From Gemmatimonadota bacterium (GTDB lineage: Bacteria > Gemmatimonadota > Gemmatimonadetes > Longimicrobiales > Gaopeijiaceae): a stretch of 64,000 nt of DNA. The notes beneath the pieces are model-generated. The model saw only the letters and a program-made list of their open reading frames with translations, was not told where the DNA came from and ran no database searches. The position numbers and the translations under genes were made by a program. The stretch lies in contig JAXHMG010000003.1 of NCBI GenBank assembly GCA_034521595.1, positions 2,080,001-2,144,000 of the forward strand, in the 5' to 3' direction. This document shows, in pieces, positions 1 through 64,000 of the stretch. Every line of letters starts with the position of its first letter. Position 1 is the stretch's first letter.

Positions 1-155
1 GTCGCGCGCCGGTTCAGGCCGGCCTGCAGGTCCTCCAGGCTCATCCCGGTCACGAACGTGAGATAGGTCGGCACGAGCGGAAGCACGCACGGGGACAGGA
101 ACGACAACACGCCCGCCGTGAACGCGATCGCGACACCGACATCGACTTCATTCAC
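1..155 (-). CDS. ccdA: Cytochrome c biogenesis protein CcdA (5' part; runs off the window edge)
   Basis: Manual minus-strand translation from GTG at 155 gives NEVDVGVAIAFTAGVLSFLSPCVLPLVPTYLTFVTG, which contains the CcdA/DsbD-beta SFLSPCVLP motif. The start overlaps the upstream stop (GTGA). Confidence 0.9.
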   Translation of the reverse strand, partial: MNEVDVGVAIAFTAGVLSFLSPCVLPLVPTYLTFVTGMSLEDLQAGLNRRA

Positions 156-1744
156 TGGATCTCTCCCTGTTCCGTTCCGGATGTATCCCCTGATGGGTCG
201 CTCGCGGCGACCCTCGCCTCACGAGCTCGCCTCTCTTCCTGTCGCGCACGCCGGGCCTGCAGAAACGCCCGGATCCCGGTCGTGATCCCGAACCACCCGG
301 CCACCCCGGCGATCATCCACCCAACCGCGGTCGGAGCCCAAGCCGCGACCGCCGCGACGAGCAGGATCAGGACCGAGACCGTTCCGAGCACCGTCCGGTC
401 TTCCCTGCCGAGCGTACGGTCGCCCGCCAGGGCGTCGCCCAGCACGACACCGGCCCGGACGACCGACGCCAGGGTCAGCCGCCCCGGCGCATGACCGAGC
501 GTGCGGATCTCCTGCTCCAGTCGCTCCGGCAGCGTTCCGCTCGGCTCGATCGATTCCTGCGGAGGTCCGGACTCGGCGGCCGTCGTGGTGACCGGACGCG
601 CCCTGCCCGGCAGCACGATCTCCACCGACGAAGCGAGATCGGCCACGAAGAGTCCTTCGAGCTGACCGGCCAGCCCCCGATCCAGAACGCCCACGTCCAA
701 CTCCCAGTTCCCCATGAGGCTCGCGCCGTTCAGATTGCTCGAGCCGACACGGCTCCAGACACCGTCCACCACGGACGTCTTGGCGTGGATCATCGGCCCC
801 TGCCACTCGAAGAGCCGGACGCCGGCTTCGAGCAGAGCGCGGTATCCTCCACGCGAGATGCTTCCCACCCACGGCCAGTTGTTGTGCGCCGGCACCAGGA
901 TGCGCACGTCCACCCCGTCGCGCGCCGCGGCGCCCAGCGCCTCGGACACCGCTCGGGGCGCCACGAAGTACGCGTCGGTGATCCAGATCCGATGCCGGGC
1001 ACGGGCGACGAAATAGTGGAGGGTGCGGTAGACGCGCGCACGCCCGGGCTCCCCTTCGATGAGCCAGACGGGCGTCTCTCCGGCTTTCGCCGCTTCCGGC
1101 AGCGTCCCGGCCCGAAAGATCGGCTGGTCGATCGACGACCACAAACGCTCGAAAGCGAGCGCCGCGGCGAGCGCCGCCGGGCCGCGGATCTCGACGCCGG
1201 TGTCACGCCACGGTGCCGCCTCGTCGCTGCCGGTCCACTCCACCCCGATGCAGAAGCCGCCCACGAAAGCCACCCGACCGTCGACGCAGATCAGCTTGCG
1301 GTGATCGCGCTGCAATACACCGAACGGATCTCCAAGGCCGACGGACGGCCGGTTGAACGGATGTACGCGGGCCCCTGCCTCGATGAGGGGACGCCAATAG
1401 GAGCGCGGCGTGGCCCAACACCCGATCCAGTCGTACACGATGTGGACCGGCACCCCCGCCCGGGCCTTCGCGACCAGGGCGTCCCGGAACCGGCGTCCAA
1501 CGACGTCGTCGCGGATGACGTAGTTCTCGAAGTAGACGAAGCGCTCGGCACCCTCGATGGCGTCGAGCCAACGAGCGAACGTGCTGGACCCTTCGAACTG
1601 GAGATTCAGCCGGTTGCCCGTGAGCGTCTCCGATCCGGCGGTACGCTCGATCTCGTCCGTTCCGAAGCGCAGCAGGTCCGGCTCGGCCGGAGGGGGGAGG
1701 CGCGGATCGGGTTCCGGGGACGGCACCTGTGGTCGGTCGGTCAC
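152..1744 (-). CDS. Phospholipase D-family cardiolipin synthase with C-terminal membrane extension
   Basis: Two HKD motifs (HRKLICVD, HAKTSVVD...VGSSN) and two hydrophobic helices near the C-terminus. Confidence 0.9.
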   Translation of the reverse strand: MTDRPQVPSPEPDPRLPPPAEPDLLRFGTDEIERTAGSETLTGNRLNLQFEGSSTFARWLDAIEGAERFVYFENYVIRDDVVGRRFRDALVAKARAGVPVHIVYDWIGCWATPRSYWRPLIEAGARVHPFNRPSVGLGDPFGVLQRDHRKLICVDGRVAFVGGFCIGVEWTGSDEAAPWRDTGVEIRGPAALAAALAFERLWSSIDQPIFRAGTLPEAAKAGETPVWLIEGEPGRARVYRTLHYFVARARHRIWITDAYFVAPRAVSEALGAAARDGVDVRILVPAHNNWPWVGSISRGGYRALLEAGVRLFEWQGPMIHAKTSVVDGVWSRVGSSNLNGASLMGNWELDVGVLDRGLAGQLEGLFVADLASSVEIVLPGRARPVTTTAAESGPPQESIEPSGTLPERLEQEIRTLGHAPGRLTLASVVRAGVVLGDALAGDRTLGREDRTVLGTVSVLILLVAAVAAWAPTAVGWMIAGVAGWFGITTGIRAFLQARRARQEERRAREARVAASDPSGDTSGTEQGEIQ

Positions 1745-1762
1745 GGGAGTCGGCCTCCGACC

Positions 1763-2677
1763 TCAGCCGAGCTCCGAGGCGAAGCGGTACGAGAGCAGCT
1801 TGTAGACGAGCTTCGCGATCAGGAAATCGGGAGCGTGGTTGCCCGCCATGGGTGCATGCTCGACCACGTCCGCGGCGACGACCTCGCGCTCCGCGAAGAC
1901 CCGCTTCAGGAACCGGAGCGTCCGGTACCAGTCGCCACCCCCGGGCTCCGGGGTCCCCGTCGACGGGACGAGAGACGGGTCGAAATAGTCCACGTCGAAG
2001 GTCAGGTACACGCGAGGTCCGAGGGCGTCGAGGGCGCGGTCCATCCAGCGGTCACTCTCCCACATCGCGTCGGCCCACACGAGCTCGGACCCCGACGTGG
2101 CCTCCGAGAGGGCCTGTTCCTCTTCACTCGTGGCGCGGATCCCCACGCCGACGACGTCCACCCGGTCGAGCACGCGGCCCATGACCGCGGCATGCGAGTG
2201 GGGCGTGCCCTCGTAGCTCCGGCGCAGATCGGCATGCGCGTCCATCTGCAGCACGCTGAGGCGGGTGTCCGAGCGTTCCGCCTGTGCCAGGACGGCGGGC
2301 CCCGTCAAGGAGTGCTCTCCCCCCAACATCAACAGGAAGCGATCGTCGCAAGCTTCGGCGACCCGCGCGTACGCTTCGCCGAGCTGCTCCATGGCGTGCG
2401 CGGCACCGGCTTTGGTCAACTCGAGGGAAGGAAGCGTGTGCACCCCGTACCCGAGCGCGGGTTCTCCTCCGAGCTCCTGATCGAAGAGCTCGACATAGCG
2501 GGATGCCTCGATGATCGTCCGCGGCCCTTCACGCGTTCCACCACCGTACGAGGTCGTCGATTCGTACGGTACCGGAAGCAAGACCGCGCGAGCACGGTCG
2601 AAGTCGCCGTCCGCACCATCGAGCCCCAGGAACGTGTGAGGCGCCTCCCAGGGGAGGTCCCGCAGGGCTTCGATCAC
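1763..2677 (-). CDS. speB: Agmatinase (ureohydrolase family)
   Basis: GGEHS, DAHADLR and TFDVDYFDPS...GTPEPGG motifs. Probable GTG start at 2677 overlaps the fur stop; the ORF-track extension to 2857 overlaps fur. Confidence 0.9.
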   Translation of the reverse strand: MIEALRDLPWEAPHTFLGLDGADGDFDRARAVLLPVPYESTTSYGGGTREGPRTIIEASRYVELFDQELGGEPALGYGVHTLPSLELTKAGAAHAMEQLGEAYARVAEACDDRFLLMLGGEHSLTGPAVLAQAERSDTRLSVLQMDAHADLRRSYEGTPHSHAAVMGRVLDRVDVVGVGIRATSEEEQALSEATSGSELVWADAMWESDRWMDRALDALGPRVYLTFDVDYFDPSLVPSTGTPEPGGGDWYRTLRFLKRVFAEREVVAADVVEHAPMAGNHAPDFLIAKLVYKLLSYRFASELG

Positions 2678-3174
2678 ACCGTCTCGATAGGACAGGTGAG
2701 TCCCTCGTTCGGCAACTCGACGCCCGCTTCCTGGCATTCGTTGCACAGGCCGTAGATCTCCAGGCGGTGCCGTACGGGTGCGAACCCGTGCTCGCTCCGA
2801 ACCCGGTTCTCGACCGAATACATCTCCGTGCTCTCGAACTCCTCGACCTTGGCGCACTCCAAGCAGATCAGGTGCTCGTGGACGGGATGTCGTGAAAGGC
2901 GGTGCTCGTAGCGCTTGAAGCCCTCACCGAAATCGTGCTCTTCGACCAAGCGGCTACGCACGAGGAGGTCCAACGTGCGATAGATGGTCGCTTTACCGAT
3001 GCGCTCTCCGCGCTGGCGGATCTCTCGCTCGATATCGTCGACCGAAAGGTGGGCGTCGGAACCGAAGACGACATCGGCCACCACCTCGCGCTGGTGTGTG
3101 ACCGGTAAGCCGAGATCACGCAGGTACCGGCCGAACAGCCGGGTAAACGGATCGGTGACGGTTGCTGTGCTCAC
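2674..3174 (-). CDS. fur: Fur-family transcriptional regulator
   Basis: HLS..., ATIYRTL helix-turn-helix, HEHLICLEC and CNEC zinc-site motifs. Metal specificity (Fur/Zur/PerR) cannot be determined. Confidence 0.88.
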   Translation of the reverse strand: MSTATVTDPFTRLFGRYLRDLGLPVTHQREVVADVVFGSDAHLSVDDIEREIRQRGERIGKATIYRTLDLLVRSRLVEEHDFGEGFKRYEHRLSRHPVHEHLICLECAKVEEFESTEMYSVENRVRSEHGFAPVRHRLEIYGLCNECQEAGVELPNEGLTCPIETV

Positions 3175-3608
3175 GCGTCCCTCGCCTTCAGAAACTCCGT
3201 ATCGAACTCCTCGAGGAGCTCCTCGAACCGGGCCGGCTCGCCGCCGACCTCGACTTCTCGGGGCTCACCCAACTCGTCGCCGCTGCGGCGCACCACTCCT
3301 TCGATCACCGCGGCGAACCTGTCCGCCGGCGCTTCGCCCTCGTGGCTCACGGAGGGCGTCACGCTCACGCCATGTCCGGTATGCTCCGCCACGTACGCGA
3401 CCGTGACCATGCCTCTCCGGTCGGAGGCACCGTCCAGAAACGTACTGACCGCGACCAGACCTTGTTCCTGCCTACCCCGCCGAACAGGGGGAAAGATCCA
3501 CAGGCGTTCGATGAAGGGAGCCCCGATCTCGTCTCGAATCCGGATCAACGCGCGCGGAATCGCCTCCGGCACGCCGGGGTCCGAGCCGGCAGAGGCATCG
3601 CCGCTCAT
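3171..3608 (-). CDS. Hypothetical protein
   Basis: ATG at 3608 overlaps the nrnA stop (TGATG) and the stop overlaps the fur start; protein-like composition (MSGDASAG...ERLWIFPP...). Confidence 0.7.
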   Translation of the reverse strand: MSGDASAGSDPGVPEAIPRALIRIRDEIGAPFIERLWIFPPVRRGRQEQGLVAVSTFLDGASDRRGMVTVAYVAEHTGHGVSVTPSVSHEGEAPADRFAAVIEGVVRRSGDELGEPREVEVGGEPARFEELLEEFDTEFLKARDA

Positions 3609-4639
3609 CAGGCCTTCTGCTCGGCGGCGTCCCCCGAGACCACCTCCCGGGTGACCGAGAGCACCTCGGCCACCGCGCGCTCCATCGGTCCCGGCAGCAT
3701 CGCGCCCGAGGCCTTCGTGTGCCCGCCACCCTCCCAGTGGCGGGCGAGGGCGTTGACGTCGACCTCGCCCGTCGAACGGAACGAAACTTTGATCTCTCCC
3801 GCCGCCGTGCCGCGAAAGAGCAGCGCGACCTGGGTCCCTTCCAGCGTCCGGGGCACGTCGACGAGCCCTTCGAGATCCTCGGGAGTCGCGCCGATCCGCT
3901 CGTACGACTCGGTCGGGACGGTCATCCAGGAAACCCCGGCCTCCGGGTCGCTTTCCAGCGTGTCCAGAGAATCCCGCAGCAACCGGAACTTCCGAATGGT
4001 CGCGGAGCCGTAGATCCGGTCGTAGATCGCTTCGGGATTCACGCCCCGCGCGATGAGGTCGGCGGCGATGTGGTGGCTGTCCGGCGTGGCGTTGGTGTAG
4101 CGGAAGCCCCCGGTATCGGTCAGGATCGCCACGTAGATGCCGAGCGTGACGTGATCCGTCCACGGTCCGCCGGCCTTTGAGATCACGTCGTACACGAGCT
4201 CACCCGTGGCACACGCGTCCGCATCGCGCAGGGACGTTCCCCCGATCGCGCGCTCGCCCGGAGGATGATGGTCGAGCACGAGCGTCGGCAGATCCCGAAT
4301 GAGGTCGCGCACCCGGCCGATCCTCGGGACTTCGCCCGTGTCGAGAACGACGGCGAGGTCGGCATCCGCGCACAGGTCGCGCGCCTTCGCCGAGCCGGCC
4401 GGCACGATCCAGCTTTCCGACTCGATGAGAAAACGAAACTGGTCCGGAAAGGGCGTCGGGTTGATGATCCAGGCCTCCGTCCCGTTGGCCCTGAGCCAGG
4501 AAGCGATCGCTCCCTGACAGCCCGTGCCGTCCCCGTCCGCGTTCAGATGCGTCGTCAGCACGGCGCGACGGGAGGCGAGAAGCGCGTTCCTCGCCTCCAT
4601 CACGGCGGGCACCCGCTCCGGGGGCGTCCGGTAGCTCAC
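3608..4639 (-). CDS. nrnA: DHH-family phosphoesterase (bifunctional oligoribonuclease/pAp phosphatase NrnA-like)
   Basis: HLNADGDG, LDHH, DTGGF and DHHA1 GGGH motifs. Confidence 0.9.
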   Translation of the reverse strand: MSYRTPPERVPAVMEARNALLASRRAVLTTHLNADGDGTGCQGAIASWLRANGTEAWIINPTPFPDQFRFLIESESWIVPAGSAKARDLCADADLAVVLDTGEVPRIGRVRDLIRDLPTLVLDHHPPGERAIGGTSLRDADACATGELVYDVISKAGGPWTDHVTLGIYVAILTDTGGFRYTNATPDSHHIAADLIARGVNPEAIYDRIYGSATIRKFRLLRDSLDTLESDPEAGVSWMTVPTESYERIGATPEDLEGLVDVPRTLEGTQVALLFRGTAAGEIKVSFRSTGEVDVNALARHWEGGGHTKASGAMLPGPMERAVAEVLSVTREVVSGDAAEQKA

Positions 4640-4729
4640 TTCGACTCCTGACCCTGCTGAGATGAAGAGCTCGGTCGGGCTCCCCCCGACATGCTAGCCC
4701 GGAAGATACCCAAGACGGGCGGTCGGACG

Positions 4730-5998
4730 CTACGGGGCGCCGCCTCCGGGAAGCTTCTTCCGCACCTTCGCCCAGGTCGAGGCCAGGTGCACAAGCCTCG
4801 ACGCTTCCGTGCCCCCCACCCGCGCGTGCCGGAGGGCGTTCCGGAGCGCGTCGGGCCGGTTGGCATGGGCCGGAAGCTCCACGAAAGCGTTCCCGAGCTC
4901 CCGTAGGGTATGGGCATCGGATCCGGCCCCCCGAAGGGTACCGTGCCGGTCGGCCAAGTCTTCGGCCCTGGGATTGGCGGTGGGATGATGAAGCCGTGCA
5001 TTGAACACTTCCACGACTTCACAAAGCGACGCGAGCCGGTCGGCGAGCCGTCCTCCCCCACCCTTTCCACCCGCGTACGGATGGGGCAGATAGGAGATCC
5101 CCCCCTGTTCGTGAATCCAGGCGATCGTCTTCTCGGCGGGGGTGCCCCTCGGAATCTCCTCCGAGAGGTAGAGGCCGATGACGTCGATGCCTTCGGCCGT
5201 CCGAACCTCTTCCCCCGGAACGATGGCCTCCGGATGCCGCTCCGCCATGCGGAGCGCCAGTCCGAGCCGGTCGTGGTCCGTGATCGCGATGCGACCGTAC
5301 CCGAGCGCGCGCATCCGACGGAGCACGGCTTCCGGGTCGGAGAGACAGTCCCAGGACGCCATCGTGTGCAAATGCAGATCCATGCGGAGCTCGGACCGCG
5401 CACGTGCCCGCAAGTCGTCCAGCACCCGGTCCGCCCGCTCGCGGATGGCGTCGAGGCTCGCTCCGTTGTCGATCACGATGTCTGAGCGAGCCCGCTTCTC
5501 CTCCGCCGGCATTTGAGCGTCCATCATGCGGCGCGCCTCGGCCTCGTCGATGCCCCGGTCGGAGACCAGCCGAGCCAGCCGCACGGCTTCGGGGGCGTCG
5601 ACGAGCACCGTCACGTCGAAGTCCTCTTCACCTCCGGTCTCGAAAAGGAGCGGGATCTCGGACACCGCGAGCTCGTGGCCCCGTTCCTCCTGCTCCGCGA
5701 ACCACTGCTCCCGTTGCTCCCGCACGCTGGGGTGGATGATGGCCTCGAGCTTGGCGCGAGCTTCCTCGTCCCGGAAAACTCTGGCGCGCAGGGCCGCACG
5801 GTCGAGCGTGCCGTCGATCCCGACCACCTCGTCCCCGAAGGCCTCGCGGACCCGGTCGAAGCCGTGCGTGCCCGGTTCCACCGCTCGGCGGGCGAACGTG
5901 TCCGCGCTGGCGACCGGGACGTCCCGGGCCGCCCAGAGCTCGGCGACGGTCGACTTCCCCGCTGCGATGCTTCCGGTGAGCGCGACGTTGAGCGTCAT
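4730..5998 (-). CDS. coaE: Dephospho-CoA kinase fused to a C-terminal PHP-family phosphoesterase domain
   Basis: N-terminal LTGSIAAGKSTV P-loop with IIHP and EIPLLFE (CoaE). The frame continues without a stop into DLHLHT...TDHD...GEE...PHP...GSDAH (PHP domain, from about 5383). ATG at 5998 overlaps the DedA stop. Confidence 0.88.
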   Translation of the reverse strand: MTLNVALTGSIAAGKSTVAELWAARDVPVASADTFARRAVEPGTHGFDRVREAFGDEVVGIDGTLDRAALRARVFRDEEARAKLEAIIHPSVREQREQWFAEQEERGHELAVSEIPLLFETGGEEDFDVTVLVDAPEAVRLARLVSDRGIDEAEARRMMDAQMPAEEKRARSDIVIDNGASLDAIRERADRVLDDLRARARSELRMDLHLHTMASWDCLSDPEAVLRRMRALGYGRIAITDHDRLGLALRMAERHPEAIVPGEEVRTAEGIDVIGLYLSEEIPRGTPAEKTIAWIHEQGGISYLPHPYAGGKGGGGRLADRLASLCEVVEVFNARLHHPTANPRAEDLADRHGTLRGAGSDAHTLRELGNAFVELPAHANRPDALRNALRHARVGGTEASRLVHLASTWAKVRKKLPGGGAP

Positions 5999-6621
5999 GT
6001 CGTGGGCCTCTCGGACGCGACACCGACCCGCTTCCGACGCCACAGGAACCAGAGCACGGCGCCCGCGGCCACGAACAGCGTCGCGCCTCCCACGCCGACC
6101 CAGCGAGCCACGGCCTGCCAGCTTTCCCCTGCCAGCGCACCGATTCCCACGTAGATCGCCAGCCAACCCACGAGGCCGAAAGTCTGGTAGAAGAGGAACC
6201 GTCCGTAGGAGAGGCCACTCATCCCGGCCGCCATGGGCATGAGGGTGCGGGCGAAGGAGATCAGGCGTCCGACCGTGACCGAGTAGACCGGGTGCCGACC
6301 GAAGAACCCGCTCAGCCGTGCGTGCCGCTCGCTCGCCACTCTGGAGAGTCGCCCTTTTCCTTGGAGGAAACGCACGCCCCACACCCGACCAACCCAGTAG
6401 CCGGCCGTATCTCCGAGCGCGCCCCCGGCCGCCGCCGCGGTCAGCATCGGCGCGAGGGCCACGTCACCTTCCAGCGCCAGCGCCGTCGCGAAAGATGTCG
6501 CCATGCCGGAGGGCACCACCAGGCCCGTGATGAAGCACGTCTCGAGCACCGCGAGCACGAACAGGAGCCACGGGCCGTAGAGCGGAAGGAGCTGAAGCAG
6601 GTACGCGCCGATCGGGTCCAT
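5995..6621 (-). CDS. DedA-family membrane protein
   Basis: ETCFITGLVVP, GDTAGYWVGR and GRLISFARTLMPMAAG motifs; probable ATG at 6621. Confidence 0.9.
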   Translation of the reverse strand: MDPIGAYLLQLLPLYGPWLLFVLAVLETCFITGLVVPSGMATSFATALALEGDVALAPMLTAAAAGGALGDTAGYWVGRVWGVRFLQGKGRLSRVASERHARLSGFFGRHPVYSVTVGRLISFARTLMPMAAGMSGLSYGRFLFYQTFGLVGWLAIYVGIGALAGESWQAVARWVGVGGATLFVAAGAVLWFLWRRKRVGVASERPTT

Positions 6622-6672
6622 GAGCTTCAGGCGGAGACCGGGGCGGACCGGGGGCGCGAGGTGCGGGCGCAC

Positions 6673-7047
6673 TCAGCCGCGTGGCGTCGCCACGAGCATG
6701 TCGTCGTCCGTGCCGGGCAATCCGTCGGGCCCCGCGGACACGATACCGACCGAGTCGGGCCACACGCGGAGCCCATACGTGGCTCCCCACCGATCATGGA
6801 CCACCGTGCCGTTCCGGTACCGCTCGTCCAGCCACGCCTGCCAGGCCCCCTCGTCGGTGGGAAGCTCTCCGGTGAGGCGTTCGTGCGAGACCACGTTGCG
6901 GCCCACGCGCTCCATCTCGTCGATGGCGCCGAGGGCCGTATACGGACGCAGCACGCGCTCGGCCGCCTCATGCAGGATCGCTCGCGTCTCCGGAAAGTAG
7001 TACCATGTGACCACACATAACATGCTGAGGAGCACGAGCCTAGTCAT
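6673..7047 (-). CDS. Small membrane-anchored hypothetical protein with pseudopilin (GspG)-like C-terminal motif
   Basis: N-terminal hydrophobic segment and C-terminal DRWGATY...SAGPDGLPGTDDD, which resembles the GspG C-terminal motif; ATG at 7047. Confidence 0.6.
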   Translation of the reverse strand: MTRLVLLSMLCVVTWYYFPETRAILHEAAERVLRPYTALGAIDEMERVGRNVVSHERLTGELPTDEGAWQAWLDERYRNGTVVHDRWGATYGLRVWPDSVGIVSAGPDGLPGTDDDMLVATPRG

Positions 7048-7306
7048 GGGCCGGGCGCTCCATTTCCCTTCGGCCGGAGATCCGGCGCCGCATGCGGGCG
7101 CTCCACGCCAGGTATCGCTCGAGGTCGTCGAGGTCCGGAACGGCCTCGGGGTCGCCCAGGGCGGTCTCCATGCGCCAGCGCAGATAGGACGACGGCGGCA
7201 TGGGAAGGAACGGGAACCGACGGTACCAGCGACGGTCCCGAAACGCCCAAGCGGCGCGGAGAATGCTGGGAATGGTCCAGGGCCGCCGAAGCGCGAGCTC
7301 CGCCAT
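7040..7306 (-). CDS. Small hypothetical protein
   Basis: MAELALRRPW...WYRRFPFLPMPPSSYLRWRMETALG; the stop overlaps the start of the next gene. The exact start is uncertain. Confidence 0.55.
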   Translation of the reverse strand: MAELALRRPWTIPSILRAAWAFRDRRWYRRFPFLPMPPSSYLRWRMETALGDPEAVPDLDDLERYLAWSARMRRRISGRREMERPAHD

Positions 7307-7432
7307 GCGCGAGTAAATCGACACGATCGAAAGGACTGGGTGGGTGAAGGAAGATCCGGATGAACTCTGGGTCGCCCGGACAATGTAACCGTCGCCCGCC
7401 CGAACTGTAATCATTTGTTTACCGGAGCCCCG

Positions 7433-9484
7433 ATGACCAATCGACTCGCCAAGGAATCGAGCCCCTACCTCCAACAGCACGCCGAGAATCCCGTGGACTG
7501 GTTCCCCTGGGGGAACGAAGCGTTCGCGCGGGCTCGGGAGCTGGACTGTCCGATCCTGCTTTCCGTCGGCTACTCCTCGTGCCACTGGTGCCACGTGATG
7601 GAGCACGAGTCGTTCGAGGACGAGGCGACCGCCGGACTCATGAACGAGTTGTTCGTGAGCATCAAGGTCGACCGGGAGGAGCGGCCGGACATCGACCAGA
7701 TCTACATCAAGGCGGTCCAGGCGATGACGGGCTCGGCGGGCTGGCCCCTCACCGTCTGGCTGACCCCGGACGGGGTGCCGTTCTACGGGGGAACGTATTT
7801 TCCGTCCGGGCGACGACACGGCATGCCCGCGTTCCGTGAAGTCCTGCAGGCGGTTTCGGACGCGTACCGGGATCGGAAGGACGACGTCCTGGAGACCGGT
7901 GGCCGTCTGGTGGACGCGCTGGCCCGAGCGGCCGAGCCCGGAACTCCCGGCGAAGCCGGCAGCGACCTGCTCGATGCCGCGTACCAAGGCCTCGCCGACC
8001 GGTACGACGAGACCCACGGCGGTTTTGGGAGCGCACCGAAGTTCCCCCAGCCCGTGACGCTGGAGATCGTCCTCCGGCATGCCGCCCGCACCGGCGACGA
8101 TCGAGCCCGAGCCATGCTGGTGCACACGCTCCGGGCGATGGCCGAGGGCGGCATGCGCGATCAGCTCGCGGGAGGGTTTCACCGGTACTCGGTGGACGAC
8201 CGTTGGCTCGTGCCCCACTTCGAGAAGATGCTGTACGACAACGCTCTGCTGGCGCGGCTGTACGTGGACGTCTTCCTGTTCACCGGGGAGGCGGACCTGC
8301 GCACGGTGGCCGAAGAGGTCTTCGACGACGTGCTGACCGACCTGCGCGCGCCGGAAGGCGGGTTCTACACGGCGCGGGACGCGGACTCCGAGGGAGAAGA
8401 AGGACGGTTCTACGTCTGGACGCCCGAGGAGCTCGAATCCGTGCTGGGACCGGACCGGGCGCGGGTATTCGGCAAGGTCTACGGCGTGACCCCCGGAGGA
8501 AACTTCGAAGGACGCTCCATCCTCCACCTGGCCCGCGACATCGGGAGTGTCGCGCGCGAGGAAGGCCTCACGGAAGACGAGCTCGGAAAGCGTCTCGCCG
8601 AAGATCGTGCCTGTCTGCTGGACGCCAGAGCGGCCCGCGAGGCACCGTTCCGGGACGAGAAGGTCATCACCTCGTGGAACGCCATGACGGTTCGGGCACT
8701 CGCCGAAGCCGGCGCAGCACTCGGCCGCCGGGACTACGTCGAAGCCGCCGAGAAGGCCACGCGGTTCATCGAAGACCGACTCTTCCACGACGGGCGCCTG
8801 TTGAGGGTGTTCAAGGACGGGGAGGCCAAGGTCCCGGGCTTTCTGGAGGATCATGCGGCCCTGGGCAACGCGGCGCTCTCGCTCCATGGAGCCACGCTGG
8901 ACCCGCGGTGGCTGGAGCGGGCGCGCTGGTGCTGCGAGGAGATACTCTCGCGCTTCGAGGACCCGGAGACGGAGCTCCTCTTCGACACGCCGAAAGACGG
9001 CGATGCGTTGGTCGTCCGCCCTCGTGACGCGACCGACGGCGCCACGCCTTCCGGCCCGTCCCTGGCCGCCGAGCTTCTCGTGCGGGCGGGACACGTCTTC
9101 GACGAGCCCCGCTACCGGGACGCGGCCGAGCGCACGTTCTCGGCCCAGGCAGGCGCGCTCGAGCGCTTCGGAGCGGCGTTCGGGCGCATGCTCTCGGCGC
9201 TCGACCGGGCGCGGGCGCAGCCGGTCGAGGTCGCGATCGTGGGAGATCCTTCGGACGACGAGACGCAGGCGCTCATCCGGGCGGCCCACGAGCGCTTCCT
9301 CCGCTCGCTCACGGTGGTGGGACGGCCACCCGAGGTGGAGGTGCCGGACGTCCCGTTGCTCGCCGACCGCGGTCTCGTGGACGGGCGCCCGGCCGCCTAT
9401 GTCTGTCGGGCCTTTGCGTGTTACCTACCGGTCACGGAAGGCGAGGAGGTCCGGAGAGAGATGGAGCGGGTGCTGGAGGGGTGA
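7433..9484 (+). CDS. Thioredoxin-domain protein, YyaL/DUF255 (SPATA20-like)
   Basis: [38 protein letters not shown] and [11 protein letters not shown] motifs. Confidence 0.93.
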
Positions 9485-9547
9485 GGCCAGCCGGTGGCCT
9501 TCGCATCGGCCCCGGCGGGCTCCTCCGGGCTCGGCGCCCCGCCCGGC

Positions 9548-10144
9548 TCAGCGGGGGTCCGGCCCCCTCATCATGTCACCCATCATCTGCGCACCCTGGG
9601 TATTGAGCCGCTCCCGCTGCTCCGGAGTCAGGACTTCACGGGCGTCGATCGCGGCCCGGGCCATGGCGGCATGGAACTGAACCATGACATTGGCCGCGGC
9701 CTGGAGGCTCTGCTGGTACGCGCCCAGGTCGGGAGCGTCGCCCTGCAGTGCCCGGGCAGCCTCTTCGTGCGACGCCATTGCCGCGTTCATGTGGGAGCCG
9801 GTCTCCTCCTGGAACGCTTCCTCGAGCTCCTGGAGGCGCGCGACCTGATCGTCCGAGAGCTCCAGGGCGTCGCGCATACGCAGTAGCGTCGTCGGTCCGG
9901 GCCCGCCCGTCGCCATCATCCCCATGCCCTGACCCATCATGGGCATCATACCCGAGCCCATCATCCCGTGACCCATCATGCCGCCCATCATCATGCCGTG
10001 AGCCATGCCCATCGACGGCGTGGAGTCGGACATCTGCCCTTGCATCCTCTGCATTCCACCCGCCTGTCCCGCGACCGCCGTAACCCCGAAGAGCGTAAGC
10101 GCCAACATGGCCGTGGTCGTCTTGGCCGTGGTCGTCTTGATCAT
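9548..10144 (-). CDS. Spy/CpxP-like periplasmic protein with Met/His-rich (putative heavy-metal binding) region
   Basis: Signal peptide, M/G/H-rich stretch and two LTXXQ-type motifs (LELSDDQ, VLTPEQR). An AAGGAGGAG RBS precedes ATG 10144. Confidence 0.8.
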   Translation of the reverse strand: MIKTTTAKTTTAMLALTLFGVTAVAGQAGGMQRMQGQMSDSTPSMGMAHGMMMGGMMGHGMMGSGMMPMMGQGMGMMATGGPGPTTLLRMRDALELSDDQVARLQELEEAFQEETGSHMNAAMASHEEAARALQGDAPDLGAYQQSLQAAANVMVQFHAAMARAAIDAREVLTPEQRERLNTQGAQMMGDMMRGPDPR

Positions 10145-10190
10145 CGTCTCCTCCTTGGCCCTATCGGGCGGTCTCTTTCCAGTCATCTTC

Positions 10191-10245
10191 AATATGGTGC
10201 GGCGGCCCTGAACGGAGCATGAAACGCAAATGAAGGTCGGTTCAT
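10191..10245 (-). promoter_or_regulatory. Putative OmpR/PhoB-type regulator binding repeats and -10 element upstream of the Spy-like gene
   Basis: CTGAA/ATGAA/ATGAA at 10208, 10219 and 10230 (11-bp period), an inverted TTCAT at 10241, and a CATATT -10-like hexamer on the minus strand at 10191-10196. Confidence 0.5.
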
Positions 10246-10317
10246 GGGCGTGGCAGCACGGCCGCGCCGCAGGCGACGGCGTCATCCACTGCCGATGGCG
10301 TCGGTGAAGATCCGCGC

Positions 10318-10440
10318 TCACTCCTCGCGTAGCGCGTTGCCCGGATGGATCGCGGCAGTTCGACGCCGTACAGGAGCGCGGACAGGGTCCGGGCACCGAG
10401 CTCCGCGAGGACCAGACCGGCCCCCACGCCCGCGAGCGCC
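10318..10440 (-). pseudogene. Collapsed C-terminal remnant of an ADOP/FtsX-type ABC permease
   Basis: The minus strand reads ALAGVGAGLVLAELGARTLSALLYGVE, then in another frame AAIHPGNALREE* (TGA 10320-10318). These match two non-adjacent segments of the intact paralog C-terminus (IARALSTALFEVS ... RAEPASALRYE). Confidence 0.65.
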
Positions 10441-10464
10441 GAATCGAACTCCCGTCAAGCCCCG

Positions 10465-10507
10465 GAAACGCGGAGGCCCGACCGGGGCGTTCCGATCGGG
10501 CCTCCGC
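10465..10507 (-). terminator. Probable intrinsic terminator of the OMP gene
   Basis: Perfect 12-bp stem GCGGAGGCCCGA (10470-10481) / TCGGGCCTCCGC (10496-10507), followed by GTTTC on the minus strand. Confidence 0.55.
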
Positions 10508-10576
10508 TACTCTCTCCGGGGTAGCGCTACGCGTTGCCACCGTGCGCCGCGCGATCCACGGCGCAGTGCCCTCACC

Positions 10577-11089
10577 TCACAGTCGGAATCCGACGCTGAT
10601 CGGGAAGTAACGAGTCTTGCTGCCCTCGGTGTTCACCTGGACGACCCGGAACTCCGCGAACCCGCCGAAGCCGAGGGCTCCGATGTTCACGCCGAACCCG
10701 CCCTGGAAGCCGGGCTCGGTCACCGGGTCGATCGCTTCCTGGTCCGAATCCACGCGGTAGGTGCCGACGCCGACCAGAAAGTACGGAGTGATGCCGACGC
10801 CCTGGAGCGTGAGGACGGCGCTCAGCGCCCCGTTGAGCACGGTGTGCTTCGGCTGCCCTTCGAGCTGACCGAACGAGTGATACTCTCCCTCGAGCCGCCC
10901 CGAGAGGGGGAAAGCCGGTACCCCGAGCTGCAAGCCGACCCTGCCGTGGTAGCCCCCTTCGGCAACATCGCTGAAATCGCCCATCGGCGTGCTCAGGCCA
11001 CCTCCGGCCATGATCCGCGGAATCTGCGCCTCGGCAGCGGAAGGGAGCAGGAATGCCGCGAGCGCGGCCGTAAACACGAAACGTCGCAT
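10577..11089 (-). CDS. Outer-membrane beta-barrel protein (small, OmpA/OmpW-like)
   Basis: Signal peptide ending AEA|Q, alternating Gly/aromatic beta-strands, terminal ISVGFRL; ATG at 11089. Confidence 0.8.
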   Translation of the reverse strand: MRRFVFTAALAAFLLPSAAEAQIPRIMAGGGLSTPMGDFSDVAEGGYHGRVGLQLGVPAFPLSGRLEGEYHSFGQLEGQPKHTVLNGALSAVLTLQGVGITPYFLVGVGTYRVDSDQEAIDPVTEPGFQGGFGVNIGALGFGGFAEFRVVQVNTEGSKTRYFPISVGFRL

Positions 11090-11190
11090 GATCTGGGTCC
11101 TCGGGATTGGATTGAAGGGGGGGCTTGCCAAAGCTGTCACCGACTGCGCGAAACCTGCAAGGATCTCGTCGGGCGGGGCCGCCTCGAAGC

Positions 11191-14100
11191 TCAGAAGCGC
11201 CAACCGGCGGAGAGGATGAGCGCAGTGTACCGATAGTCGCTGTCGCCGGTCGAGAAGCTCTGAAGGCCGGTGGAAGAGTAACCTCCCGAAAGGGCTACAT
11301 TTCGTCCGGGCGCGATATCGTAGGACACGCGCGTGGAAGCGCGCACCGTTCCGGCCGGATCACCCGAGTGGGTCACCTGCTGCATCCCCGGAGCGACTTC
11401 CAGCAACAGACCCCAGTCGCCGGCCCGTCCCAGCCACCGGCCGGTCAGCTCTCCGATGCCGTAGAAGTCCGGGTCGAAGTAGCCGTCCTGGAGGTCCTTG
11501 TCGTACGTGAAAGCCCGGGAAGCCACGCCGACGGCGAATCCCCCACCGAGCGTGCGCGACACGGACAGCGCGCCGTTCACCCGCCGATTCCGCTCCGATC
11601 CGTCGAACACGGCGTATCCGGCGCTACCGTTCAACCGCCACGTGGAACTCGGTCGCCAGCGGCCGGTGAGGGCTCCCTCGGACATCCGCACGCCCGCCGA
11701 AGCGAGCGCCGCGGTAGCGTCCAAAGCGGCGGTACGGATTCGGAACGTCAGCCCCAGCGGATAGCGACCCGGCGTGGACACCGACAACCTGCCCGACATC
11801 CGGCTGTCCGCGCCAGGCGCGTCGGTTCGCGAGCCCCCCGCCCCCGCCGAGAGCGTCCATCCCGGCTCGAGCGTGTACGAAGCCGACACGGTGAGGCCCA
11901 TGGACGACCGCTCGAGCTCGTTCTGACGCAACCCTTTCTCGTAGAGGTCGGCCCGAAGCCGCCATCGAGGGGACGCGTGCCACGTGGTCGCGACCGCGGC
12001 CGTGCGCATGCGATTCCCGTCCGAGTCGGACTCGAAGGAGAGATTCGGTGACGCGTCGGGCTCGAACGCGGCACGGAGCGAGCGGAGCTGCTCCCGCGCT
12101 TCGCCGTGCGTGGGGTCCACTTCCACGGCCCGCTCGAGCGCTTGGAGCGCGGCCGCGTTCCGGCCCTGCCACCGCAGGTTCTGCCCGAGCGCGACCCATG
12201 CTCCAGCGCCGTCGGCCTCCTCGACCGCCCGACGGAGCGTCTCCTCGCCTTCGACGAGCGCGCCTGCCCACCCGAGCGTGCGCCCCCGCCCGACGAGGGC
12301 CCCTCCATGGTCGGGCTCCCGCTCCAGCACGCGATCGTACTCGTCCACCGCTTCCTCCAGCCGGTCCGAGAACGCGAGCGCGCGAGCGCGACCCAGCCGC
12401 GCGTCCAGATCGGCGGGATCGGCGGCGAGCAGGGAGTCGTAAACCGCCACGGACGCGGTGAACTTCGAGGCCCAACCGAGCACCGTCGCCTGCTGTCGCC
12501 GGGCCTCCGTGTTGTCCGGGCTGATCGCCAGAAGCCGGTCGTAGGTCTCCAGAGACGCCTCGTACCGACCAGCCCATGCCTCGAACAGCGCTCGTGCCTC
12601 CAGTGCCCCTGGATGTCCCGGCTCCTCCTCCAACACGATGTCCAGCGCCGCCAGTGCGTCGTCCGTCTCCCCCGACCAGGCGAGGACGCGCGCTCGATCC
12701 ACTCGAGCGGCGAGGTTCTCCGGCGCGATCTCCAGCAGGCGGTCGAAACGGGTCAGCGCCTCCTCGTAGCGCTCCTCCCACGCGTGCATGAGCGCCGTGC
12801 GGTGCAGCGCGACCCCGTGCTCCGGATTCTCCTCGAGGAGGGCTTCGTACAGACGCATCGCCGTCTCCGTGTCGCCGGCGACCCATGCCTCGGCGGCCGC
12901 CTCGTCGAGGGTGTCGGGGGCGGCGGCCGCCGGCGGCGGCACGGCGGGGCCGGGCGTGTACGGCCGGAGCTCGGCGAAGACCTCCTTCATGGTTTCGTAC
13001 GCGGGGCGGGACCGTTCCACCCATTCCGGGCTCTCCCACGTGGGCCAGGAGAAGCGCGCCGTTTCACCCTCCCGGTCGGGGACCCGCAGGGTACGGCCGT
13101 TCCCGCGGACGGCCGCGACGATGCCGATGTCGTCGACCTGTTCGGTCCCGAGTGCCCCGAACACCGAATCCGGCCAGGCCGTCACGCCGTCCCGCAAGCT
13201 CCACCGTCCGTCGGGCCCGAGATACGCATCCCGGGCATTGGCGTCCCCCGGTCCCTGCAGCACGGTTCGGCTCGAAGGGTCGGTCACGTTGAGGAGCAGC
13301 CACGGAATCCGTACCTCGAGGGTGCTGCCGTCGGCGCTCCGCTCCCAGAAGCCGTCCGGCGCGGCTCCGGACGGGAGGATCCCGCGGTCGTACCCCGCCG
13401 CCAGGTACTCCGTGGAGTCGCGGGTGAAGCGTCTCCGGTTGACCACGACCCGCAACGAGTCGTAGCGCCCGTCGTCGTTGGGCTCGGTGTAGTACGGGAG
13501 GTTGAACCGCTGATCGACGCGGGCGTGGAACAGGCCCTCCGGTGGATTCTCGAAGGACACCCGCCGGCCGGTGAGCCCGGTGGCGCCCTGGCCGACCTCG
13601 GCCAGCCGGAACGGATTCGACGGCGGATCGGCCATCACCCGCACTTCGTCGCCCGTCGCCCTCAATACGAACTCCAGCCCGACCGGGAGGCGCTCGCCCA
13701 CCCGGCCCGGCCACCGGAAGTCGCCGGCTTCGGCATCGAAGACATCGAACCCGACCAGGGTCGTGTCCGAGGGGGCTCGGTCCGGGGTCTCCACCAAGAG
13801 CCAGAGGTATGCCGCGTCGTGGCTCGCGCGAACCGTGAGCTCCGGCGTGCGGTACAGAGGGTCGACGTCCTCCCAGGCTTCGCGTCGGTCGGGAAGACGC
13901 TGCCCCTCGAACGGTGGCGCCGCGTCAATGGCCCACAGGCCGTAGTGCTGCTCCGCGTCGAGCCGGTTGTACCACAGCCGGTTGCGGTCCTGCGGAAGCT
14001 CGAACTCGAGCGCGACCCAGTTCTGCTTGAACCATTCGTCGATCCACGCGAACAACACCCCCCCGGCCATCCCGGTCTCGGCGAGCTCGAGGGTGAGGCG

Positions 14101-15678
14101 GCGATCCACCTCGGCCATCTCCGCCTCGGTGAGCCCTCCGTGGTGCCATCCCTGCGGTTGGAGGTGTGCATTCCCGAGCGAAGCGGGCACCCCGTACTCG
14201 GAGATCACCAACGGCATACCACGGTGGTGCTCCTTGAGATCTCGAAGATACCCCGCGTATCGAGACGGCCCCATGGTGGAACGCGACTCGGCGTAACGTT
14301 CCGACAGGATCATGAAGTCCGGGTAGTAGGGGTACGCGTGGAACGACGCGAAATAGCCCGCCCGGAACCGGTTCGTGGGCCGGATCCGCGTCGCGTCCAA
14401 CGAGATGGCGTCGTTCTCGTATTCGCGGGGCCGCATGCCCGGATCCTCCCCGAAGGCCCGCCGGATCGCCATCTCTTCCTCCACGGTCGTCTCCGAGGGA
14501 TGGCTCAGGGGATCGAGGGTCGGCCAGTTCGTGTAGGCCACCGGACGCTGCGCCCGGTAGGTATCGGTTTCGTACGCGACGATCTCCTCGACCGCCTTGC
14601 CCATCCACGCGTCCATGGCGTTTCCACCCTCCACCCGGACGTAGCGGCCTTCGAACCCGGATCGCCCTCCCTGGATCGAGTCGTAGGCAAGCGCGCTGAA
14701 CGGCTCCCATTCCCGGCCGAGGATGTAGGCGAGCGTCCACGGGGCGACGTCCGCCGTGTAGTGGCCCCAGGCGTGGCCCGGCCGATACTCGATGCTCGCA
14801 CGACCGTGGAGCACGTCCACGACGCGGCGCATCTCCTCGAAGAACTCGCTCTCGAACGGTTCTCCGGAAAAATCGTGGTCGGGCGGCAACCCCGTCCATG
14901 CGCCGTGGATCAGCCAGAGTGCCCGCTCAGGGTTCGTCTCGTTCCAGTCGGAGAGGGCCTGGTAGAACGCCGGGGGGTGGATGGTATAGAGCCGCACCAC
15001 GTTGGCGTTCATCTCCGCCATCCCCTCGATCCAGCGCGCGTACGTGATCGAGTCGGGAAATTGGCTCGGGTAGCGACCCGGCAGAGCCGCGCCGAGGTTC
15101 ACTCCCTTGATGTAGAAGGGGCGCCAGCCCTCGGGCGTGAGCACCTCGAAGCGTTCGCCCGCCGTGCGGGCCCGCAGCTCCAAGCTATCGGGGAGGGACA
15201 ACGGCGGACGGTCCGGCGCGGGTCCGAGCGTCGGGCCACGGATCCGTTCGAGATACTCGAGCGCCGTCGGGTGCCCCTCGTCGACCGCCACCACCCGTTC
15301 GAACAGGTCCTCCGCGCGCTCCACCTCGCCCGTGCGCCACGCGGCCAAGCCCAGGCCGGTGAGCGCGTCCACGTTCTCCGGCTCCGCCTCGACCACCTCG
15401 GTCCACAGCTCGGCAGCCTCCTCGACGGCGCCTCCACGCAACAAGACGTAGCCGAGGCCGGTTCGCGCGTATAGATCGTCGCCGCACAGGCCGAGCGCTT
15501 CTTCGAACCGTGCGCGTGCGGCCTCCATGTCACCCGCACGGTAGGCCTCCCACCCCGCTTCGGCTTCCTGCGCCGACCCGGCGGGACACGCATCCTGCCC
15601 CGCGCTCGGCTCGGGCCATGCGAGGCACGAGGCGACGAGCAGCGAGAGCGCGCACCGTGAGCCACCCCACCTGTTCAT
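11191..15678 (-). CDS. Large secreted protein: TPR - putative glycoside hydrolase TIM barrel - TPR array - C-terminal outer-membrane beta-barrel
   Basis: Signal peptide and N-terminal TPRs. Middle domain IKGVNLG...NVVRLYT...GREWEP...HAYPYYP...SEYG...WIDEWFK. About 8 further TPRs, then a beta-strand C-terminus ending SAGWRF. AGGAGG RBS before ATG 15678. Confidence 0.8.
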   Translation of the reverse strand: MNRWGGSRCALSLLVASCLAWPEPSAGQDACPAGSAQEAEAGWEAYRAGDMEAARARFEEALGLCGDDLYARTGLGYVLLRGGAVEEAAELWTEVVEAEPENVDALTGLGLAAWRTGEVERAEDLFERVVAVDEGHPTALEYLERIRGPTLGPAPDRPPLSLPDSLELRARTAGERFEVLTPEGWRPFYIKGVNLGAALPGRYPSQFPDSITYARWIEGMAEMNANVVRLYTIHPPAFYQALSDWNETNPERALWLIHGAWTGLPPDHDFSGEPFESEFFEEMRRVVDVLHGRASIEYRPGHAWGHYTADVAPWTLAYILGREWEPFSALAYDSIQGGRSGFEGRYVRVEGGNAMDAWMGKAVEEIVAYETDTYRAQRPVAYTNWPTLDPLSHPSETTVEEEMAIRRAFGEDPGMRPREYENDAISLDATRIRPTNRFRAGYFASFHAYPYYPDFMILSERYAESRSTMGPSRYAGYLRDLKEHHRGMPLVISEYGVPASLGNAHLQPQGWHHGGLTEAEMAEVDRRLTLELAETGMAGGVLFAWIDEWFKQNWVALEFELPQDRNRLWYNRLDAEQHYGLWAIDAAPPFEGQRLPDRREAWEDVDPLYRTPELTVRASHDAAYLWLLVETPDRAPSDTTLVGFDVFDAEAGDFRWPGRVGERLPVGLEFVLRATGDEVRVMADPPSNPFRLAEVGQGATGLTGRRVSFENPPEGLFHARVDQRFNLPYYTEPNDDGRYDSLRVVVNRRRFTRDSTEYLAAGYDRGILPSGAAPDGFWERSADGSTLEVRIPWLLLNVTDPSSRTVLQGPGDANARDAYLGPDGRWSLRDGVTAWPDSVFGALGTEQVDDIGIVAAVRGNGRTLRVPDREGETARFSWPTWESPEWVERSRPAYETMKEVFAELRPYTPGPAVPPPAAAAPDTLDEAAAEAWVAGDTETAMRLYEALLEENPEHGVALHRTALMHAWEERYEEALTRFDRLLEIAPENLAARVDRARVLAWSGETDDALAALDIVLEEEPGHPGALEARALFEAWAGRYEASLETYDRLLAISPDNTEARRQQATVLGWASKFTASVAVYDSLLAADPADLDARLGRARALAFSDRLEEAVDEYDRVLEREPDHGGALVGRGRTLGWAGALVEGEETLRRAVEEADGAGAWVALGQNLRWQGRNAAALQALERAVEVDPTHGEAREQLRSLRAAFEPDASPNLSFESDSDGNRMRTAAVATTWHASPRWRLRADLYEKGLRQNELERSSMGLTVSASYTLEPGWTLSAGAGGSRTDAPGADSRMSGRLSVSTPGRYPLGLTFRIRTAALDATAALASAGVRMSEGALTGRWRPSSTWRLNGSAGYAVFDGSERNRRVNGALSVSRTLGGGFAVGVASRAFTYDKDLQDGYFDPDFYGIGELTGRWLGRAGDWGLLLEVAPGMQQVTHSGDPAGTVRASTRVSYDIAPGRNVALSGGYSSTGLQSFSTGDSDYRYTALILSAGWRF

Positions 15679-15761
15679 CGTGCTCTTTCCTCCTGGTGCT
15701 TTATCGGAAGCAAACGTGATTCCGGCGACGACGACGTGAGGCCCCCTCACCGAAGGCTCCG

Positions 15762-16943
15762 TCAAGCGACGGCCAGATCCGGCTCGACCCGCTCGGCCCA
15801 GGCCAGGAGCCCGCCCTCCAGGTTGACGACCGGGGCGAAGCCCCGCTCCACGAGCATCCCGGCCGCGCGGGCGCTCCTCTGACCGGACTTGCAGTACACG
15901 ATGATCGGGCGGTCGTCGGGAAGCTCGGCCACCCGCTCCTCGAGCTCACCCAGCGGCACCAGGCGGGCGCCCCGCTCGCCCAGGTTGCTCACCGCCCATT
16001 CCCAGGGCTCACGCACGTCGAGCAGAAACGGGGCCGGCTCGGAGGTGGAGGCTAGACGCTCGGCGAGCTCGGCGACAGTGATGCTTCCCGTCTCGGCCCC
16101 GACGCCGGCGGTCGCGCCAGGCTCTTCGCCCCCCGGAGCCGTTCCGCAAAACACCTCGTAGTCGATGAGCTCCGTCTGCGTCGGCTCGTCACCACAGACG
16201 GGGCAATCCGGGTTCCGCCGCAGCTCGACCTCCCGCCAACTCATGTCCAACGCGTCGAAGATCAGGAGGCGTCCGACGAGGGGACGCCCCACTCCGAGCA
16301 GGAGCTTCACGGTCTCCATCGCCTGGACGCTGCCGATGATCCCGGGCAAGACGCCCAGCACCCCACCTTCCGCGCAGTTCGGCACCAGGCCCGGAGGTGG
16401 TGGCTCACGGAACAGGCACCGGTAGCACGGCCCGTCCCCTGCCGCGAACACGGACGCCTGGCCCTCCCACCGGAAGATGGAGCCGTACACGTTCGGCTTG
16501 CCCAGGAGCACGCACGCGTCGTTCACCAGGTAGCGCGTGGGAAAGTTGTCCGTCCCGTCGACGATCACGTCGTAGGCGTCGAGGATGTCGAGCGCGTTCT
16601 CCGAGGTCAGCCGGGTCTCGTGCCGCTCCACGTCGACGTGCGGATTCACGTCGTGCAAGCGGTCCACGGCGCTGTCGAGCTTGGAGCGCCCCACGTCGGA
16701 GGTGCCGTGGAGGAGCTGCCGTTGGAGGTTGCTCTCGTCCACGGTATCGAAGTCCACCAGGCCGAGCGTCCCGACTCCGGCCGCCGCGAGATAGAGCGCC
16801 AGGGGCGAGCCCAGCCCCCCCGCGCCCACGCAGAGGACGCGGCCCTGCTTGAGCCGTGTCTGCCCCTCCACGCCCACCTCGGGCAGAGTGAGATGGCGCG
16901 CGTAGCGATACAGCTCACCGCGGCTGAAATCCGAAAGCGACAT
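15762..16943 (-). CDS. moeB: Molybdopterin-synthase adenylyltransferase MoeB/MoeZ with C-terminal rhodanese domain
   Basis: RYARHL, GAGGLG, SNLQRQ, DGTDNF, CYRC/CPVC and rhodanese YCKSGQRS motifs. Confidence 0.93.
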   Translation of the reverse strand: MSLSDFSRGELYRYARHLTLPEVGVEGQTRLKQGRVLCVGAGGLGSPLALYLAAAGVGTLGLVDFDTVDESNLQRQLLHGTSDVGRSKLDSAVDRLHDVNPHVDVERHETRLTSENALDILDAYDVIVDGTDNFPTRYLVNDACVLLGKPNVYGSIFRWEGQASVFAAGDGPCYRCLFREPPPPGLVPNCAEGGVLGVLPGIIGSVQAMETVKLLLGVGRPLVGRLLIFDALDMSWREVELRRNPDCPVCGDEPTQTELIDYEVFCGTAPGGEEPGATAGVGAETGSITVAELAERLASTSEPAPFLLDVREPWEWAVSNLGERGARLVPLGELEERVAELPDDRPIIVYCKSGQRSARAAGMLVERGFAPVVNLEGGLLAWAERVEPDLAVA

Positions 16944-16946
16944 GCG

Positions 16947-19196
16947 TTACGGACCCCCCGTCACGGGAGGGGTTCCGAGGCGTCCTCCCTCCGCGACGAG
17001 CCGGAAGGCCGCGGCGTCTTCCTCGAGCTCGGCCACCAGCGCCTCGTCCCGACCTGCCGACTCCGCCACGTCGGCCAGTTGCACGGCCAACGCGTAGTAC
17101 TGCCAGGGGATATTGAGCGTGGACCGATCCTGCCAGATGGCGCGATCGCGGATCCCGCGGAACCGGTAGACATCGCGGTAAAGGGTGAGCGAGCGGTCCA
17201 GATCGAACCACTCCCCACCGTACGACTCTCGTCCCCGCACGAGGCCCTCGGGCGGCTCCTCCTCGAGCTGCCGGAACACCAGCTTCGACACCAGCCCCTG
17301 CCGCACGGCCCAGCGCTCGAGCCCCAGTTGGCGCATCATCCCCCCCGCGGCCGAAAAGTAGATGGGCCGTTCTCCGATCGCGTCGTGGATGATCGATAGC
17401 GCGATCTGGTGGCTCCGGTCGAGCGTCGTGCCCGCGGGGTACGTCACCGCCATTCCGGGAAACGGGACCGTCATGTCGTTGGTCAGACTCGCCCGTCCCA
17501 CACCGTCCAGCTCCTCGGGCGGGAGATCGAGAATCGAGCGCTCCGGGGGCGGGCGGTCCTCGTAGAGCCCCGGCGCCACCTGCGGATCGAACGCCCGTTG
17601 CCGCGCAGGGGCCGTCAGCTCCTGGAGCTGCTCGGGATACCAATCCGTGTAGAGATACTGCCCGACGACGACCGTCACGTCCGGCCGGATGGCCTCCACC
17701 TCCTGCAAATACCACAACGGAAACGTGTCGTTGTCCCCGTTCGTGAAGAGCACGGCGTACGGTTCCACGCTGACCAGCAGGTCGTACGCCCAGTCGCGTG
17801 CGGCGTAGTCACCGCTACGGCTGGCCCAGCTCCAGTTCAGCACGAGCGGGAGGACGGCGAACGCCAGGACCGGCGCAGCCACGCCGAACCGAGGACGGGG
17901 CCCGCCCACCACGCCGGCTACCACCCGCCAGACGCGGGCAAGGCCGATCCCCGCCAGGACGCCCCAAAGCATGAAGCCCCCGATGAAGAAGTAGTCACGC
18001 TCCCGCACCTCGTGTTGGGCCCGATCGGTGATGTCCGGGGCGAGGGAATAGCCGTACCGGAAGTTCAGGTAGTAGACCAACCCCAGTGTGAGCGTGGCCG
18101 CCAGCACGGCGAGGTATCCGAACAGGACCCGGTCCGCGGACCAGGCCGTCCACAGGCCCACCCCTCCCAACGCCAGGAAGAGCACGGCGAGCGGCAGACG
18201 CGGGCCCCAGGGCAGCGGGGAGGGCTCGAGGCCTCGAGCCCATTGCCACTCGAAGTACTGCCACCACATCTCGAGCTGCGCCCCGAGAGGCGCTTTACGC
18301 TCGGTGACGGGGGGCGGTTGGTACTGCCGGCGTGTCAGGTTGTCGGCGAGCATCTCGCATCCGACCCACCCGTGCGTGTAGATCGCCGCCGCCGCGCCCC
18401 CGACGCTCTCGCAGGTGGGATCGCCCTCGTTGATGACCGGATCGAGCTCGGCCCGCACGGGGAGCACGAAGTTGAACGAGAGGCCGAGCACTACGAGAAG
18501 CACGGCCCGTTGGATGAACGCTCGCCGCAGGAGGGGACGCACACCCGACACGACCACGAGAAGGAGGAGGGCCGGCGCCGGCAGAACGGACATGAGATGG
18601 TTCGTCGAGCCCAGTGCCAGCAGGAACACGATCCACAGGAGGTACCGCTCACTCCCCGGCCGACCTCGCTCGTCCCGCCAGCGGATCGCCAACCACGTGA
18701 CCAACGCGATGACGAGCACGCTCAGGGTGTAGACCTTCTCGTTGACGTTGGACTGGTTCCAGACGGTGAACGCCGTCGCCCCGAGCAGCGCGGCAGCACC
18801 GGCCCCGACCAGGGCCACGAGCTCACGCTCGGCATACCCCTTGATGACGCGGTGGGCCACGAGGTACAAGAAACCCGTGGCCGCGCCGCTGGTCGCCGCG
18901 GCGAGGAGGTTGATGCGCACGGCCACGGGAAGGCCCAGAGGTGCCAGCAACACGCTCCACACCCGCCCGACCACCACGAAGAGGGGATTCCCGGGAGGGT
19001 GGGGGATTCCGAGGATGTGAGCCGTCGCGATGTACTCGCTGGCGTCCCAGAACGCGGTGGTCGGCGCGAGGGTGACGACGTACAGCAGGAACGCGGCCGC
19101 CGCCGCGGCGACGGCCGCGATATAGGGCGGGCGGTATCGTTCGGGCACCGGCTGCTCGTCTCTCGCTTCGGGAGCGGGCTCGCGCGTAAAGATCAC
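16947..19196 (-). CDS. DUF2723 (TMEM260-like) GT-C-fold membrane glycosyltransferase
   Basis: FWDASEYI...GIPHPPGNP, RERDYFF and FTNGDNDTFPLWYLQEVE motifs with many TM helices. GTG at 19196 follows GAGGGAG. Confidence 0.88.
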   Translation of the reverse strand: MIFTREPAPEARDEQPVPERYRPPYIAAVAAAAAAFLLYVVTLAPTTAFWDASEYIATAHILGIPHPPGNPLFVVVGRVWSVLLAPLGLPVAVRINLLAAATSGAATGFLYLVAHRVIKGYAERELVALVGAGAAALLGATAFTVWNQSNVNEKVYTLSVLVIALVTWLAIRWRDERGRPGSERYLLWIVFLLALGSTNHLMSVLPAPALLLLVVVSGVRPLLRRAFIQRAVLLVVLGLSFNFVLPVRAELDPVINEGDPTCESVGGAAAAIYTHGWVGCEMLADNLTRRQYQPPPVTERKAPLGAQLEMWWQYFEWQWARGLEPSPLPWGPRLPLAVLFLALGGVGLWTAWSADRVLFGYLAVLAATLTLGLVYYLNFRYGYSLAPDITDRAQHEVRERDYFFIGGFMLWGVLAGIGLARVWRVVAGVVGGPRPRFGVAAPVLAFAVLPLVLNWSWASRSGDYAARDWAYDLLVSVEPYAVLFTNGDNDTFPLWYLQEVEAIRPDVTVVVGQYLYTDWYPEQLQELTAPARQRAFDPQVAPGLYEDRPPPERSILDLPPEELDGVGRASLTNDMTVPFPGMAVTYPAGTTLDRSHQIALSIIHDAIGERPIYFSAAGGMMRQLGLERWAVRQGLVSKLVFRQLEEEPPEGLVRGRESYGGEWFDLDRSLTLYRDVYRFRGIRDRAIWQDRSTLNIPWQYYALAVQLADVAESAGRDEALVAELEEDAAAFRLVAEGGRLGTPPVTGGP

Positions 19197-19224
19197 TCCC
19201 TCACGGCGCCCAAGACGCACGCCA

Positions 19225-20085
19225 TCACGACATGCCGAGGAGCCGCCGAACCTCGGCTTTCACCGCCGGATCGCGGTCATCCACGGCCTGATTCAGGAGA
19301 CGTCGGGCCCGGGGCGTGCCGATGTGGCGGAGCGCGCGGTAGGCGGCGATGCGCACATCGGGCGGAGGACGCCGCAGGAACGACCCGACCGCTTGTCGCT
19401 CGATGGCCTGGACCGCCCCGGGGTCGGCCAACCGGCCCAGAGCGTGGAGCACGGCAAGGGTCACGTCCGGATCATCTTCGTTGGCGAGCATTCGCTGGAG
19501 CAGCCGCACGGCACGCTCGACCCCCAGCTCACCCGCGGCGGTCGCGGCGGCCGCGCGAACCATGGCCGTCGGATCGTCCAGCATGCCGTAGGCGAGCTGA
19601 CCGGCGTCGCTTCCCCCCTGCTTGGCCAGTGCCAGCAGCGCGTCACGCCGGACCTTGGGCTCGGGACGAGCGAGCGCGCCGGTCAACAGCTCCACGGCCC
19701 GTTCCCCACCCACTTCCCCCAGAATGGAGACGCCGTTGCGCACGACGAACCACCGCGGGTCGTCCATCATCTCTTCGACGACGGGTAGGCCGTCGGCCCC
19801 CATGCGGATCAGGGCGTCCGAATAGGCCCTCCGCGCGAACCGGTCTTCCGTGGTGGCCAAAGCATCCGCGAGCGCGCGGGCCGCTCGCAGTCCGAGGCGG
19901 GCGCAAGCGTCGAAGAGCTCCTCGCGCCGCTCCTCCTCGCGCTCGACCGCGAGCTCCGCGACCAACCGGGTAGCCGGGTCGGCGGGCTGGGAAGCCGGTG
20001 ACGCCTTCTCGTCCGAGCCGGTGAAGAACGCGTCGATCGACCGTGCCAGACCGCCGCCCCGCGGTCGCTCAGATGCCTCGGACAT
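19225..20085 (-). CDS. HEAT-repeat protein
   Basis: Repeated D..W.V.RN / VRRDALLAL / VRAAAA.A.G.LG HEAT-like units. Confidence 0.85.
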   Translation of the reverse strand: MSEASERPRGGGLARSIDAFFTGSDEKASPASQPADPATRLVAELAVEREEERREELFDACARLGLRAARALADALATTEDRFARRAYSDALIRMGADGLPVVEEMMDDPRWFVVRNGVSILGEVGGERAVELLTGALARPEPKVRRDALLALAKQGGSDAGQLAYGMLDDPTAMVRAAAATAAGELGVERAVRLLQRMLANEDDPDVTLAVLHALGRLADPGAVQAIERQAVGSFLRRPPPDVRIAAYRALRHIGTPRARRLLNQAVDDRDPAVKAEVRRLLGMS

Positions 20086-20142
20086 GCGCCTCTCTTTGGT
20101 GGTCGGGGGTCGGGTGACCCAATGGCCGCGCCCTCCGGGGCG

Positions 20143-21546
20143 TCAACCTACGGCCTCACGGGCCCGGATGCCTCCCTCGATGTTACGCACGTCCTCGAAT
20201 CCCGCGGCCTGGAGGAGGCTGGCGCCGATCGCGGAGCGATTGCCCGACCGGCAATACACGAGGGTGGGACGACTCGGATCCAGCTCTTCGGCCCCCTCCC
20301 GTAGGCGGCCGAGATGTATGTGGACCGCCTCCGGCACGTGTCCTTCCTCCCACTCCGTCGCGCCGCGCACGTCGAGGAGGAGCGCTCCCTCCTCTTCCAT
20401 GGCGCTCTCCGCCCCGTCCCAATCCAGCACCTGCGTGCGCTGGAGCGGCTCCACTTCCGCGCTCCACCAATCCAACACGGATTCGTCGGCGAACCCGGCC
20501 GCTCGGTCGATCCCGATCATGGCGAGGTCGCGCGCGGCGCCGTCCGCCTGCCCCTGATCGTAAGCAACGAAGAACACGGGCGCGTCGTAGGGCAGGAGCC
20601 AACCGGACCAGGTCGTGAAGTCGGCCCCCCAGGGTAGGTTGAGCGTTCCCGGCAGGTGCCCTTCGGCGAACTCCGCCCGCGAACGAAGGTCCACCACCGT
20701 CGCCCCACCCCGGAGCCGCTCCCCGAGCGCCCGCGGCTCCATGTGGGGCGGCTTCGGCAGCTCGTCCAGCACGCTCGGCCCGTCCCTGTTCATGCGCTTC
20801 ATGTGCGCGAAATACACGGGCGGTTCCGGTTGGTCCTCCAGTACCTTGCTGACGAACTCGTCCTCGGTCGCGCACTGAAACGCCCAGTTCACCATCTTCT
20901 CGTACCCCAGCGTCGACGAAGGCACCGCGCCGAGCGCCTTTCCGCATGCCGACCCCGCCCCGTGCCCGGGAAGGATCTGGAGGTAGTCGGGCAACGAGCG
21001 GAACTGCTCGAGTGATTGCCAGAGGACGCGGGCGCCATCCTCCATGGTGTCCCTGACGCCGGCGGCCTTCTCGAGCAGATCCGGACGTCCGACGTCGCCG
21101 ACGAAGAGAAAATCTCCCGTCAACACGCCCATGGGCCGGTCGCTCGCAGCGCCGTCGGTCACCGCGAAGGACAGGTGCTCCGGGGTGTGGCCGGGCGTGT
21201 GGAGGGCCTCGATGCTCACCTTTCCGATCCGGATCTCGTCCCCGTCCCGGAGCAGCCTGGCGCCATCGGAGTCGGCGAAACCGTATTGCCAGTCGTTTCC
21301 GCCCTCGGCCGAAAGTAGGAGGGTCGCGCCCGTGCGCGCCACGAGTTGCCTCGACCCGGAAAGGAAATCGGCGTGGATGTGGGTCTCGGTCACGTACCGA
21401 ATCTCCATGCCCTCCTGCTCCGCCGCGCGGAGATACACATCGCTGTCACGGTGAGGGTCCACGACCACGGCCTCACCCGTGGCCTGACATCCGATCATGT
21501 AGCTGGCCTGAGCCAGCTTGTCGTCGAAAAAGCGGCGCAGCAGCAT
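20143..21546 (-). CDS. MBL-fold persulfide dioxygenase with pseudo-rhodanese and rhodanese domains (CstB-like)
   Basis: ETHIHADF, HTPGHTPEH, GDFLFVGDVGRPDL and PGHGAGSACG motifs. The first rhodanese-like domain lacks Cys; the second has YCRSGNRS. Confidence 0.9.
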   Translation of the reverse strand: MLLRRFFDDKLAQASYMIGCQATGEAVVVDPHRDSDVYLRAAEQEGMEIRYVTETHIHADFLSGSRQLVARTGATLLLSAEGGNDWQYGFADSDGARLLRDGDEIRIGKVSIEALHTPGHTPEHLSFAVTDGAASDRPMGVLTGDFLFVGDVGRPDLLEKAAGVRDTMEDGARVLWQSLEQFRSLPDYLQILPGHGAGSACGKALGAVPSSTLGYEKMVNWAFQCATEDEFVSKVLEDQPEPPVYFAHMKRMNRDGPSVLDELPKPPHMEPRALGERLRGGATVVDLRSRAEFAEGHLPGTLNLPWGADFTTWSGWLLPYDAPVFFVAYDQGQADGAARDLAMIGIDRAAGFADESVLDWWSAEVEPLQRTQVLDWDGAESAMEEEGALLLDVRGATEWEEGHVPEAVHIHLGRLREGAEELDPSRPTLVYCRSGNRSAIGASLLQAAGFEDVRNIEGGIRAREAVG

Positions 21547-21767
21547 ACGTCCTCCCGATGATGTACCATTCGAGGGTCCCGGAAACGCCCCGGAACGACT
21601 CGTTCAATTTAGCAGCCCGCTCAAGTCAGGGGGCGTGCGCCGGGCCGTACGGCTCGGGCTCCGCGTGTCCGCTTGCAGGGCACTCGTACAAGCTACATCT
21701 TGCCGATCGACTCGGCACGGACGCCGTGTCCGCGGAAGCACATCAGCAGGAGACACGAGGGACGACG

Positions 21768-22142
21768 ATGCCGGTCTTCACGCGACACAAGGACGCCGTG
21801 CTGGTCCTCACCGCCGACGGCGATTACACGCCGGGGGAGTTGGAGCGAGTCGGTGCACGGGCGTTCGACCACCGGGGGGATCCGGGCCCGGTCATCCTCG
21901 ATCTGAGTGGAGCGGCGGGCCTGGAAACCAAGTCCGCGGAGTCTCTGGCCGCCGAAGGCACGGCGCTAGCGACCCACCGGGACCGGATCTCGAGGCTGGC
22001 CGTGGTGGTTTCGAGTCGTTTCGCGGACCTCTTCGAAGCCGATGCCCCGTTCGTCGCCGCGGTGGGCGTCGACGTGCGCGCATGCCCCTCCCACGGGGAT
22101 GCCGTGCGTTGGTTGAGCGAATCGGGGAGGGCAACGCTTTAG
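21768..22142 (+). CDS. STAS/SpoIIAA-like small protein
   Basis: ADGDYT...VILDLS...RLAVVV...AVRWL pattern; CAGGAG and GAGGG purine-rich stretch upstream of ATG 21768. Confidence 0.6.
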   Translation: MPVFTRHKDAVLVLTADGDYTPGELERVGARAFDHRGDPGPVILDLSGAAGLETKSAESLAAEGTALATHRDRISRLAVVVSSRFADLFEADAPFVAAVGVDVRACPSHGDAVRWLSESGRATL

Positions 22143-22167
22143 CATCCCTCGTCTCCGGAGGCGAGCC

Positions 22168-23598
22168 ATGCGACCTCGGAGAAGGACATCACGCGGATCG
22201 AAGCGACGGAATGCCCTCGCCCGGGTGGGCGCGACGGCCTGCTTGGCGGGACAGGCTCTGGCCTGCCAGGCTGCTCCGGAGGCCGCGCCCGCCACGACCG
22301 CGTTCGTCGACGTCTCGGTGCTCCCCATGGACCCGGAGGGAGTGCTCGAAGGCCAGACTGTTTTGGTGAGGGAAGGGACCATCACGGAGGTCGGGCCGGT
22401 GGACGAGGTCGTCGTGGACGAGGGGGCCACCGTCATCGACGGCGAAGGCCGCTTCCTCATGCCCGGCCTCGCGGAGATGCACGCGCACGTGCCGCCGGGC
22501 GACACCCCCCCGAGGGACGAGATCGAAGACATCCTCTTCCTCTACGTTGCGAACGGCATCACCACGATCCGGGGGATGCTCGGCTCGGACTACCAACTCC
22601 CGCTGGCCGAAGAGATCGCCCGTGGCGACGTGCTGGGGCCGACCTTCTACGTCGGGGCGCCGTCCCTCAACGGGGAGACCGCCCCGACCCCGGACGCGGC
22701 CGAAACGCTCGTCCGGCGGCATGCCGAAGCCGGCTACCACCTGCAGAAGATCCATCCGGGCGTGCCGCGCGCGGCGTGGGATCGTATGGTCGAGGTCGCC
22801 GAGGAGGTGGGAATCCCCTTCGGCGGGCACGTGCCGGCCGAGGTCGGGGTCGAGCACGCGATTCGCACCGGGATGTCCACGGTGGACCACCTGGACGGGT
22901 ACGTGCAGGCGGTCGCGCCGGAAGGCGTCGTATCGCAGGTGGGCGCGGGCACGATCGACCTCGAGGGTCTCGTCGGAGCCGAGGTGGATGCCACCCGCAT
23001 CGAGGAGCTCGTGGAGCTCACCCGGGAGCACGACACGTACGTGGTTCCCACCCTGTACCTGTGGGAAAACCTCTACGGCACGACGGATCCCGAGCCGTTT
23101 CTGGAGCTCCCGGAGATGCGGTACGTCTCCGAGGCACAGAGGGACGCGTGGCGGCAGCAGGCGTCCGGAGGCCCCCGAGGCTCGCCGCAGGCCGTTCGCG
23201 CGTTCGTCGAGCTACGGAACCGCATCCTCAAGGGGCTCGCCGACGGAGACGCGGGCATCCTCATGGGCACGGACTCGCCGCAGCTCTTCAACGTCCCGGG
23301 ATTCGCGCTCCATCGGGAGATCGCCACCATGGCCGAAGCGGGCATGACGCCGCGTCAGATCCTGACCAGCGGGACCGTGGCCGTCGGACGGTACGTCCGC
23401 GAGCATCTCGGGATCGACCACCACTTCGGCACCGTGGCGACGGGGCAGCGTGCCGACCTGCTCCTGCTCGAAGCGGACCCGCTCGAAGACCTGCGACACC
23501 TTCGGGATCGGGCCGGGGTGATGGTGAACGGTCATTGGCTCCCGGAGGAGGAGATCCGGGAGCGCCTGGAAACGCTGGCGGCCAAGCACGAAAGCTGA
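22168..23598 (+). CDS. Amidohydrolase-family protein (secreted/lipoprotein)
   Basis: DGEGRFLMPGLAEMHAH, NGITTIR, MGTDSP and GQRADLLLLEADPL motifs. Confidence 0.9.
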   Translation: MRPRRRTSRGSKRRNALARVGATACLAGQALACQAAPEAAPATTAFVDVSVLPMDPEGVLEGQTVLVREGTITEVGPVDEVVVDEGATVIDGEGRFLMPGLAEMHAHVPPGDTPPRDEIEDILFLYVANGITTIRGMLGSDYQLPLAEEIARGDVLGPTFYVGAPSLNGETAPTPDAAETLVRRHAEAGYHLQKIHPGVPRAAWDRMVEVAEEVGIPFGGHVPAEVGVEHAIRTGMSTVDHLDGYVQAVAPEGVVSQVGAGTIDLEGLVGAEVDATRIEELVELTREHDTYVVPTLYLWENLYGTTDPEPFLELPEMRYVSEAQRDAWRQQASGGPRGSPQAVRAFVELRNRILKGLADGDAGILMGTDSPQLFNVPGFALHREIATMAEAGMTPRQILTSGTVAVGRYVREHLGIDHHFGTVATGQRADLLLLEADPLEDLRHLRDRAGVMVNGHWLPEEEIRERLETLAAKHES

Positions 23599-23714
23599 GA
23601 AACATCGGCCCACGGGAACCACAGGGCCACCTCACGGATTATTGGGCACGTACGGCGGGCTGAAGCGGTCCACCGTCGATCCGTTCCGAAACGTCCCAGA
23701 CCGAGGAGCCCTTG

Positions 23715-24125
23715 ATGAAGCGATGGTCCCTGTTCCTGCTCCGCCTGTCCATCGGCCTACTCGTCTTCTGGTGGGGCCTCGACAAGATCACGAACGTCGA
23801 GCACGCGATGGGCGTGTCCGATTCCTTCTACTTCGGGGTCTCGAGCCACGCGGCGGTCATGCCCGTGCTCGGGGGCCTTCAGGTCCTGATCGCGGTTGCC
23901 TACGTGCTCGGCTTTCAGCGGCGGTGGGTGGACCCGGTCGTGACCCTGATCAACACGGGGAGCATGGTCGGCGTCTGGAGCTCGGTCGTGGATCCCTTCG
24001 GTTACGTGCTCGAAGGGACCAACGCCCTGTTCTTCCCCTCTTTGACGGTTTTCGCGGGCTGCCTCGTTCTGATCACGCTACGGGATCAAGAGGAGATCGC
24101 GCTCGACCGGCGCGCGGCCTCGTAG
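23715..24125 (+). CDS. DoxX-family membrane protein
   Basis: LLRLSIGLLVFWWGLDKI N-terminal motif and four hydrophobic segments; GAGGAG RBS. Confidence 0.75.
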   Translation: MKRWSLFLLRLSIGLLVFWWGLDKITNVEHAMGVSDSFYFGVSSHAAVMPVLGGLQVLIAVAYVLGFQRRWVDPVVTLINTGSMVGVWSSVVDPFGYVLEGTNALFFPSLTVFAGCLVLITLRDQEEIALDRRAAS

Positions 24126-24141
24126 CCTCCATCGCACGGCG

Positions 24142-25326
24142 TCAGCCCCCGTCGGAACCGCCATCGAGCTCCTCGATGGTCAGTACGGACGGCCTGCTCT
24201 CCCGCTGGATACGACGAGCGGCGGCTTCGGCTTCGCGCATCACGCGCAGCATGTTCTCCCCGGCGAGCTTCGCGAGCTGATCTTCGGTCCATCCGCGGCG
24301 GGACAGCTCCGCGAAAAGAGCCGGGAAGGTGGACGGGTCTTCGAGTCCGGCGGGGGTGCTGGAGATTCCGTCGAAGTCCGAGCCGATGCCGACGTGATCG
24401 ACGCCGGCCAGGTTCGCAATGTGGTCGATGTGGTCGGCCACGTCCGCCAGGGTGGCCTCGTCGCCCGGAGACACGAAGGAAGGCACGAAGGTGACCATCA
24501 CCACGCCCCCGTTCTCCGGCAACCGCCGAAGCACCTGGTCGGGCACGTTCCGGGTATGCTCGTGGACACCGTTCGCCGACGCGTGCGACCAGATCACGGG
24601 CGCTTCCGACGTGTCGAGCGCATCGTTCATGGTGGCCGGTGACGTGTGCGAGAGGTCGACGAGCATCCCGAGGCGGTTCATCTCGCGCACGACCTCCCGA
24701 CCGAACGCCGTCAAACCGTCGTGACGCGCGGTGTCGGCGGCCGAGTCCGCCCAGTCGATCGTCCCGTTGTGCGTGAGCGTCATGTAACGCACGCCCAGCC
24801 CGTGAAAGGCCCGCAGCGCCCCGAGCGAGTTCTCGATGGCGTGGCCGCCCTCGATGCCGAGCAGTGATGCGATCTTGCCCGCGGCGAAGATCCGTTCGAC
24901 GTCGGACGCGTCCAACGCCAACTCGAAGACATCCGGATATTTCTCGATGATCTGGTGCGCGATGTCGATCTGTTCGAGCTGCGTCTTCGCGGCACCCTCT
25001 TCGACGGCCCCGTGGGGTATGTAGACGGACCAGTACTGCGCCCCCACACGCCCCTCACGCAGGCGTGGGATATTCGTATGGAACGGGGTGTCTCCCCGGA
25101 GGTCGTGCTCCTCGGCGTGCACGTCGTGCGGCGCCACGTCACTGCCGCGAATGGCCCAGGGAAGGTCGTTGTGGCCGTCGATCAGAGGCGTGGACGAGAG
25201 CACCCGCAGCGCGCGGTCCAGGTGTGGATCGGTCTGGGCGCTCGCGGGAGCGGGCCGGAGGATGAGCGCGCCCTGAAGCGCGAGCACGACGAGGGCGGCG
25301 GCGAGGGTCCGGGGCGGGCGCGTCAT
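24142..25326 (-). CDS. Membrane dipeptidase (peptidase M19)
   Basis: IDGHNDLP, GIEGGH, YMTLTH, VDLSH, WSHAS and GIGSDFDG motifs; signal peptide from ATG 25326. Confidence 0.93.
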   Translation of the reverse strand: MTRPPRTLAAALVVLALQGALILRPAPASAQTDPHLDRALRVLSSTPLIDGHNDLPWAIRGSDVAPHDVHAEEHDLRGDTPFHTNIPRLREGRVGAQYWSVYIPHGAVEEGAAKTQLEQIDIAHQIIEKYPDVFELALDASDVERIFAAGKIASLLGIEGGHAIENSLGALRAFHGLGVRYMTLTHNGTIDWADSAADTARHDGLTAFGREVVREMNRLGMLVDLSHTSPATMNDALDTSEAPVIWSHASANGVHEHTRNVPDQVLRRLPENGGVVMVTFVPSFVSPGDEATLADVADHIDHIANLAGVDHVGIGSDFDGISSTPAGLEDPSTFPALFAELSRRGWTEDQLAKLAGENMLRVMREAEAAARRIQRESRPSVLTIEELDGGSDGG

Positions 25327-25485
25327 GATCGGTCGGAGTCCTTCCTGTGCGTGGAACTTGGAAGCCCCACGATGGAGCCTCCGGTGCGGTTGTTGCAAGG
25401 CGTCGGGGGACTTGGGTGTGCCCGGCGGCCATGCGACATTCGGAGGGTGTGGGAAAATGACGATTCGAGCGATGTGGAGACGAGC

Positions 25486-26553
25486 GTGAGCGAGCGGATT
25501 CCGGTAGGCATTCTGGGAACGACGGGCACCGTGGGCGCCCGATTGGTCGGCCTACTCCAACACCATCCCTGGTTCGAGATCGCCGAAGTCGGCGCGTCGG
25601 AACGCTCGGCCGGCGGACGGCTCGGTGACCTCCTGGCCGGCGAGATCGCCGACCTTTCCGATCCCGTCGCGAACCTCGAGGTCCGGACGCTCACCGGCGG
25701 CTGGTCCTCGCCACTCCTCCTCTCGGCCCTGCCCTCGTCGGTGGCGCGGGAGATCGAGCCGGAGCTCGCTCGAGCCGGCCACCTGGTGGTGAGCAACGCC
25801 TCGACGTTCCGGCAAGATCCGGACGTGCCACTGCTCATCCCGGAGCTCAACGCAGGCCACCTCGCGCTCGTCGAGCGCCAGAAGGAACGCTGGCCCGGGG
25901 CCATCGTGACCAACCCGAACTGCGTGGTGACCGGGCTGGCCACGGCCCTCGCGCCCCTTCACGAAGCGTTCGGGCTCGAAAAAGCGGTCGTCACGACGTT
26001 TCAGGCCATCTCGGGCGCCGGGAAGCCGGGTCCCCCCGCGGCGGATCTCGTCGACAACGTGCTCCCGTTCATTCCCGGCGAGGAGGAAAAGGTCGCCTAC
26101 GAGCCCACCAAGATCCTGGGCACGGTCGAGGGCGGGGCGCTGCGCGAGGCACCGTTCCGGATCGGGGTCACGGCCACGCGGGTGAACGTGCTTCACGGCC
26201 ACCTGGTCTCGGTTTCGGCACGCTTCCGGGACGCGCCCGAGCCCGACGAAGCGCTGGGGGCCCTCCGCGCCTTCCGCGGACGAGCTTCGGACCTCGAGCT
26301 CCCCTCTTCTCCCCCTTCCGGCCCGATCGCCGTCACCGACGATCCGACCCGACCCCAGCCGCGCCTCGACCGCGACGCCCATCGGGGCATGACCGTCACG
26401 GTCGGGCGCGTGCGCCGCTGTGAAGCTCTAGGGCTGTCGTTCCTCGCTCTGGCACACAACCTGGACCGGGGCGCGGCCGGAGCGGCGCTCCTGAATGCCG
26501 AGCTGTGCCGGGTCAAGGGATTGGTCGACACGGTGGTCGGGAAGGGGCGGTGA
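25486..26553 (+). CDS. asd: Aspartate-semialdehyde dehydrogenase (archaeal/eukaryotic-like type)
   Basis: GILGTTGTVG...HPWFE...ASERSAG, VVSNAS, TNPNC, QAISGAG and HNLDRGAAG motifs; GTG at 25486. Confidence 0.92.
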   Translation: MSERIPVGILGTTGTVGARLVGLLQHHPWFEIAEVGASERSAGGRLGDLLAGEIADLSDPVANLEVRTLTGGWSSPLLLSALPSSVAREIEPELARAGHLVVSNASTFRQDPDVPLLIPELNAGHLALVERQKERWPGAIVTNPNCVVTGLATALAPLHEAFGLEKAVVTTFQAISGAGKPGPPAADLVDNVLPFIPGEEEKVAYEPTKILGTVEGGALREAPFRIGVTATRVNVLHGHLVSVSARFRDAPEPDEALGALRAFRGRASDLELPSSPPSGPIAVTDDPTRPQPRLDRDAHRGMTVTVGRVRRCEALGLSFLALAHNLDRGAAGAALLNAELCRVKGLVDTVVGKGR

Positions 26554-27938
26554 GGGAGGGCGCCGCCCCCGTCGTCTACAAGTTCGGCGGAAGCTCGCTC
26601 GGCGACGCCGACAGGATCCGGCACGTCGCGCGGCTGATCGCACGAGGGCCCCGCCCTCTGGTCGTGGTGGTGTCGGCCATGGCCGGGGTGACGAGCGAGC
26701 TCCAAACGTTGGTGGACAGCACGTCCGACCTCGAAACATCCGCGGAGCGGAGTGACGATCCGGTCGGCGCCTTGCGGTCACGCCACGCCGACGTTCTGGC
26801 GGCAGTGGGAGCCGACGACGAGGCGACCCGGAGCGCCCTGGAGGATCGTCTCGCCGCCCTGCGTCGCACGGTGAGCGAAGAGGCCGGGCTCGGAGATGAC
26901 AAGCGGCGGGCCGACGCGATCCTCGCGGCGGGCGAGGACCTCGCACAGTTGGTCGTGCGCGCCGTGCTCGAGGCCGAGGGCGTCCCTTCGGCCGCGGTCG
27001 ATGCGCGTGACGTCCTCGTCACGGACGACCATTTCGGGAACGCCGCCCCCGATCCCGAACGAACGCGGGCCGCTTGCGAGCGCCGCATCGTGCCGGTGCT
27101 GGGGACATCGGGCGTCACGGTCGTCCAAGGGTTCGTCGGAGCCACGCCTCAGGGCCGAACGACGACGTTGGGCCGGGGGGGGTCGGACTTCTCCGCAGCG
27201 ATCCTCGGAGGCGCTTTGGAGGCCGCATCGGTGCATGTCTGGACCGACGTCGCGGGCATCCTGAGCGCCGATCCGCGGTATGTGGACCACCCTCGCCTCC
27301 TCACGGAGATCGGCTTCGAGGAGCTCGTGGAGCTCGCCTGGGCGGGCGCCCGGGTCATCCACCCGGTTGCGGCGAAGTGGGCGGTGGCGGAGGGCGTGCC
27401 CCTCACGATCCGCGACACCTTCGCACCGGAGGAGCCGGGCACACGGGTCCGGCACGACGTTCGGGACGCCGCCGAGATCGCGGCCGTCACGGCCAAGGCC
27501 GGAGTGGCGCTCATCAAGGTGCGCTCACACCCCGCCGCGCTCCCCTACGGCTTCCTCGCGCGGGTCTTCGGTGTACTGGGACGCCACCGACTCGAGGTGG
27601 ACCTCGTCGCGACCAGCCACTCGTCGACCGCGTTCACCATCGACGACCGGTCCGACCTGGAGGAGGTGGCGGCCGAGCTCGGCACCTTCGCAGAGGTCGA
27701 GGTTACGAGCGGTCTCGCTACCATCACGGTCGTCGGCCGCGGCTTGCTCGCCGAACCGGGTGTCGGCGGGCAGGTCTTCGCGGTCGTCGGTGACACGCCC
27801 GTGCATCTGGTCTCACAGGCCTCGGACGTGAGCTCGAGCCTCGTCGTGGATGGGGAGGAGTCCGAAGCGCTCACGCGCCGGCTCCACGCCAGGCTCATCG
27901 GGCCGGCACCCGCAGACAGCACACGGAGGACCGCATGA
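26550..27938 (+). CDS. lysC: Aspartate kinase
   Basis: KFGGSS, VVVSAM, TTTLGRGGSD and WTDVAGILSADPR motifs with C-terminal ACT domains. The GTG start overlaps the asd stop. Confidence 0.92.
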   Translation: MREGAAPVVYKFGGSSLGDADRIRHVARLIARGPRPLVVVVSAMAGVTSELQTLVDSTSDLETSAERSDDPVGALRSRHADVLAAVGADDEATRSALEDRLAALRRTVSEEAGLGDDKRRADAILAAGEDLAQLVVRAVLEAEGVPSAAVDARDVLVTDDHFGNAAPDPERTRAACERRIVPVLGTSGVTVVQGFVGATPQGRTTTLGRGGSDFSAAILGGALEAASVHVWTDVAGILSADPRYVDHPRLLTEIGFEELVELAWAGARVIHPVAAKWAVAEGVPLTIRDTFAPEEPGTRVRHDVRDAAEIAAVTAKAGVALIKVRSHPAALPYGFLARVFGVLGRHRLEVDLVATSHSSTAFTIDDRSDLEEVAAELGTFAEVEVTSGLATITVVGRGLLAEPGVGGQVFAVVGDTPVHLVSQASDVSSSLVVDGEESEALTRRLHARLIGPAPADSTRRTA

Positions 27939-28714
27939 AGATCGCCCTGGTGGGTTACGGCCGGATGGGTCACGCAGTCGAAGCTCAGGCCCGAGATCGC
28001 GAACACGAGATCGTCGCACGCCTCGGACGCGGCGAACTGGGAGGCCGCGCCCGGGACCTGGCCGAGCATCTGTCGGATGCCGACGTGGCGATCGACTTCA
28101 CGGTCGGCGAGCTGACCCCCCGGGTCATCGAAGCGGCCGGTCTCGCCGGAACCGACCTGGTCGTCGGCACGACCGGGTTCGGGGACGACGCCCACGAGGC
28201 CATGGAGAGCGCAGGCGGCATCGGGATCGTCCACGGTCCCAACTTCTCGATCGGCGTCCACGTCTTCTTCCGGATCGCCGGGCAGGCCGCCCGGCTGATC
28301 GACGGCGTGGGCGGATACGACACGCACGTCAACGAAGCTCACCACCGCCACAAACGAGACCATCCGAGCGGGACCGCGTGGCGTCTCGCCGACCTCCTGG
28401 TCGAGCGACTCGGGGACAAGACGCAGTGGCGGTCGGGCCCTCCCGCGGAGCAACCGGATCCGGCGACCTTGTACGTGACCAGCGTCCGGGCCGGCGAGAT
28501 CCCCGGGAGCCACACGGTGGGCTTCGACGGCGTACACGACCGGATCGAGGTGACCCACGAAGCACGCGGCCGGGACGGATTCGCGTCGGGCGCCCTGCGC
28601 GCCGCGGAATGGATCCACGGTCGTGACGGCGTGTTCACGTTCACCGAAGTGATCGACCGGATCCTGGATCTCGACACCGACGACGCAGATAGCGGAGAAG
28701 AGCGAGATGAGTGA
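27935..28714 (+). CDS. dapB: 4-hydroxy-tetrahydrodipicolinate reductase
   Basis: GYGRMG, VGTTG, PNFSIG and EAHHRHKRDHPSGTA motifs. Confidence 0.95.
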   Translation: MKIALVGYGRMGHAVEAQARDREHEIVARLGRGELGGRARDLAEHLSDADVAIDFTVGELTPRVIEAAGLAGTDLVVGTTGFGDDAHEAMESAGGIGIVHGPNFSIGVHVFFRIAGQAARLIDGVGGYDTHVNEAHHRHKRDHPSGTAWRLADLLVERLGDKTQWRSGPPAEQPDPATLYVTSVRAGEIPGSHTVGFDGVHDRIEVTHEARGRDGFASGALRAAEWIHGRDGVFTFTEVIDRILDLDTDDADSGEERDE

Positions 28715-29618
28715 GCGAGAACGGTTCGGAGGAGTCGGCGTGGCGCTCGTCACCCCCTTCGACGCGGACGGAGAGTTGGATCTCGACGCGTTCGCCGCGC
28801 ACGCGGAGCGGATGATCGAGGGCGGAGTCGACTACCTCGTTCCGTGCGGCACGACCGGCGAGAGCGCGACGATGCGGGACTCCGAACAGGTCGAGGTGAT
28901 CCGCGCGGCGGTGCGGGTCTCCAACGGGCGCGTGCCCGTGTTGGCCGGTGCCGGAGCGAACGCCACCTCCGAAGCGGTGGCGCGCACCCGAGGCGCGACC
29001 GAAGCGGGGGCGGACGGGATCCTCTCGGTGGCGCCCTACTACAACAAGCCTCCGCAGGAGGGGCTCTTCCGGCACTTCGAGGCGGTCGCGCAAGCCACCG
29101 ACCTCCCGGTGGTCCTGTACAACGTCCCCGGCAGAACTTCGTCGAACATCCTTCCGGAAACGGTCTTCCGGCTCACCGAGCTCCCCAACGTCGTCGGCAT
29201 CAAGGAAGCCTGCGGCGACCTCGACCAACTCGGGACGCTCCTCCGAGGACGACCGGAGGGCTTCCTCGTGCTCGCGGGTGACGACGAGATCACGCTCCCT
29301 CTGCTCGCGATGGGCGGCGACGGACTGATCTCGGTGATCGCCAACGAAGCTCCCGCGGAGATCACCGCCCTCGTCCACGCCGGCCTCGAGGGCGACTTCT
29401 CCCGGGCCCGCTCCCTCCATTACCGACTGCTCGAGCTCATGCGCTGCAACTTCGTCGAGACGAACCCCATTCCCGTGAAGACGGCCGTCGAGATGCTCGG
29501 CGGCCCGCCCACCCACTTCCGCTCCCCGCTGGTGCCCCTCTCGGAGGGCGCCCGCGAACGCCTGCGCGCCGCGCTGGACGCGAGCGGAATCTCCTCGTTC
29601 GAGACGGCGGGCCGATGA
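28707..29618 (+). CDS. dapA: 4-hydroxy-tetrahydrodipicolinate synthase
   Basis: ALVTPF, GTTGES, PYYNKP, LYNVPGRT, GIKEA and ETNPIPVK motifs. Confidence 0.96.
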   Translation: MSERERFGGVGVALVTPFDADGELDLDAFAAHAERMIEGGVDYLVPCGTTGESATMRDSEQVEVIRAAVRVSNGRVPVLAGAGANATSEAVARTRGATEAGADGILSVAPYYNKPPQEGLFRHFEAVAQATDLPVVLYNVPGRTSSNILPETVFRLTELPNVVGIKEACGDLDQLGTLLRGRPEGFLVLAGDDEITLPLLAMGGDGLISVIANEAPAEITALVHAGLEGDFSRARSLHYRLLELMRCNFVETNPIPVKTAVEMLGGPPTHFRSPLVPLSEGARERLRAALDASGISSFETAGR

Positions 29619-30493
29619 GCTCCGCGACGCGGGAGCTTCGGGAACGCATCGAGCGGTTGACCACACCGGACGCCGCGCCCGGACGGGACGAAGCCCGATC
29701 CGCGGTCGTCGCGCTCCTCGAGGCGCTGGGGAGTGGCCAGGTGCGCGCGGCCGAGCCCGGTCCCGACGGTTGGCGGGCCGTGCCGTGGGTCAAATCCGGG
29801 ATCCTGCTCGCCTTCCGAACCGGAGCGACGCGGGAGTACGTGGCCCATCCGGCCGCGCCGAACCCCGACTTCGGGGGCTCGACGATCCGATTCTTCGACC
29901 GCGATACGCTGCCCCTGCGCGACACCGAAGGCGTCGAGGAGAACGTCCGCATCGTGCCGGGCGGCTCTTCCGTGCGCGCGGGCTCCTACCTCGGCCCGGG
30001 CGTCGTCATGATGCCGCCGGCGTTCGTGAACATCGGCGCCTACGTCGACGAAGGCGCGATGATCGACTCGCACGCCCTCGTCGGCTCCTGCGCCCAGGTG
30101 GGGAAGCGGGTACACCTCTCCGCGGGCGCCCAGCTCGGAGGCGTCCTCGAGCCGGTCGGGCTCCGCCCGGTCGTGATCGAAGACGACGCCATGGTCGGGG
30201 GCAACACCGGGATCTTCGAAGGCACGCTCGTCGGGCGACGCGCGGTGATCGCGCCCGGTGTGCAGCTCACGGCGTCGACGGCCGTCTACGACCTGGTGCG
30301 CGAAGACGTCTACCGGGCCGGAGAAGAGGAGCCGCTCAGCATTCCCGAGGGCGCGGTGGTCGTCCCGGGCTCCCGACCGGCCGAAGGCGGCTGGGCCAAA
30401 GAGCGGGGACTGACGCTCTACGCTCCGGTCATCGTGAAGTACCGGGACGAGCGGACGGACTCGGCCACCGCGCTGGAAGAGGCGTTGCGCTGA
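29615..30493 (+). CDS. dapD: Tetrahydrodipicolinate N-succinyltransferase
   Basis: WVKSGILLAFR, RIVPGGSSVR, FVNIGAYVD, VGSCAQVG and GGVLEP motifs. Confidence 0.94.
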   Translation: MSSATRELRERIERLTTPDAAPGRDEARSAVVALLEALGSGQVRAAEPGPDGWRAVPWVKSGILLAFRTGATREYVAHPAAPNPDFGGSTIRFFDRDTLPLRDTEGVEENVRIVPGGSSVRAGSYLGPGVVMMPPAFVNIGAYVDEGAMIDSHALVGSCAQVGKRVHLSAGAQLGGVLEPVGLRPVVIEDDAMVGGNTGIFEGTLVGRRAVIAPGVQLTASTAVYDLVREDVYRAGEEEPLSIPEGAVVVPGSRPAEGGWAKERGLTLYAPVIVKYRDERTDSATALEEALR

Positions 30494-30529
30494 GAGGCTC
30501 CATGGCGGCCCCGGCCGTCGGGGCCGCGC

Positions 30530-30706
30530 ATGCCCGGTTTGAAGCGCGCCGTCCGAACCTTTTACGCCCGCACCGGAGTCGAGCCGGAGGCGGTGCTGCC
30601 CACGACCCTCGCGGCGATCGGGCTTCGGATGGCGCTGGGCGCCGCGCTCATCCCGGCCCTGCGCGCGTCTCGCGTGGATCCCATGGACGCCCTGCGTTTC
30701 GAGTAG
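30530..30706 (+). pseudogene. Internally collapsed remnant of an ADOP-type ABC permease (58-aa in-frame mini-ORF)
   Basis: MPGLKRAVRTFYARTGVEPEAVLPTTLAAIGLRMALGAALIPALRASRVDPMDALRFE*. This juxtaposes motifs that lie tens of residues apart in the intact paralog (LASIGLYG..., GIRMALGA, LVPAMRATRAEPASALRYE). Confidence 0.75.
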
Positions 30707-30719
30707 TAGCCTACTGGGC

Positions 30720-31076
30720 ATGCGTAACTTCCTGATCCGACTGATCGTCAACGCCTTCGCCCTGTCGGCGGCCGCCTGGCTCCTCGACGGCATCCAGCTC
30801 TCCGGAGCGTTCTTCGACGTCCTCGTCGTCGCGCTGATCTTCGGGCTGCTCAACGCTCTGCTCAAGCCCATCCTCCTGTTCTTCTCCCTTCCCTTCCTCA
30901 TCGTCACCCTGGGGCTGTTCGCGTTCGTAGTGAATGCCATCGTGCTGCTGCTGACCGCCGGTCTCACCGACGCCCTGACCGTCGCGGGATTCGGCTCCGC
31001 GCTCCTCGGTAGCCTCGTAGTGTCGTTCGTGACGCTCATTCTGGGCAGCTTGCTCGAGGACGAACTCAAGGCGTAG
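30720..31076 (+). CDS. Four-TM 'phage holin family' (YvlD-like) membrane protein
   Basis: LIVNAFAL, LLNALLKPIL, TLGLFAFVVNA and GFGSALLGSL motifs. Confidence 0.88.
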   Translation: MRNFLIRLIVNAFALSAAAWLLDGIQLSGAFFDVLVVALIFGLLNALLKPILLFFSLPFLIVTLGLFAFVVNAIVLLLTAGLTDALTVAGFGSALLGSLVVSFVTLILGSLLEDELKA

Positions 31077-31189
31077 CGGCCTGGCGCCGCTCGGCGCCGC
31101 ACCACCCCATCCACCCGGACCGAAACCGACCCCCGTCCCGTCCCGTAGGGCGGTGCGAGCGTGGTTTCGCCCATGGACAGGGGGGTGGC

Positions 31190-33616
31190 ATGACGGGGTT
31201 GATGACGGATGTCCGGTACGCGTTTCGGATGCTCTTCAAGCATCCGGGCGTCTCGGCGATCGCGGTCCTGGCGCTGGGGCTCGGCATCGGGCTCACGGCG
31301 GTCATGTTCAGCATCGTGTACGGCGCGATCATGCGCGGGCTCCCGTTCGAGAACGGAGACCGCATCGTGTCCGTGCACCGTGCCAACCCGTCGATCGGCG
31401 CCGAGAACATGGGCGTCTCGATCCACGACTACGTCGACTGGCGCGAGCAGCAACGCGGGTCCTTCACCCACCTGGCGGCCGCCTACGACGGCACGATCAA
31501 CGTCCGCTGGAGCGACGAGCCGGAGCGGTACTTCGGGTCGTTCCTGACCGCGAACACCTTCCCCGCGCTCGGCGTGGAGCCCGTGGTCGGGCGCGCCTTC
31601 ACGGAGGACGAGGACGAGCCGGGCGCGCCCGCCACGGTGCTCCTCTCGCACCGGGTGTGGATGGACCGCTTCGACGGCGACCCGAACGCCCTCGGCCAGG
31701 TCGTGAAGGTGAACGGCGAGCAGGCCGAGATCATCGGCGTCATGCCCGAGGGGTTCGCCTTTCCGAACAGGTCGGAGCTGTGGGTCCCCCTTCGCATGAA
31801 TCCTCTCGAGATCCCCCGAAACGAAGGCACCTGGCTCACCGTGTTCGGCCCGCTCGCGCCGGGCGTGGACATCGACGCCGCCATGACCGAGATGACGGGG
31901 ATCGCCGGTCGGCTCGCGGCCGAGCATCCGGACACCAACGAAGGCGTGGTGCCCGTCATCCAGCCCTTCACCGAGCGGTACGTCGGCACGGAGGCCACCG
32001 CGCTCCTCTACACGATGCTCGCCGCGGTCTCCCTCGTGCTGTTGATCGCCTGCGCGAACGTCGCGAACCTGCTCCTGGCGCGCTCCGCCCAGCGGACCCG
32101 GGAGGTGGGAATCCGAACCGCGCTCGGCGCGAGCCGGTGGCGCGTGGTGACCCAGCTCGTGCTCGAGGCGCTCGCCTTGTCCCTCGTCGCGACCGTGGTG
32201 GGAACCGCGATCGCCTGGGTGGGCATCGACCTCTTCGACCGCGCCGTGGCGCCCACGAACCCGCCCTTCTTCATGCGCTTCGCGCTCGACGGGCCGATCC
32301 TCCTGTTCATGGTCGCTGCCGCTTCGGCTTCCGCGGTCATCGCGGGAGGAATCCCCGCCCTCAAGGCGTCCGGCATGGACGTGAGCGAAGTCCTCAAGGA
32401 CGAATCACGGGGTTCCTCGAGCCTGCACATCGGCCGGCTCTCGAAGGTGCTCGTCGTGGGTGAGATCGCGATGTCGCTCGGCCTCCTGGTCGGAGCGGGG
32501 CTCATGACGAAGAGCATCACCACCCTGCGCGACTACGACTACGGCTTCGACACCGACGACGTCTTCACCACCCGGCTGGGCCTCTTCGAGGCCGAGTTCC
32601 CGGACGCGACGTCGAGGCGGGCGTTCTACGACGAGCTCGAGCGACGCGTTCGGGAAGCTCCGGGCGTGCGGGCCGCGGCCCTCGGCACGCTGCTCCCGGG
32701 TCTCGGATCGGGGCAGACGCGCATCAGCGTCGAAGGCGTCACCTACTCGGAAGACCGGGACCATCCGCTCGCGCGCAGCGGCTCGGTCAGCCCGGGGTAC
32801 TTCGAGACGGTGGGGGTCAGCCTGATCGAGGGCCGCGACTTCACCGACCTGGACGAGGCCGGCTCGGATCCGGTCGCGATCGTGAACCGCAGCTTCGCTT
32901 CGACGCACTTTCCCGGAGAGCCCGCGGTCGGGCGTCGGCTCAAGCCCGGGCGAAGCGATGCGGACGCGTCCTGGCTCACCATCGTCGGGGTCGCGCCCGA
33001 CCTGTTCATGGAGGGGGTCGGAAACACCGAGGGCGACCCGGAAGGGTTCTACCGGCCGATCGCTCAGAGTGACGCCCGTTTCATGAGCGTGCTCGCGAGA
33101 GGTCCGTTGGAGCCGATGACCCTCACCGAGCCCGTCCGGCGCGCGGTCACCGCCGTCCACTCGGACACCCCCGTGTACTACTCGGCCACGCTCGCGGAGC
33201 GCATCGACGAGAACACCTGGTTCTTCAACGTGTTCGGTTCGCTCTTCGTGGTGTTCGGAGCCGCAGCCCTGTTCCTGGCGTCGATCGGCCTGTACGGCGT
33301 GATGTCGTTCAGCGTCGCGCGCCGCACCTCCGAGGTCGGCATCCGCATGGCGCTCGGTGCCTCGCAGAAGCAGGTGCTCTCGCTCATCCTCCGGCAGGGA
33401 ATCGTACAGATCGGCGTCGGGCTCGTGATCGGGCTCGGTCTCGCGCTGTTGATCGCGCGGGCCCTCAGCACCGCGCTCTTCGAGGTGAGCCCGAACGATC
33501 CCGCCGTCTTCGTCTCCATCATCGTGTTGCTGACCGTCACCGGGGTCGCGGCCACCCTGGTTCCGGCGATGCGGGCCACGCGCGCGGAGCCGGCGAGCGC
33601 GCTACGGTACGAATGA
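31190..33616 (+). CDS. ABC transporter permease, duplicated MacB/FtsX (ADOP) family
   Basis: DVRYAFRML...LALGLGIG, LLIACANVANLLLAR, REVGIRTALGA, IGLYGVMSFSV and ALRYE motifs. Confidence 0.95.
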   Translation: MTGLMTDVRYAFRMLFKHPGVSAIAVLALGLGIGLTAVMFSIVYGAIMRGLPFENGDRIVSVHRANPSIGAENMGVSIHDYVDWREQQRGSFTHLAAAYDGTINVRWSDEPERYFGSFLTANTFPALGVEPVVGRAFTEDEDEPGAPATVLLSHRVWMDRFDGDPNALGQVVKVNGEQAEIIGVMPEGFAFPNRSELWVPLRMNPLEIPRNEGTWLTVFGPLAPGVDIDAAMTEMTGIAGRLAAEHPDTNEGVVPVIQPFTERYVGTEATALLYTMLAAVSLVLLIACANVANLLLARSAQRTREVGIRTALGASRWRVVTQLVLEALALSLVATVVGTAIAWVGIDLFDRAVAPTNPPFFMRFALDGPILLFMVAAASASAVIAGGIPALKASGMDVSEVLKDESRGSSSLHIGRLSKVLVVGEIAMSLGLLVGAGLMTKSITTLRDYDYGFDTDDVFTTRLGLFEAEFPDATSRRAFYDELERRVREAPGVRAAALGTLLPGLGSGQTRISVEGVTYSEDRDHPLARSGSVSPGYFETVGVSLIEGRDFTDLDEAGSDPVAIVNRSFASTHFPGEPAVGRRLKPGRSDADASWLTIVGVAPDLFMEGVGNTEGDPEGFYRPIAQSDARFMSVLARGPLEPMTLTEPVRRAVTAVHSDTPVYYSATLAERIDENTWFFNVFGSLFVVFGAAALFLASIGLYGVMSFSVARRTSEVGIRMALGASQKQVLSLILRQGIVQIGVGLVIGLGLALLIARALSTALFEVSPNDPAVFVSIIVLLTVTGVAATLVPAMRATRAEPASALRYE

Positions 33617-33620
33617 TGAG

Positions 33621-34598
33621 TCAGATAACCAACACCGTGGATCCAACCGTATCCCGCGCTTCGAGCGCGCGGTGCGCGTCCGCCGCTTCCCGCAGCGGGT
33701 AACGGGCCCCGATGTGCGGCTTCACCCGGCCGGACACCACCATGTCGAACAAGGCGGCGCATCCCTCGGCGGTCTCTTCCGCGGTCGCATAGTAATCGCC
33801 CAGCCTCGGCCGGGTGACGAAGAGCGAGCCCCGCTTCGCGAGCTCGAGCGGTGCGAAGGCCGGTACCGCCCCGGAGGCGTTCCCGAAGCTCACCATCATC
33901 CCCCGAGGCCGAAGCGAATCCAGCGAGCCGTCCCAGGTGTCCTTACCCACGGAGTCGTACACCACGTCGACACCCCGCCCGGCCGTGATCTCGCGTACGC
34001 GCTCGGGAACCGACGTGTCCCGGTAGAGGATCGTGTGCGCGCACCCGGCCTCTTCGGCCAATCGGGCCTTCTCCGCCGACCCGACGGTGCCGATGACCGT
34101 CGCGCCGAGCGCGGAGAGCCACTGCGTCGCGAGCAGGCCGACCCCACCCGCCGCCGCATGAAGCAGAACCAGGTCGTTCTTCTTCACCGGCCAGGTTCGG
34201 CGCACCAGGTATTCCACGGTGCAACCCTTCACCATGATGGCCGCCGCCATCTCGTCGGTGATGCCGTCGGGCAGGCGAACGAGGCGCTCGCGCGGCAGCA
34301 CCCGTCCCTCCCGGTAGGCACCTTCGGGACCGTTGGCCGTGTACGCCACGCGCGCACCGACCTCCAGATCGTCGACGCCCTCGCCCACGGCTTCGACGAC
34401 CCCCGCACCTTCGCTTCCCGGAATGAACGGGAGGTCGAGCATGTAGAGGCCGGTGCGGTGGTACACGTCGATGAAGTTGAGGCCCACCGCGGTATGGCGG
34501 ACGAGAACCTCGCCCGGTCCGGGCGTGCCGGGGTCCGCGCGGGCCCACTCCAGCACCTCGGGGCCTCCGTGACGTCGTACGATGATCGCTCCGTCCAT
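33621..34598 (-). CDS. qor: NADPH:quinone oxidoreductase (zeta-crystallin family)
   Basis: GGPEVL, GLNFIDVYHRTGLY, HAAAGGVG, VVYDSVGK and GSLFVTRP motifs; ATG at 34598. Confidence 0.92.
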   Translation of the reverse strand: MDGAIIVRRHGGPEVLEWARADPGTPGPGEVLVRHTAVGLNFIDVYHRTGLYMLDLPFIPGSEGAGVVEAVGEGVDDLEVGARVAYTANGPEGAYREGRVLPRERLVRLPDGITDEMAAAIMVKGCTVEYLVRRTWPVKKNDLVLLHAAAGGVGLLATQWLSALGATVIGTVGSAEKARLAEEAGCAHTILYRDTSVPERVREITAGRGVDVVYDSVGKDTWDGSLDSLRPRGMMVSFGNASGAVPAFAPLELAKRGSLFVTRPRLGDYYATAEETAEGCAALFDMVVSGRVKPHIGARYPLREAADAHRALEARDTVGSTVLVI

Positions 34599-34795
34599 GA
34601 TGTCGCTCGGGTTCGAGTGCGCGTGAGGCTGACGGGACCTACAGTAGCCCCCACCCCGGCGTCGCACCAAACCCCTCGCGGGCGCACACGCACGCAGCCC
34701 TTACGCGACAACGCCGCCGCCCCTACTTTGCAAGATTCCGGTGCCCGGGAATGGCGGCCGGAAACGATGAGACTCTCAACCAATGGAGACACCGT

Positions 34796-36457
34796 ATGCG
34801 CTCCACGCGACCGAGCGGAGGAGTCGGGGCGGTCGTCCTGTCTTTCCTCGCCGTTCTGGCCTTCACCCTCCCCACGTCCGCACAGCAGGATTGGACGGCT
34901 CCGGCCGCGGGCTACCCGCAAACCGCCGCGGAGCTGAATGGGTTCACCGCGCACACGCGTCACCTCGAGATGTGGGACTATCTCGACGAGCTGAGCAGCG
35001 TGGCACCGAACATGAAGCTCGGTTCGTACGGCGAGACACGTGAAGGACGTCAACTGGCGTACGCGGTGTTCGGGAATCCGCTGATCTCCGAGCCCTGGGA
35101 AGCCATGGCGCTGGACAAGCCGGTGCTGGTGCTGGCGGCGAACGTCCACGGGGACGAGCGCACCTTCCGCGAGGGACTCATGATTCTCATGCGGGATTTC
35201 GCCACGCCGGGAACCGAAGCGTACGAGCTGCTCGACGAAGTGACGGTGGTGGTGGTCCCGCAGATCAATCCCGACGGCTTCGAGGCGAGCTTCGAGGGCC
35301 AGCGCGGCAACACCTGGGGGCTCGACCTGAACCGCGACTACGTCAAGCTCGAGCACCCCACCGTCTCCAATTACGTCGAGAACATCATCGGCGAGTGGCG
35401 GCCTCACCTGTTCATCGACGGACACAACGGGGGAGCGCGTCCGTACAACCTCAACTACCAGTGCCCGAGCATCCACGACTCGGCGGCGGAGATCACCGCC
35501 CTGTGTGACGACGAGATCTTCCCGGCCATCGACGAACGTCTCGAAGGCGAGGACTTGCTCGGCTGGTACTACTCGGGCGGCGACGAGGAGGAATGGAGCG
35601 TCGGCGGGTCTCAGGCCCGCATCGGCCGAAACTACGGCGGCATGGTCAACAGCGTCGCGATTCTCTTCGAAGCCCCCTCACAGGAGCTCGAAGTGGGCGC
35701 CCGGGCCGGTTATCTCGGATATCTCGCGGTGGTCGAATGGGCGGCCGAAAACCCCGACCGCCTGATGAACGTGGTCGCGGAGGCCAACCGGGAGACCGTG
35801 GCGATGGGGGCCGAGCCGTCCGGTCAGGTCACCGTCCGACAGGACTACGAGGCTGAAGAGGAGCTCGTGGATTATCTCATCGTCGAGGAGACCAACGGCG
35901 GGTTGGACACCATCCAGGTGACCGACGCTCGGCTCATGAAGCGTCCGGTGGCCCTCGAGACCCGGGACCGGCCGTGGGCCTACGTCCTGCCACGTGACGC
36001 CGAGGCGGCGGTGGACCTCCTCCTCAAGCACGGGATCACCGTGGAGCGCCTGATCGAGCCCGCGGAGGTCACGGTACAGGCCTACACCGTGGAGAACGTC
36101 ACCCACGAGCGGCAATACAACCACGCGGCCGCGACGCTGGTCGACGTGGGCGAGGTGCTGACCCGGGATATGGAGTTCCCGGCCGGAACGTACGTGATTC
36201 CGACGGGGCAGAACCTCGGACGCCTCGTGGCGCACATGCTCGAGGTCGAGACCGAGGACAACGTGGTCTACTGGAACCGGATGGATGCCTGGCTGCCGAG
36301 ACCCGGCACGGACTGGGCCCCCGGCTTCAACAACGACGACCCGGGCCCGCCCCTGGTCCCGATCTACAAGATCATGAGCCCGACGCCGTTGGCCGCGCAC
36401 ATCCTCGACGGAAGTCGGGAGCCGTCGACCACCACGTCCCGCCGCAGCGGAGGATGA
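34796..36457 (+). CDS. Secreted M14-family zinc carboxypeptidase
   Basis: Signal peptide; NVHGDE, NPDG, DLNRD and FIDGH motifs. Confidence 0.88.
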   Translation: MRSTRPSGGVGAVVLSFLAVLAFTLPTSAQQDWTAPAAGYPQTAAELNGFTAHTRHLEMWDYLDELSSVAPNMKLGSYGETREGRQLAYAVFGNPLISEPWEAMALDKPVLVLAANVHGDERTFREGLMILMRDFATPGTEAYELLDEVTVVVVPQINPDGFEASFEGQRGNTWGLDLNRDYVKLEHPTVSNYVENIIGEWRPHLFIDGHNGGARPYNLNYQCPSIHDSAAEITALCDDEIFPAIDERLEGEDLLGWYYSGGDEEEWSVGGSQARIGRNYGGMVNSVAILFEAPSQELEVGARAGYLGYLAVVEWAAENPDRLMNVVAEANRETVAMGAEPSGQVTVRQDYEAEEELVDYLIVEETNGGLDTIQVTDARLMKRPVALETRDRPWAYVLPRDAEAAVDLLLKHGITVERLIEPAEVTVQAYTVENVTHERQYNHAAATLVDVGEVLTRDMEFPAGTYVIPTGQNLGRLVAHMLEVETEDNVVYWNRMDAWLPRPGTDWAPGFNNDDPGPPLVPIYKIMSPTPLAAHILDGSREPSTTTSRRSGG

Positions 36458-36498
36458 CCCCGGCCGGCCGACCACGGCCGGTCACCCGCAACGACGTG

Positions 36499-36534
36499 AA
36501 GGGGGCCGAGCGATCCATCGCTCGGCCCCCTTTC
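36499..36534. terminator. Probable bidirectional intrinsic terminator between convergent genes
   Basis: Perfect inverted repeat AAGGGGGCCGAGCGAT (36499-36514) / ATCGCTCGGCCCCCTT (36517-36532), followed by TCTC. Confidence 0.75.
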
Positions 36535-36575
36535 TCATGGCCCATGAGTGTCGCCGGACGGATCCGTCCGGCAGC

Positions 36576-38750
36576 TCACGCCGGCCGGGAGTCGCGACGG
36601 TCTTGCATCGCTTCCCGAACGCGCGTGGCGAGGCCCTCGAGCGTCCACGGCTTCTCGAGAAAGGTGTGCCTCCCGCCCGCGCGCTCGACGGAAGAGACCG
36701 CCTCGGGGGCATGCCCGCTCATGAAGAGAAAAGGCATGTCCCATCCCCGCTGCCGCACCAGCTCGTAGAGCTCGGTCCCACCCAGCTCGGGCATGATCAG
36801 GTCGGTGATCACCAGATCCCATTCCTCCGGCGCGGCCTCGATCCGCGAGAACGCGGTTCGCCCGTTCTCGACGCTCTGCACCTGGTGACCGAGGCGACGT
36901 AGCGCCCGCTCCGCCGCGCCGCGGAGACGTGCGTCGTCCTCCGCTAGCAAGATGCGTCCCGCACCGTCGGCTGCGTCCCCGTGGCTGCCTTCATCCACCG
37001 CTTCCTCGGCCGGGGCGTCACCGACGGCCTCCGTAGCGGCCGAGGCCGGGGGCAGCACGAGCGAGATGGTCGTGCCCTGTCCTTGAGCGCTCTCGACCTC
37101 GATCGACCCTCCGTGCCGTTCCACGATGGTCCGGACCATGGGTAGCCCGAGGCCGGTGCCCGTCTCTTTCGTCGTGAAGAACGGATCGAAGAGCCGCTCC
37201 AGCGTGGCATCGTCCATGCCGATTCCGGTATCCCGAACCGATATCCGCACCGGGGCGCCGTCCGCCGCAGCCCCGTCGCCTTCCCCGTCCCGCTTATCGG
37301 AGGACACCTCGATCACGACGCGGCCCCCGCTCGGCATCGCATGACCGGCATTCTGCACGAGATTGATGAGCGCATCCTGAAGGAGGTCGGGGTCCGCGTG
37401 CACCACGACGGGTCCCGGACCCACACGCACGTCGAGCTCGACCGACTCGAGCAGGCTCGCGCGAAGGATCCCGCGCATGTCGTCGAGAAGCTCCTCGAGG
37501 TCCGTCGCGCGCAACTCCACGTCCGGCTGCCGCGCCACCCCCAGGAGCCTGGCCACCAGCCCGGAACCCCGGCGCGCCGCGGTGAGGATCTCCTCGACCT
37601 CACCGGCGTCCTCCCCGTCGGACTCGGCCCCTCGGGCGCCGCTCGGGAGCGCCCGTGTGCTCAGGAACTCCGCGTTCACCAGGATGACGTTGAGGAGGTT
37701 GCGGAAATCGTGCGCGACGCCCGCCGCGAGCTGGCCCATCGCGTCCATCTTCTCCGTGAAGCGAAGCCGCCGCTCCAGCGCGTGCTGCACCGTGATGTCC
37801 CGCGCCACCGCGATGAAGTATTCGATGTCGCCTTGCGCGTCGCGGACCGGCGTGATCGACGTCTCCTGCTCGTACAGGTGCCCGTCCTTCCGGCGGTTCA
37901 CCATCACCCCTCGGAACATCCGACCGGCCTCGATGGTCCGCCACAGATCCCGATAGAAAGCCTCGTCCTGCTCTCCGCTCTGCAAGATCCGTGGCGTCGA
38001 GCCGATGGCTTCCTCGGCCGGATACAGGGTGATGCTCGTGAACGCGGGGTTCACGTACTGAATGACGCCGTCGACATCGGTAATGAGAACCGCTTCGCCC
38101 GCCGCGTCCAGCGCGGACGCGAGCAAGGCCTGAAAACGCTCCGCCTCCCGCCGCTGGGTCACGTCGCGAACCACGCCGGAAAGACGCAGCACCGAGCCCT
38201 CGGTGTCCCGCTCCTTCCGCACCCGGATCTCGGTCCACACGACACGCCCGTCCTTGTGGCACCACCGGAGCTCGGTTTCTTCGAGCCCGGAGTCGACATC
38301 CGTCAACAGCCGATCGAGGCCTTCACGGTCCTCGGGGTGCACGGCGGCGAACACCGTCTCCGGGCTCTCGTAGTGCTCGTCGGGCGTATACCCCGCGATG
38401 TCCACGGACGAGGGGCTCACGTACTCGAACGCGAGCTCCGGTCGCACCTGGAGACGAAAGACGAGGTCGGGCACGTTCTCCGTGAGGGTCCTGTGGTCGC
38501 GCGCGCGTGCTTCACGGCGCTCGATCTCACGACGGAGCAGCCAATAGAGGAGCACGCCCGTCACCAGCGCGAACCCCGCGCCCTTCAGCATATTCATCCC
38601 GAGAAGCCACGCGTCGGCACTCCCGGAGTACAGCGCGACCACGAGATCCGTCCCCAGGATCCACGCCATGGCCACCGGTACGTAGATCCAGAAGGCGATG
38701 CGGCGAGCCGCCTTCGAGGGAGACACAGAGCTCACGCGATGCGCGTCCAT
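36576..38750 (-). CDS. Membrane-anchored PAS-PAS hybrid sensor histidine kinase/response regulator
   Basis: Two TM helices, two PAS/PAC domains, AHDFRN H-box, DTGIGM / FFTTK / GTGLGL, and a C-terminal REC domain (LAEDD, TDLIMP). Confidence 0.93.
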   Translation of the reverse strand: MDAHRVSSVSPSKAARRIAFWIYVPVAMAWILGTDLVVALYSGSADAWLLGMNMLKGAGFALVTGVLLYWLLRREIERREARARDHRTLTENVPDLVFRLQVRPELAFEYVSPSSVDIAGYTPDEHYESPETVFAAVHPEDREGLDRLLTDVDSGLEETELRWCHKDGRVVWTEIRVRKERDTEGSVLRLSGVVRDVTQRREAERFQALLASALDAAGEAVLITDVDGVIQYVNPAFTSITLYPAEEAIGSTPRILQSGEQDEAFYRDLWRTIEAGRMFRGVMVNRRKDGHLYEQETSITPVRDAQGDIEYFIAVARDITVQHALERRLRFTEKMDAMGQLAAGVAHDFRNLLNVILVNAEFLSTRALPSGARGAESDGEDAGEVEEILTAARRGSGLVARLLGVARQPDVELRATDLEELLDDMRGILRASLLESVELDVRVGPGPVVVHADPDLLQDALINLVQNAGHAMPSGGRVVIEVSSDKRDGEGDGAAADGAPVRISVRDTGIGMDDATLERLFDPFFTTKETGTGLGLPMVRTIVERHGGSIEVESAQGQGTTISLVLPPASAATEAVGDAPAEEAVDEGSHGDAADGAGRILLAEDDARLRGAAERALRRLGHQVQSVENGRTAFSRIEAAPEEWDLVITDLIMPELGGTELYELVRQRGWDMPFLFMSGHAPEAVSSVERAGGRHTFLEKPWTLEGLATRVREAMQDRRDSRPA

Positions 38751-38848
38751 GTGAGGATGGATCCCTCCGGTACGATCGGGGGGATGACAGATCCCTTACA
38801 GTACCGGCAATGCCCCCTCGACGCACGCCTCGTCTCATGCATCCGGCA

Positions 38849-40681
38849 TCATCCCCCCAACATCGTGCGGAGCCCGACCGAGAGCGCTCTTCCCTGTGCC
38901 GGGAGTCCCGACACATCGGGATAGCTCGCGTCCGTGAGATTCGTGCCGCCGAGGAAGAACTCGCCGAACGAGAGCCCGAGGCCGACCCGGGCATCGAGGA
39001 GAAAGACGCCCGCTTCACCCGCGCGCGTCCGGTCCCATAGGTGCACGCGCACGTGCGACTTCTCGAACATGTCGCGCTCGATCTCCACCCCCACGGTCCG
39101 GACGAGGGGCCGGAGCGTGGATTTCGAGTGGAAACCCTCGCTCTCCTCGAGATCGATATCCAACCACGTGGCGGAGGGCCGCACGAGGAGGGTGGAACGG
39201 GAGCCGACCGCCCCGTTCAACTCGATGCCGTCGAAGGTCGCCGTCTCGACGTTTCGAGTGCGCCAACGCGCTTCCGGATCGCCGCCCGGCCGAGCCCAGT
39301 CGATCAGACCCTCCGAGCTCCGACGGAAGACCGTCGCGCGGAACGTTCCTCCGAGGGGGAAGAATGCGTCGAGCCCGGCCTCGGCGGACCACGAGCGCTC
39401 CCCTTCGAGATCGGGCGTACCCAGGTTCGCGGGATCCTCGTAGTAACGCTCCGTCCAGGTCGGCGTTCGGAAGGCGCGTCCCGCCTGGGCCCTCAACCGC
39501 AACGCGTCCCCGGCCGGGAACGAGACCGCGAGCGAGGGAGAGACGAACGTCTCGAACCCTTCGCGCCGGTCGACCCGTACGCCCGCCGTGGCGCTTCCGG
39601 GTCCCACGGGAGCGCTCACCTCGCCGAACGCGGCGAGTCGGTTCTGGTCCCGCTGTCCGAGCGCGTTGCTGTCGAGCGTCTCCCGGATCCACTCGGCGCC
39701 GACGGCCAGACCGACGCTTTCACCGAGGTTCCTCCGGAGGGTCACGTCCGCGCCAAGCTGCTCGGAGACGTGGTCGTTCCGGTAGAAGCCCGGGTCCGTC
39801 CGGTCGAGGATGAAATCGTCGGTGTGCCGCCGGAACGTCACCCGGGGCGTGAGCTCGGTTCCAGCCACGGATCCGGTCCACTCCGCCGAGCCCCGGGTGG
39901 TCCGGGTCCGCTCGAACGCCGGGAACGGACCGTAGAAGTCGGCGGCGCCGAAGTCCCTGCGGCCGTGACCCAGCGATATATCGACACGGCCGTCGCCGAG
40001 CGGGCCGGAGGCGCGGCCGTCCGCCAGCAGGATCCGGTAGTCCGTGCCGAGCCGGTGGCCGTCGGACGCGGTGCGCTCGACCCCGCCACCGAGGTTCCAC
40101 TCACCGATGCCGACGCCGCCCGCTCCGGACAACGCCCAACGTCCGAACGTGCCCGCCTCGGTCCGAAGCTCGGCCCCCTCCCAGTCGTCGCGCGTCACGA
40201 CGTTCACGACGCCGCCCACCGCGTCCGCGCCGAACTGTGCCGACGCGGGGCCGAGCAGGACCTCGATCCGCTCGACGCGCTCGAGGGGCACGGTGAGGTC
40301 GAGATCGAAATGACCGGTCTGCGGATCGCTCATCCGCACCCCGTCGACCAGCACGAGCACGCCCTCGTAGGACGCGCCGCGCAAGGAGAGATCGGCCTGC
40401 GCGGGAGAGCGAGCCTGGAGGTCGCCGCTCAGGGCCCACCCGATCGCTTCGGACACGTTGCGTACCGGCTGCCTCGAGAGCGCTTCCCGGTCCACGAGAG
40501 TGACGACGCGTCCGGACGCTCCACCCGGAAGACGCGAAGCTCCACGCACCAGAAGGGTATCGAGCTCGTACGTGGGTTCCTGTCCGGCCACCGGAACGGC
40601 CATCAGCCAGGACAGAGCGAAGAGCAGGAACGATGTACGAACGGGCGCACCGGAAGTGCGCGTACGGGTGAAGGTCAGCAT
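38849..40681 (-). CDS. TonB-dependent receptor
   Basis: Signal peptide, TonB-box-like LDTLLV, plug motifs (LSLRG...LVDGVR; ERIEVLLGPASAQFGADAVGGVVNVVT) and a beta-barrel C-terminus. The start is uncertain (40681 or 40696). Confidence 0.88.
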   Translation of the reverse strand: MLTFTRTRTSGAPVRTSFLLFALSWLMAVPVAGQEPTYELDTLLVRGASRLPGGASGRVVTLVDREALSRQPVRNVSEAIGWALSGDLQARSPAQADLSLRGASYEGVLVLVDGVRMSDPQTGHFDLDLTVPLERVERIEVLLGPASAQFGADAVGGVVNVVTRDDWEGAELRTEAGTFGRWALSGAGGVGIGEWNLGGGVERTASDGHRLGTDYRILLADGRASGPLGDGRVDISLGHGRRDFGAADFYGPFPAFERTRTTRGSAEWTGSVAGTELTPRVTFRRHTDDFILDRTDPGFYRNDHVSEQLGADVTLRRNLGESVGLAVGAEWIRETLDSNALGQRDQNRLAAFGEVSAPVGPGSATAGVRVDRREGFETFVSPSLAVSFPAGDALRLRAQAGRAFRTPTWTERYYEDPANLGTPDLEGERSWSAEAGLDAFFPLGGTFRATVFRRSSEGLIDWARPGGDPEARWRTRNVETATFDGIELNGAVGSRSTLLVRPSATWLDIDLEESEGFHSKSTLRPLVRTVGVEIERDMFEKSHVRVHLWDRTRAGEAGVFLLDARVGLGLSFGEFFLGGTNLTDASYPDVSGLPAQGRALSVGLRTMLGG

Positions 40682-40882
40682 ATCGGGAGGGAGCATCGGG
40701 TCCGCGAGGTCCAAGTGCTTGCACTGAAAGGGAAAGCTACCCGATCGGTCCGCTCGTGTCCCGCCCCCGACGAACGAAGCGGTGCCGAGGTCCAGCCCCC
40801 GCTCGGGCTCGTCGTGCACGGACGGGCTCCGAAGGCTTACCTTTTCGCGTCCACGCGCAAACACCCCCGCCCGCCGCACATC

Positions 40883-43474
40883 ATGCCTCCCACGAATCCC
40901 TGGATCGTTCTCAAGTTCGGCGGCACCTCCGTGGCCACGCCCCAAAGCTGGGAAACGATCGCCGACATCGTGGGTCGTCGTCTGGACGAAGGGTTTCGCC
41001 CGCTGGTCGTTCACTCCGCCCTGGCGGGCGTGACGAACCTGCTCGAAGCGCTCCCCGGCCGTGCCCTCGAAGGCACCCACGCAGTCCTCCTGGACGAGCT
41101 CGAAGGCCGGCACGACACCCTCGCCCGGAACCTCGGATTTCTGCCCTCCGAGGTCGTCGACCTGCTCGGTCCCGACCGACGAGAGCTGCGGGAGCTCGCG
41201 GAGGGCATCGCGCTCCTCCGCGAAGCCACACCCCGCACCCGTGCACGGATTCTCGCCTTCGGCGAACGGCTGGCGACCCGCATCGGGGCCGCTTACCTGC
41301 AGCGGAAGGGACTCCCCGTAACCTGGGTCGACGTCCGGGATTTCCTGCGGAGCGAGGAGGGGCGGACCGGCTCCGGCAGCGCTTCCTACCTCTCCGCGGA
41401 ATGCGACGCGAGCCCGGACCCGGACGTCGCCGAGCGTCTGGCGGGGGTGGAGGGCGTCCCCCTCACGCAGGGCTTCACGGCACGCAGCCCCGAGGGCGAG
41501 ACGGTCGTGCTCGGACGCGGGGGCTCGGACACGGCCGCCGCCTACCTGGCCGGCAAGCTGGAGGCCGCCCGTCTGGAGATCTGGACGGACGTGCCCGGGA
41601 TGTTCACGGCCGATCCACGCGCCGTGCCCTCGGCGCGGCTGCTCCGGCAGCTCGACTACCGCGAGGCCCAGGAGATCGCCACGACCGGGAGCAAGGTCCT
41701 GCACCCCCGCTGCATCCCGGCTCTGCGGGACCACATGGTCCCCATCCACATCCACAGCACCTCCCATCCCGACACCGAGGGCACGGTCATCCGGCGCGGC
41801 GCGGCCGAGGGGCCCGCCCAGGTCAAGGCGATCTCCCGCAAGAAGGAGGTCGTGCTCGTCTCGATGGAAACCGTGGGCATGTGGCAAGAGGTCGGGTTCC
41901 TCTCGGAAGCGTTCGCGGTCTTCCGCCGGCTGGGCATATCGATCGACCTGATCTCGACGTCGGAGACCAATGTGACGGTTTCCCTCGACGCCGAAGCGAA
42001 CCTGCTCGAAGCCGCCTCGATGGACGAGCTGACGGAGGCGCTCGGCCGGTTCTGCAAGGTGTCGGTCATCCGACCGTGCGCGGCGGTCAGCCTCGTGGGG
42101 CGACGCATCCGAGCGCTGCTCCACCGTCTCGGCCCCGCGCTCGAGGTATTCGAGGCGCAACGCATCCACCTCGTCACGCAGGCCGCGAGCGACCTCAACC
42201 TGACGGTCGTCGTCGATGAGGATCAGGCCGACCGGCTGGTCCGCTTGCTCCACGCCCAGCTCATCGCGGAAGCCGGCAGCCCCGAGGTTTTCGGGCCGAG
42301 CTGGGAGCAGCTCCGCCCGGGCGGCCCGGACGTTCACCGCCGCGTGCCCCGTTGGTGGGAGGAGCGGCGGGACGCCCTCCTCGCCCGCCTCGGTGACGAC
42401 GCCAGCGCGTACGTCTACGACCTGGACACGGTCGCGGAGCGCCTGAGCGCCCTGACACAGGTCGAGGGGGTCGATCGCGTGCTCTACGCCATGAAGGCCA
42501 ACACCTACGGCCCCTTGCTCGACCGGGTCCGTGACGCCGGCGTCGGGTTCGAGTGCGTGTCGCCCGGCGAGATCGAGCATGTCCGGAGCCGCTTTCCCGA
42601 CCTCGATCCCGCCGAGATCCTGTTCACGCCCAATTTCGCCCCGCGCGAGGAATACCGGGACGCCCTGGATGCCGGGGTGCGCACGACGCTCGATTCGATC
42701 GAGCCCTTGCGCCTCTGGCCGGACGTCTTCGCGGGCAAGGAGATCTTCATCCGGATCGATCCGGGCGTGGGCAAGGGTCACCACGAGAAGGTCCGGACCG
42801 CGGGCTTCCACGCCAAGTTCGGCGTCCCCCGCTTCGAGCTCGAGGAGCTCGCGGAGCTGACCGAGCGCATCGGCGTGCGTGTCGTCGGGCTGCACGCGCA
42901 CGCCGGGAGCGGGATCTTCACCCCGGACCACTGGGCTCATCTGGCCGCGACGTTGGCGGAGGTGGCTCCGCTCTTTCCCGACGTCCACGTCCTCGACGTG
43001 GGTGGGGGACTCGGTGTGCCGGAAAAGCCGGCGCAGGACCCGTTGGATCTCTCACGGCTCGCCGACGGACTGCTCGAAGTTCGGGACGCCGCACCGGACA
43101 CCGAGATCTGGCTCGAGCCGGGCCGGTTCGTCGCGGCTGAAGCAGGCGTGCTGCTGGCACGGGTCACCCAGACGAAGGGCAAGGGCGACGTGCGCTACGT
43201 TGGAGTCGCGACGGGCATGAACTCGCTGATTCGGCCGGCGCTCTACGGCGCCTACCACGAGATCGTGAACCTGACCCGGCTCGACCGGGAAGCGACCGAA
43301 CGGGTGAACGTCGTGGGACCGATCTGCGAGACGGGGGACGTGCTCGGACTCGACCGCCTCCTTCCCCGCACCGAGGCAGGAGACGTCCTCCTGATCGCGA
43401 ACGCCGGAGCGTACGGTCACGTCATGTCGTCCCGGTACAACTTGCGGGAGCCGGCGCCCGAGCGGACGCTCTAG
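40883..43474 (+). CDS. Bifunctional aspartate kinase / diaminopimelate decarboxylase
   Basis: N-terminal KFGGTSV, LGRGGSD and ACT domains. C-terminal YAMKAN (PLP lysine), HAHAGS, DVGGG, EPGRF, GPICETGD, AGAYG and YN motifs. Confidence 0.94.
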   Translation: MPPTNPWIVLKFGGTSVATPQSWETIADIVGRRLDEGFRPLVVHSALAGVTNLLEALPGRALEGTHAVLLDELEGRHDTLARNLGFLPSEVVDLLGPDRRELRELAEGIALLREATPRTRARILAFGERLATRIGAAYLQRKGLPVTWVDVRDFLRSEEGRTGSGSASYLSAECDASPDPDVAERLAGVEGVPLTQGFTARSPEGETVVLGRGGSDTAAAYLAGKLEAARLEIWTDVPGMFTADPRAVPSARLLRQLDYREAQEIATTGSKVLHPRCIPALRDHMVPIHIHSTSHPDTEGTVIRRGAAEGPAQVKAISRKKEVVLVSMETVGMWQEVGFLSEAFAVFRRLGISIDLISTSETNVTVSLDAEANLLEAASMDELTEALGRFCKVSVIRPCAAVSLVGRRIRALLHRLGPALEVFEAQRIHLVTQAASDLNLTVVVDEDQADRLVRLLHAQLIAEAGSPEVFGPSWEQLRPGGPDVHRRVPRWWEERRDALLARLGDDASAYVYDLDTVAERLSALTQVEGVDRVLYAMKANTYGPLLDRVRDAGVGFECVSPGEIEHVRSRFPDLDPAEILFTPNFAPREEYRDALDAGVRTTLDSIEPLRLWPDVFAGKEIFIRIDPGVGKGHHEKVRTAGFHAKFGVPRFELEELAELTERIGVRVVGLHAHAGSGIFTPDHWAHLAATLAEVAPLFPDVHVLDVGGGLGVPEKPAQDPLDLSRLADGLLEVRDAAPDTEIWLEPGRFVAAEAGVLLARVTQTKGKGDVRYVGVATGMNSLIRPALYGAYHEIVNLTRLDREATERVNVVGPICETGDVLGLDRLLPRTEAGDVLLIANAGAYGHVMSSRYNLREPAPERTL

Positions 43475-43480
43475 CAGCCG

Positions 43481-44036
43481 CTAGCCCGGATCCGCGGCAC
43501 CGCGCTCGATCCATGCGACCAGAGCCATCAAGCTCGCCACGAGCAAAAACGCGCCACCCGCCATCACCGGAATCGAGACGAATCCGAAGACGTTCAGGTA
43601 GCGGCCCGTGCAGCTCGCTCCCGCGCTACATACCCCGACGTCGAGCGCCGGCTGGAGTTGGATGCCCACGTGATAGGCGGCGATCCCGGCCCCGATGACC
43701 GCGAGCGGCAGACCGTAACGCCAGACCGAGGCGTCACCGCGGACCATGCCCACCCCCAGCACCACCACCAGCGGATACATGGCGATGCGCTGGTACCAAC
43801 AGAGCACACAGGGCACGAAGCCGACCACCTCAGAGAGGTACAGGCTCCCCGAGCGTGGCGACCAGCGCCACGCCCCAGGCCCACCCGATCGGGTGAGAGG
43901 CCCGGTCGGCCAACCCGGAGACGACCCCCGCCCTGGTCCGTGGTACGAAGAGCGTGCTTCCGAGCCCCACGGCTAGCGCATAGGCCAAAACCGTAGCTCC
44001 GGCCAGGAGGGTGACGACGGTCGCGTAGAGGGTCAT
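43481..44036 (-). pseudogene. dsbB: Disulfide bond formation protein DsbB/BdbC, frameshifted
   Basis: The 5' frame reads ...WAWGVALVATLG and the 3' frame continues [26 protein letters not shown]. One extra base in the G4 run (43847-43850) separates them; this could also be a sequencing error. Confidence 0.8.
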
Positions 44037-44042
44037 GGTCGC

Positions 44043-44290
44043 TCAGCGCCCTTCGGGCGCGCCGGGCACGGTCGGCCCCGTCCGGCCGGGGGCCAGCGAG
44101 TCCGTCGTGCGCAGGTAGCTCTCGTACTGGCTCGGAAAGCTCGCGCCCCACACCTCGGGGTCCGTGGTGTTCTCGTCCAGCTCCGCGATGAGCTCGTAGG
44201 GCTGGCGCGTCTCGCCGCGACGCTCCCCGATGGTGACGAGCAGACTCGGACGGACGCCGCCGTTCCGCCGCGGGTCCCGAGATGGATCAT
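44043..44290 (-). pseudogene. nrfA: N-terminal remnant of cytochrome c nitrite reductase NrfA
   Basis: LLVTIGERRGETRQPYELIAELDENTTDPEVWGASFPSQYESYLRT resembles the pre-heme N-terminus of membrane-anchored NrfA (DPxxWGxxFPxQY). It lies directly after nrfH, and no heme motifs remain. Confidence 0.7.
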
Positions 44291-44652
44291 CTAAAGGCTG
44301 CATGACCGACATCCTTGTGGCAGTGAAGGCAGGAAAGGTCCGCATCCGTGGACTCGCTCGTCCGAATCGCGTGCGTCAGATCCTCGTGACAACCCACGCA
44401 ATTGGCTTCCGCGATGGCTCGGTTCCGTGGCTTGATCCGGATGGGATCGGGATGGTTGCGAAACGTGAAGGCCCACGACGCGAACTGGTCTTCCATGACA
44501 TGGCACTGGACGCACGCGGTGGGATCGTCCGACAGGTACGCGGTGCCGTCGCCATACCCGACGGCCACCACACCCAGCGTGCCGGCCAACCCGAATACGA
44601 ACGCGACGGCCATCCAGAGCCGTGCGGAGGAGTGCGTGGGCAAGGTAGGCAT
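44287..44652 (-). pseudogene. nrfH: Cytochrome c nitrite reductase small subunit NrfH with internal in-frame deletion
   Basis: TM helix + YLSDDPTACVQCHVM, PDPIRIK...NCVGCH and CLHCHKDVGH. Only 3 CXXCH motifs are present; NrfH is tetraheme, and the heme-2 segment between ...FASW and AFT... is missing. Confidence 0.8.
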
Positions 44653-44780
44653 GAAACCTGTAGGATAGGCATGGCGTCGCCGGGTCGCCACCCGTGACCC
44701 GGCCGGCCACGGCAACGCACCCGCACCGAGAGCGTGAACGCCCTGGCGCACGGCGCCCCGATTGCCGACCATCCATCGAT

Positions 44781-47700
44781 ATGTTCACCGAAAGCCTGAA
44801 TCTCCTGCTCGTTCACGGTGATCCCGCGGCCGCCGACCGGATCGAAGCGCTCCTCCGGAGGGCACCGTCCGGGACGCTCGCCATGCGGCGTGCGGACTCG
44901 TACGACGATGGGTTGTCCGCCATCGGTGATCCGTCCCTCGACGCGTGTCTCGTCACGGAAGCTCCGGGCCCGCGGACGGCGGCGGACCTTCTCCCGCGAC
45001 TCGCCGACAAGCGCCGGCATGGGATCCCCCTGGTCGTGCTGGCCGCGCACGCGGCGCCGCAGCACCTTCTGGCATTGGTGCGGGAGGGCGCCGACGACGC
45101 GTTCGGAATCGACGAGGTCACGCCCCCCCTGTTGGAGCGCCTGATACACCACGCGGTGGAGCGCCGCCGAAGACGGCGGGACGAAGCCCACCACACCGAA
45201 GCGACCCTGCGCGAGCGGGTGAAGGAGCTCGCGCTCGTCACCAACACGGGACGCCTCATCAATCGGCGGGACCTCCCGATTCAGGAACGACTGAACCGGA
45301 TCGTGCACGAGATTCCTTCCGGATGGCACGATCCGGAGCGTACCGAGGCCCGCCTGACGCTCAGCGATTGGACCGTGGCGACACCCGGCTTCCGGGAAAC
45401 GCCCTGGCTGCTCTCCGCCACCATCCCGACCGACGACGAGCCCGATGGATTGCTCGAGGTCGTACTGACCGCGAACACGACCTCCGGAGGCGCGCAGGAC
45501 CCGTTTCTTCCCGAAGAGCACGACCTGGTCGACAACCTCGCACGGATCATCGGGGAGACGGTGGCCCGCGAGCGCGCCTCGCGAAAGCTCGAGCAGACCC
45601 TGGCCAGCCTCGACGAGGCCGTGGTGATCCTCGACTCCATCGAGAGCCAGCGCCGAGTGCGCTATGTCAACCCGGCGGGCGAGCGGATGTTCGGGTACAC
45701 GCGCGACGAGTTCGTCGGAGCCACGCCCGACATGACCCATCCGGACCGAGCATCCTTCGAGCAGTTCGGTGAGATGGCCCGCACTCAGCTCCAATCCGGC
45801 CGGTCGTTCCGCGCCACCTTCACGTTGAAACGGAAGGACGGCAGCCTTTTCGAGGCGGAGCAAACCGTCTCGCTCTTCGACCCGGAGCACGGGCTGGGCG
45901 GGGGAGTGGTGTCGGTGGTCCGGGACGTCTCCCGCCGGGAGCAAGCCGAGGCCGCTCTTCGAGAGAGCGAGGAACGGTTCCGCCAGATCGCGGAGCACGT
46001 GAGCGACGTGTTCTGGATCACCAACCCGGACAAATCCCGGATGGAGTACGTGAGCCCAGCCTATGCCAAGATCTGGGGGCGCGCTCCGGACGAGCTCTAC
46101 GCCGACCCCGGGAGCTGGCTCGACGCGATTATCCCGGACGACCGCGAAAGGATCGCCCACGAAAGCACGAGGCAACCACGTGGCGGTTACGACGTCACGT
46201 ACCGCATCCGACGCCCTGACGGGGCCGTGCGCTGGATCCACGACCGGGCGTTTCCCGTCACGGACGACGGCGGGACGGTGGAACGGCTCATCGGCGTCGC
46301 CGAAGACGTCACCGAGCGTCGGATGGCGGAGGAGCGCTTCCGCGTCCTCGGCGAAGAGATGATGGACGTCATCATCGTCATCGCACCGGACGGACGTGTG
46401 CTCTTCGCGAGCCCCTCCGCGGAATGGCTCACGGGCTACCCCGCGGACGAGCTCGTCGGCATGAGCGCCTTCGACATCATCCAGAGCGAGGACCACGAGG
46501 TCGTCGGGCCCCTGCTCGGGAAGGTCGCCCAGACGCCGGGCGAGACCGCCCGGGCCGAGTTCAAGATGCTTCGCATGGACGGCACGACCCGGGATGTGGA
46601 ATCGGTGGCGCGGAACCTCATGGACCACCCGGCCGTTCGCGGGATCGTCACCACCACGCGGGACGTCACCGAGCGACTCACGCTCGAGCGCAGGCTACGG
46701 CAGGTCCAGAAGATGGAAGCCGTGGGCCGGCTGGCGGGGGGCATCGCACACGACTTCAACAACATCCTGACCGTCATCCGCTCCGAAACGGAGCTCCTGC
46801 TCCTGGACAACGAGGGCACGGACCTGGCGGACGATCTCGAAGTCATCCGGTCGGAGGCCGACCGCGCGGCGACGCTCACGAACCACCTGCTCGCCTTCAG
46901 TCGGGAGCAGGTGCTCCGCCCCCGCCGCCTGGACCTCGGATCGGTCGTACGAGACATGGCCGAGCCCATCGACGAGACCGTGGGCGACGCGATCACCGTG
47001 GAATACGATCTCTCGCCGGACGTGGAAAGCGTCCTCGTCGACCCCGAGCAACTTGAACAGGTCGTCCTCAACATCGTCGCGAACGCCCGCGACGCTTCGC
47101 CGAAAGGGGGTGTGGTCACGATTTCCACCGCCGACGAGCGAATCTCCCTCGACGACGTGGTCGACCTCCCCGGCCTCACGCCGGGCCGCTACACCCGGCT
47201 GAGCATCGCCGACACGGGCTCCGGAATGAGCCCCGAAACCGCACGCCGGATCTTCGACCCGTTCTTCTCCACCAAGCCGGCCGGCAGAGGGACGGGCCTG
47301 GGCTTGGCGATGGCGTACGGCTTCATGAAGCAGAGCGGAGGCGGCATCCACGTGGACTCCCGGGAGGGACACGGCAGCACGTTCCACCTACGCTTTCCCG
47401 TCGCCGGACAGCTCGAAGCGCCGAGCGCTCCGGGACAGGCTGCGCCCCAGGCCGCGAATTCGTCTCCCGCCCCGGAGGTGGAGCCGGATTCGCCCAACGA
47501 GCCGCAATCTGACGCACACGCGAACGCGGAAGCCCCGCAACCGACGATCCTCGTGGTCGACGACGAAGCCGGCGTGCGCCGGGTCACGAAACGCGTGCTC
47601 GACCGCGGCGGCTTCCAGGTGCATGCCGTGGAAGACGCCGCGTCCGCGCTCGCGGCGCTGGAGTCCGACCGGCCGATCGACCTCCTTCTGACCGACGTTC

Positions 47701-47930
47701 GCCTACCCGGCGAAAGCGGAGGTTTGCTGGCGGAACGTGCGCGCACCCTGCGCCCGCACCTTCCGATTATCGTCATGTCGGGATTCGCGGGGGGTAGCGA
47801 CGGCACGGCGGCGAACCTCCCGGAAGGCGTCGGCTACCTGGCCAAGCCGTTCACGAGGGCCGTCCTGCTCGACGCCATCCGTGCGGCGCTCCGCGAGAAA
47901 CGCGAAGGCCGGCTCAGGAACGAGCAGTAG
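44781..47930 (+). CDS. Cytoplasmic multi-PAS hybrid histidine kinase (REC-like - PAS x3 - HisKA - HATPase - REC)
   Basis: Degenerate N-terminal receiver, ERVKEL segment, three PAS/PAC domains, AHDFNN, DTGSGM, GTGLGL and C-terminal LVVDDE...TDV...KPF. Confidence 0.92.
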   Translation: MFTESLNLLLVHGDPAAADRIEALLRRAPSGTLAMRRADSYDDGLSAIGDPSLDACLVTEAPGPRTAADLLPRLADKRRHGIPLVVLAAHAAPQHLLALVREGADDAFGIDEVTPPLLERLIHHAVERRRRRRDEAHHTEATLRERVKELALVTNTGRLINRRDLPIQERLNRIVHEIPSGWHDPERTEARLTLSDWTVATPGFRETPWLLSATIPTDDEPDGLLEVVLTANTTSGGAQDPFLPEEHDLVDNLARIIGETVARERASRKLEQTLASLDEAVVILDSIESQRRVRYVNPAGERMFGYTRDEFVGATPDMTHPDRASFEQFGEMARTQLQSGRSFRATFTLKRKDGSLFEAEQTVSLFDPEHGLGGGVVSVVRDVSRREQAEAALRESEERFRQIAEHVSDVFWITNPDKSRMEYVSPAYAKIWGRAPDELYADPGSWLDAIIPDDRERIAHESTRQPRGGYDVTYRIRRPDGAVRWIHDRAFPVTDDGGTVERLIGVAEDVTERRMAEERFRVLGEEMMDVIIVIAPDGRVLFASPSAEWLTGYPADELVGMSAFDIIQSEDHEVVGPLLGKVAQTPGETARAEFKMLRMDGTTRDVESVARNLMDHPAVRGIVTTTRDVTERLTLERRLRQVQKMEAVGRLAGGIAHDFNNILTVIRSETELLLLDNEGTDLADDLEVIRSEADRAATLTNHLLAFSREQVLRPRRLDLGSVVRDMAEPIDETVGDAITVEYDLSPDVESVLVDPEQLEQVVLNIVANARDASPKGGVVTISTADERISLDDVVDLPGLTPGRYTRLSIADTGSGMSPETARRIFDPFFSTKPAGRGTGLGLAMAYGFMKQSGGGIHVDSREGHGSTFHLRFPVAGQLEAPSAPGQAAPQAANSSPAPEVEPDSPNEPQSDAHANAEAPQPTILVVDDEAGVRRVTKRVLDRGGFQVHAVEDAASALAALESDRPIDLLLTDVRLPGESGGLLAERARTLRPHLPIIVMSGFAGGSDGTAANLPEGVGYLAKPFTRAVLLDAIRAALREKREGRLRNEQ

Positions 47931-49932
47931 CGCGCTCCGCGTCGAGGGCCTCGAGCGCGCGCTCGACCTCCTCCCACTCCGCGACCAGCCCGTCGACCAC
48001 GCCCTGCAGCTCGTCTCGCTCACGCTGGAGCTCCGCGATCTCCTCGGAATCCGTCTCCTCGTAGTATCCCGGTTGGCAGAACACTTCGTCGATCTCCGCG
48101 ACTCTCGCTTCAGCGGTCTCGAGCTCGGCCGTCACCTCGTCGCGCCGGCGTTCGAGCCGGCGGCTCTCGACCTCGGGATCGACCCGCGCGGATCGGGTGT
48201 CGTTCGACGCTCGCCCCGAACCGTCCGACCGCCCCTTCCTGGAGCCTTCCGCGCGCGCCTTGCCTCCGGCTTCGGACGATCCACTTCGGTCGCGCGCTTC
48301 CTTCCGCGCCTTGAGCACGACGCTCTCGGCATCGAGGTGATCGTCGCCGTACGCGGCGACGTACTCCTCGTACGTGCCGTGGTAGTCCCTGATCCCGTCC
48401 CTCCGGATATCGACGACCCGCGTAGCGAGCCGGCTGACGAACCACCGGTCGTGGGACACGAGAATGAGCGTGCCGTCGTATTGGCGGAGCTCTTCGACCA
48501 AAGCCTCGATCGATTCGAGGTCCAGGTGGTTGGTGGGCTCGTCGAGCACGAGCACGTTCGGGCGCTCGAGCTGAAGCCGGGCGAAGACGAGCCGGGCCGC
48601 CTCCCCGCCGGAGAGCGCACGGAGCCGCTTCTGGCCGTCATCCCCCGAGAAGAGCATGAGCCCCATGTGCCCTCGCACGAACCCGCGATCCCGATCCGGG
48701 CAGAAGTCCCAGAGCCAGGCTTCCGCGGTCCGGTCCGACTCCTCCACCTGCTCCCGGTGATCCTGCGCGAAGTAGCCGGGATGGGTCTCGTAGCCCCACT
48801 CGACCTCACCGGCATCGGCTTCGAGGTCGCCCATGACGATCTTGAGGAGCGTCGACTTCCCGATCCCGTTGGGCCCCATGATCACCAGCCGCTCCCCACG
48901 CCGCACGAGCAGGTCGACGCCGTGCAGGACTTCGTGATCGCCGTACGCTTTGCGCACGCCGGAGACCCGCAGCACCTCCTTGCCGCTCGGACGCCGCTGC
49001 TCGAAGCGGAACTTCGGATAACGCCGCGAGCTTCCCGGAAGCTCCTCGAGTGCATCGGCCTTCTTCTCGATCATGCGGAGCTTGCTCTGGGCCTGCCGCG
49101 CCTTGCTCGCCTTCGCGCGGAAGCGGTCCACGAACTTCTGGTGGTGCGCGATCTCCTTCTCGCGCCCCTCGATCTCTTTCTCGCGCCGCTCGCGGTCCGC
49201 CTTCTTCTGCTCGAGAAACGACGTGTAGTTCCCGTTGTACAGCGTCACCGTCTCGTAATCCACGTCGAGGATGTGCGTCGAGACGTTGTCGAGGAAACGA
49301 TGGTCGTGCGAGATGACGACGACCGGTCCCTTGAACGCTTGCAAGAAGCCCTCCAGCCACCGGATCGACAGGATGTCCAGGTGGTTGGTCGGCTCGTCGA
49401 GGAGAAGAATGTCGGGATTGCTGGCGAGGACCTGTGCGAGGAGGACGCGCAGCTTGAAGCCCCCGGAGAGGGTCGAGAGCGGATCACGGTGCACCTCGGC
49501 GGGCAACCCCAACCCCTCCAGAATCGCCGCCGCCCGCGCCTCGGCCGAGTAGCCGTCGTGACGTTGGACGGTCTCCTCCAGCTCGGAGAACCGCTCGGCG
49601 TCGAAGTGCTCCCCGGCGTTCGCCAGGATCTTCTCCTTCTCGACCATGGCGTCCCAGAGCTCCGGATTTCCCATGAGCGCGACGCCGAGGATCTCCTGAT
49701 CCTCGTACATGAATTGGTCCTGGCGGAGCACCCCGAGGCGGACATCCTTCGGAATGGATACCTGGCCGGAGGTCGCTTCCTCCTCGCCGGTCAGGATCCC
49801 GAGAAGCGTGGTCTTGCCGGATCCGTTGGCGCCCACGAGCCCGTACCGTTCGCCCGGATTGAGCTGGAACGAGACGTCACTGAAGAGCGTGTGGTCGCCG
49901 AACGATTTCTCGAGATTCGATACGGATATCAT
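47914..49932 (-). CDS. ABC-F family ATPase (YbiT/YheS-like) with C-terminal coiled-coil extension
   Basis: Two ABC domains (GANGSGKT, LSGG, LLLDEPTNHLD; GPNGIGKS, LSGGE, DEPTNHLD) and no TM segments. Confidence 0.94.
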   Translation of the reverse strand: MISVSNLEKSFGDHTLFSDVSFQLNPGERYGLVGANGSGKTTLLGILTGEEEATSGQVSIPKDVRLGVLRQDQFMYEDQEILGVALMGNPELWDAMVEKEKILANAGEHFDAERFSELEETVQRHDGYSAEARAAAILEGLGLPAEVHRDPLSTLSGGFKLRVLLAQVLASNPDILLLDEPTNHLDILSIRWLEGFLQAFKGPVVVISHDHRFLDNVSTHILDVDYETVTLYNGNYTSFLEQKKADRERREKEIEGREKEIAHHQKFVDRFRAKASKARQAQSKLRMIEKKADALEELPGSSRRYPKFRFEQRRPSGKEVLRVSGVRKAYGDHEVLHGVDLLVRRGERLVIMGPNGIGKSTLLKIVMGDLEADAGEVEWGYETHPGYFAQDHREQVEESDRTAEAWLWDFCPDRDRGFVRGHMGLMLFSGDDGQKRLRALSGGEAARLVFARLQLERPNVLVLDEPTNHLDLESIEALVEELRQYDGTLILVSHDRWFVSRLATRVVDIRRDGIRDYHGTYEEYVAAYGDDHLDAESVVLKARKEARDRSGSSEAGGKARAEGSRKGRSDGSGRASNDTRSARVDPEVESRRLERRRDEVTAELETAEARVAEIDEVFCQPGYYEETDSEEIAELQRERDELQGVVDGLVAEWEEVERALEALDAERATARS

Positions 49933-50066
49933 GGTGGGAGAATCTAGCGGAACGGCACTTCCCTGTGAGGGGGCACGGCGAGCCGCTTACGCCGGCCCCA
50001 AGCGCCCCACGGGCACGACGCGCACCACGCGCCGACCGGCGCTGCCCGCCCGCCGTCACCCCTCCG

Positions 50067-50516
50067 CTACCCGCCCGGAATCCGATCCTGCGCGACGGAG
50101 ACCCAGATCACGACGCGGCCCGGATCTCCATCGAGCTCCACGAAGTGCACGTGCATCCGGTCGCGCTCGTCGGATTCCTGGAGCTGTCGGAGCACGAACA
50201 GGATGTCCCGCCGGTCCATCACGGTGGCGTGCGGCACCGACCGTCTCACCGAATCCGCTTCGGCTTCGTCCGGCGGGGGAGGGAGCGAGTCGGAGGGAAA
50301 GGCGAAGAAGATCTCCTCGTCGTCATCCGTGCGGAGCACGAAGCCGTCGGAAAGCTGGCCGACGAGCGTGCCGGTCAGCGAATCCGTGGGTAGCTCGGTG
50401 CCAGAGGGCAGATCCCCGGACCCCTGCGCGGCGAGCGCCGTCGACGTGACGAGCCCGAGCACCAGCCCGAGGAGCATCGATGGAATGCGTGGCGTTCGAA
50501 TAGGTCTATCCTCCAT
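50067..50516 (-). CDS. Secreted hypothetical protein
   Basis: Signal-peptide-like LLGLVLGLVTSTALAAQ followed by an acidic domain; the start is uncertain. Confidence 0.55.
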   Translation of the reverse strand: MEDRPIRTPRIPSMLLGLVLGLVTSTALAAQGSGDLPSGTELPTDSLTGTLVGQLSDGFVLRTDDDEEIFFAFPSDSLPPPPDEAEADSVRRSVPHATVMDRRDILFVLRQLQESDERDRMHVHFVELDGDPGRVVIWVSVAQDRIPGG

Positions 50517-50602
50517 TTTCGGGAACGGGACCAACAGCCAAGCCTTCTACACCGACTTACTCATAACGTTCACGCCAACAACACCTTACACTGCCACTCC
50601 CT

Positions 50603-51118
50603 TCATCCGTCAGGGAGGGTGCGATACTCCCGGGCCCAGAAGAGGAGCGGACGATCGCTGGGTCCCAGCTCGATCTCCTCCACGCGAACCACGACCAAGC
50701 GGCTCCCCCCCTCCGTGGCGTGGATGGCTCGCACCCGACACTCGAGCGCGGCGCTCGCATCGGGAATGACCGGCACCCCCTGCTCCCGCCAGGGCGTCGG
50801 CCCGACCGGCACCGGATCCGCGAACACGGTCGCCCATCGGCCCTGATCCTCCGAGAGCAGGCTGATGCCCACCTCTCCTCCCTCCTCGACGAACGGGAGG
50901 GCCTGCGCGCTCGGATTCAAAGAGACGACCACTTCCGGAGGCTCGGCGGAAACCGGAGCGAACGAGGTGGCCGTCGTGGCGCGGACCTTACCGTCTTCCT
51001 CGTCCCGAACGGCCACGACCGTCACCGTCGAAGCCCAACGCGCCATCGCCTCCTTGAACCGCTCGTCGCTTACCCCCCGAGCTCCATCAGGCGGGTGGTC
51101 ACCGTGCTGCGTGCCGAT
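50603..51118 (-). CDS. Flavin reductase-family protein
   Basis: RFKEAMARWASTVTVV, ATSFAPVSAEPP, LECRV and PLLF motifs. The first canonical ATG is at 51046; a probable ATC start lies at 51118 after AAGGAG. Confidence 0.85.
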   Translation of the reverse strand: MGTQHGDHPPDGARGVSDERFKEAMARWASTVTVVAVRDEEDGKVRATTATSFAPVSAEPPEVVVSLNPSAQALPFVEEGGEVGISLLSEDQGRWATVFADPVPVGPTPWREQGVPVIPDASAALECRVRAIHATEGGSRLVVVRVEEIELGPSDRPLLFWAREYRTLPDG

Positions 51119-51188
51119 GGTCGTCTCCTTACTTGGCCTGCGTCGTGAATGTGCTCGCGGAGGCTCACCATGCGCTCATGGACGCTCG

Positions 51189-51563
51189 TCAGCAAGACGA
51201 CGAGCGGCGCCAACGACGCCAGACCCCGACGTACACGGCGGCGTTCCCGAGAACGAGCGCGACCCCCAAGCCCACCTGGATTCCGTGGGTGAGCCCCGGA
51301 GGGTAGACGATCGGAACGATATAGTGCTCGATGAACGTCGCCTCGTAACCAGCCTGTCCCGCGGCGCGGCGGAGCCGATTCTCGACGGGCGTGAGGGGAC
51401 ATACACCTCCGGTGAGCTCGATCCACACCCCCCACGCGAGCACCGGGAGGTGCGGCACGCTCACCCACGACCACCGCAGCGCCAACAACCCTCCGAAGAT
51501 CACGAAGAGCACGAACGCCAAGTGCCCGACGAGCACCATGTCCGCTAGAAAGGCGTGGGACAT
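51189..51563 (-). CDS. DUF2784-family membrane protein
   Basis: LADMVLVGHLAFVLFVIFGG, HLP..AWG, CPLTPVEN.LR and FIEHYIVPIVYP motifs. Confidence 0.88.
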   Translation of the reverse strand: MSHAFLADMVLVGHLAFVLFVIFGGLLALRWSWVSVPHLPVLAWGVWIELTGGVCPLTPVENRLRRAAGQAGYEATFIEHYIVPIVYPPGLTHGIQVGLGVALVLGNAAVYVGVWRRWRRSSSC

Positions 51564-51580
51564 GCCGAACCCGGCGCCGT

Positions 51581-52450
51581 CTAGCGCGTCGCGCGCCGGC
51601 GCAGGACGGCTCGAAGCCTGAGGAAGTAACGCGGCGGATCGAGCGGCTTCACCACGTAGTCGTCCGCACCCGCTTCGAAGAGGCTCATCTCGATGTTTCG
51701 ATCCTCGGAGCTCGTGAGCATGACGACCGGCAGATCGTCGTGAGCCGGCTTCGAGCGAATGGCTTGCAACACCTTGAGCCCGTTCATCGGGTGCATGTAG
51801 TAGTCGAGTGACACGGCGTCGATGCTCGCGTCCCGCTCCAGGACGTCGAGAGCCTCCGGCCCCGACCGTACCGCCGTGACCTCGAAGCCCTTGTTCGACA
51901 GGAACGATTCGAGGAGCGTAGCGGTCTCGGGATCGTCGTCGACGACCAGCACGTGCGTGCCGCCATCGCCGTTCCCCCTCTTCGCCGCGGTCGCACCGGA
52001 ATCCGGGGCCTTGCGAGGCTGTCCCGCCCCGACATAGGCATTGGCGAGCGCCTCGCGGATGGCGTCGGGTGCCGCGAGCTCGAAGCGCACCGCCCTGGTG
52101 GACAGCCGGGACACTTCCCGCTCGGCCTCCACGTCGTGCGGATCCGAGGTCGCGACGTCCAGCGTCCGGTCGGTGTACCGGAGGGGCAGCACATGGTACT
52201 TCACGGCCACGATCGCGGGGACCAGACGGGTCGCGTACTGCTCCGCCGACGCGAGATCGGCCACCCTCATCAGGTAACGATCGGCCAGCTGCTGCGTCAG
52301 CTCCGCGTCGTCGAGGTCGGACACGTCCCGCACCCGAGACCACACGTCCACGACCTTCTCCCCGGGCTGCCGATGCAGCCGGTCCGCCCCGGGCAGCTCC
52401 AGGGCCCGGGCTGCGGAGACGAGCCAATGCTCTTCCGGTTCATTGCTCAC
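51581..52450 (-). CDS. Response regulator with N-terminal T2SS-E/PilB N-terminal-like domain
   Basis: LVPAIVAVKYHVLPL...LDVATSDP (T2SSE_N-like), then a REC domain (LVVDDD, LDYYM, GADDYVVKP). Confidence 0.8.
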   Translation of the reverse strand: MSNEPEEHWLVSAARALELPGADRLHRQPGEKVVDVWSRVRDVSDLDDAELTQQLADRYLMRVADLASAEQYATRLVPAIVAVKYHVLPLRYTDRTLDVATSDPHDVEAEREVSRLSTRAVRFELAAPDAIREALANAYVGAGQPRKAPDSGATAAKRGNGDGGTHVLVVDDDPETATLLESFLSNKGFEVTAVRSGPEALDVLERDASIDAVSLDYYMHPMNGLKVLQAIRSKPAHDDLPVVMLTSSEDRNIEMSLFEAGADDYVVKPLDPPRYFLRLRAVLRRRATR

Positions 52451-52452
52451 CC

Positions 52453-52995
52453 TCAAGCTCCCGTCGGGGAATCCTCGTCGTGCTCGAAGAACTCGGCTCC
52501 GGCATCCTTCAGGATCGAGCGTGCCGTCTCGGCCCGCTCACCGGTTGCGTGCACCCCCACCCACACCGCCCCCTCCTCGATGCGACCGGCATGGAAATCC
52601 GCCTCTTCCTTCACGACCCCGAGACCGACGAGCCACCCGGCAACAGCCCCGACGGCCCCTACGGCCAAAGCACCCTCGAGCGCGGCGATCACGGGTCCCA
52701 CGGCGACAAGGGCTGCCGGTCCACCGACGAGGCCGGCGGCGACCATCCCACCGCCGACCGCTCCGATCACCGCGCCGGCCCCGCCGCCGATCTCGGCCCC
52801 CTCGATGATCTCCAACTCGTCCCGGATGGGAACGTCTTCACGCTCCAGCGTCCACTCATCGGTGAGCACCACGGAGATATCGTCTTCGGGCTCGAAGTGC
52901 TCCTCCACGAGCGCAGCGAGTGCTCGCGCCGCTGCCTTCTGGTCTTCGAACACTCCGGCGACAACGCCCCGCGAATCCGCTGCGTATCGACTCAC
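52453..52995 (-). CDS. Gly/Ala-rich membrane protein (general-stress-protein-like)
   Basis: VVAGVF...A..A...L...F....ISV, a glycine-zipper hydrophobic stretch and EGAVWVGVH...ARSILKDAGA; GTG at 52995. Confidence 0.7.
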   Translation of the reverse strand: MSRYAADSRGVVAGVFEDQKAAARALAALVEEHFEPEDDISVVLTDEWTLEREDVPIRDELEIIEGAEIGGGAGAVIGAVGGGMVAAGLVGGPAALVAVGPVIAALEGALAVGAVGAVAGWLVGLGVVKEEADFHAGRIEEGAVWVGVHATGERAETARSILKDAGAEFFEHDEDSPTGA

Positions 52996-53063
52996 TCGAC
53001 CTCCCGGCTGGTTCTCATGATCTCCGTGCTTCCTTCGAACATCGCGACGGGGACGCACACACG

Positions 53064-53378
53064 CTATCCTTCACGGTTCCGCTCCCGCGCCTTCTCGGCG
53101 GCCTCCTCGACGGCGGCGCGGAGACGCGGCCATACGTACGGCGCCCGCTCGAGGAACGTCGCCCGCTCGTCGTCGCGGCCCTCGAGGTACGCCCACGCGG
53201 CCCGCCCGCCCTTCCGGCGATTACACTCGACGCACGCCGTGACGAGGTTGCCCGGGCTGTTGTCTCCGCCTCGCATCCTCGGCTCCACGTGATCCACGCT
53301 CAGGACCGCGTCGGGCTCGCCACGCCCGCAATAGACGCAGCAGTACCCGTCGCGGGCGAACACCTCCTGACGGTCCAT
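53064..53378 (-). CDS. Small HNH endonuclease (104 aa)
   Basis: VFARDGYCCVYCG...VDHVEPRMRGG...NLVTACVECNRRKG; ATG at 53378. Confidence 0.9.
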   Translation of the reverse strand: MDRQEVFARDGYCCVYCGRGEPDAVLSVDHVEPRMRGGDNSPGNLVTACVECNRRKGGRAAWAYLEGRDDERATFLERAPYVWPRLRAAVEEAAEKARERNREG

Positions 53379-53428
53379 CACGGCACACGCAGCGAGCCGG
53401 GGGCAGCTCCCCGGCCCACACGGGCTGC

Positions 53429-53591
53429 TAGTGATGTGTCTCAGAAGTCCAGAGGCATTCGAGCGCCGCTGCATCCACCCCGGCTGCGTTGCTCCTCCGC
53501 GACGTAGCGCTGCTACGCCTTGTCGTCGCGCCTTGCCGAGGCGGCGCTTCGACACTCTCGGTGCTCACTGGACTTCTGAGGCACATCACTA
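53429..53591. mobile_element. MITE-like palindromic element, 24-bp terminal inverted repeats including flanking TA
   Basis: TAGTGATGTGTCTCAGAAGTCCAG (53429-53452) versus CTGGACTTCTGAGGCACATCACTA (53568-53591), a 23/24 match. Internal hairpin CGTAGC-GCT-GCTACG (53503-53517). TA at both ends. Confidence 0.75.
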
Positions 53592-54968
53592 CCGGCCGAT
53601 CAATCCAGTCGGAAAGCCGACGGGGCTCTCGTTCCCGTCCCGCCCGACCGCCGCGACGCCGAACACGTAGTTGTCGATCACCACGTTCTCGAGCGTGAAC
53701 TCGGTGACGTCCCCGACCCACCGTGACCACTGCCACTGCGCATCCGTGGTGCGCCGCCAGTAGATCTTGTACCCGGCGAGGTTCGGGTCGGATACCGGAT
53801 CCCACGACAGCGTCGTGCTCGGCCGTACCGCGCCGCCGATCCGCACGTTCTCGGGGGTCGGAGGCGCCCACGCCATGGCGGCCAGCACGGTGGCGTTGAG
53901 GCTGGTCATCTTCGCGGCGAAATCGAAGTCCACGCCCTCGATGACGTCTCCGTACTCCCGTCCGTCCTCGACGCGGATGTCCTGGTGCTGCCGGTCGTAG
54001 TGCTCGTGGGCCTCCATGATGCGCACGCCCGGGAAGCCGGCGTCGTTGAACGGTCTGTGGTGCCCGCCCCGCCCGAAGCGGTCGAGCCGGTAGATCATCA
54101 TCGCGTCGAGGTTCGGGAAGTAGCCGTCGGCGATCCGGTCCACGTACCGCGCGATCTGCCGGGAGGGCCCGTCGACCTCACCCCCGTAGACCCGGTAGCT
54201 CCAGCCCTCCGGCTCGTGCTCCTCGACCGGCGTCGGCTGGCTGAACACCCGGAAGACCGTGTTGTCGATCACCCCGTCGATCCCCGCGATGTTGCCGATC
54301 ATGTCGTTGTTGAGGACGGCGGCGATGTCCCAGCCTTCCTCCACGGCGTCGGCGGCCAGGTACTGGCCGCCCCAGAGGCCCTGCTCCTCGCCGGACAGCC
54401 CGACGAACGCGACGCTGCTCGGAAACTCGTGCTGCGAGAGGATCCGGGCCGCCTCGATGGTGCCGGCCATCCCCGAGGCGTTGTCGTTGGCGCCGGGCGC
54501 GTCGGTCTCTCCGTCCGACCCGTTCGAAGCCCGTGAATCGATGTCGCCGGACATCATGACGTAACGGTTCGGGTGCTCGGTACCGCGCAGGATCGCGACC
54601 ACGTTGACGATCTCGACGTCTTCGGTGATCCGGCCGTCGGCTTCCATGAAGGTGCGGTGGTAGGAGACCTCCAGGCAGCCCCCGCACGCCTCGCTGATCT
54701 CGTCGAACTCGGCCTTGATCCACCGGCGGGCGGCGCCGATGCCGCGCGTGTCGGAGAGCGTGTCGGAGAGCGTATTGCGCGTCCCGAAGCCGGCGAGCGT
54801 CCGGATGTCGTCCTCGACTCGCTCGGACGAGGCGGCTTCGGCGATCTCGTAGAGCCTCGGATCGAGCTCCGGCGGCAGCGTCGACTGCCCGGTGAGCGCG
54901 GAGGGCAGAGCCACCAGCCCGCCCAGCATGCAACCGATCAACGTCCAGTTCCGTAGCGCCACGTCCAT
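53589..54968 (-). CDS. Secreted M28-family metallopeptidase with C-terminal FnIII-like domain
   Basis: GDIDSR, APGANDNASG, GEEQGL, NNDMIG, DRFGRGGHH and HYDRQH motifs; ATG at 54968. Confidence 0.9.
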   Translation of the reverse strand: MDVALRNWTLIGCMLGGLVALPSALTGQSTLPPELDPRLYEIAEAASSERVEDDIRTLAGFGTRNTLSDTLSDTRGIGAARRWIKAEFDEISEACGGCLEVSYHRTFMEADGRITEDVEIVNVVAILRGTEHPNRYVMMSGDIDSRASNGSDGETDAPGANDNASGMAGTIEAARILSQHEFPSSVAFVGLSGEEQGLWGGQYLAADAVEEGWDIAAVLNNDMIGNIAGIDGVIDNTVFRVFSQPTPVEEHEPEGWSYRVYGGEVDGPSRQIARYVDRIADGYFPNLDAMMIYRLDRFGRGGHHRPFNDAGFPGVRIMEAHEHYDRQHQDIRVEDGREYGDVIEGVDFDFAAKMTSLNATVLAAMAWAPPTPENVRIGGAVRPSTTLSWDPVSDPNLAGYKIYWRRTTDAQWQWSRWVGDVTEFTLENVVIDNYVFGVAAVGRDGNESPVGFPTGLIGR

Positions 54969-55161
54969 CCTCCTGAGTCGGTGCGACGCGCCCGACACGG
55001 CCGCGTCCCTGTTTCCGTTCCCACCGGAAACCTTAACATGCGGCACCAAACGTCCGGCGCCACCCCCGAAACGTTCGCGCCGGTCGTGACGTAGACAGGT
55101 GCGTGCGGCGATCGCCCCCGCGGGGTCGCCCCGAACCGAACCGAACGAAGGACGACCACGA

Positions 55162-56550
55162 ATGGCACGCAAGGCACAGCTCGGCCTCGCCGCCGCTCTC
55201 GCGCTCACGGCGTGGGCATGCGGGGGCGACCCGGACGCACGGGCCGGGCTCTCCGTCCCCGTCACCTACGACTCGCTCGACAACGGATTGCGGGTCGTGC
55301 TCTCCGAGGATCACACCGCACCGACCGCCACGGTCGCCCTCTACTACGATGTCGGCTTCAGGGTCGAGCCCGAGGGACGGACCGGCTTCGCGCACCTGTT
55401 CGAGCACATGATGTTCCAGGGCTCGGAGAACCTCGGCCCGATGGAGTTCGTGCGCATGGTGCAGGAGAACGGCGGCGTGCTGAACGGCTCCACCCGGCAC
55501 GACTTCACCAACTACTACGAGATCGTGCCCGCGCACACGCTGGAGCGGATCCTGTGGGCGGAGGCCGACCGCATGCGTGGATTGCGCATCACCGAGGACC
55601 GTCTCGCCAACCAACGCGACGTCGTGAAGAACGAGGTGCGCGTGAACGTGCTCAACCAGCCGTACGGCGGCTTTCCGTGGCTCGACCTTCCGCAGGTCGC
55701 GTTCGAGAACTGGCACAACGCGCACAACTTCTACGGAGACTTCACGGATCTGGACGCCGCGACCCTCGAAGACGTGCAGGCGTTCTTCGACCGGTACTAC
55801 GCGCCCAACAACGCCGTGCTCGTGGTCGTGGGCGATTTCGAGTCGGAGCGGACGATGGAATGGATCCGGGACTACTTCGGCGACATCCCGCGCGGTCCCG
55901 CGACCGAGCGTCCCGACGTCTCCGAGCCTCGCCAGGAGGCCGAAAAGCGAGAGACTCGGACCGATCCTCTGGCCAACCGCCCGGCGGTCGCGCTCGGCTA
56001 CCGGATGCCCGAGCGGGGCTCCGCCGACTACTGGGCCATGGGCCTTCTCGACCAGATCCTGCTCCAGGGCGACGATGCCTGGCTCCACCAGGCGCTCGTG
56101 CAGCGCCGGGGCCTCACCGGAAGCGTGAGCGGCGGCGTGAACGCTCAGCTCGGCAACCTGTACAACTCCGGAGGCCCCACCCTGTGGACGGCCTCGCTCA
56201 TCCACGACCCCGGCGTCTCGACCGACTCGATCGTCGCGGTCGTGGACTCGGTGGTGGAACGGGCCCGAACGGACCTCGTCGACCCCGAGACGCTCGAGCG
56301 AGCCCGGACCAAGGCCAGATCGGCGCTCTACGACGAGATCGACGCCTTCTTCGGGTTCGGCCTCGCGGACCTGCTCGCGAGCTTCGCGCTGTTCGACGAC
56401 GACCCCGCGAGGGTCAACGAGATCGACGCGACGTTCCAGGACGTCACCGCCGAGCAGCTCCAACGCACCGCCCGGGAGTACCTACGACCCACGAACCGCA
56501 CGATTCTGACGCTCGAACCCGAGTCGACAAGTGAGGGAGGTTCCCGATGA
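55162..56550 (+). CDS. M16 (pitrilysin) family peptidase, catalytic subunit, lipoprotein
   Basis: LDNGL, GFAHLFEHMMFQGS (HXXEH) and YYAPNNA motifs; lipobox-like AWAC. Confidence 0.93.
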   Translation: MARKAQLGLAAALALTAWACGGDPDARAGLSVPVTYDSLDNGLRVVLSEDHTAPTATVALYYDVGFRVEPEGRTGFAHLFEHMMFQGSENLGPMEFVRMVQENGGVLNGSTRHDFTNYYEIVPAHTLERILWAEADRMRGLRITEDRLANQRDVVKNEVRVNVLNQPYGGFPWLDLPQVAFENWHNAHNFYGDFTDLDAATLEDVQAFFDRYYAPNNAVLVVVGDFESERTMEWIRDYFGDIPRGPATERPDVSEPRQEAEKRETRTDPLANRPAVALGYRMPERGSADYWAMGLLDQILLQGDDAWLHQALVQRRGLTGSVSGGVNAQLGNLYNSGGPTLWTASLIHDPGVSTDSIVAVVDSVVERARTDLVDPETLERARTKARSALYDEIDAFFGFGLADLLASFALFDDDPARVNEIDATFQDVTAEQLQRTAREYLRPTNRTILTLEPESTSEGGSR

Positions 56551-57959
56551 GGCCCCGCAGACGCGCGCTCCTCGCTCTGGGCATCGGCCTGCTGGCCGTC
56601 CCGAGCGTCGCCCCGGCACAGGACGGGGACGCTCCCCCGCCGCTCGGCGAGCCCCGGCCGTTCGACCTCCCGGAGACCGAGCGCTTCACGCTGGAGAACG
56701 GGCTCACGGTGACGCTCGTGCCGTACGGCCGGACCCCGAAGGCCACGGTGCGGCTCGTCCTTCCCACCGGGAACGTGGACGAAGCCGCGGACGAGATCTG
56801 GCTGGCCGACCTGACCGGCGACCTCGTGCAGGAGGGCACCACGAGCCGGGACGCCGAGGAGGTCGCCACGGAAGCGGCCGCTATGGGCGGCTCGCTCTCG
56901 CTCGGGGTGGGCACGGACCGCACCAGCGTGGGCGGTGACGTGCTCCAGGAGTTCGCCCCGGACATGGTGCGCCTGATCGCCGACGTAGTGCGGAACCCCG
57001 ACCTGCCGGCGTCCGAGCTCGACCGTCTCAAGGACGACCGGATCCGACGGCTCAGCGTCTCGACCCGGCAGCCCGGCACCCTCACCCGGGCGGAGTTCCT
57101 CGAACGGTTGTACCCCGACCACCCGTACGGCCGTATGCTGCCCACCACCGCGATGATCGAAGGGCTGTCGCACGACCGCGTCCGCACGTTCTGGGAGCGC
57201 CACTACGGGCCCGACGGCGCGCACCTCTACATCGCCGGCCGGTTCGACGCGGATGCGGTGCGGGACGCCGCGGGCGACGCGTTCGAAGACTGGACCGCCG
57301 AAGGCGACCAGGCCGCGCCGACCGCGAGCGCGGCCGATGCCGCCGACATCGTCTTCGTCGAGCGCCCGGACGCGTCCCAATCGACCCTCCACCTCGGTCT
57401 CCCGGTCGTCGATCCCTCGCACGAGGACTACGTCGCGCTCCAGGTGACCAACGCGCTGCTCGGCGGCTCGTTCGCGTCGCGCATCACCGGCAACATCCGG
57501 GAGGACAAGGGCTATACCTACTCGCCGCAGAGCTCCGTCTCGAGCCGGTACCGCACCGCGTACTGGGTGCAGACGGCGGACGTGACCTCCGACGTGACCG
57601 GCCCGGCGCTGGAGGAGATCTTCCACGAGATCGAGCGGCTCCGCAGCGAGCCGCCGCCCGAGGAAGAGCTCGACGGCATCCGCAACTACCTCGCGGGGCT
57701 CTTCGTGCTGCAGAACTCGAGCCGGGGCGGGATCGTCGGGCAGCTCTCCTTCCTCGATCTCCACGGCCTGACGGAGAGCTACCTCACCGGATACGTGGAT
57801 CGCGTGCACGCGGTGACCCCCGAGGAGGTACAGCGCATCGCCCGCACCTACTTCCGGCCGGACGACATGCTGCTGGTCGTGACCGGCGACCCGGAGGTGG
57901 CCCTGCCGCAGCTCCGGTCCTTCGGTACCGTGGAGGTGGTCGAGCCGGCCGCGCCCTGA
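56547..57959 (+). CDS. M16 family peptidase, non-catalytic partner subunit
   Basis: LENGL, HPYG and LGGSFASRITGNIREDKGYTY motifs. It lacks HXXEH and has an ATGA overlap with the upstream M16 gene. Confidence 0.92.
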   Translation: MRPRRRALLALGIGLLAVPSVAPAQDGDAPPPLGEPRPFDLPETERFTLENGLTVTLVPYGRTPKATVRLVLPTGNVDEAADEIWLADLTGDLVQEGTTSRDAEEVATEAAAMGGSLSLGVGTDRTSVGGDVLQEFAPDMVRLIADVVRNPDLPASELDRLKDDRIRRLSVSTRQPGTLTRAEFLERLYPDHPYGRMLPTTAMIEGLSHDRVRTFWERHYGPDGAHLYIAGRFDADAVRDAAGDAFEDWTAEGDQAAPTASAADAADIVFVERPDASQSTLHLGLPVVDPSHEDYVALQVTNALLGGSFASRITGNIREDKGYTYSPQSSVSSRYRTAYWVQTADVTSDVTGPALEEIFHEIERLRSEPPPEEELDGIRNYLAGLFVLQNSSRGGIVGQLSFLDLHGLTESYLTGYVDRVHAVTPEEVQRIARTYFRPDDMLLVVTGDPEVALPQLRSFGTVEVVEPAAP

Positions 57960-58087
57960 CCTGGCTCCGGCCGTCCGGAGCCAGGCGCGCCAGCACCCGG
58001 AGGCGGGCGCGGGTCCTTGTGGGGAGGGCCGCCCCGCCGGATTCGGCGGGGGAGTCCCGTCCATCCAGAACCGCACCGGAGCCCCCG

Positions 58088-61027
58088 ATGTTCGAACGCC
58101 TCGCTCCCCGGAGCCTCGCACGGCCCATCCTGGCCGCGCTTTTCGTAAGTGTCGCGATCCCGCAGCTCGCGCACGCACAGACCGTCTCCGACCAGCCGGT
58201 CGACGAGGAGTACACACGCCTCATCGACGAGCACCTGCAGGACGACCGGATCACGACGGAGCTCGTCGATCACCTGCCGGCCTCCGAGACCGTACCGACC
58301 CCGCTCGACTTCCACGGCCGCATCGTGGGCACGCCCGGCGAGCTCACCTACGCCGCCGACATCCACCGCTACATGCGGGCCATCGCCGACGCGTCACCCC
58401 GTGCGACGGTGTGGAGCATCGGGGAGAGTGAAGAGGGCCGCGAGATGATCCTGATGGCGATCGGGAACGAAGAGGCCATCGCCAATCTCGACACCCACCA
58501 GGGATACCTGCAGGAGCTCACCGACCCGCGCGCCACGTCCGAGGAGCGCGCGCAGGAGCTCATCGAAGAGCTCGCGAAGCCGATCTACTGGCTCACGAGC
58601 GGCATCCACTCGCCGGAGAACGGCGGGCCCGAGATGCTGCAGGAGCTCGCCTACCGGCTGGTCGTCCAGGAGTCCGAGTTCGTCCGGGCCATCCGGGACA
58701 ACGTGATCACCTTCATCACCCCCGTGATCGAGCCCGACGGACGCGAGAAGCAGGTCGACACGTACCACTTCAACGAGGACCGTCCGGAAGGGGCGGCGCG
58801 ACTTCCCCTCATGTATTGGGGCGAGTACGTCGCGCACGACAACAACCGCGACGCGATGGGGCAGATGCTCGCGCTCACCCGGCACGTGAACCGGGTGCAG
58901 CTCGAATGGGCGCCGACCATCATGCACGACCTCCACGAGCAGCAGAACTACCTCTACACCTCGACGGGCACGGGGCCGTACAACGAAGCCTTCGACGCCA
59001 TCACCATCACCGAGTGGTGGATGCTCGCGGAGAACGACGTCCTGGAGTTGACCAAGCGCGACGTGCCCGGGGTCTGGACGTACAACTTCTACGACGGGTG
59101 GACACCGAACTACATGTTCACGATCGCCCACTCGCACAACGCGATCGGCCGCTTCTACGAGGTTGCGAGCTACGGGCCGGAGAACCGGACCCTACGGGTC
59201 GGGAACACGACCACCAGCCGCGAGTGGTTCCGCCCCAACCCCCCGCTGCCCGAGATCGACTGGGGCCCGAGGAACAACACGAACATCCAGCAATCGGGGG
59301 TGCTCTTCAGCCTCAAGTACGTGGCCGACCACCGCGAGCTCTTCCTCGACAACTACTGGACCAAAAACGAGCGGTCCGTGCGCAAGGGCATCGAGGGCCC
59401 CGTCAACGCCTGGGTCATCCCGGCCGACCAGCGCCGGAAGGCGGACGCCGTGGACGCGGTGAACGAGCTCATGCGGCAGGGCCTCGAGATCCACCGGGCG
59501 GAGGAGTCGTTCACGGCCGGAGGCGTCGAGGTGGAGGAGGGCGACTACGTCGCCCGAGCCGACCAGCCGTTCCGCACGCTCGCGGACATGTACTTCTCCC
59601 TGCAGGCCTTCTCGCTCGACAATCCGCGTCCGTACGACGACACCGGGTGGACGTTCCAGCTCATGCGCAACATCGAGCTGGAGGAGATCGAGGACCCCTC
59701 GGTGCTCGACCGGAGCATGACGCTCCTCACCGAGCCGGCCCGTGCCCCCGGGGGCGTGCGCGGAAGCGGCGACGTGCTGGTCGTCGAGCACACGACCGAC
59801 AACAACCTCGTCGCCTTCCGGTTCCGCCACGACGACGTGCCCATGCTGGCCGCGGAGGAAGACTTCGAGATGGCGGGCCGCACATTCCGCGCCGGAGCGT
59901 TCATCATCCCCGAGGGGGACCGGAGCGCGCTCGAAGCGAGCCTCGAGGAGTACGGCTTGACGGCCTGGGCCACCGACGACGCGCCTTCCGTGCCGAGCCA
60001 CGAGCTCGACGTGCCCCGCATCGGCTACATCCACTCCTGGCAGCGCACGCAGGACGAAGGGTGGGTGCGTGGCGCGTTCGACCACTACGGGATTCCCTAT
60101 ACGTACTTCGCCGACAAGCGGGTGCGTGAGGGGAACCTCCGCGACCGCTACGACGTCATCGTGTACCCGCACGTCGGAGGGAGCGCGCAGTCCCAGGTCA
60201 ACGGGATCGCCATGACCGGGGAGCTTCCGCTGCCCTACCGTCAGACCGAGGAGACCCCCAACCTCGGCGTGCTCGACGAGAGCGACGACATCCGCGGCGG
60301 CATGGGCTTCGAAGGGCTCGTGGAGCTCGCCCGCTTCGTGCAGGACGGGGGTACGCTCATCGTGGAAGGGGCCACGTCGAACATCCTTCCGGAATACGGG
60401 ATCACGAGCGGCGTGAGCGTCGAGGACCCGGACGGCCTCATCGCGCCCGGCTCCATCCACCGGGGGATCCTGGCCGACCGGCTGAGCCCCATCGCGTACG
60501 GCTACGACGGCAGCCAGCTCCCCGTGTACTACAAGGGAGATCTCGTGCTCTCGACGGGCGACGGCGGCTTCGGCGGCTTCTTCGGTGGAGGCGGCGGTCC
60601 CTGGCAGAACACGACGCCGATGGCCAACCGTCCGGAGCTCTCACCGTACGAGCCTTCCGAGGACGAGCCCGAGCCCGAGGAGGACGTCGACGAGATGGCC
60701 GAGTTCCGCGCCATGGCCCGGGAGATGGGCTTCGGGAGCGACGACGGAGACGGGCCGCGCGTGGTCGTGGGCTTCCCCACGGACGCCGACCAGATGCTGC
60801 TCTCGGGCACGCTCGACGGTGGTGAGGCGCTCGAAGGGACGGCCCAGGTGGTCGACGTCCCGCTCGGGGAGGGGCACGTGGTGATGTTCGCCATCCGGCC
60901 CTTCTGGCGTTGGCAAACCCAGGGGACGTTCTTCCTCGGCTTCAACGCGCTCCTCAACTGGAACGACCTGGACGCGGGGCGGACCGAGGAAGAGGAGACC
61001 GAGACCGCCGACGACGGCGGGAGCTGA
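58088..61027 (+). CDS. Large secreted M14-family zinc carboxypeptidase with C-terminal GATase-like domain
   Basis: Signal peptide; GIHSPE, EPDG, HDNNRD and HDLHE motifs; later DEGWVR...YDVIVYP...FVQDGGTLI. Confidence 0.88.
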   Translation: MFERLAPRSLARPILAALFVSVAIPQLAHAQTVSDQPVDEEYTRLIDEHLQDDRITTELVDHLPASETVPTPLDFHGRIVGTPGELTYAADIHRYMRAIADASPRATVWSIGESEEGREMILMAIGNEEAIANLDTHQGYLQELTDPRATSEERAQELIEELAKPIYWLTSGIHSPENGGPEMLQELAYRLVVQESEFVRAIRDNVITFITPVIEPDGREKQVDTYHFNEDRPEGAARLPLMYWGEYVAHDNNRDAMGQMLALTRHVNRVQLEWAPTIMHDLHEQQNYLYTSTGTGPYNEAFDAITITEWWMLAENDVLELTKRDVPGVWTYNFYDGWTPNYMFTIAHSHNAIGRFYEVASYGPENRTLRVGNTTTSREWFRPNPPLPEIDWGPRNNTNIQQSGVLFSLKYVADHRELFLDNYWTKNERSVRKGIEGPVNAWVIPADQRRKADAVDAVNELMRQGLEIHRAEESFTAGGVEVEEGDYVARADQPFRTLADMYFSLQAFSLDNPRPYDDTGWTFQLMRNIELEEIEDPSVLDRSMTLLTEPARAPGGVRGSGDVLVVEHTTDNNLVAFRFRHDDVPMLAAEEDFEMAGRTFRAGAFIIPEGDRSALEASLEEYGLTAWATDDAPSVPSHELDVPRIGYIHSWQRTQDEGWVRGAFDHYGIPYTYFADKRVREGNLRDRYDVIVYPHVGGSAQSQVNGIAMTGELPLPYRQTEETPNLGVLDESDDIRGGMGFEGLVELARFVQDGGTLIVEGATSNILPEYGITSGVSVEDPDGLIAPGSIHRGILADRLSPIAYGYDGSQLPVYYKGDLVLSTGDGGFGGFFGGGGGPWQNTTPMANRPELSPYEPSEDEPEPEEDVDEMAEFRAMAREMGFGSDDGDGPRVVVGFPTDADQMLLSGTLDGGEALEGTAQVVDVPLGEGHVVMFAIRPFWRWQTQGTFFLGFNALLNWNDLDAGRTEEEETETADDGGS

Positions 61028-61085
61028 GCGGGGACGGGCGCGCCGAACAGCCCGTGGCAGACGTCTGGCGGGCCACGGTCCGTGA

Positions 61086-61117
61086 ACGGGCCGGCTCACC
61101 CACGTGGGCCGGCCCGT
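61086..61117. terminator. Hairpin between convergent genes (possible terminator)
   Basis: 14-bp stem ACGGGCCGGCTCAC / GTGGGCCGGCCCGT (one G-U pair) with a 4-nt loop; no clear U tract. Confidence 0.45.
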
Positions 61118-61121
61118 CCGC

Positions 61122-62342
61122 TCAGTCGGGCACGATCCGGTAGACCTCGCCCTCGTGGACGACGACGTACAGCTCGCCCGCCTCGTCCCGCCCGAACGAG
61201 GCCACGCTCCCGTCGACCGAGAGCTCGTCGGAGTGGTCCTGCACGTCCGTGGCCTCACCGCCCGCGAGGAGGAAGCTCCGGATCCAGCCCGAGCAATAGT
61301 CGGCGAACAGATAGCGTCCCTGGAGCTCCGGGATCGCCGCCCCGCGGTAGACGTAGCCGCCGGTCACCGAGCACCCCTCGTCGTGCCCGTACTCGTGGAC
61401 CGGCAACACCAGGCCCGTGGTGTTGCACCCCGTCGATGGATCGAAGCAGTGCGTCCCCTCCATCACCGACCACCCGTAGTTCTCCCCGCCCGGGCTCCCG
61501 CCCGGCTGCACCGAGATCTCCTCCCACTCGTTCTGGCCCACGTCGCCCATGTAGAGGTCGCCGGTGGCCGGGTCGAACGAGAAGCGCCACGGGTTGCGGA
61601 GCCCGTACGCCCAGACCTCGTCCCGGGCGTCCGGATCGTCGAAGAACGGGTTCGACGTGGGGACGAAGTAGCCCTCGCCGGCGAGGTTCACGTCGATGCG
61701 GAGCATGGACCCGAGCAAGGTGCCCGGATCCTGGCCATTGTCGTCGGGGTCGCCCGCGTCGCCCCCGTCCCCGAGCCCTATATAGAGCATGCCGTCGTTC
61801 CGCCCGAAGGCGAGCATCCCCCCGTTGTGGTTGGAGAACGGCTGGTCGACGAAGAGGACCTCGGTCCGGGACTCGGGGTCGGCCACGTCCGGCGTGTCTC
61901 CGGACACCGTGTACCGCACGATCCTCGTGTTTCCGTCCACGTCCGTGTAGTTCACGAAGACCCATCCGTTGCCCGGGTAGGCCGGATGGAACGCCATGCC
62001 CAGCAGCCCGCGCTCCCCACCCGTCGATACCCGCGAGGTCAGGTCCAGGAACGGCTCGGGCAGGACCTCGCCGTTCCGGATGACCCGGATCAGGCCACCC
62101 TGCTCCACGACGAAGAGCCGCTCGGGGTAGCCGGGCGCGGCCGTCACGAAGACGGGTGATTCGAAACCGTCGGCGACGAGCTCCAGACCGATCGGCAGCC
62201 GGTCCCCGATGATCCCCGACGGCACGTCGTCCTCGCCGCAGGCGCCGAGGGTCAGGACGAGCGCCAGCGTGAACGCGCTTCGGCCGACCCGGCAGCGGGG
62301 CGCGGGACATCCTTGGGGCGCTCGGGAAGGGGTCGGGATCAC
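61122..62342 (-). CDS. PQQ-dependent sugar (glucose/sorbosone) dehydrogenase-family lipoprotein
   Basis: Lipobox LGAC; GERGLLGMAFHP, NHNGG, GDGG, YGLRNPWR, DVGQNEWEE and SVTGGYVYRG motifs; GTG at 62342 after GGAGG. Confidence 0.9.
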   Translation of the reverse strand: MIPTPSRAPQGCPAPRCRVGRSAFTLALVLTLGACGEDDVPSGIIGDRLPIGLELVADGFESPVFVTAAPGYPERLFVVEQGGLIRVIRNGEVLPEPFLDLTSRVSTGGERGLLGMAFHPAYPGNGWVFVNYTDVDGNTRIVRYTVSGDTPDVADPESRTEVLFVDQPFSNHNGGMLAFGRNDGMLYIGLGDGGDAGDPDDNGQDPGTLLGSMLRIDVNLAGEGYFVPTSNPFFDDPDARDEVWAYGLRNPWRFSFDPATGDLYMGDVGQNEWEEISVQPGGSPGGENYGWSVMEGTHCFDPSTGCNTTGLVLPVHEYGHDEGCSVTGGYVYRGAAIPELQGRYLFADYCSGWIRSFLLAGGEATDVQDHSDELSVDGSVASFGRDEAGELYVVVHEGEVYRIVPD

Positions 62343-62562
62343 GGGACCTCCGGGTGGCTGGGTGCGTGCTGTTCCAACTTCACACCGGAGCACGTGGTGT
62401 GCCAAGCTGACGGCGCCATCGCTCGATCAATGGACAGCCTCCGTGTGAATCGGGATGCAGGCAGGGGATTCCTGACGAGGGTGCCTTTCGGGAGTGCGTC
62501 GAAGGCGGCACTATCCCAATAACCGCTCCCTTCCTGCCCATCTCACGTACTCGAGGAACGTG

Positions 62563-63795
62563 ATGTCCAATCACACGCTGAGGTCAGGGTTCATCCTGCT
62601 ATGCATTGGCTTGTGGCCCACATGGCTCGCGGGGCAGTCTCAGATCCCAGAGACCTGCGAGTGGTTTCTGGAGGAGACACAACGCTTCGGCGCTGCGGAT
62701 GGGGAGGACGCTCTCACGGGCATCTTGGACTTGGAGGTCGGGCCTGACGGCAATGTGTTCCTGGCACAACGGTTCGGTGCTGGTGTCACCATACTCACTC
62801 CGGACGGCGAAACGACGGTGCTGGGGCGTGCGGGAAGGGGGCCCGGCGAGTTCGACGGCCCGCCCCTGCGGCTCGGGTTCATCGGCGACACCCTGTGGGC
62901 ATCGGATCGGCTGACCGTTCATTTCTTCGGCCCTGACGGTGCCGAGCTACGGCAGGTCAGCTTCAGGACCGCCACCGGCCACGGCTCCCGTTTCGTGCCT
63001 CGTGTGCCGTTGGCGGATGGGAGCTTCCTCGGTGATCGGCAGATCGACCCGAGCTCCATGCGTGAATTCGTCGAAGCCACCCGTCTGCCGCTGCATCGAT
63101 TCTCTGCTTCCGGGGAGGTGCTGGACCCAGTCACTTTGATCCGCGCTCCGCCCGTGGTCACGATCGAGGGCGGTGGCTTCACGTTTCATCCACTCGGGGA
63201 CTGGCTCGGGGAGTCCATGCTGCCCGTGGCCGTCGAACCGGATGGAAGGGCGGTTGTGACGGCGGGGACCACACAAAACGCTGCAGCCGATGCATTCTTC
63301 CTGACTCGAGTCGACATCACCGGCGACACGATCCTTCATCGATCCATTCCGTATGAGCCCGCGCCGGTCAACGCCTCCGATCGCGAGTGGCTCACCGAAG
63401 CCTTCGCGGGCAGCCTCGCAGGCGATCATGACCCGGCCGTGTCGCGGACGAGGGATGATGCGGCGCGGGAGCGGCAGCGGCGAGCAGCACGAGAGGCGAT
63501 CACATTTCCGGACTACTTTCCACCGGTCCGACAGGTCGTTCCCGGCGCCGACGGCTCGATATGGCTCCTGCGGGAACTCGAGTTGCCTCAACGGACAGAT
63601 CGTTGGGAGGTGTATGGCGCGACCGGCGACCTCGAGGGTGTGGTCCGAGTGACCGAGGGGCGAGCCTTTCAAGACCCCTGGAAGCCTCGGCTAAAGATGC
63701 TCTGGGCAAGTCGAGACCAGGTCTGGGCGAGCAGCCTTGGAGAACTGGACGTGCCATACCTGCATCGGTTTCGAGTGGTTCGTGGGTGCGACTGA
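62563..63795 (+). CDS. Secreted 6-bladed beta-propeller-like hypothetical protein
   Basis: Signal peptide; GRAGRGPGEF, DTLWASD, DGSIW, WEVY and GELDVPY motifs typical of these propeller proteins; GAGG RBS. Confidence 0.75.
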   Translation: MSNHTLRSGFILLCIGLWPTWLAGQSQIPETCEWFLEETQRFGAADGEDALTGILDLEVGPDGNVFLAQRFGAGVTILTPDGETTVLGRAGRGPGEFDGPPLRLGFIGDTLWASDRLTVHFFGPDGAELRQVSFRTATGHGSRFVPRVPLADGSFLGDRQIDPSSMREFVEATRLPLHRFSASGEVLDPVTLIRAPPVVTIEGGGFTFHPLGDWLGESMLPVAVEPDGRAVVTAGTTQNAAADAFFLTRVDITGDTILHRSIPYEPAPVNASDREWLTEAFAGSLAGDHDPAVSRTRDDAARERQRRAAREAITFPDYFPPVRQVVPGADGSIWLLRELELPQRTDRWEVYGATGDLEGVVRVTEGRAFQDPWKPRLKMLWASRDQVWASSLGELDVPYLHRFRVVRGCD

Positions 63796-63929
63796 TCCAG
63801 AACGAGGTGCGGCGGCCCATCCAGTCCAGGGTTCCCGCCGCGGGACGCCGCGTTGCGACCGGCGGGGGCGACCCGTAGCGTCGGTATCGGGCGCAATGGA
63901 GAAGCGAAAAATGGACGGGAGGGTCTGCG

Positions 63930-64000
63930 ATGTCTTCAGCTCCGCGGTGGATCGCCACATGCGTCGTCACCGGTTGGGCTCTGGCTGGTTGCGAGGACAC
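63930..64000 (+). CDS. Lipoprotein, N-terminus only (runs off the window edge)
   Basis: GGGAGG RBS, then MSSAPRWIATCVVTGWALAGCED with an LAGC lipobox. Confidence 0.6.
   Translation, partial: MSSAPRWIATCVVTGWALAGCED

Follow-up and report, generated by a model that had tools for sequence, protein, structure and literature searches.

Synthase-dependent systems, among them those for cellulose, PNAG, Pel and alginate, serve as models for the building of the bacterial biofilm matrix. TPRs combined with a beta-barrel are the architecture of their exopolysaccharide exporters PgaA, BcsC, PelB and AlgK/AlgE; there is continuing debate about the way in which the pore and the hydrolase of the periplasm are coupled in them. 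BcsZ, one of these hydrolases, is a GH8 enzyme with an (alpha/alpha)6 fold. The original prediction for the gene studied here stated that the hydrolases of such exporters (PgaB, BcsZ and PelA) are separate proteins, which is too strong, as a BcsZ-BcsC fusion (BcsZC) has been published for the cellulose system of Zymomonas spp. (PMC7112194, accessible part). A hydrolase-porin fusion as such is, going by that part of the report, already known.

Here, we describe a protein that, like Zymomonas BcsZC in its published description (PMC7112194, accessible part), joins a periplasmic glycoside hydrolase and a TPR/beta-barrel pore in one chain. The two differ in the enzyme, which here is a predicted clan GH-A TIM barrel and not a GH8 (alpha/alpha)6 domain, and in the synthase, BcsA and BcsB in the cellulose system as against a GT2 protein, partnered by a HEAT-repeat protein and a receiver regulator, in ours. 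From PgaA and PgaB of E. coli (poly-beta-1,6-GlcNAc) the system is set apart by scores far under the curated NCBIfam cut-offs, both for PgaA (TIGR03939; 44.4 against 366.65 bits) and for PgaC (144 against 422 bits), by the lack of any match to Pfam PgaA_barrel when the barrel was scanned alone at E-values up to 10, and by an enzyme that is not of the GH153/GHL13 type and comes without a deacetylase. Identity to PelB and PelA and to BcsC is only 13-16%; Pfam BCSC_C scores 15.7-19.2 bits on the barrel, below its cut-off of 23.5, and the fold of the enzyme differs from the GH166 domain of PelA.

Domain order of the encoded protein

The gene lies within the window, the whole stretch of 64,000 nucleotides analysed (C3:2080001-2144000), in an uninterrupted ORF at 11191-15765 of the minus strand; with the ATG at 15678 as the start, the coding sequence (11191-15678, minus strand, as for all features of the protein given below) specifies 1495 amino acids followed by a stop codon. 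By inspection, the N-terminus, MNRWGGSRCALSLLVASCLAWPEPSAG/QD, resembles a Sec signal peptide, with a charged n-region, a hydrophobic core and a SAG/QD site (residues 1-27; 15598-15678). The N-terminal VASC is similar to a lipobox, but a lipoprotein reading was rejected because the three homologue N-termini compared (P0064, P0068 and P0080) do not share its Cys. Pfam TPR matches fall at residues ~45-140 and ~930-1200; the former (TPR_16, TPR_11 and TPR_CcmH_CycH, at 47-140) mark an N-terminal array of about three repeats (residues ~40-154; 15217-15561). This array is followed by a clan GH-A-like (beta/alpha)8 barrel (residues ~166-579; 13942-15183), by an all-beta region that probably consists of sandwich domains (residues 580-905; 12964-13941) and by a Pro/Ala-rich linker (residues ~908-925; 12904-12957). 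The C-terminal part is formed by a TPR superhelix of 17 helices, or about 8.5 repeats (residues ~924-1204; 12067-12909), and a 16-strand outer-membrane beta-barrel with a terminal Phe (residues ~1208-1495; 11194-12057).

A model of residues 906-1495 (pLDDT 92.7, falling below 50 for model residues 1-14, the linker) contains 17 helices, at model residues 19-299, and then 16 strands; the protein ends in SAGWRF. The solved structures nearest to this model, the top four VIA entries, are those of BcsC, PgaA and PelB. As modelled, the protein has the periplasmic TPR array and the C-terminal 16-strand beta-barrel of the exporter class. Thus, the order of parts read from the letters alone, namely a signal peptide, N-terminal TPRs, a TIM-barrel-like glycoside hydrolase domain, a beta-rich domain, about eight further TPRs and a C-terminal transmembrane barrel ending in Phe, all in one chain, agrees at every point with the single ORF, the Pfam matches and the domain models, and so does the placing of two glutamates like the acid/base and nucleophile of clan GH-A, which is considered next.

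The glycosidase-like middle domain

The AF2 model of residues 155-905 (pLDDT 93.9, pTM 0.93) is an eight-strand beta/alpha barrel followed by the all-beta region (model residues 426-736). Its top matches, in both Foldseek and VIA, are all glycoside hydrolases, the best being GH157, GH2 and GH5; most of the families matched presumably belong to clan GH-A. In an alignment of 66 sequences, which reaches down to 46% identity, E169, E171 and E340 (E323, E325 and E494 of the protein) are invariant. Glu325, in the WEP of GREWEP (residues 321-326; codon 14704-14706), comes directly after strand 4 of the barrel (model residue 171, strand 161-166) and is the candidate acid/base, and Glu494, in ISEYG (residues 492-496; codon 14197-14199), lies at the end of strand 7 (model residue 340, strand 336-341) and is the candidate nucleophile. 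The (beta/alpha)8 fold and the two glutamates, one after strand 4 and one on strand 7, that characterize clan GH-A are therefore both found in the model, and the domain is probably a retaining clan GH-A-type glycosidase, its catalytic activity being predicted from the model. Invariant residues also occur in the all-beta region (R596, W624, E634, R636, W639, D646-P647-S648, W724 and W727, in the same 66 sequences). This region has no named family; an Atlas lead to Glucodextran_C (score 0.91, 156 shared features) is not strong enough to supply one.

Pfam has no match over residues 190-900, the best hint, Glyco_hydro_72 at E 0.32, being at chance level, and the NCBIfam matches on the protein are of the TPR type only, with none to a glycosidase family. 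Both phmmer and a profile of the 66 sequences returned only chance matches among PDB sequences and no glycosidase, LaGH157 included; the best match of the profile, at E 0.032, is an unrelated enzyme. As judged by sequence, the enzyme is outside the GH families defined in Pfam and NCBIfam. The domain shares 16% identity with the GH157 endo-beta-1,3-glucanase LaGH157 (PDB 9g4n, 9fz9 and 9g5g) and, since the profile finds no PDB sequence, its sequence does not make it a member of GH157; the GH157 substrate cannot be transferred to it. A literature search found no paper on the GH157 of Labilibaculum.

The middle domain belongs to a family of at least 1414 cluster representatives and occurs in other phyla. 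Of 45 representatives scanned, ten carry it in fusion with a CE4 deacetylase, one with GT2 and two with HEAT; of 22 metagenome loci, 19 encode it immediately 3' of a homologous GT2.

Two-gene relatives and the GT2 synthase

A single fused ORF is present in 21 of 80 related loci, and two adjacent genes in 45. The split form consists of a TPR-glycosidase gene and then a TPR-porin gene whose product has a signal peptide of its own; where the split form has a stop codon and this second signal peptide, the fused protein of the window has the Pro/Ala-rich linker, at the joint between the two parts. On a tree, the fused and split states need two changes (mean of shuffled states, 17.2), and the fused form is nested within the split one. 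The single chain is thus a derived state, in which two neighbouring genes have fused, and is confined to one clade. Two loci, L013 and L016, have in-frame stops, TAG or TAA, at differing positions; recoding was rejected for both, as the stops suggest broken copies or errors in the assembly.

The original prediction noted that the window holds no GT2 synthase and proposed to look for one, together with HEAT genes, beside homologues in other genomes. The first statement was correct: none of the genome's 11 matches to Pfam PF13641 falls inside the window, and with the synthase-bearing homologue P0064 as a query the GT2 part matched only outside it, best on contig C2. As to the second, 31 of the 80 related loci have, within the fetched flanks, a GT2 that matches at 200 bits or more, and it is often accompanied there by a HEAT protein, which adjoins the synthase, and a receiver regulator. 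Locus L045 has the order Hpt-GGDEF-REC-REC, HEAT, GT2 and fused protein, with overlapping stop and start codons. The expected co-occurrence with a polysaccharide synthase is also seen at the genome level. Of 201 sampled genomes of the phylum (including the unpublished G057 and G182), 49 have the middle domain and 152 do not; the GT2 is present in 48 of the former and in 24 of the latter, counts that overstate the association because related genomes are not independent; synthase and enzyme are at most 10 kb apart on one contig in only 18 of the 49. Our literature search found no paper on an operon of receiver regulator, HEAT and GT2 synthase, nor on a synthase-dependent exopolysaccharide in Gemmatimonadota, and the accessible part of PMC12419801 does not treat a receiver/HEAT/GT2 exopolysaccharide system.

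The synthase of this genome is encoded at about 91.3-92.7 kb of contig C2, in an operon for PIN-REC-REC, HEAT and GT2 proteins with no porin or glycosidase alongside. The GT2 protein (P0292) is matched by Pfam GT2 families, and its best PDB sequence match is BcsA (E 1.3e-6). It carries the motifs DAD, GEDMEL and QRDRWQRG, which we take to be the D, DxD, (T/G)ED, Q(R/Q)xRW set that processive GT2 synthases combine with transmembrane segments. Neither in its own genome nor in the 13-member subclade to which it belongs is the fused gene linked to the synthase, and the pairing with the GT2 on C2 is therefore one that we infer. Contig C2 also holds a canonical pgaA-pgaB-pgaC-like locus with a porin of its own, the PgaA of which scores 153.9 bits with Pfam PgaA_barrel; the genome therefore has another exporter of this class, and the idea that the fused protein might be the sole one was dropped. 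A barrel match with the A2 profile and with BCSC_C is, in this genome, confined to the fused protein.

A proposed export role and its alternatives

We consider it probable, at roughly three chances in four, that the product of the gene forms, in a synthase-dependent exopolysaccharide system, the half that lies in the periplasm and the outer membrane. After export by Sec, the last ~290 residues would insert as a 16-strand porin and the ~1200 residues ahead of it, with the short TPR array, the glycosidase and beta-sandwich domains and the 8.5-repeat TPR superhelix, would remain in the periplasm, the superhelix sitting under the pore. A processive GT2 synthase, the one on C2 working beside its HEAT-repeat partner and receiver-domain regulator, would make the polymer and push the chain across the inner membrane, the TPR scaffold would take it up and the barrel would let it out. 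By analogy with PgaB, PelA and BcsZ, the tethered glycosidase may trim or clear the chain at the pore, and the fusion of the TPR-glycosidase and TPR-porin genes would set enzyme and pore at 1:1. The direction of transport and the identity of the polymer are, like the pairing with the synthase, what we infer; a beta-linked hexosamine or glucan is the polymer that we would guess at first.

Transglycosylases are found among the retaining enzymes of clan GH-A, and the middle domain might instead be one of these or a remodelling enzyme, like the GH17 and GH72 glucanosyltransferases, and in the periplasm add branches to the polymer, lengthen it or attach it. The sole Pfam hint is to Glyco_hydro_72, and Atlas neighbours carry GH72 beside GH2_C; however, with that hint at the level of chance, with hydrolases (GH157, GH2 and GH5) as the top structural matches and with the exporter-linked enzymes PgaB, PelA, BcsZ and PslG all being hydrolases, we regard this as unlikely. 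That the domain has no catalytic activity and serves only to bind the polymer, which would make the protein a simple TPR-porin carrying a lectin-like insert, is very improbable, given that both candidate catalytic Glu and many residues around them are invariant over the 66 sequences, down to 46% identity; the precedent is the C-terminal domain of PgaB, initially regarded as a binding domain (PMC5933820, accessible part).

A further alternative concerns the partner and not the enzyme. In the closest relatives (e.g. L009, L010 and L014) the gene order MBL-rhodanese, HEAT, GT-C, ThiF-rhodanese, fused protein and small OMP is kept, and the exporter of this clade might serve the glycan of its neighbours, the TMEM260-like GT-C (16947-19220) and the HEAT protein (19225-20085), and no longer the distant GT2. 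Yet GT-C enzymes of the TMEM260-like Pfam family glycosylate proteins or lipids and are not polymer synthases, a ThiF-rhodanese gene of unrelated function intervenes, and the genome retains a REC-HEAT-GT2 operon without a porin of its own. Moreover, the HEAT protein of the window resembles the synthase partner only at the level of the repeats (29% over 113 amino acids), and was rejected as its paralogue. Service to the neighbouring glycan is thus improbable, and export of the product of a GT2 synthase is the reading that we prefer.

A wider proposal, which we hold as plausible but short of probable, is that the middle domain defines a new family of clan GH-A and is dedicated to processing, in the periplasm, the polymer of a widespread, receiver-controlled and HEAT-partnered exopolysaccharide system, acting at the TPR scaffold of the pore at 1:1 and, through the CE4 fusions of Bacteroidales, being an independently arisen counterpart of PgaB and PelA. 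The enzyme domain represents a large family that has neither a profile in Pfam or NCBIfam nor a solved relative detectable among PDB sequences, and a natural single chain of enzyme and pore is a defined object for the structural study of hydrolase-pore coupling. The identity of the polymer would add a matrix polysaccharide pathway that is common in the Gemmatimonadota of soil and water and is found in other phyla.

Architecture and predicted folds of the exporter

A single open frame occupies 11191-15765 of the minus strand, and translation from the ATG at 15678 yields a 1495-residue protein (the exporter, 11191-15678). Long spurious frames are common in the window because it is G+C-rich (66-72%), but this one is genuine: its middle part (residues 155-905) has 1291 matching database proteins (the best 120 of the 1291 are 55-100% identical), and a relative is encoded in 534 stretches of species-representative genomes. 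Eighty of the 534 loci, nearly all labelled Gemmatimonadota, were fetched and compared. Pfam places TPRs at about residues 45-140 and 930-1200, with a BCSC_C match below threshold in the last 300 residues; no Pfam family was found in residues 190-900, and NCBIfam returned TPR-type partial matches and nothing else. The signal peptide was assigned by eye.

The middle part was aligned with 65 relatives from the fetched loci and folded. The model (pLDDT 93.9, pTM 0.93) predicts a beta/alpha barrel of eight strands and, after it, an all-beta region, and all Foldseek matches listed are glycoside hydrolases, the best listed being GH157 (E 2.5e-13), followed by GH158, GH2, GH5 and PslG, an exopolysaccharide hydrolase; most of the matches are from clan GH-A families. 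In the model, Glu325 (REWEP) lies immediately after barrel strand 4 and Glu494 (SEYG) at the end of strand 7, the sites of the catalytic pair in that clan, and both are invariant in 66/66 sequences, at identities down to 46%. The original prediction, made from the sequence alone, had proposed a glycoside hydrolase TIM barrel with the motifs GREWEP and SEYG placed like this pair, and the model bears out both points. On the predicted structure we confidently assign the enzyme fold to clan GH-A, with GH157 as the nearest solved structure. By sequence the middle domain appears to stand alone; neither a single-sequence query nor a 66-sequence profile matched any glycosidase among the PDB sequences, and the language-model Atlas gave unnamed clusters on top and GH2_C/GH72/GH5-type clusters at 0.91.

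The C-terminal part (residues 906-1495), aligned with 56 relatives, was folded with a pLDDT of 92.7 into 17 helices and then 16 strands. It most closely matches the exporters of cellulose, PNAG and Pel, and plain TPR proteins reached 22.3 at most, so that the C-terminus is predicted to form a barrel of the TPR/beta-barrel exporter kind, as proposed; together, Pfam and the predicted structures confirmed every part of the expected layout (TPRs, TIM-barrel-like domain, beta-rich region and C-terminal barrel in a single frame). By architecture and presumed action the protein is of the synthase-dependent exporter class; its sequence falls short of the curated BcsC and PgaA thresholds, and it is therefore placed in neither family.

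Fused and split forms

Fused and split states were counted over the 80 related loci. The parts share one frame in 21 of them, so the joining of hydrolase and exporter in one chain, read originally from the window's protein, recurs among its relatives. In 45 loci a TPR-glycosidase gene is followed by a second gene for the TPR-porin, whose TPR match begins 30-740 nt after the stop of the first; the porin gene is on the opposite strand in one locus, the porin part is far off in two, and porin parts were not found in nine, in most of which the contig stops just past the enzyme part. Two loci from lake metagenomes have in-frame stops (TAG or TAA) inside the glycosidase domain (L013:6090-6092; L016:7145-7147, with a second stop near the domain end), which take the place of conserved Asp, Tyr and Trp codons; these copies are probably pseudogenes or assembly errors.

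A tree of the enzyme domain was built with FastTree (66 rows, of which 57 are labelled fused or split). The label requires only two changes on it, against a shuffled mean of 17.2, and 0/500 shuffles were as low; with midpoint rooting, the fused forms are nested within the split ones. In split forms the second gene, directly after or overlapping the stop of the first, begins with a signal peptide of its own; at the corresponding position the window's protein has a Pro/Ala-rich linker into the conserved A-x-A-W-x-x-G-D TPR start. From this nesting, and from the linker in place of the signal peptide, the single chain is a derived gene fusion, neither an artefact of assembly nor ancestral.

The GT2 synthase and the wider enzyme family

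In one homologue (P0064) a GT2 synthase is fused in the same protein. Searching the window's genome with it found a synthase (49% identity) on a contig other than the exporter's (C2:91321-92676), flanked by a HEAT-repeat gene on one side and a metallo-beta-lactamase-fold gene on the other, with a PIN-REC-REC gene upstream; neither a porin nor a glycosidase gene lies beside it. It carries DAD, GEDMEL and QRDRWQRG, which are processive family-2 synthase motifs; its best NCBIfam match, PgaC_IcaA, is far below the cut-off (144 vs 422 bits), and its best relative with a solved structure is BcsA (E 1.3e-6).

A GT2 match (>=200 bits within the fetched flanks) was found in 31/80 related loci, upstream on the same strand in 22 and on the opposite strand in nine. 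In one locus (L045) the genes for Hpt-GGDEF-REC-REC, HEAT, GT2 and fused exporter follow one another with overlapping stop/start codons; a HEAT gene, which the original prediction had proposed to look for near the homologues, is thus present there, as one is next to the C2 synthase. The regulator upstream of HEAT-GT2 varies (Hpt-GGDEF-REC-REC at L045:5209-6915 (+); PIN-REC-REC in the window's genome, L007:6144-8183 (+)), with receiver domains only in common.

In an even sample of 201 Gemmatimonadota genomes (including the unpublished G057 and G182), the enzyme domain occurs in 49 and the synthase in 72. The synthase is present in 48/49 genomes with the enzyme domain vs 24/152 without it (related genomes are not independent), and the two lie <=10 kb apart on one contig in 18/49. 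Co-occurrence with a polysaccharide synthase, as predicted, was thus found in both flanks and genomes. Neither gene occurs in any of 23 other sampled genomes of the window's own family, and the system is therefore patchy.

A 13-member subclade including the window has the exporter without a nearby synthase, in the order MBL-rhodanese, HEAT, TMEM260-like GT-C, ThiF-rhodanese, exporter, small OMP. In the window, the upstream block (15762-21546 (-)), conserved in the closest relatives, encodes ThiF-rhodanese (393 aa), TMEM260-like GT-C glycosyltransferase (757 aa), HEAT_2 (286 aa) and metallo-beta-lactamase-rhodanese (467 aa) proteins, for which no obvious functional connection with the exporter was found. 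Directly downstream (10577-11203 (-)), a 208-aa ORF that matches OMP_b-brl weakly (E 6.7e-4) is kept at the same place in fused-form relatives (42-76% identity, e.g. L008-L012, L014-L021) and may be an added outer-membrane component. Elsewhere, a 550-aa single frame (4730-6382 (-)) joins dephospho-CoA kinase (CoaE), PHP and PHP_C domains.

When the middle domain was used as query in an exhaustive search, it gave 1414 cluster representatives at E <=0.001 (570 at E <=1e-30). A Pfam scan of 45 of the 150 representatives listed found a C-terminal CE4 polysaccharide deacetylase in ten, one branch thus joining the domain to a deacetylase, as PgaB and PelA do; an N-terminal GT2 in one; HEAT repeats in two; Ig/cadherin domains with a type IX secretion tail in one; TPRs alone in four; and no extra family whatever in 27. 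One CE4 form is labelled Bacteroidales and another representative Gorillibacterium. In 19/22 metagenome loci fetched with a CE4 form, the stretch just upstream encodes a homologue of this GT2 at 30-41% identity; the other three have little or no upstream flank. Across phyla, the domain thus recurs as a partner of this synthase.

The proposed export system

In the best-supported reading, which leans on predicted structures, the HEAT-partnered GT2 synthase would polymerise and translocate a polysaccharide, the long TPR superhelix beneath the pore would take up the chain, and the 16-strand barrel would export it; the tethered retaining glycosidase would cut or clear chain in the periplasm, the fusion holding enzyme and pore together. 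The synthase's resemblance to the PgaC type, and the fusions to CE4 seen elsewhere, suggest an N-acetylhexosamine polymer; the structural neighbours GH157 and GH158 are beta-1,3-glucanases. The same genome has a separate canonical pgaABC-like locus on the minus strand (C2:25300-31300; L110:3300-9264), with genes for a GT2 (541 aa), a CE4+GHL13 protein (808-aa frame) and a TPR+PgaA_barrel protein (904 aa). Two synthase-dependent systems are therefore present in this organism, and the separate locus suggests that the exporter's system makes a polymer other than PNAG.

Literature searches on the HEAT-partnered synthase system found no paper. A hydrolase-porin fusion is in print, BcsZC of Zymomonas, which, like the exporter, joins hydrolase to porin in one chain (PMC7112194); on that account the fusion principle is not new. 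What the present locus adds is a natural single-chain form with its evolutionary origin, an exporter gene apart from the synthase operon, and an enzyme that its predicted fold confidently places in clan GH-A, GH157 being the closest structure solved.
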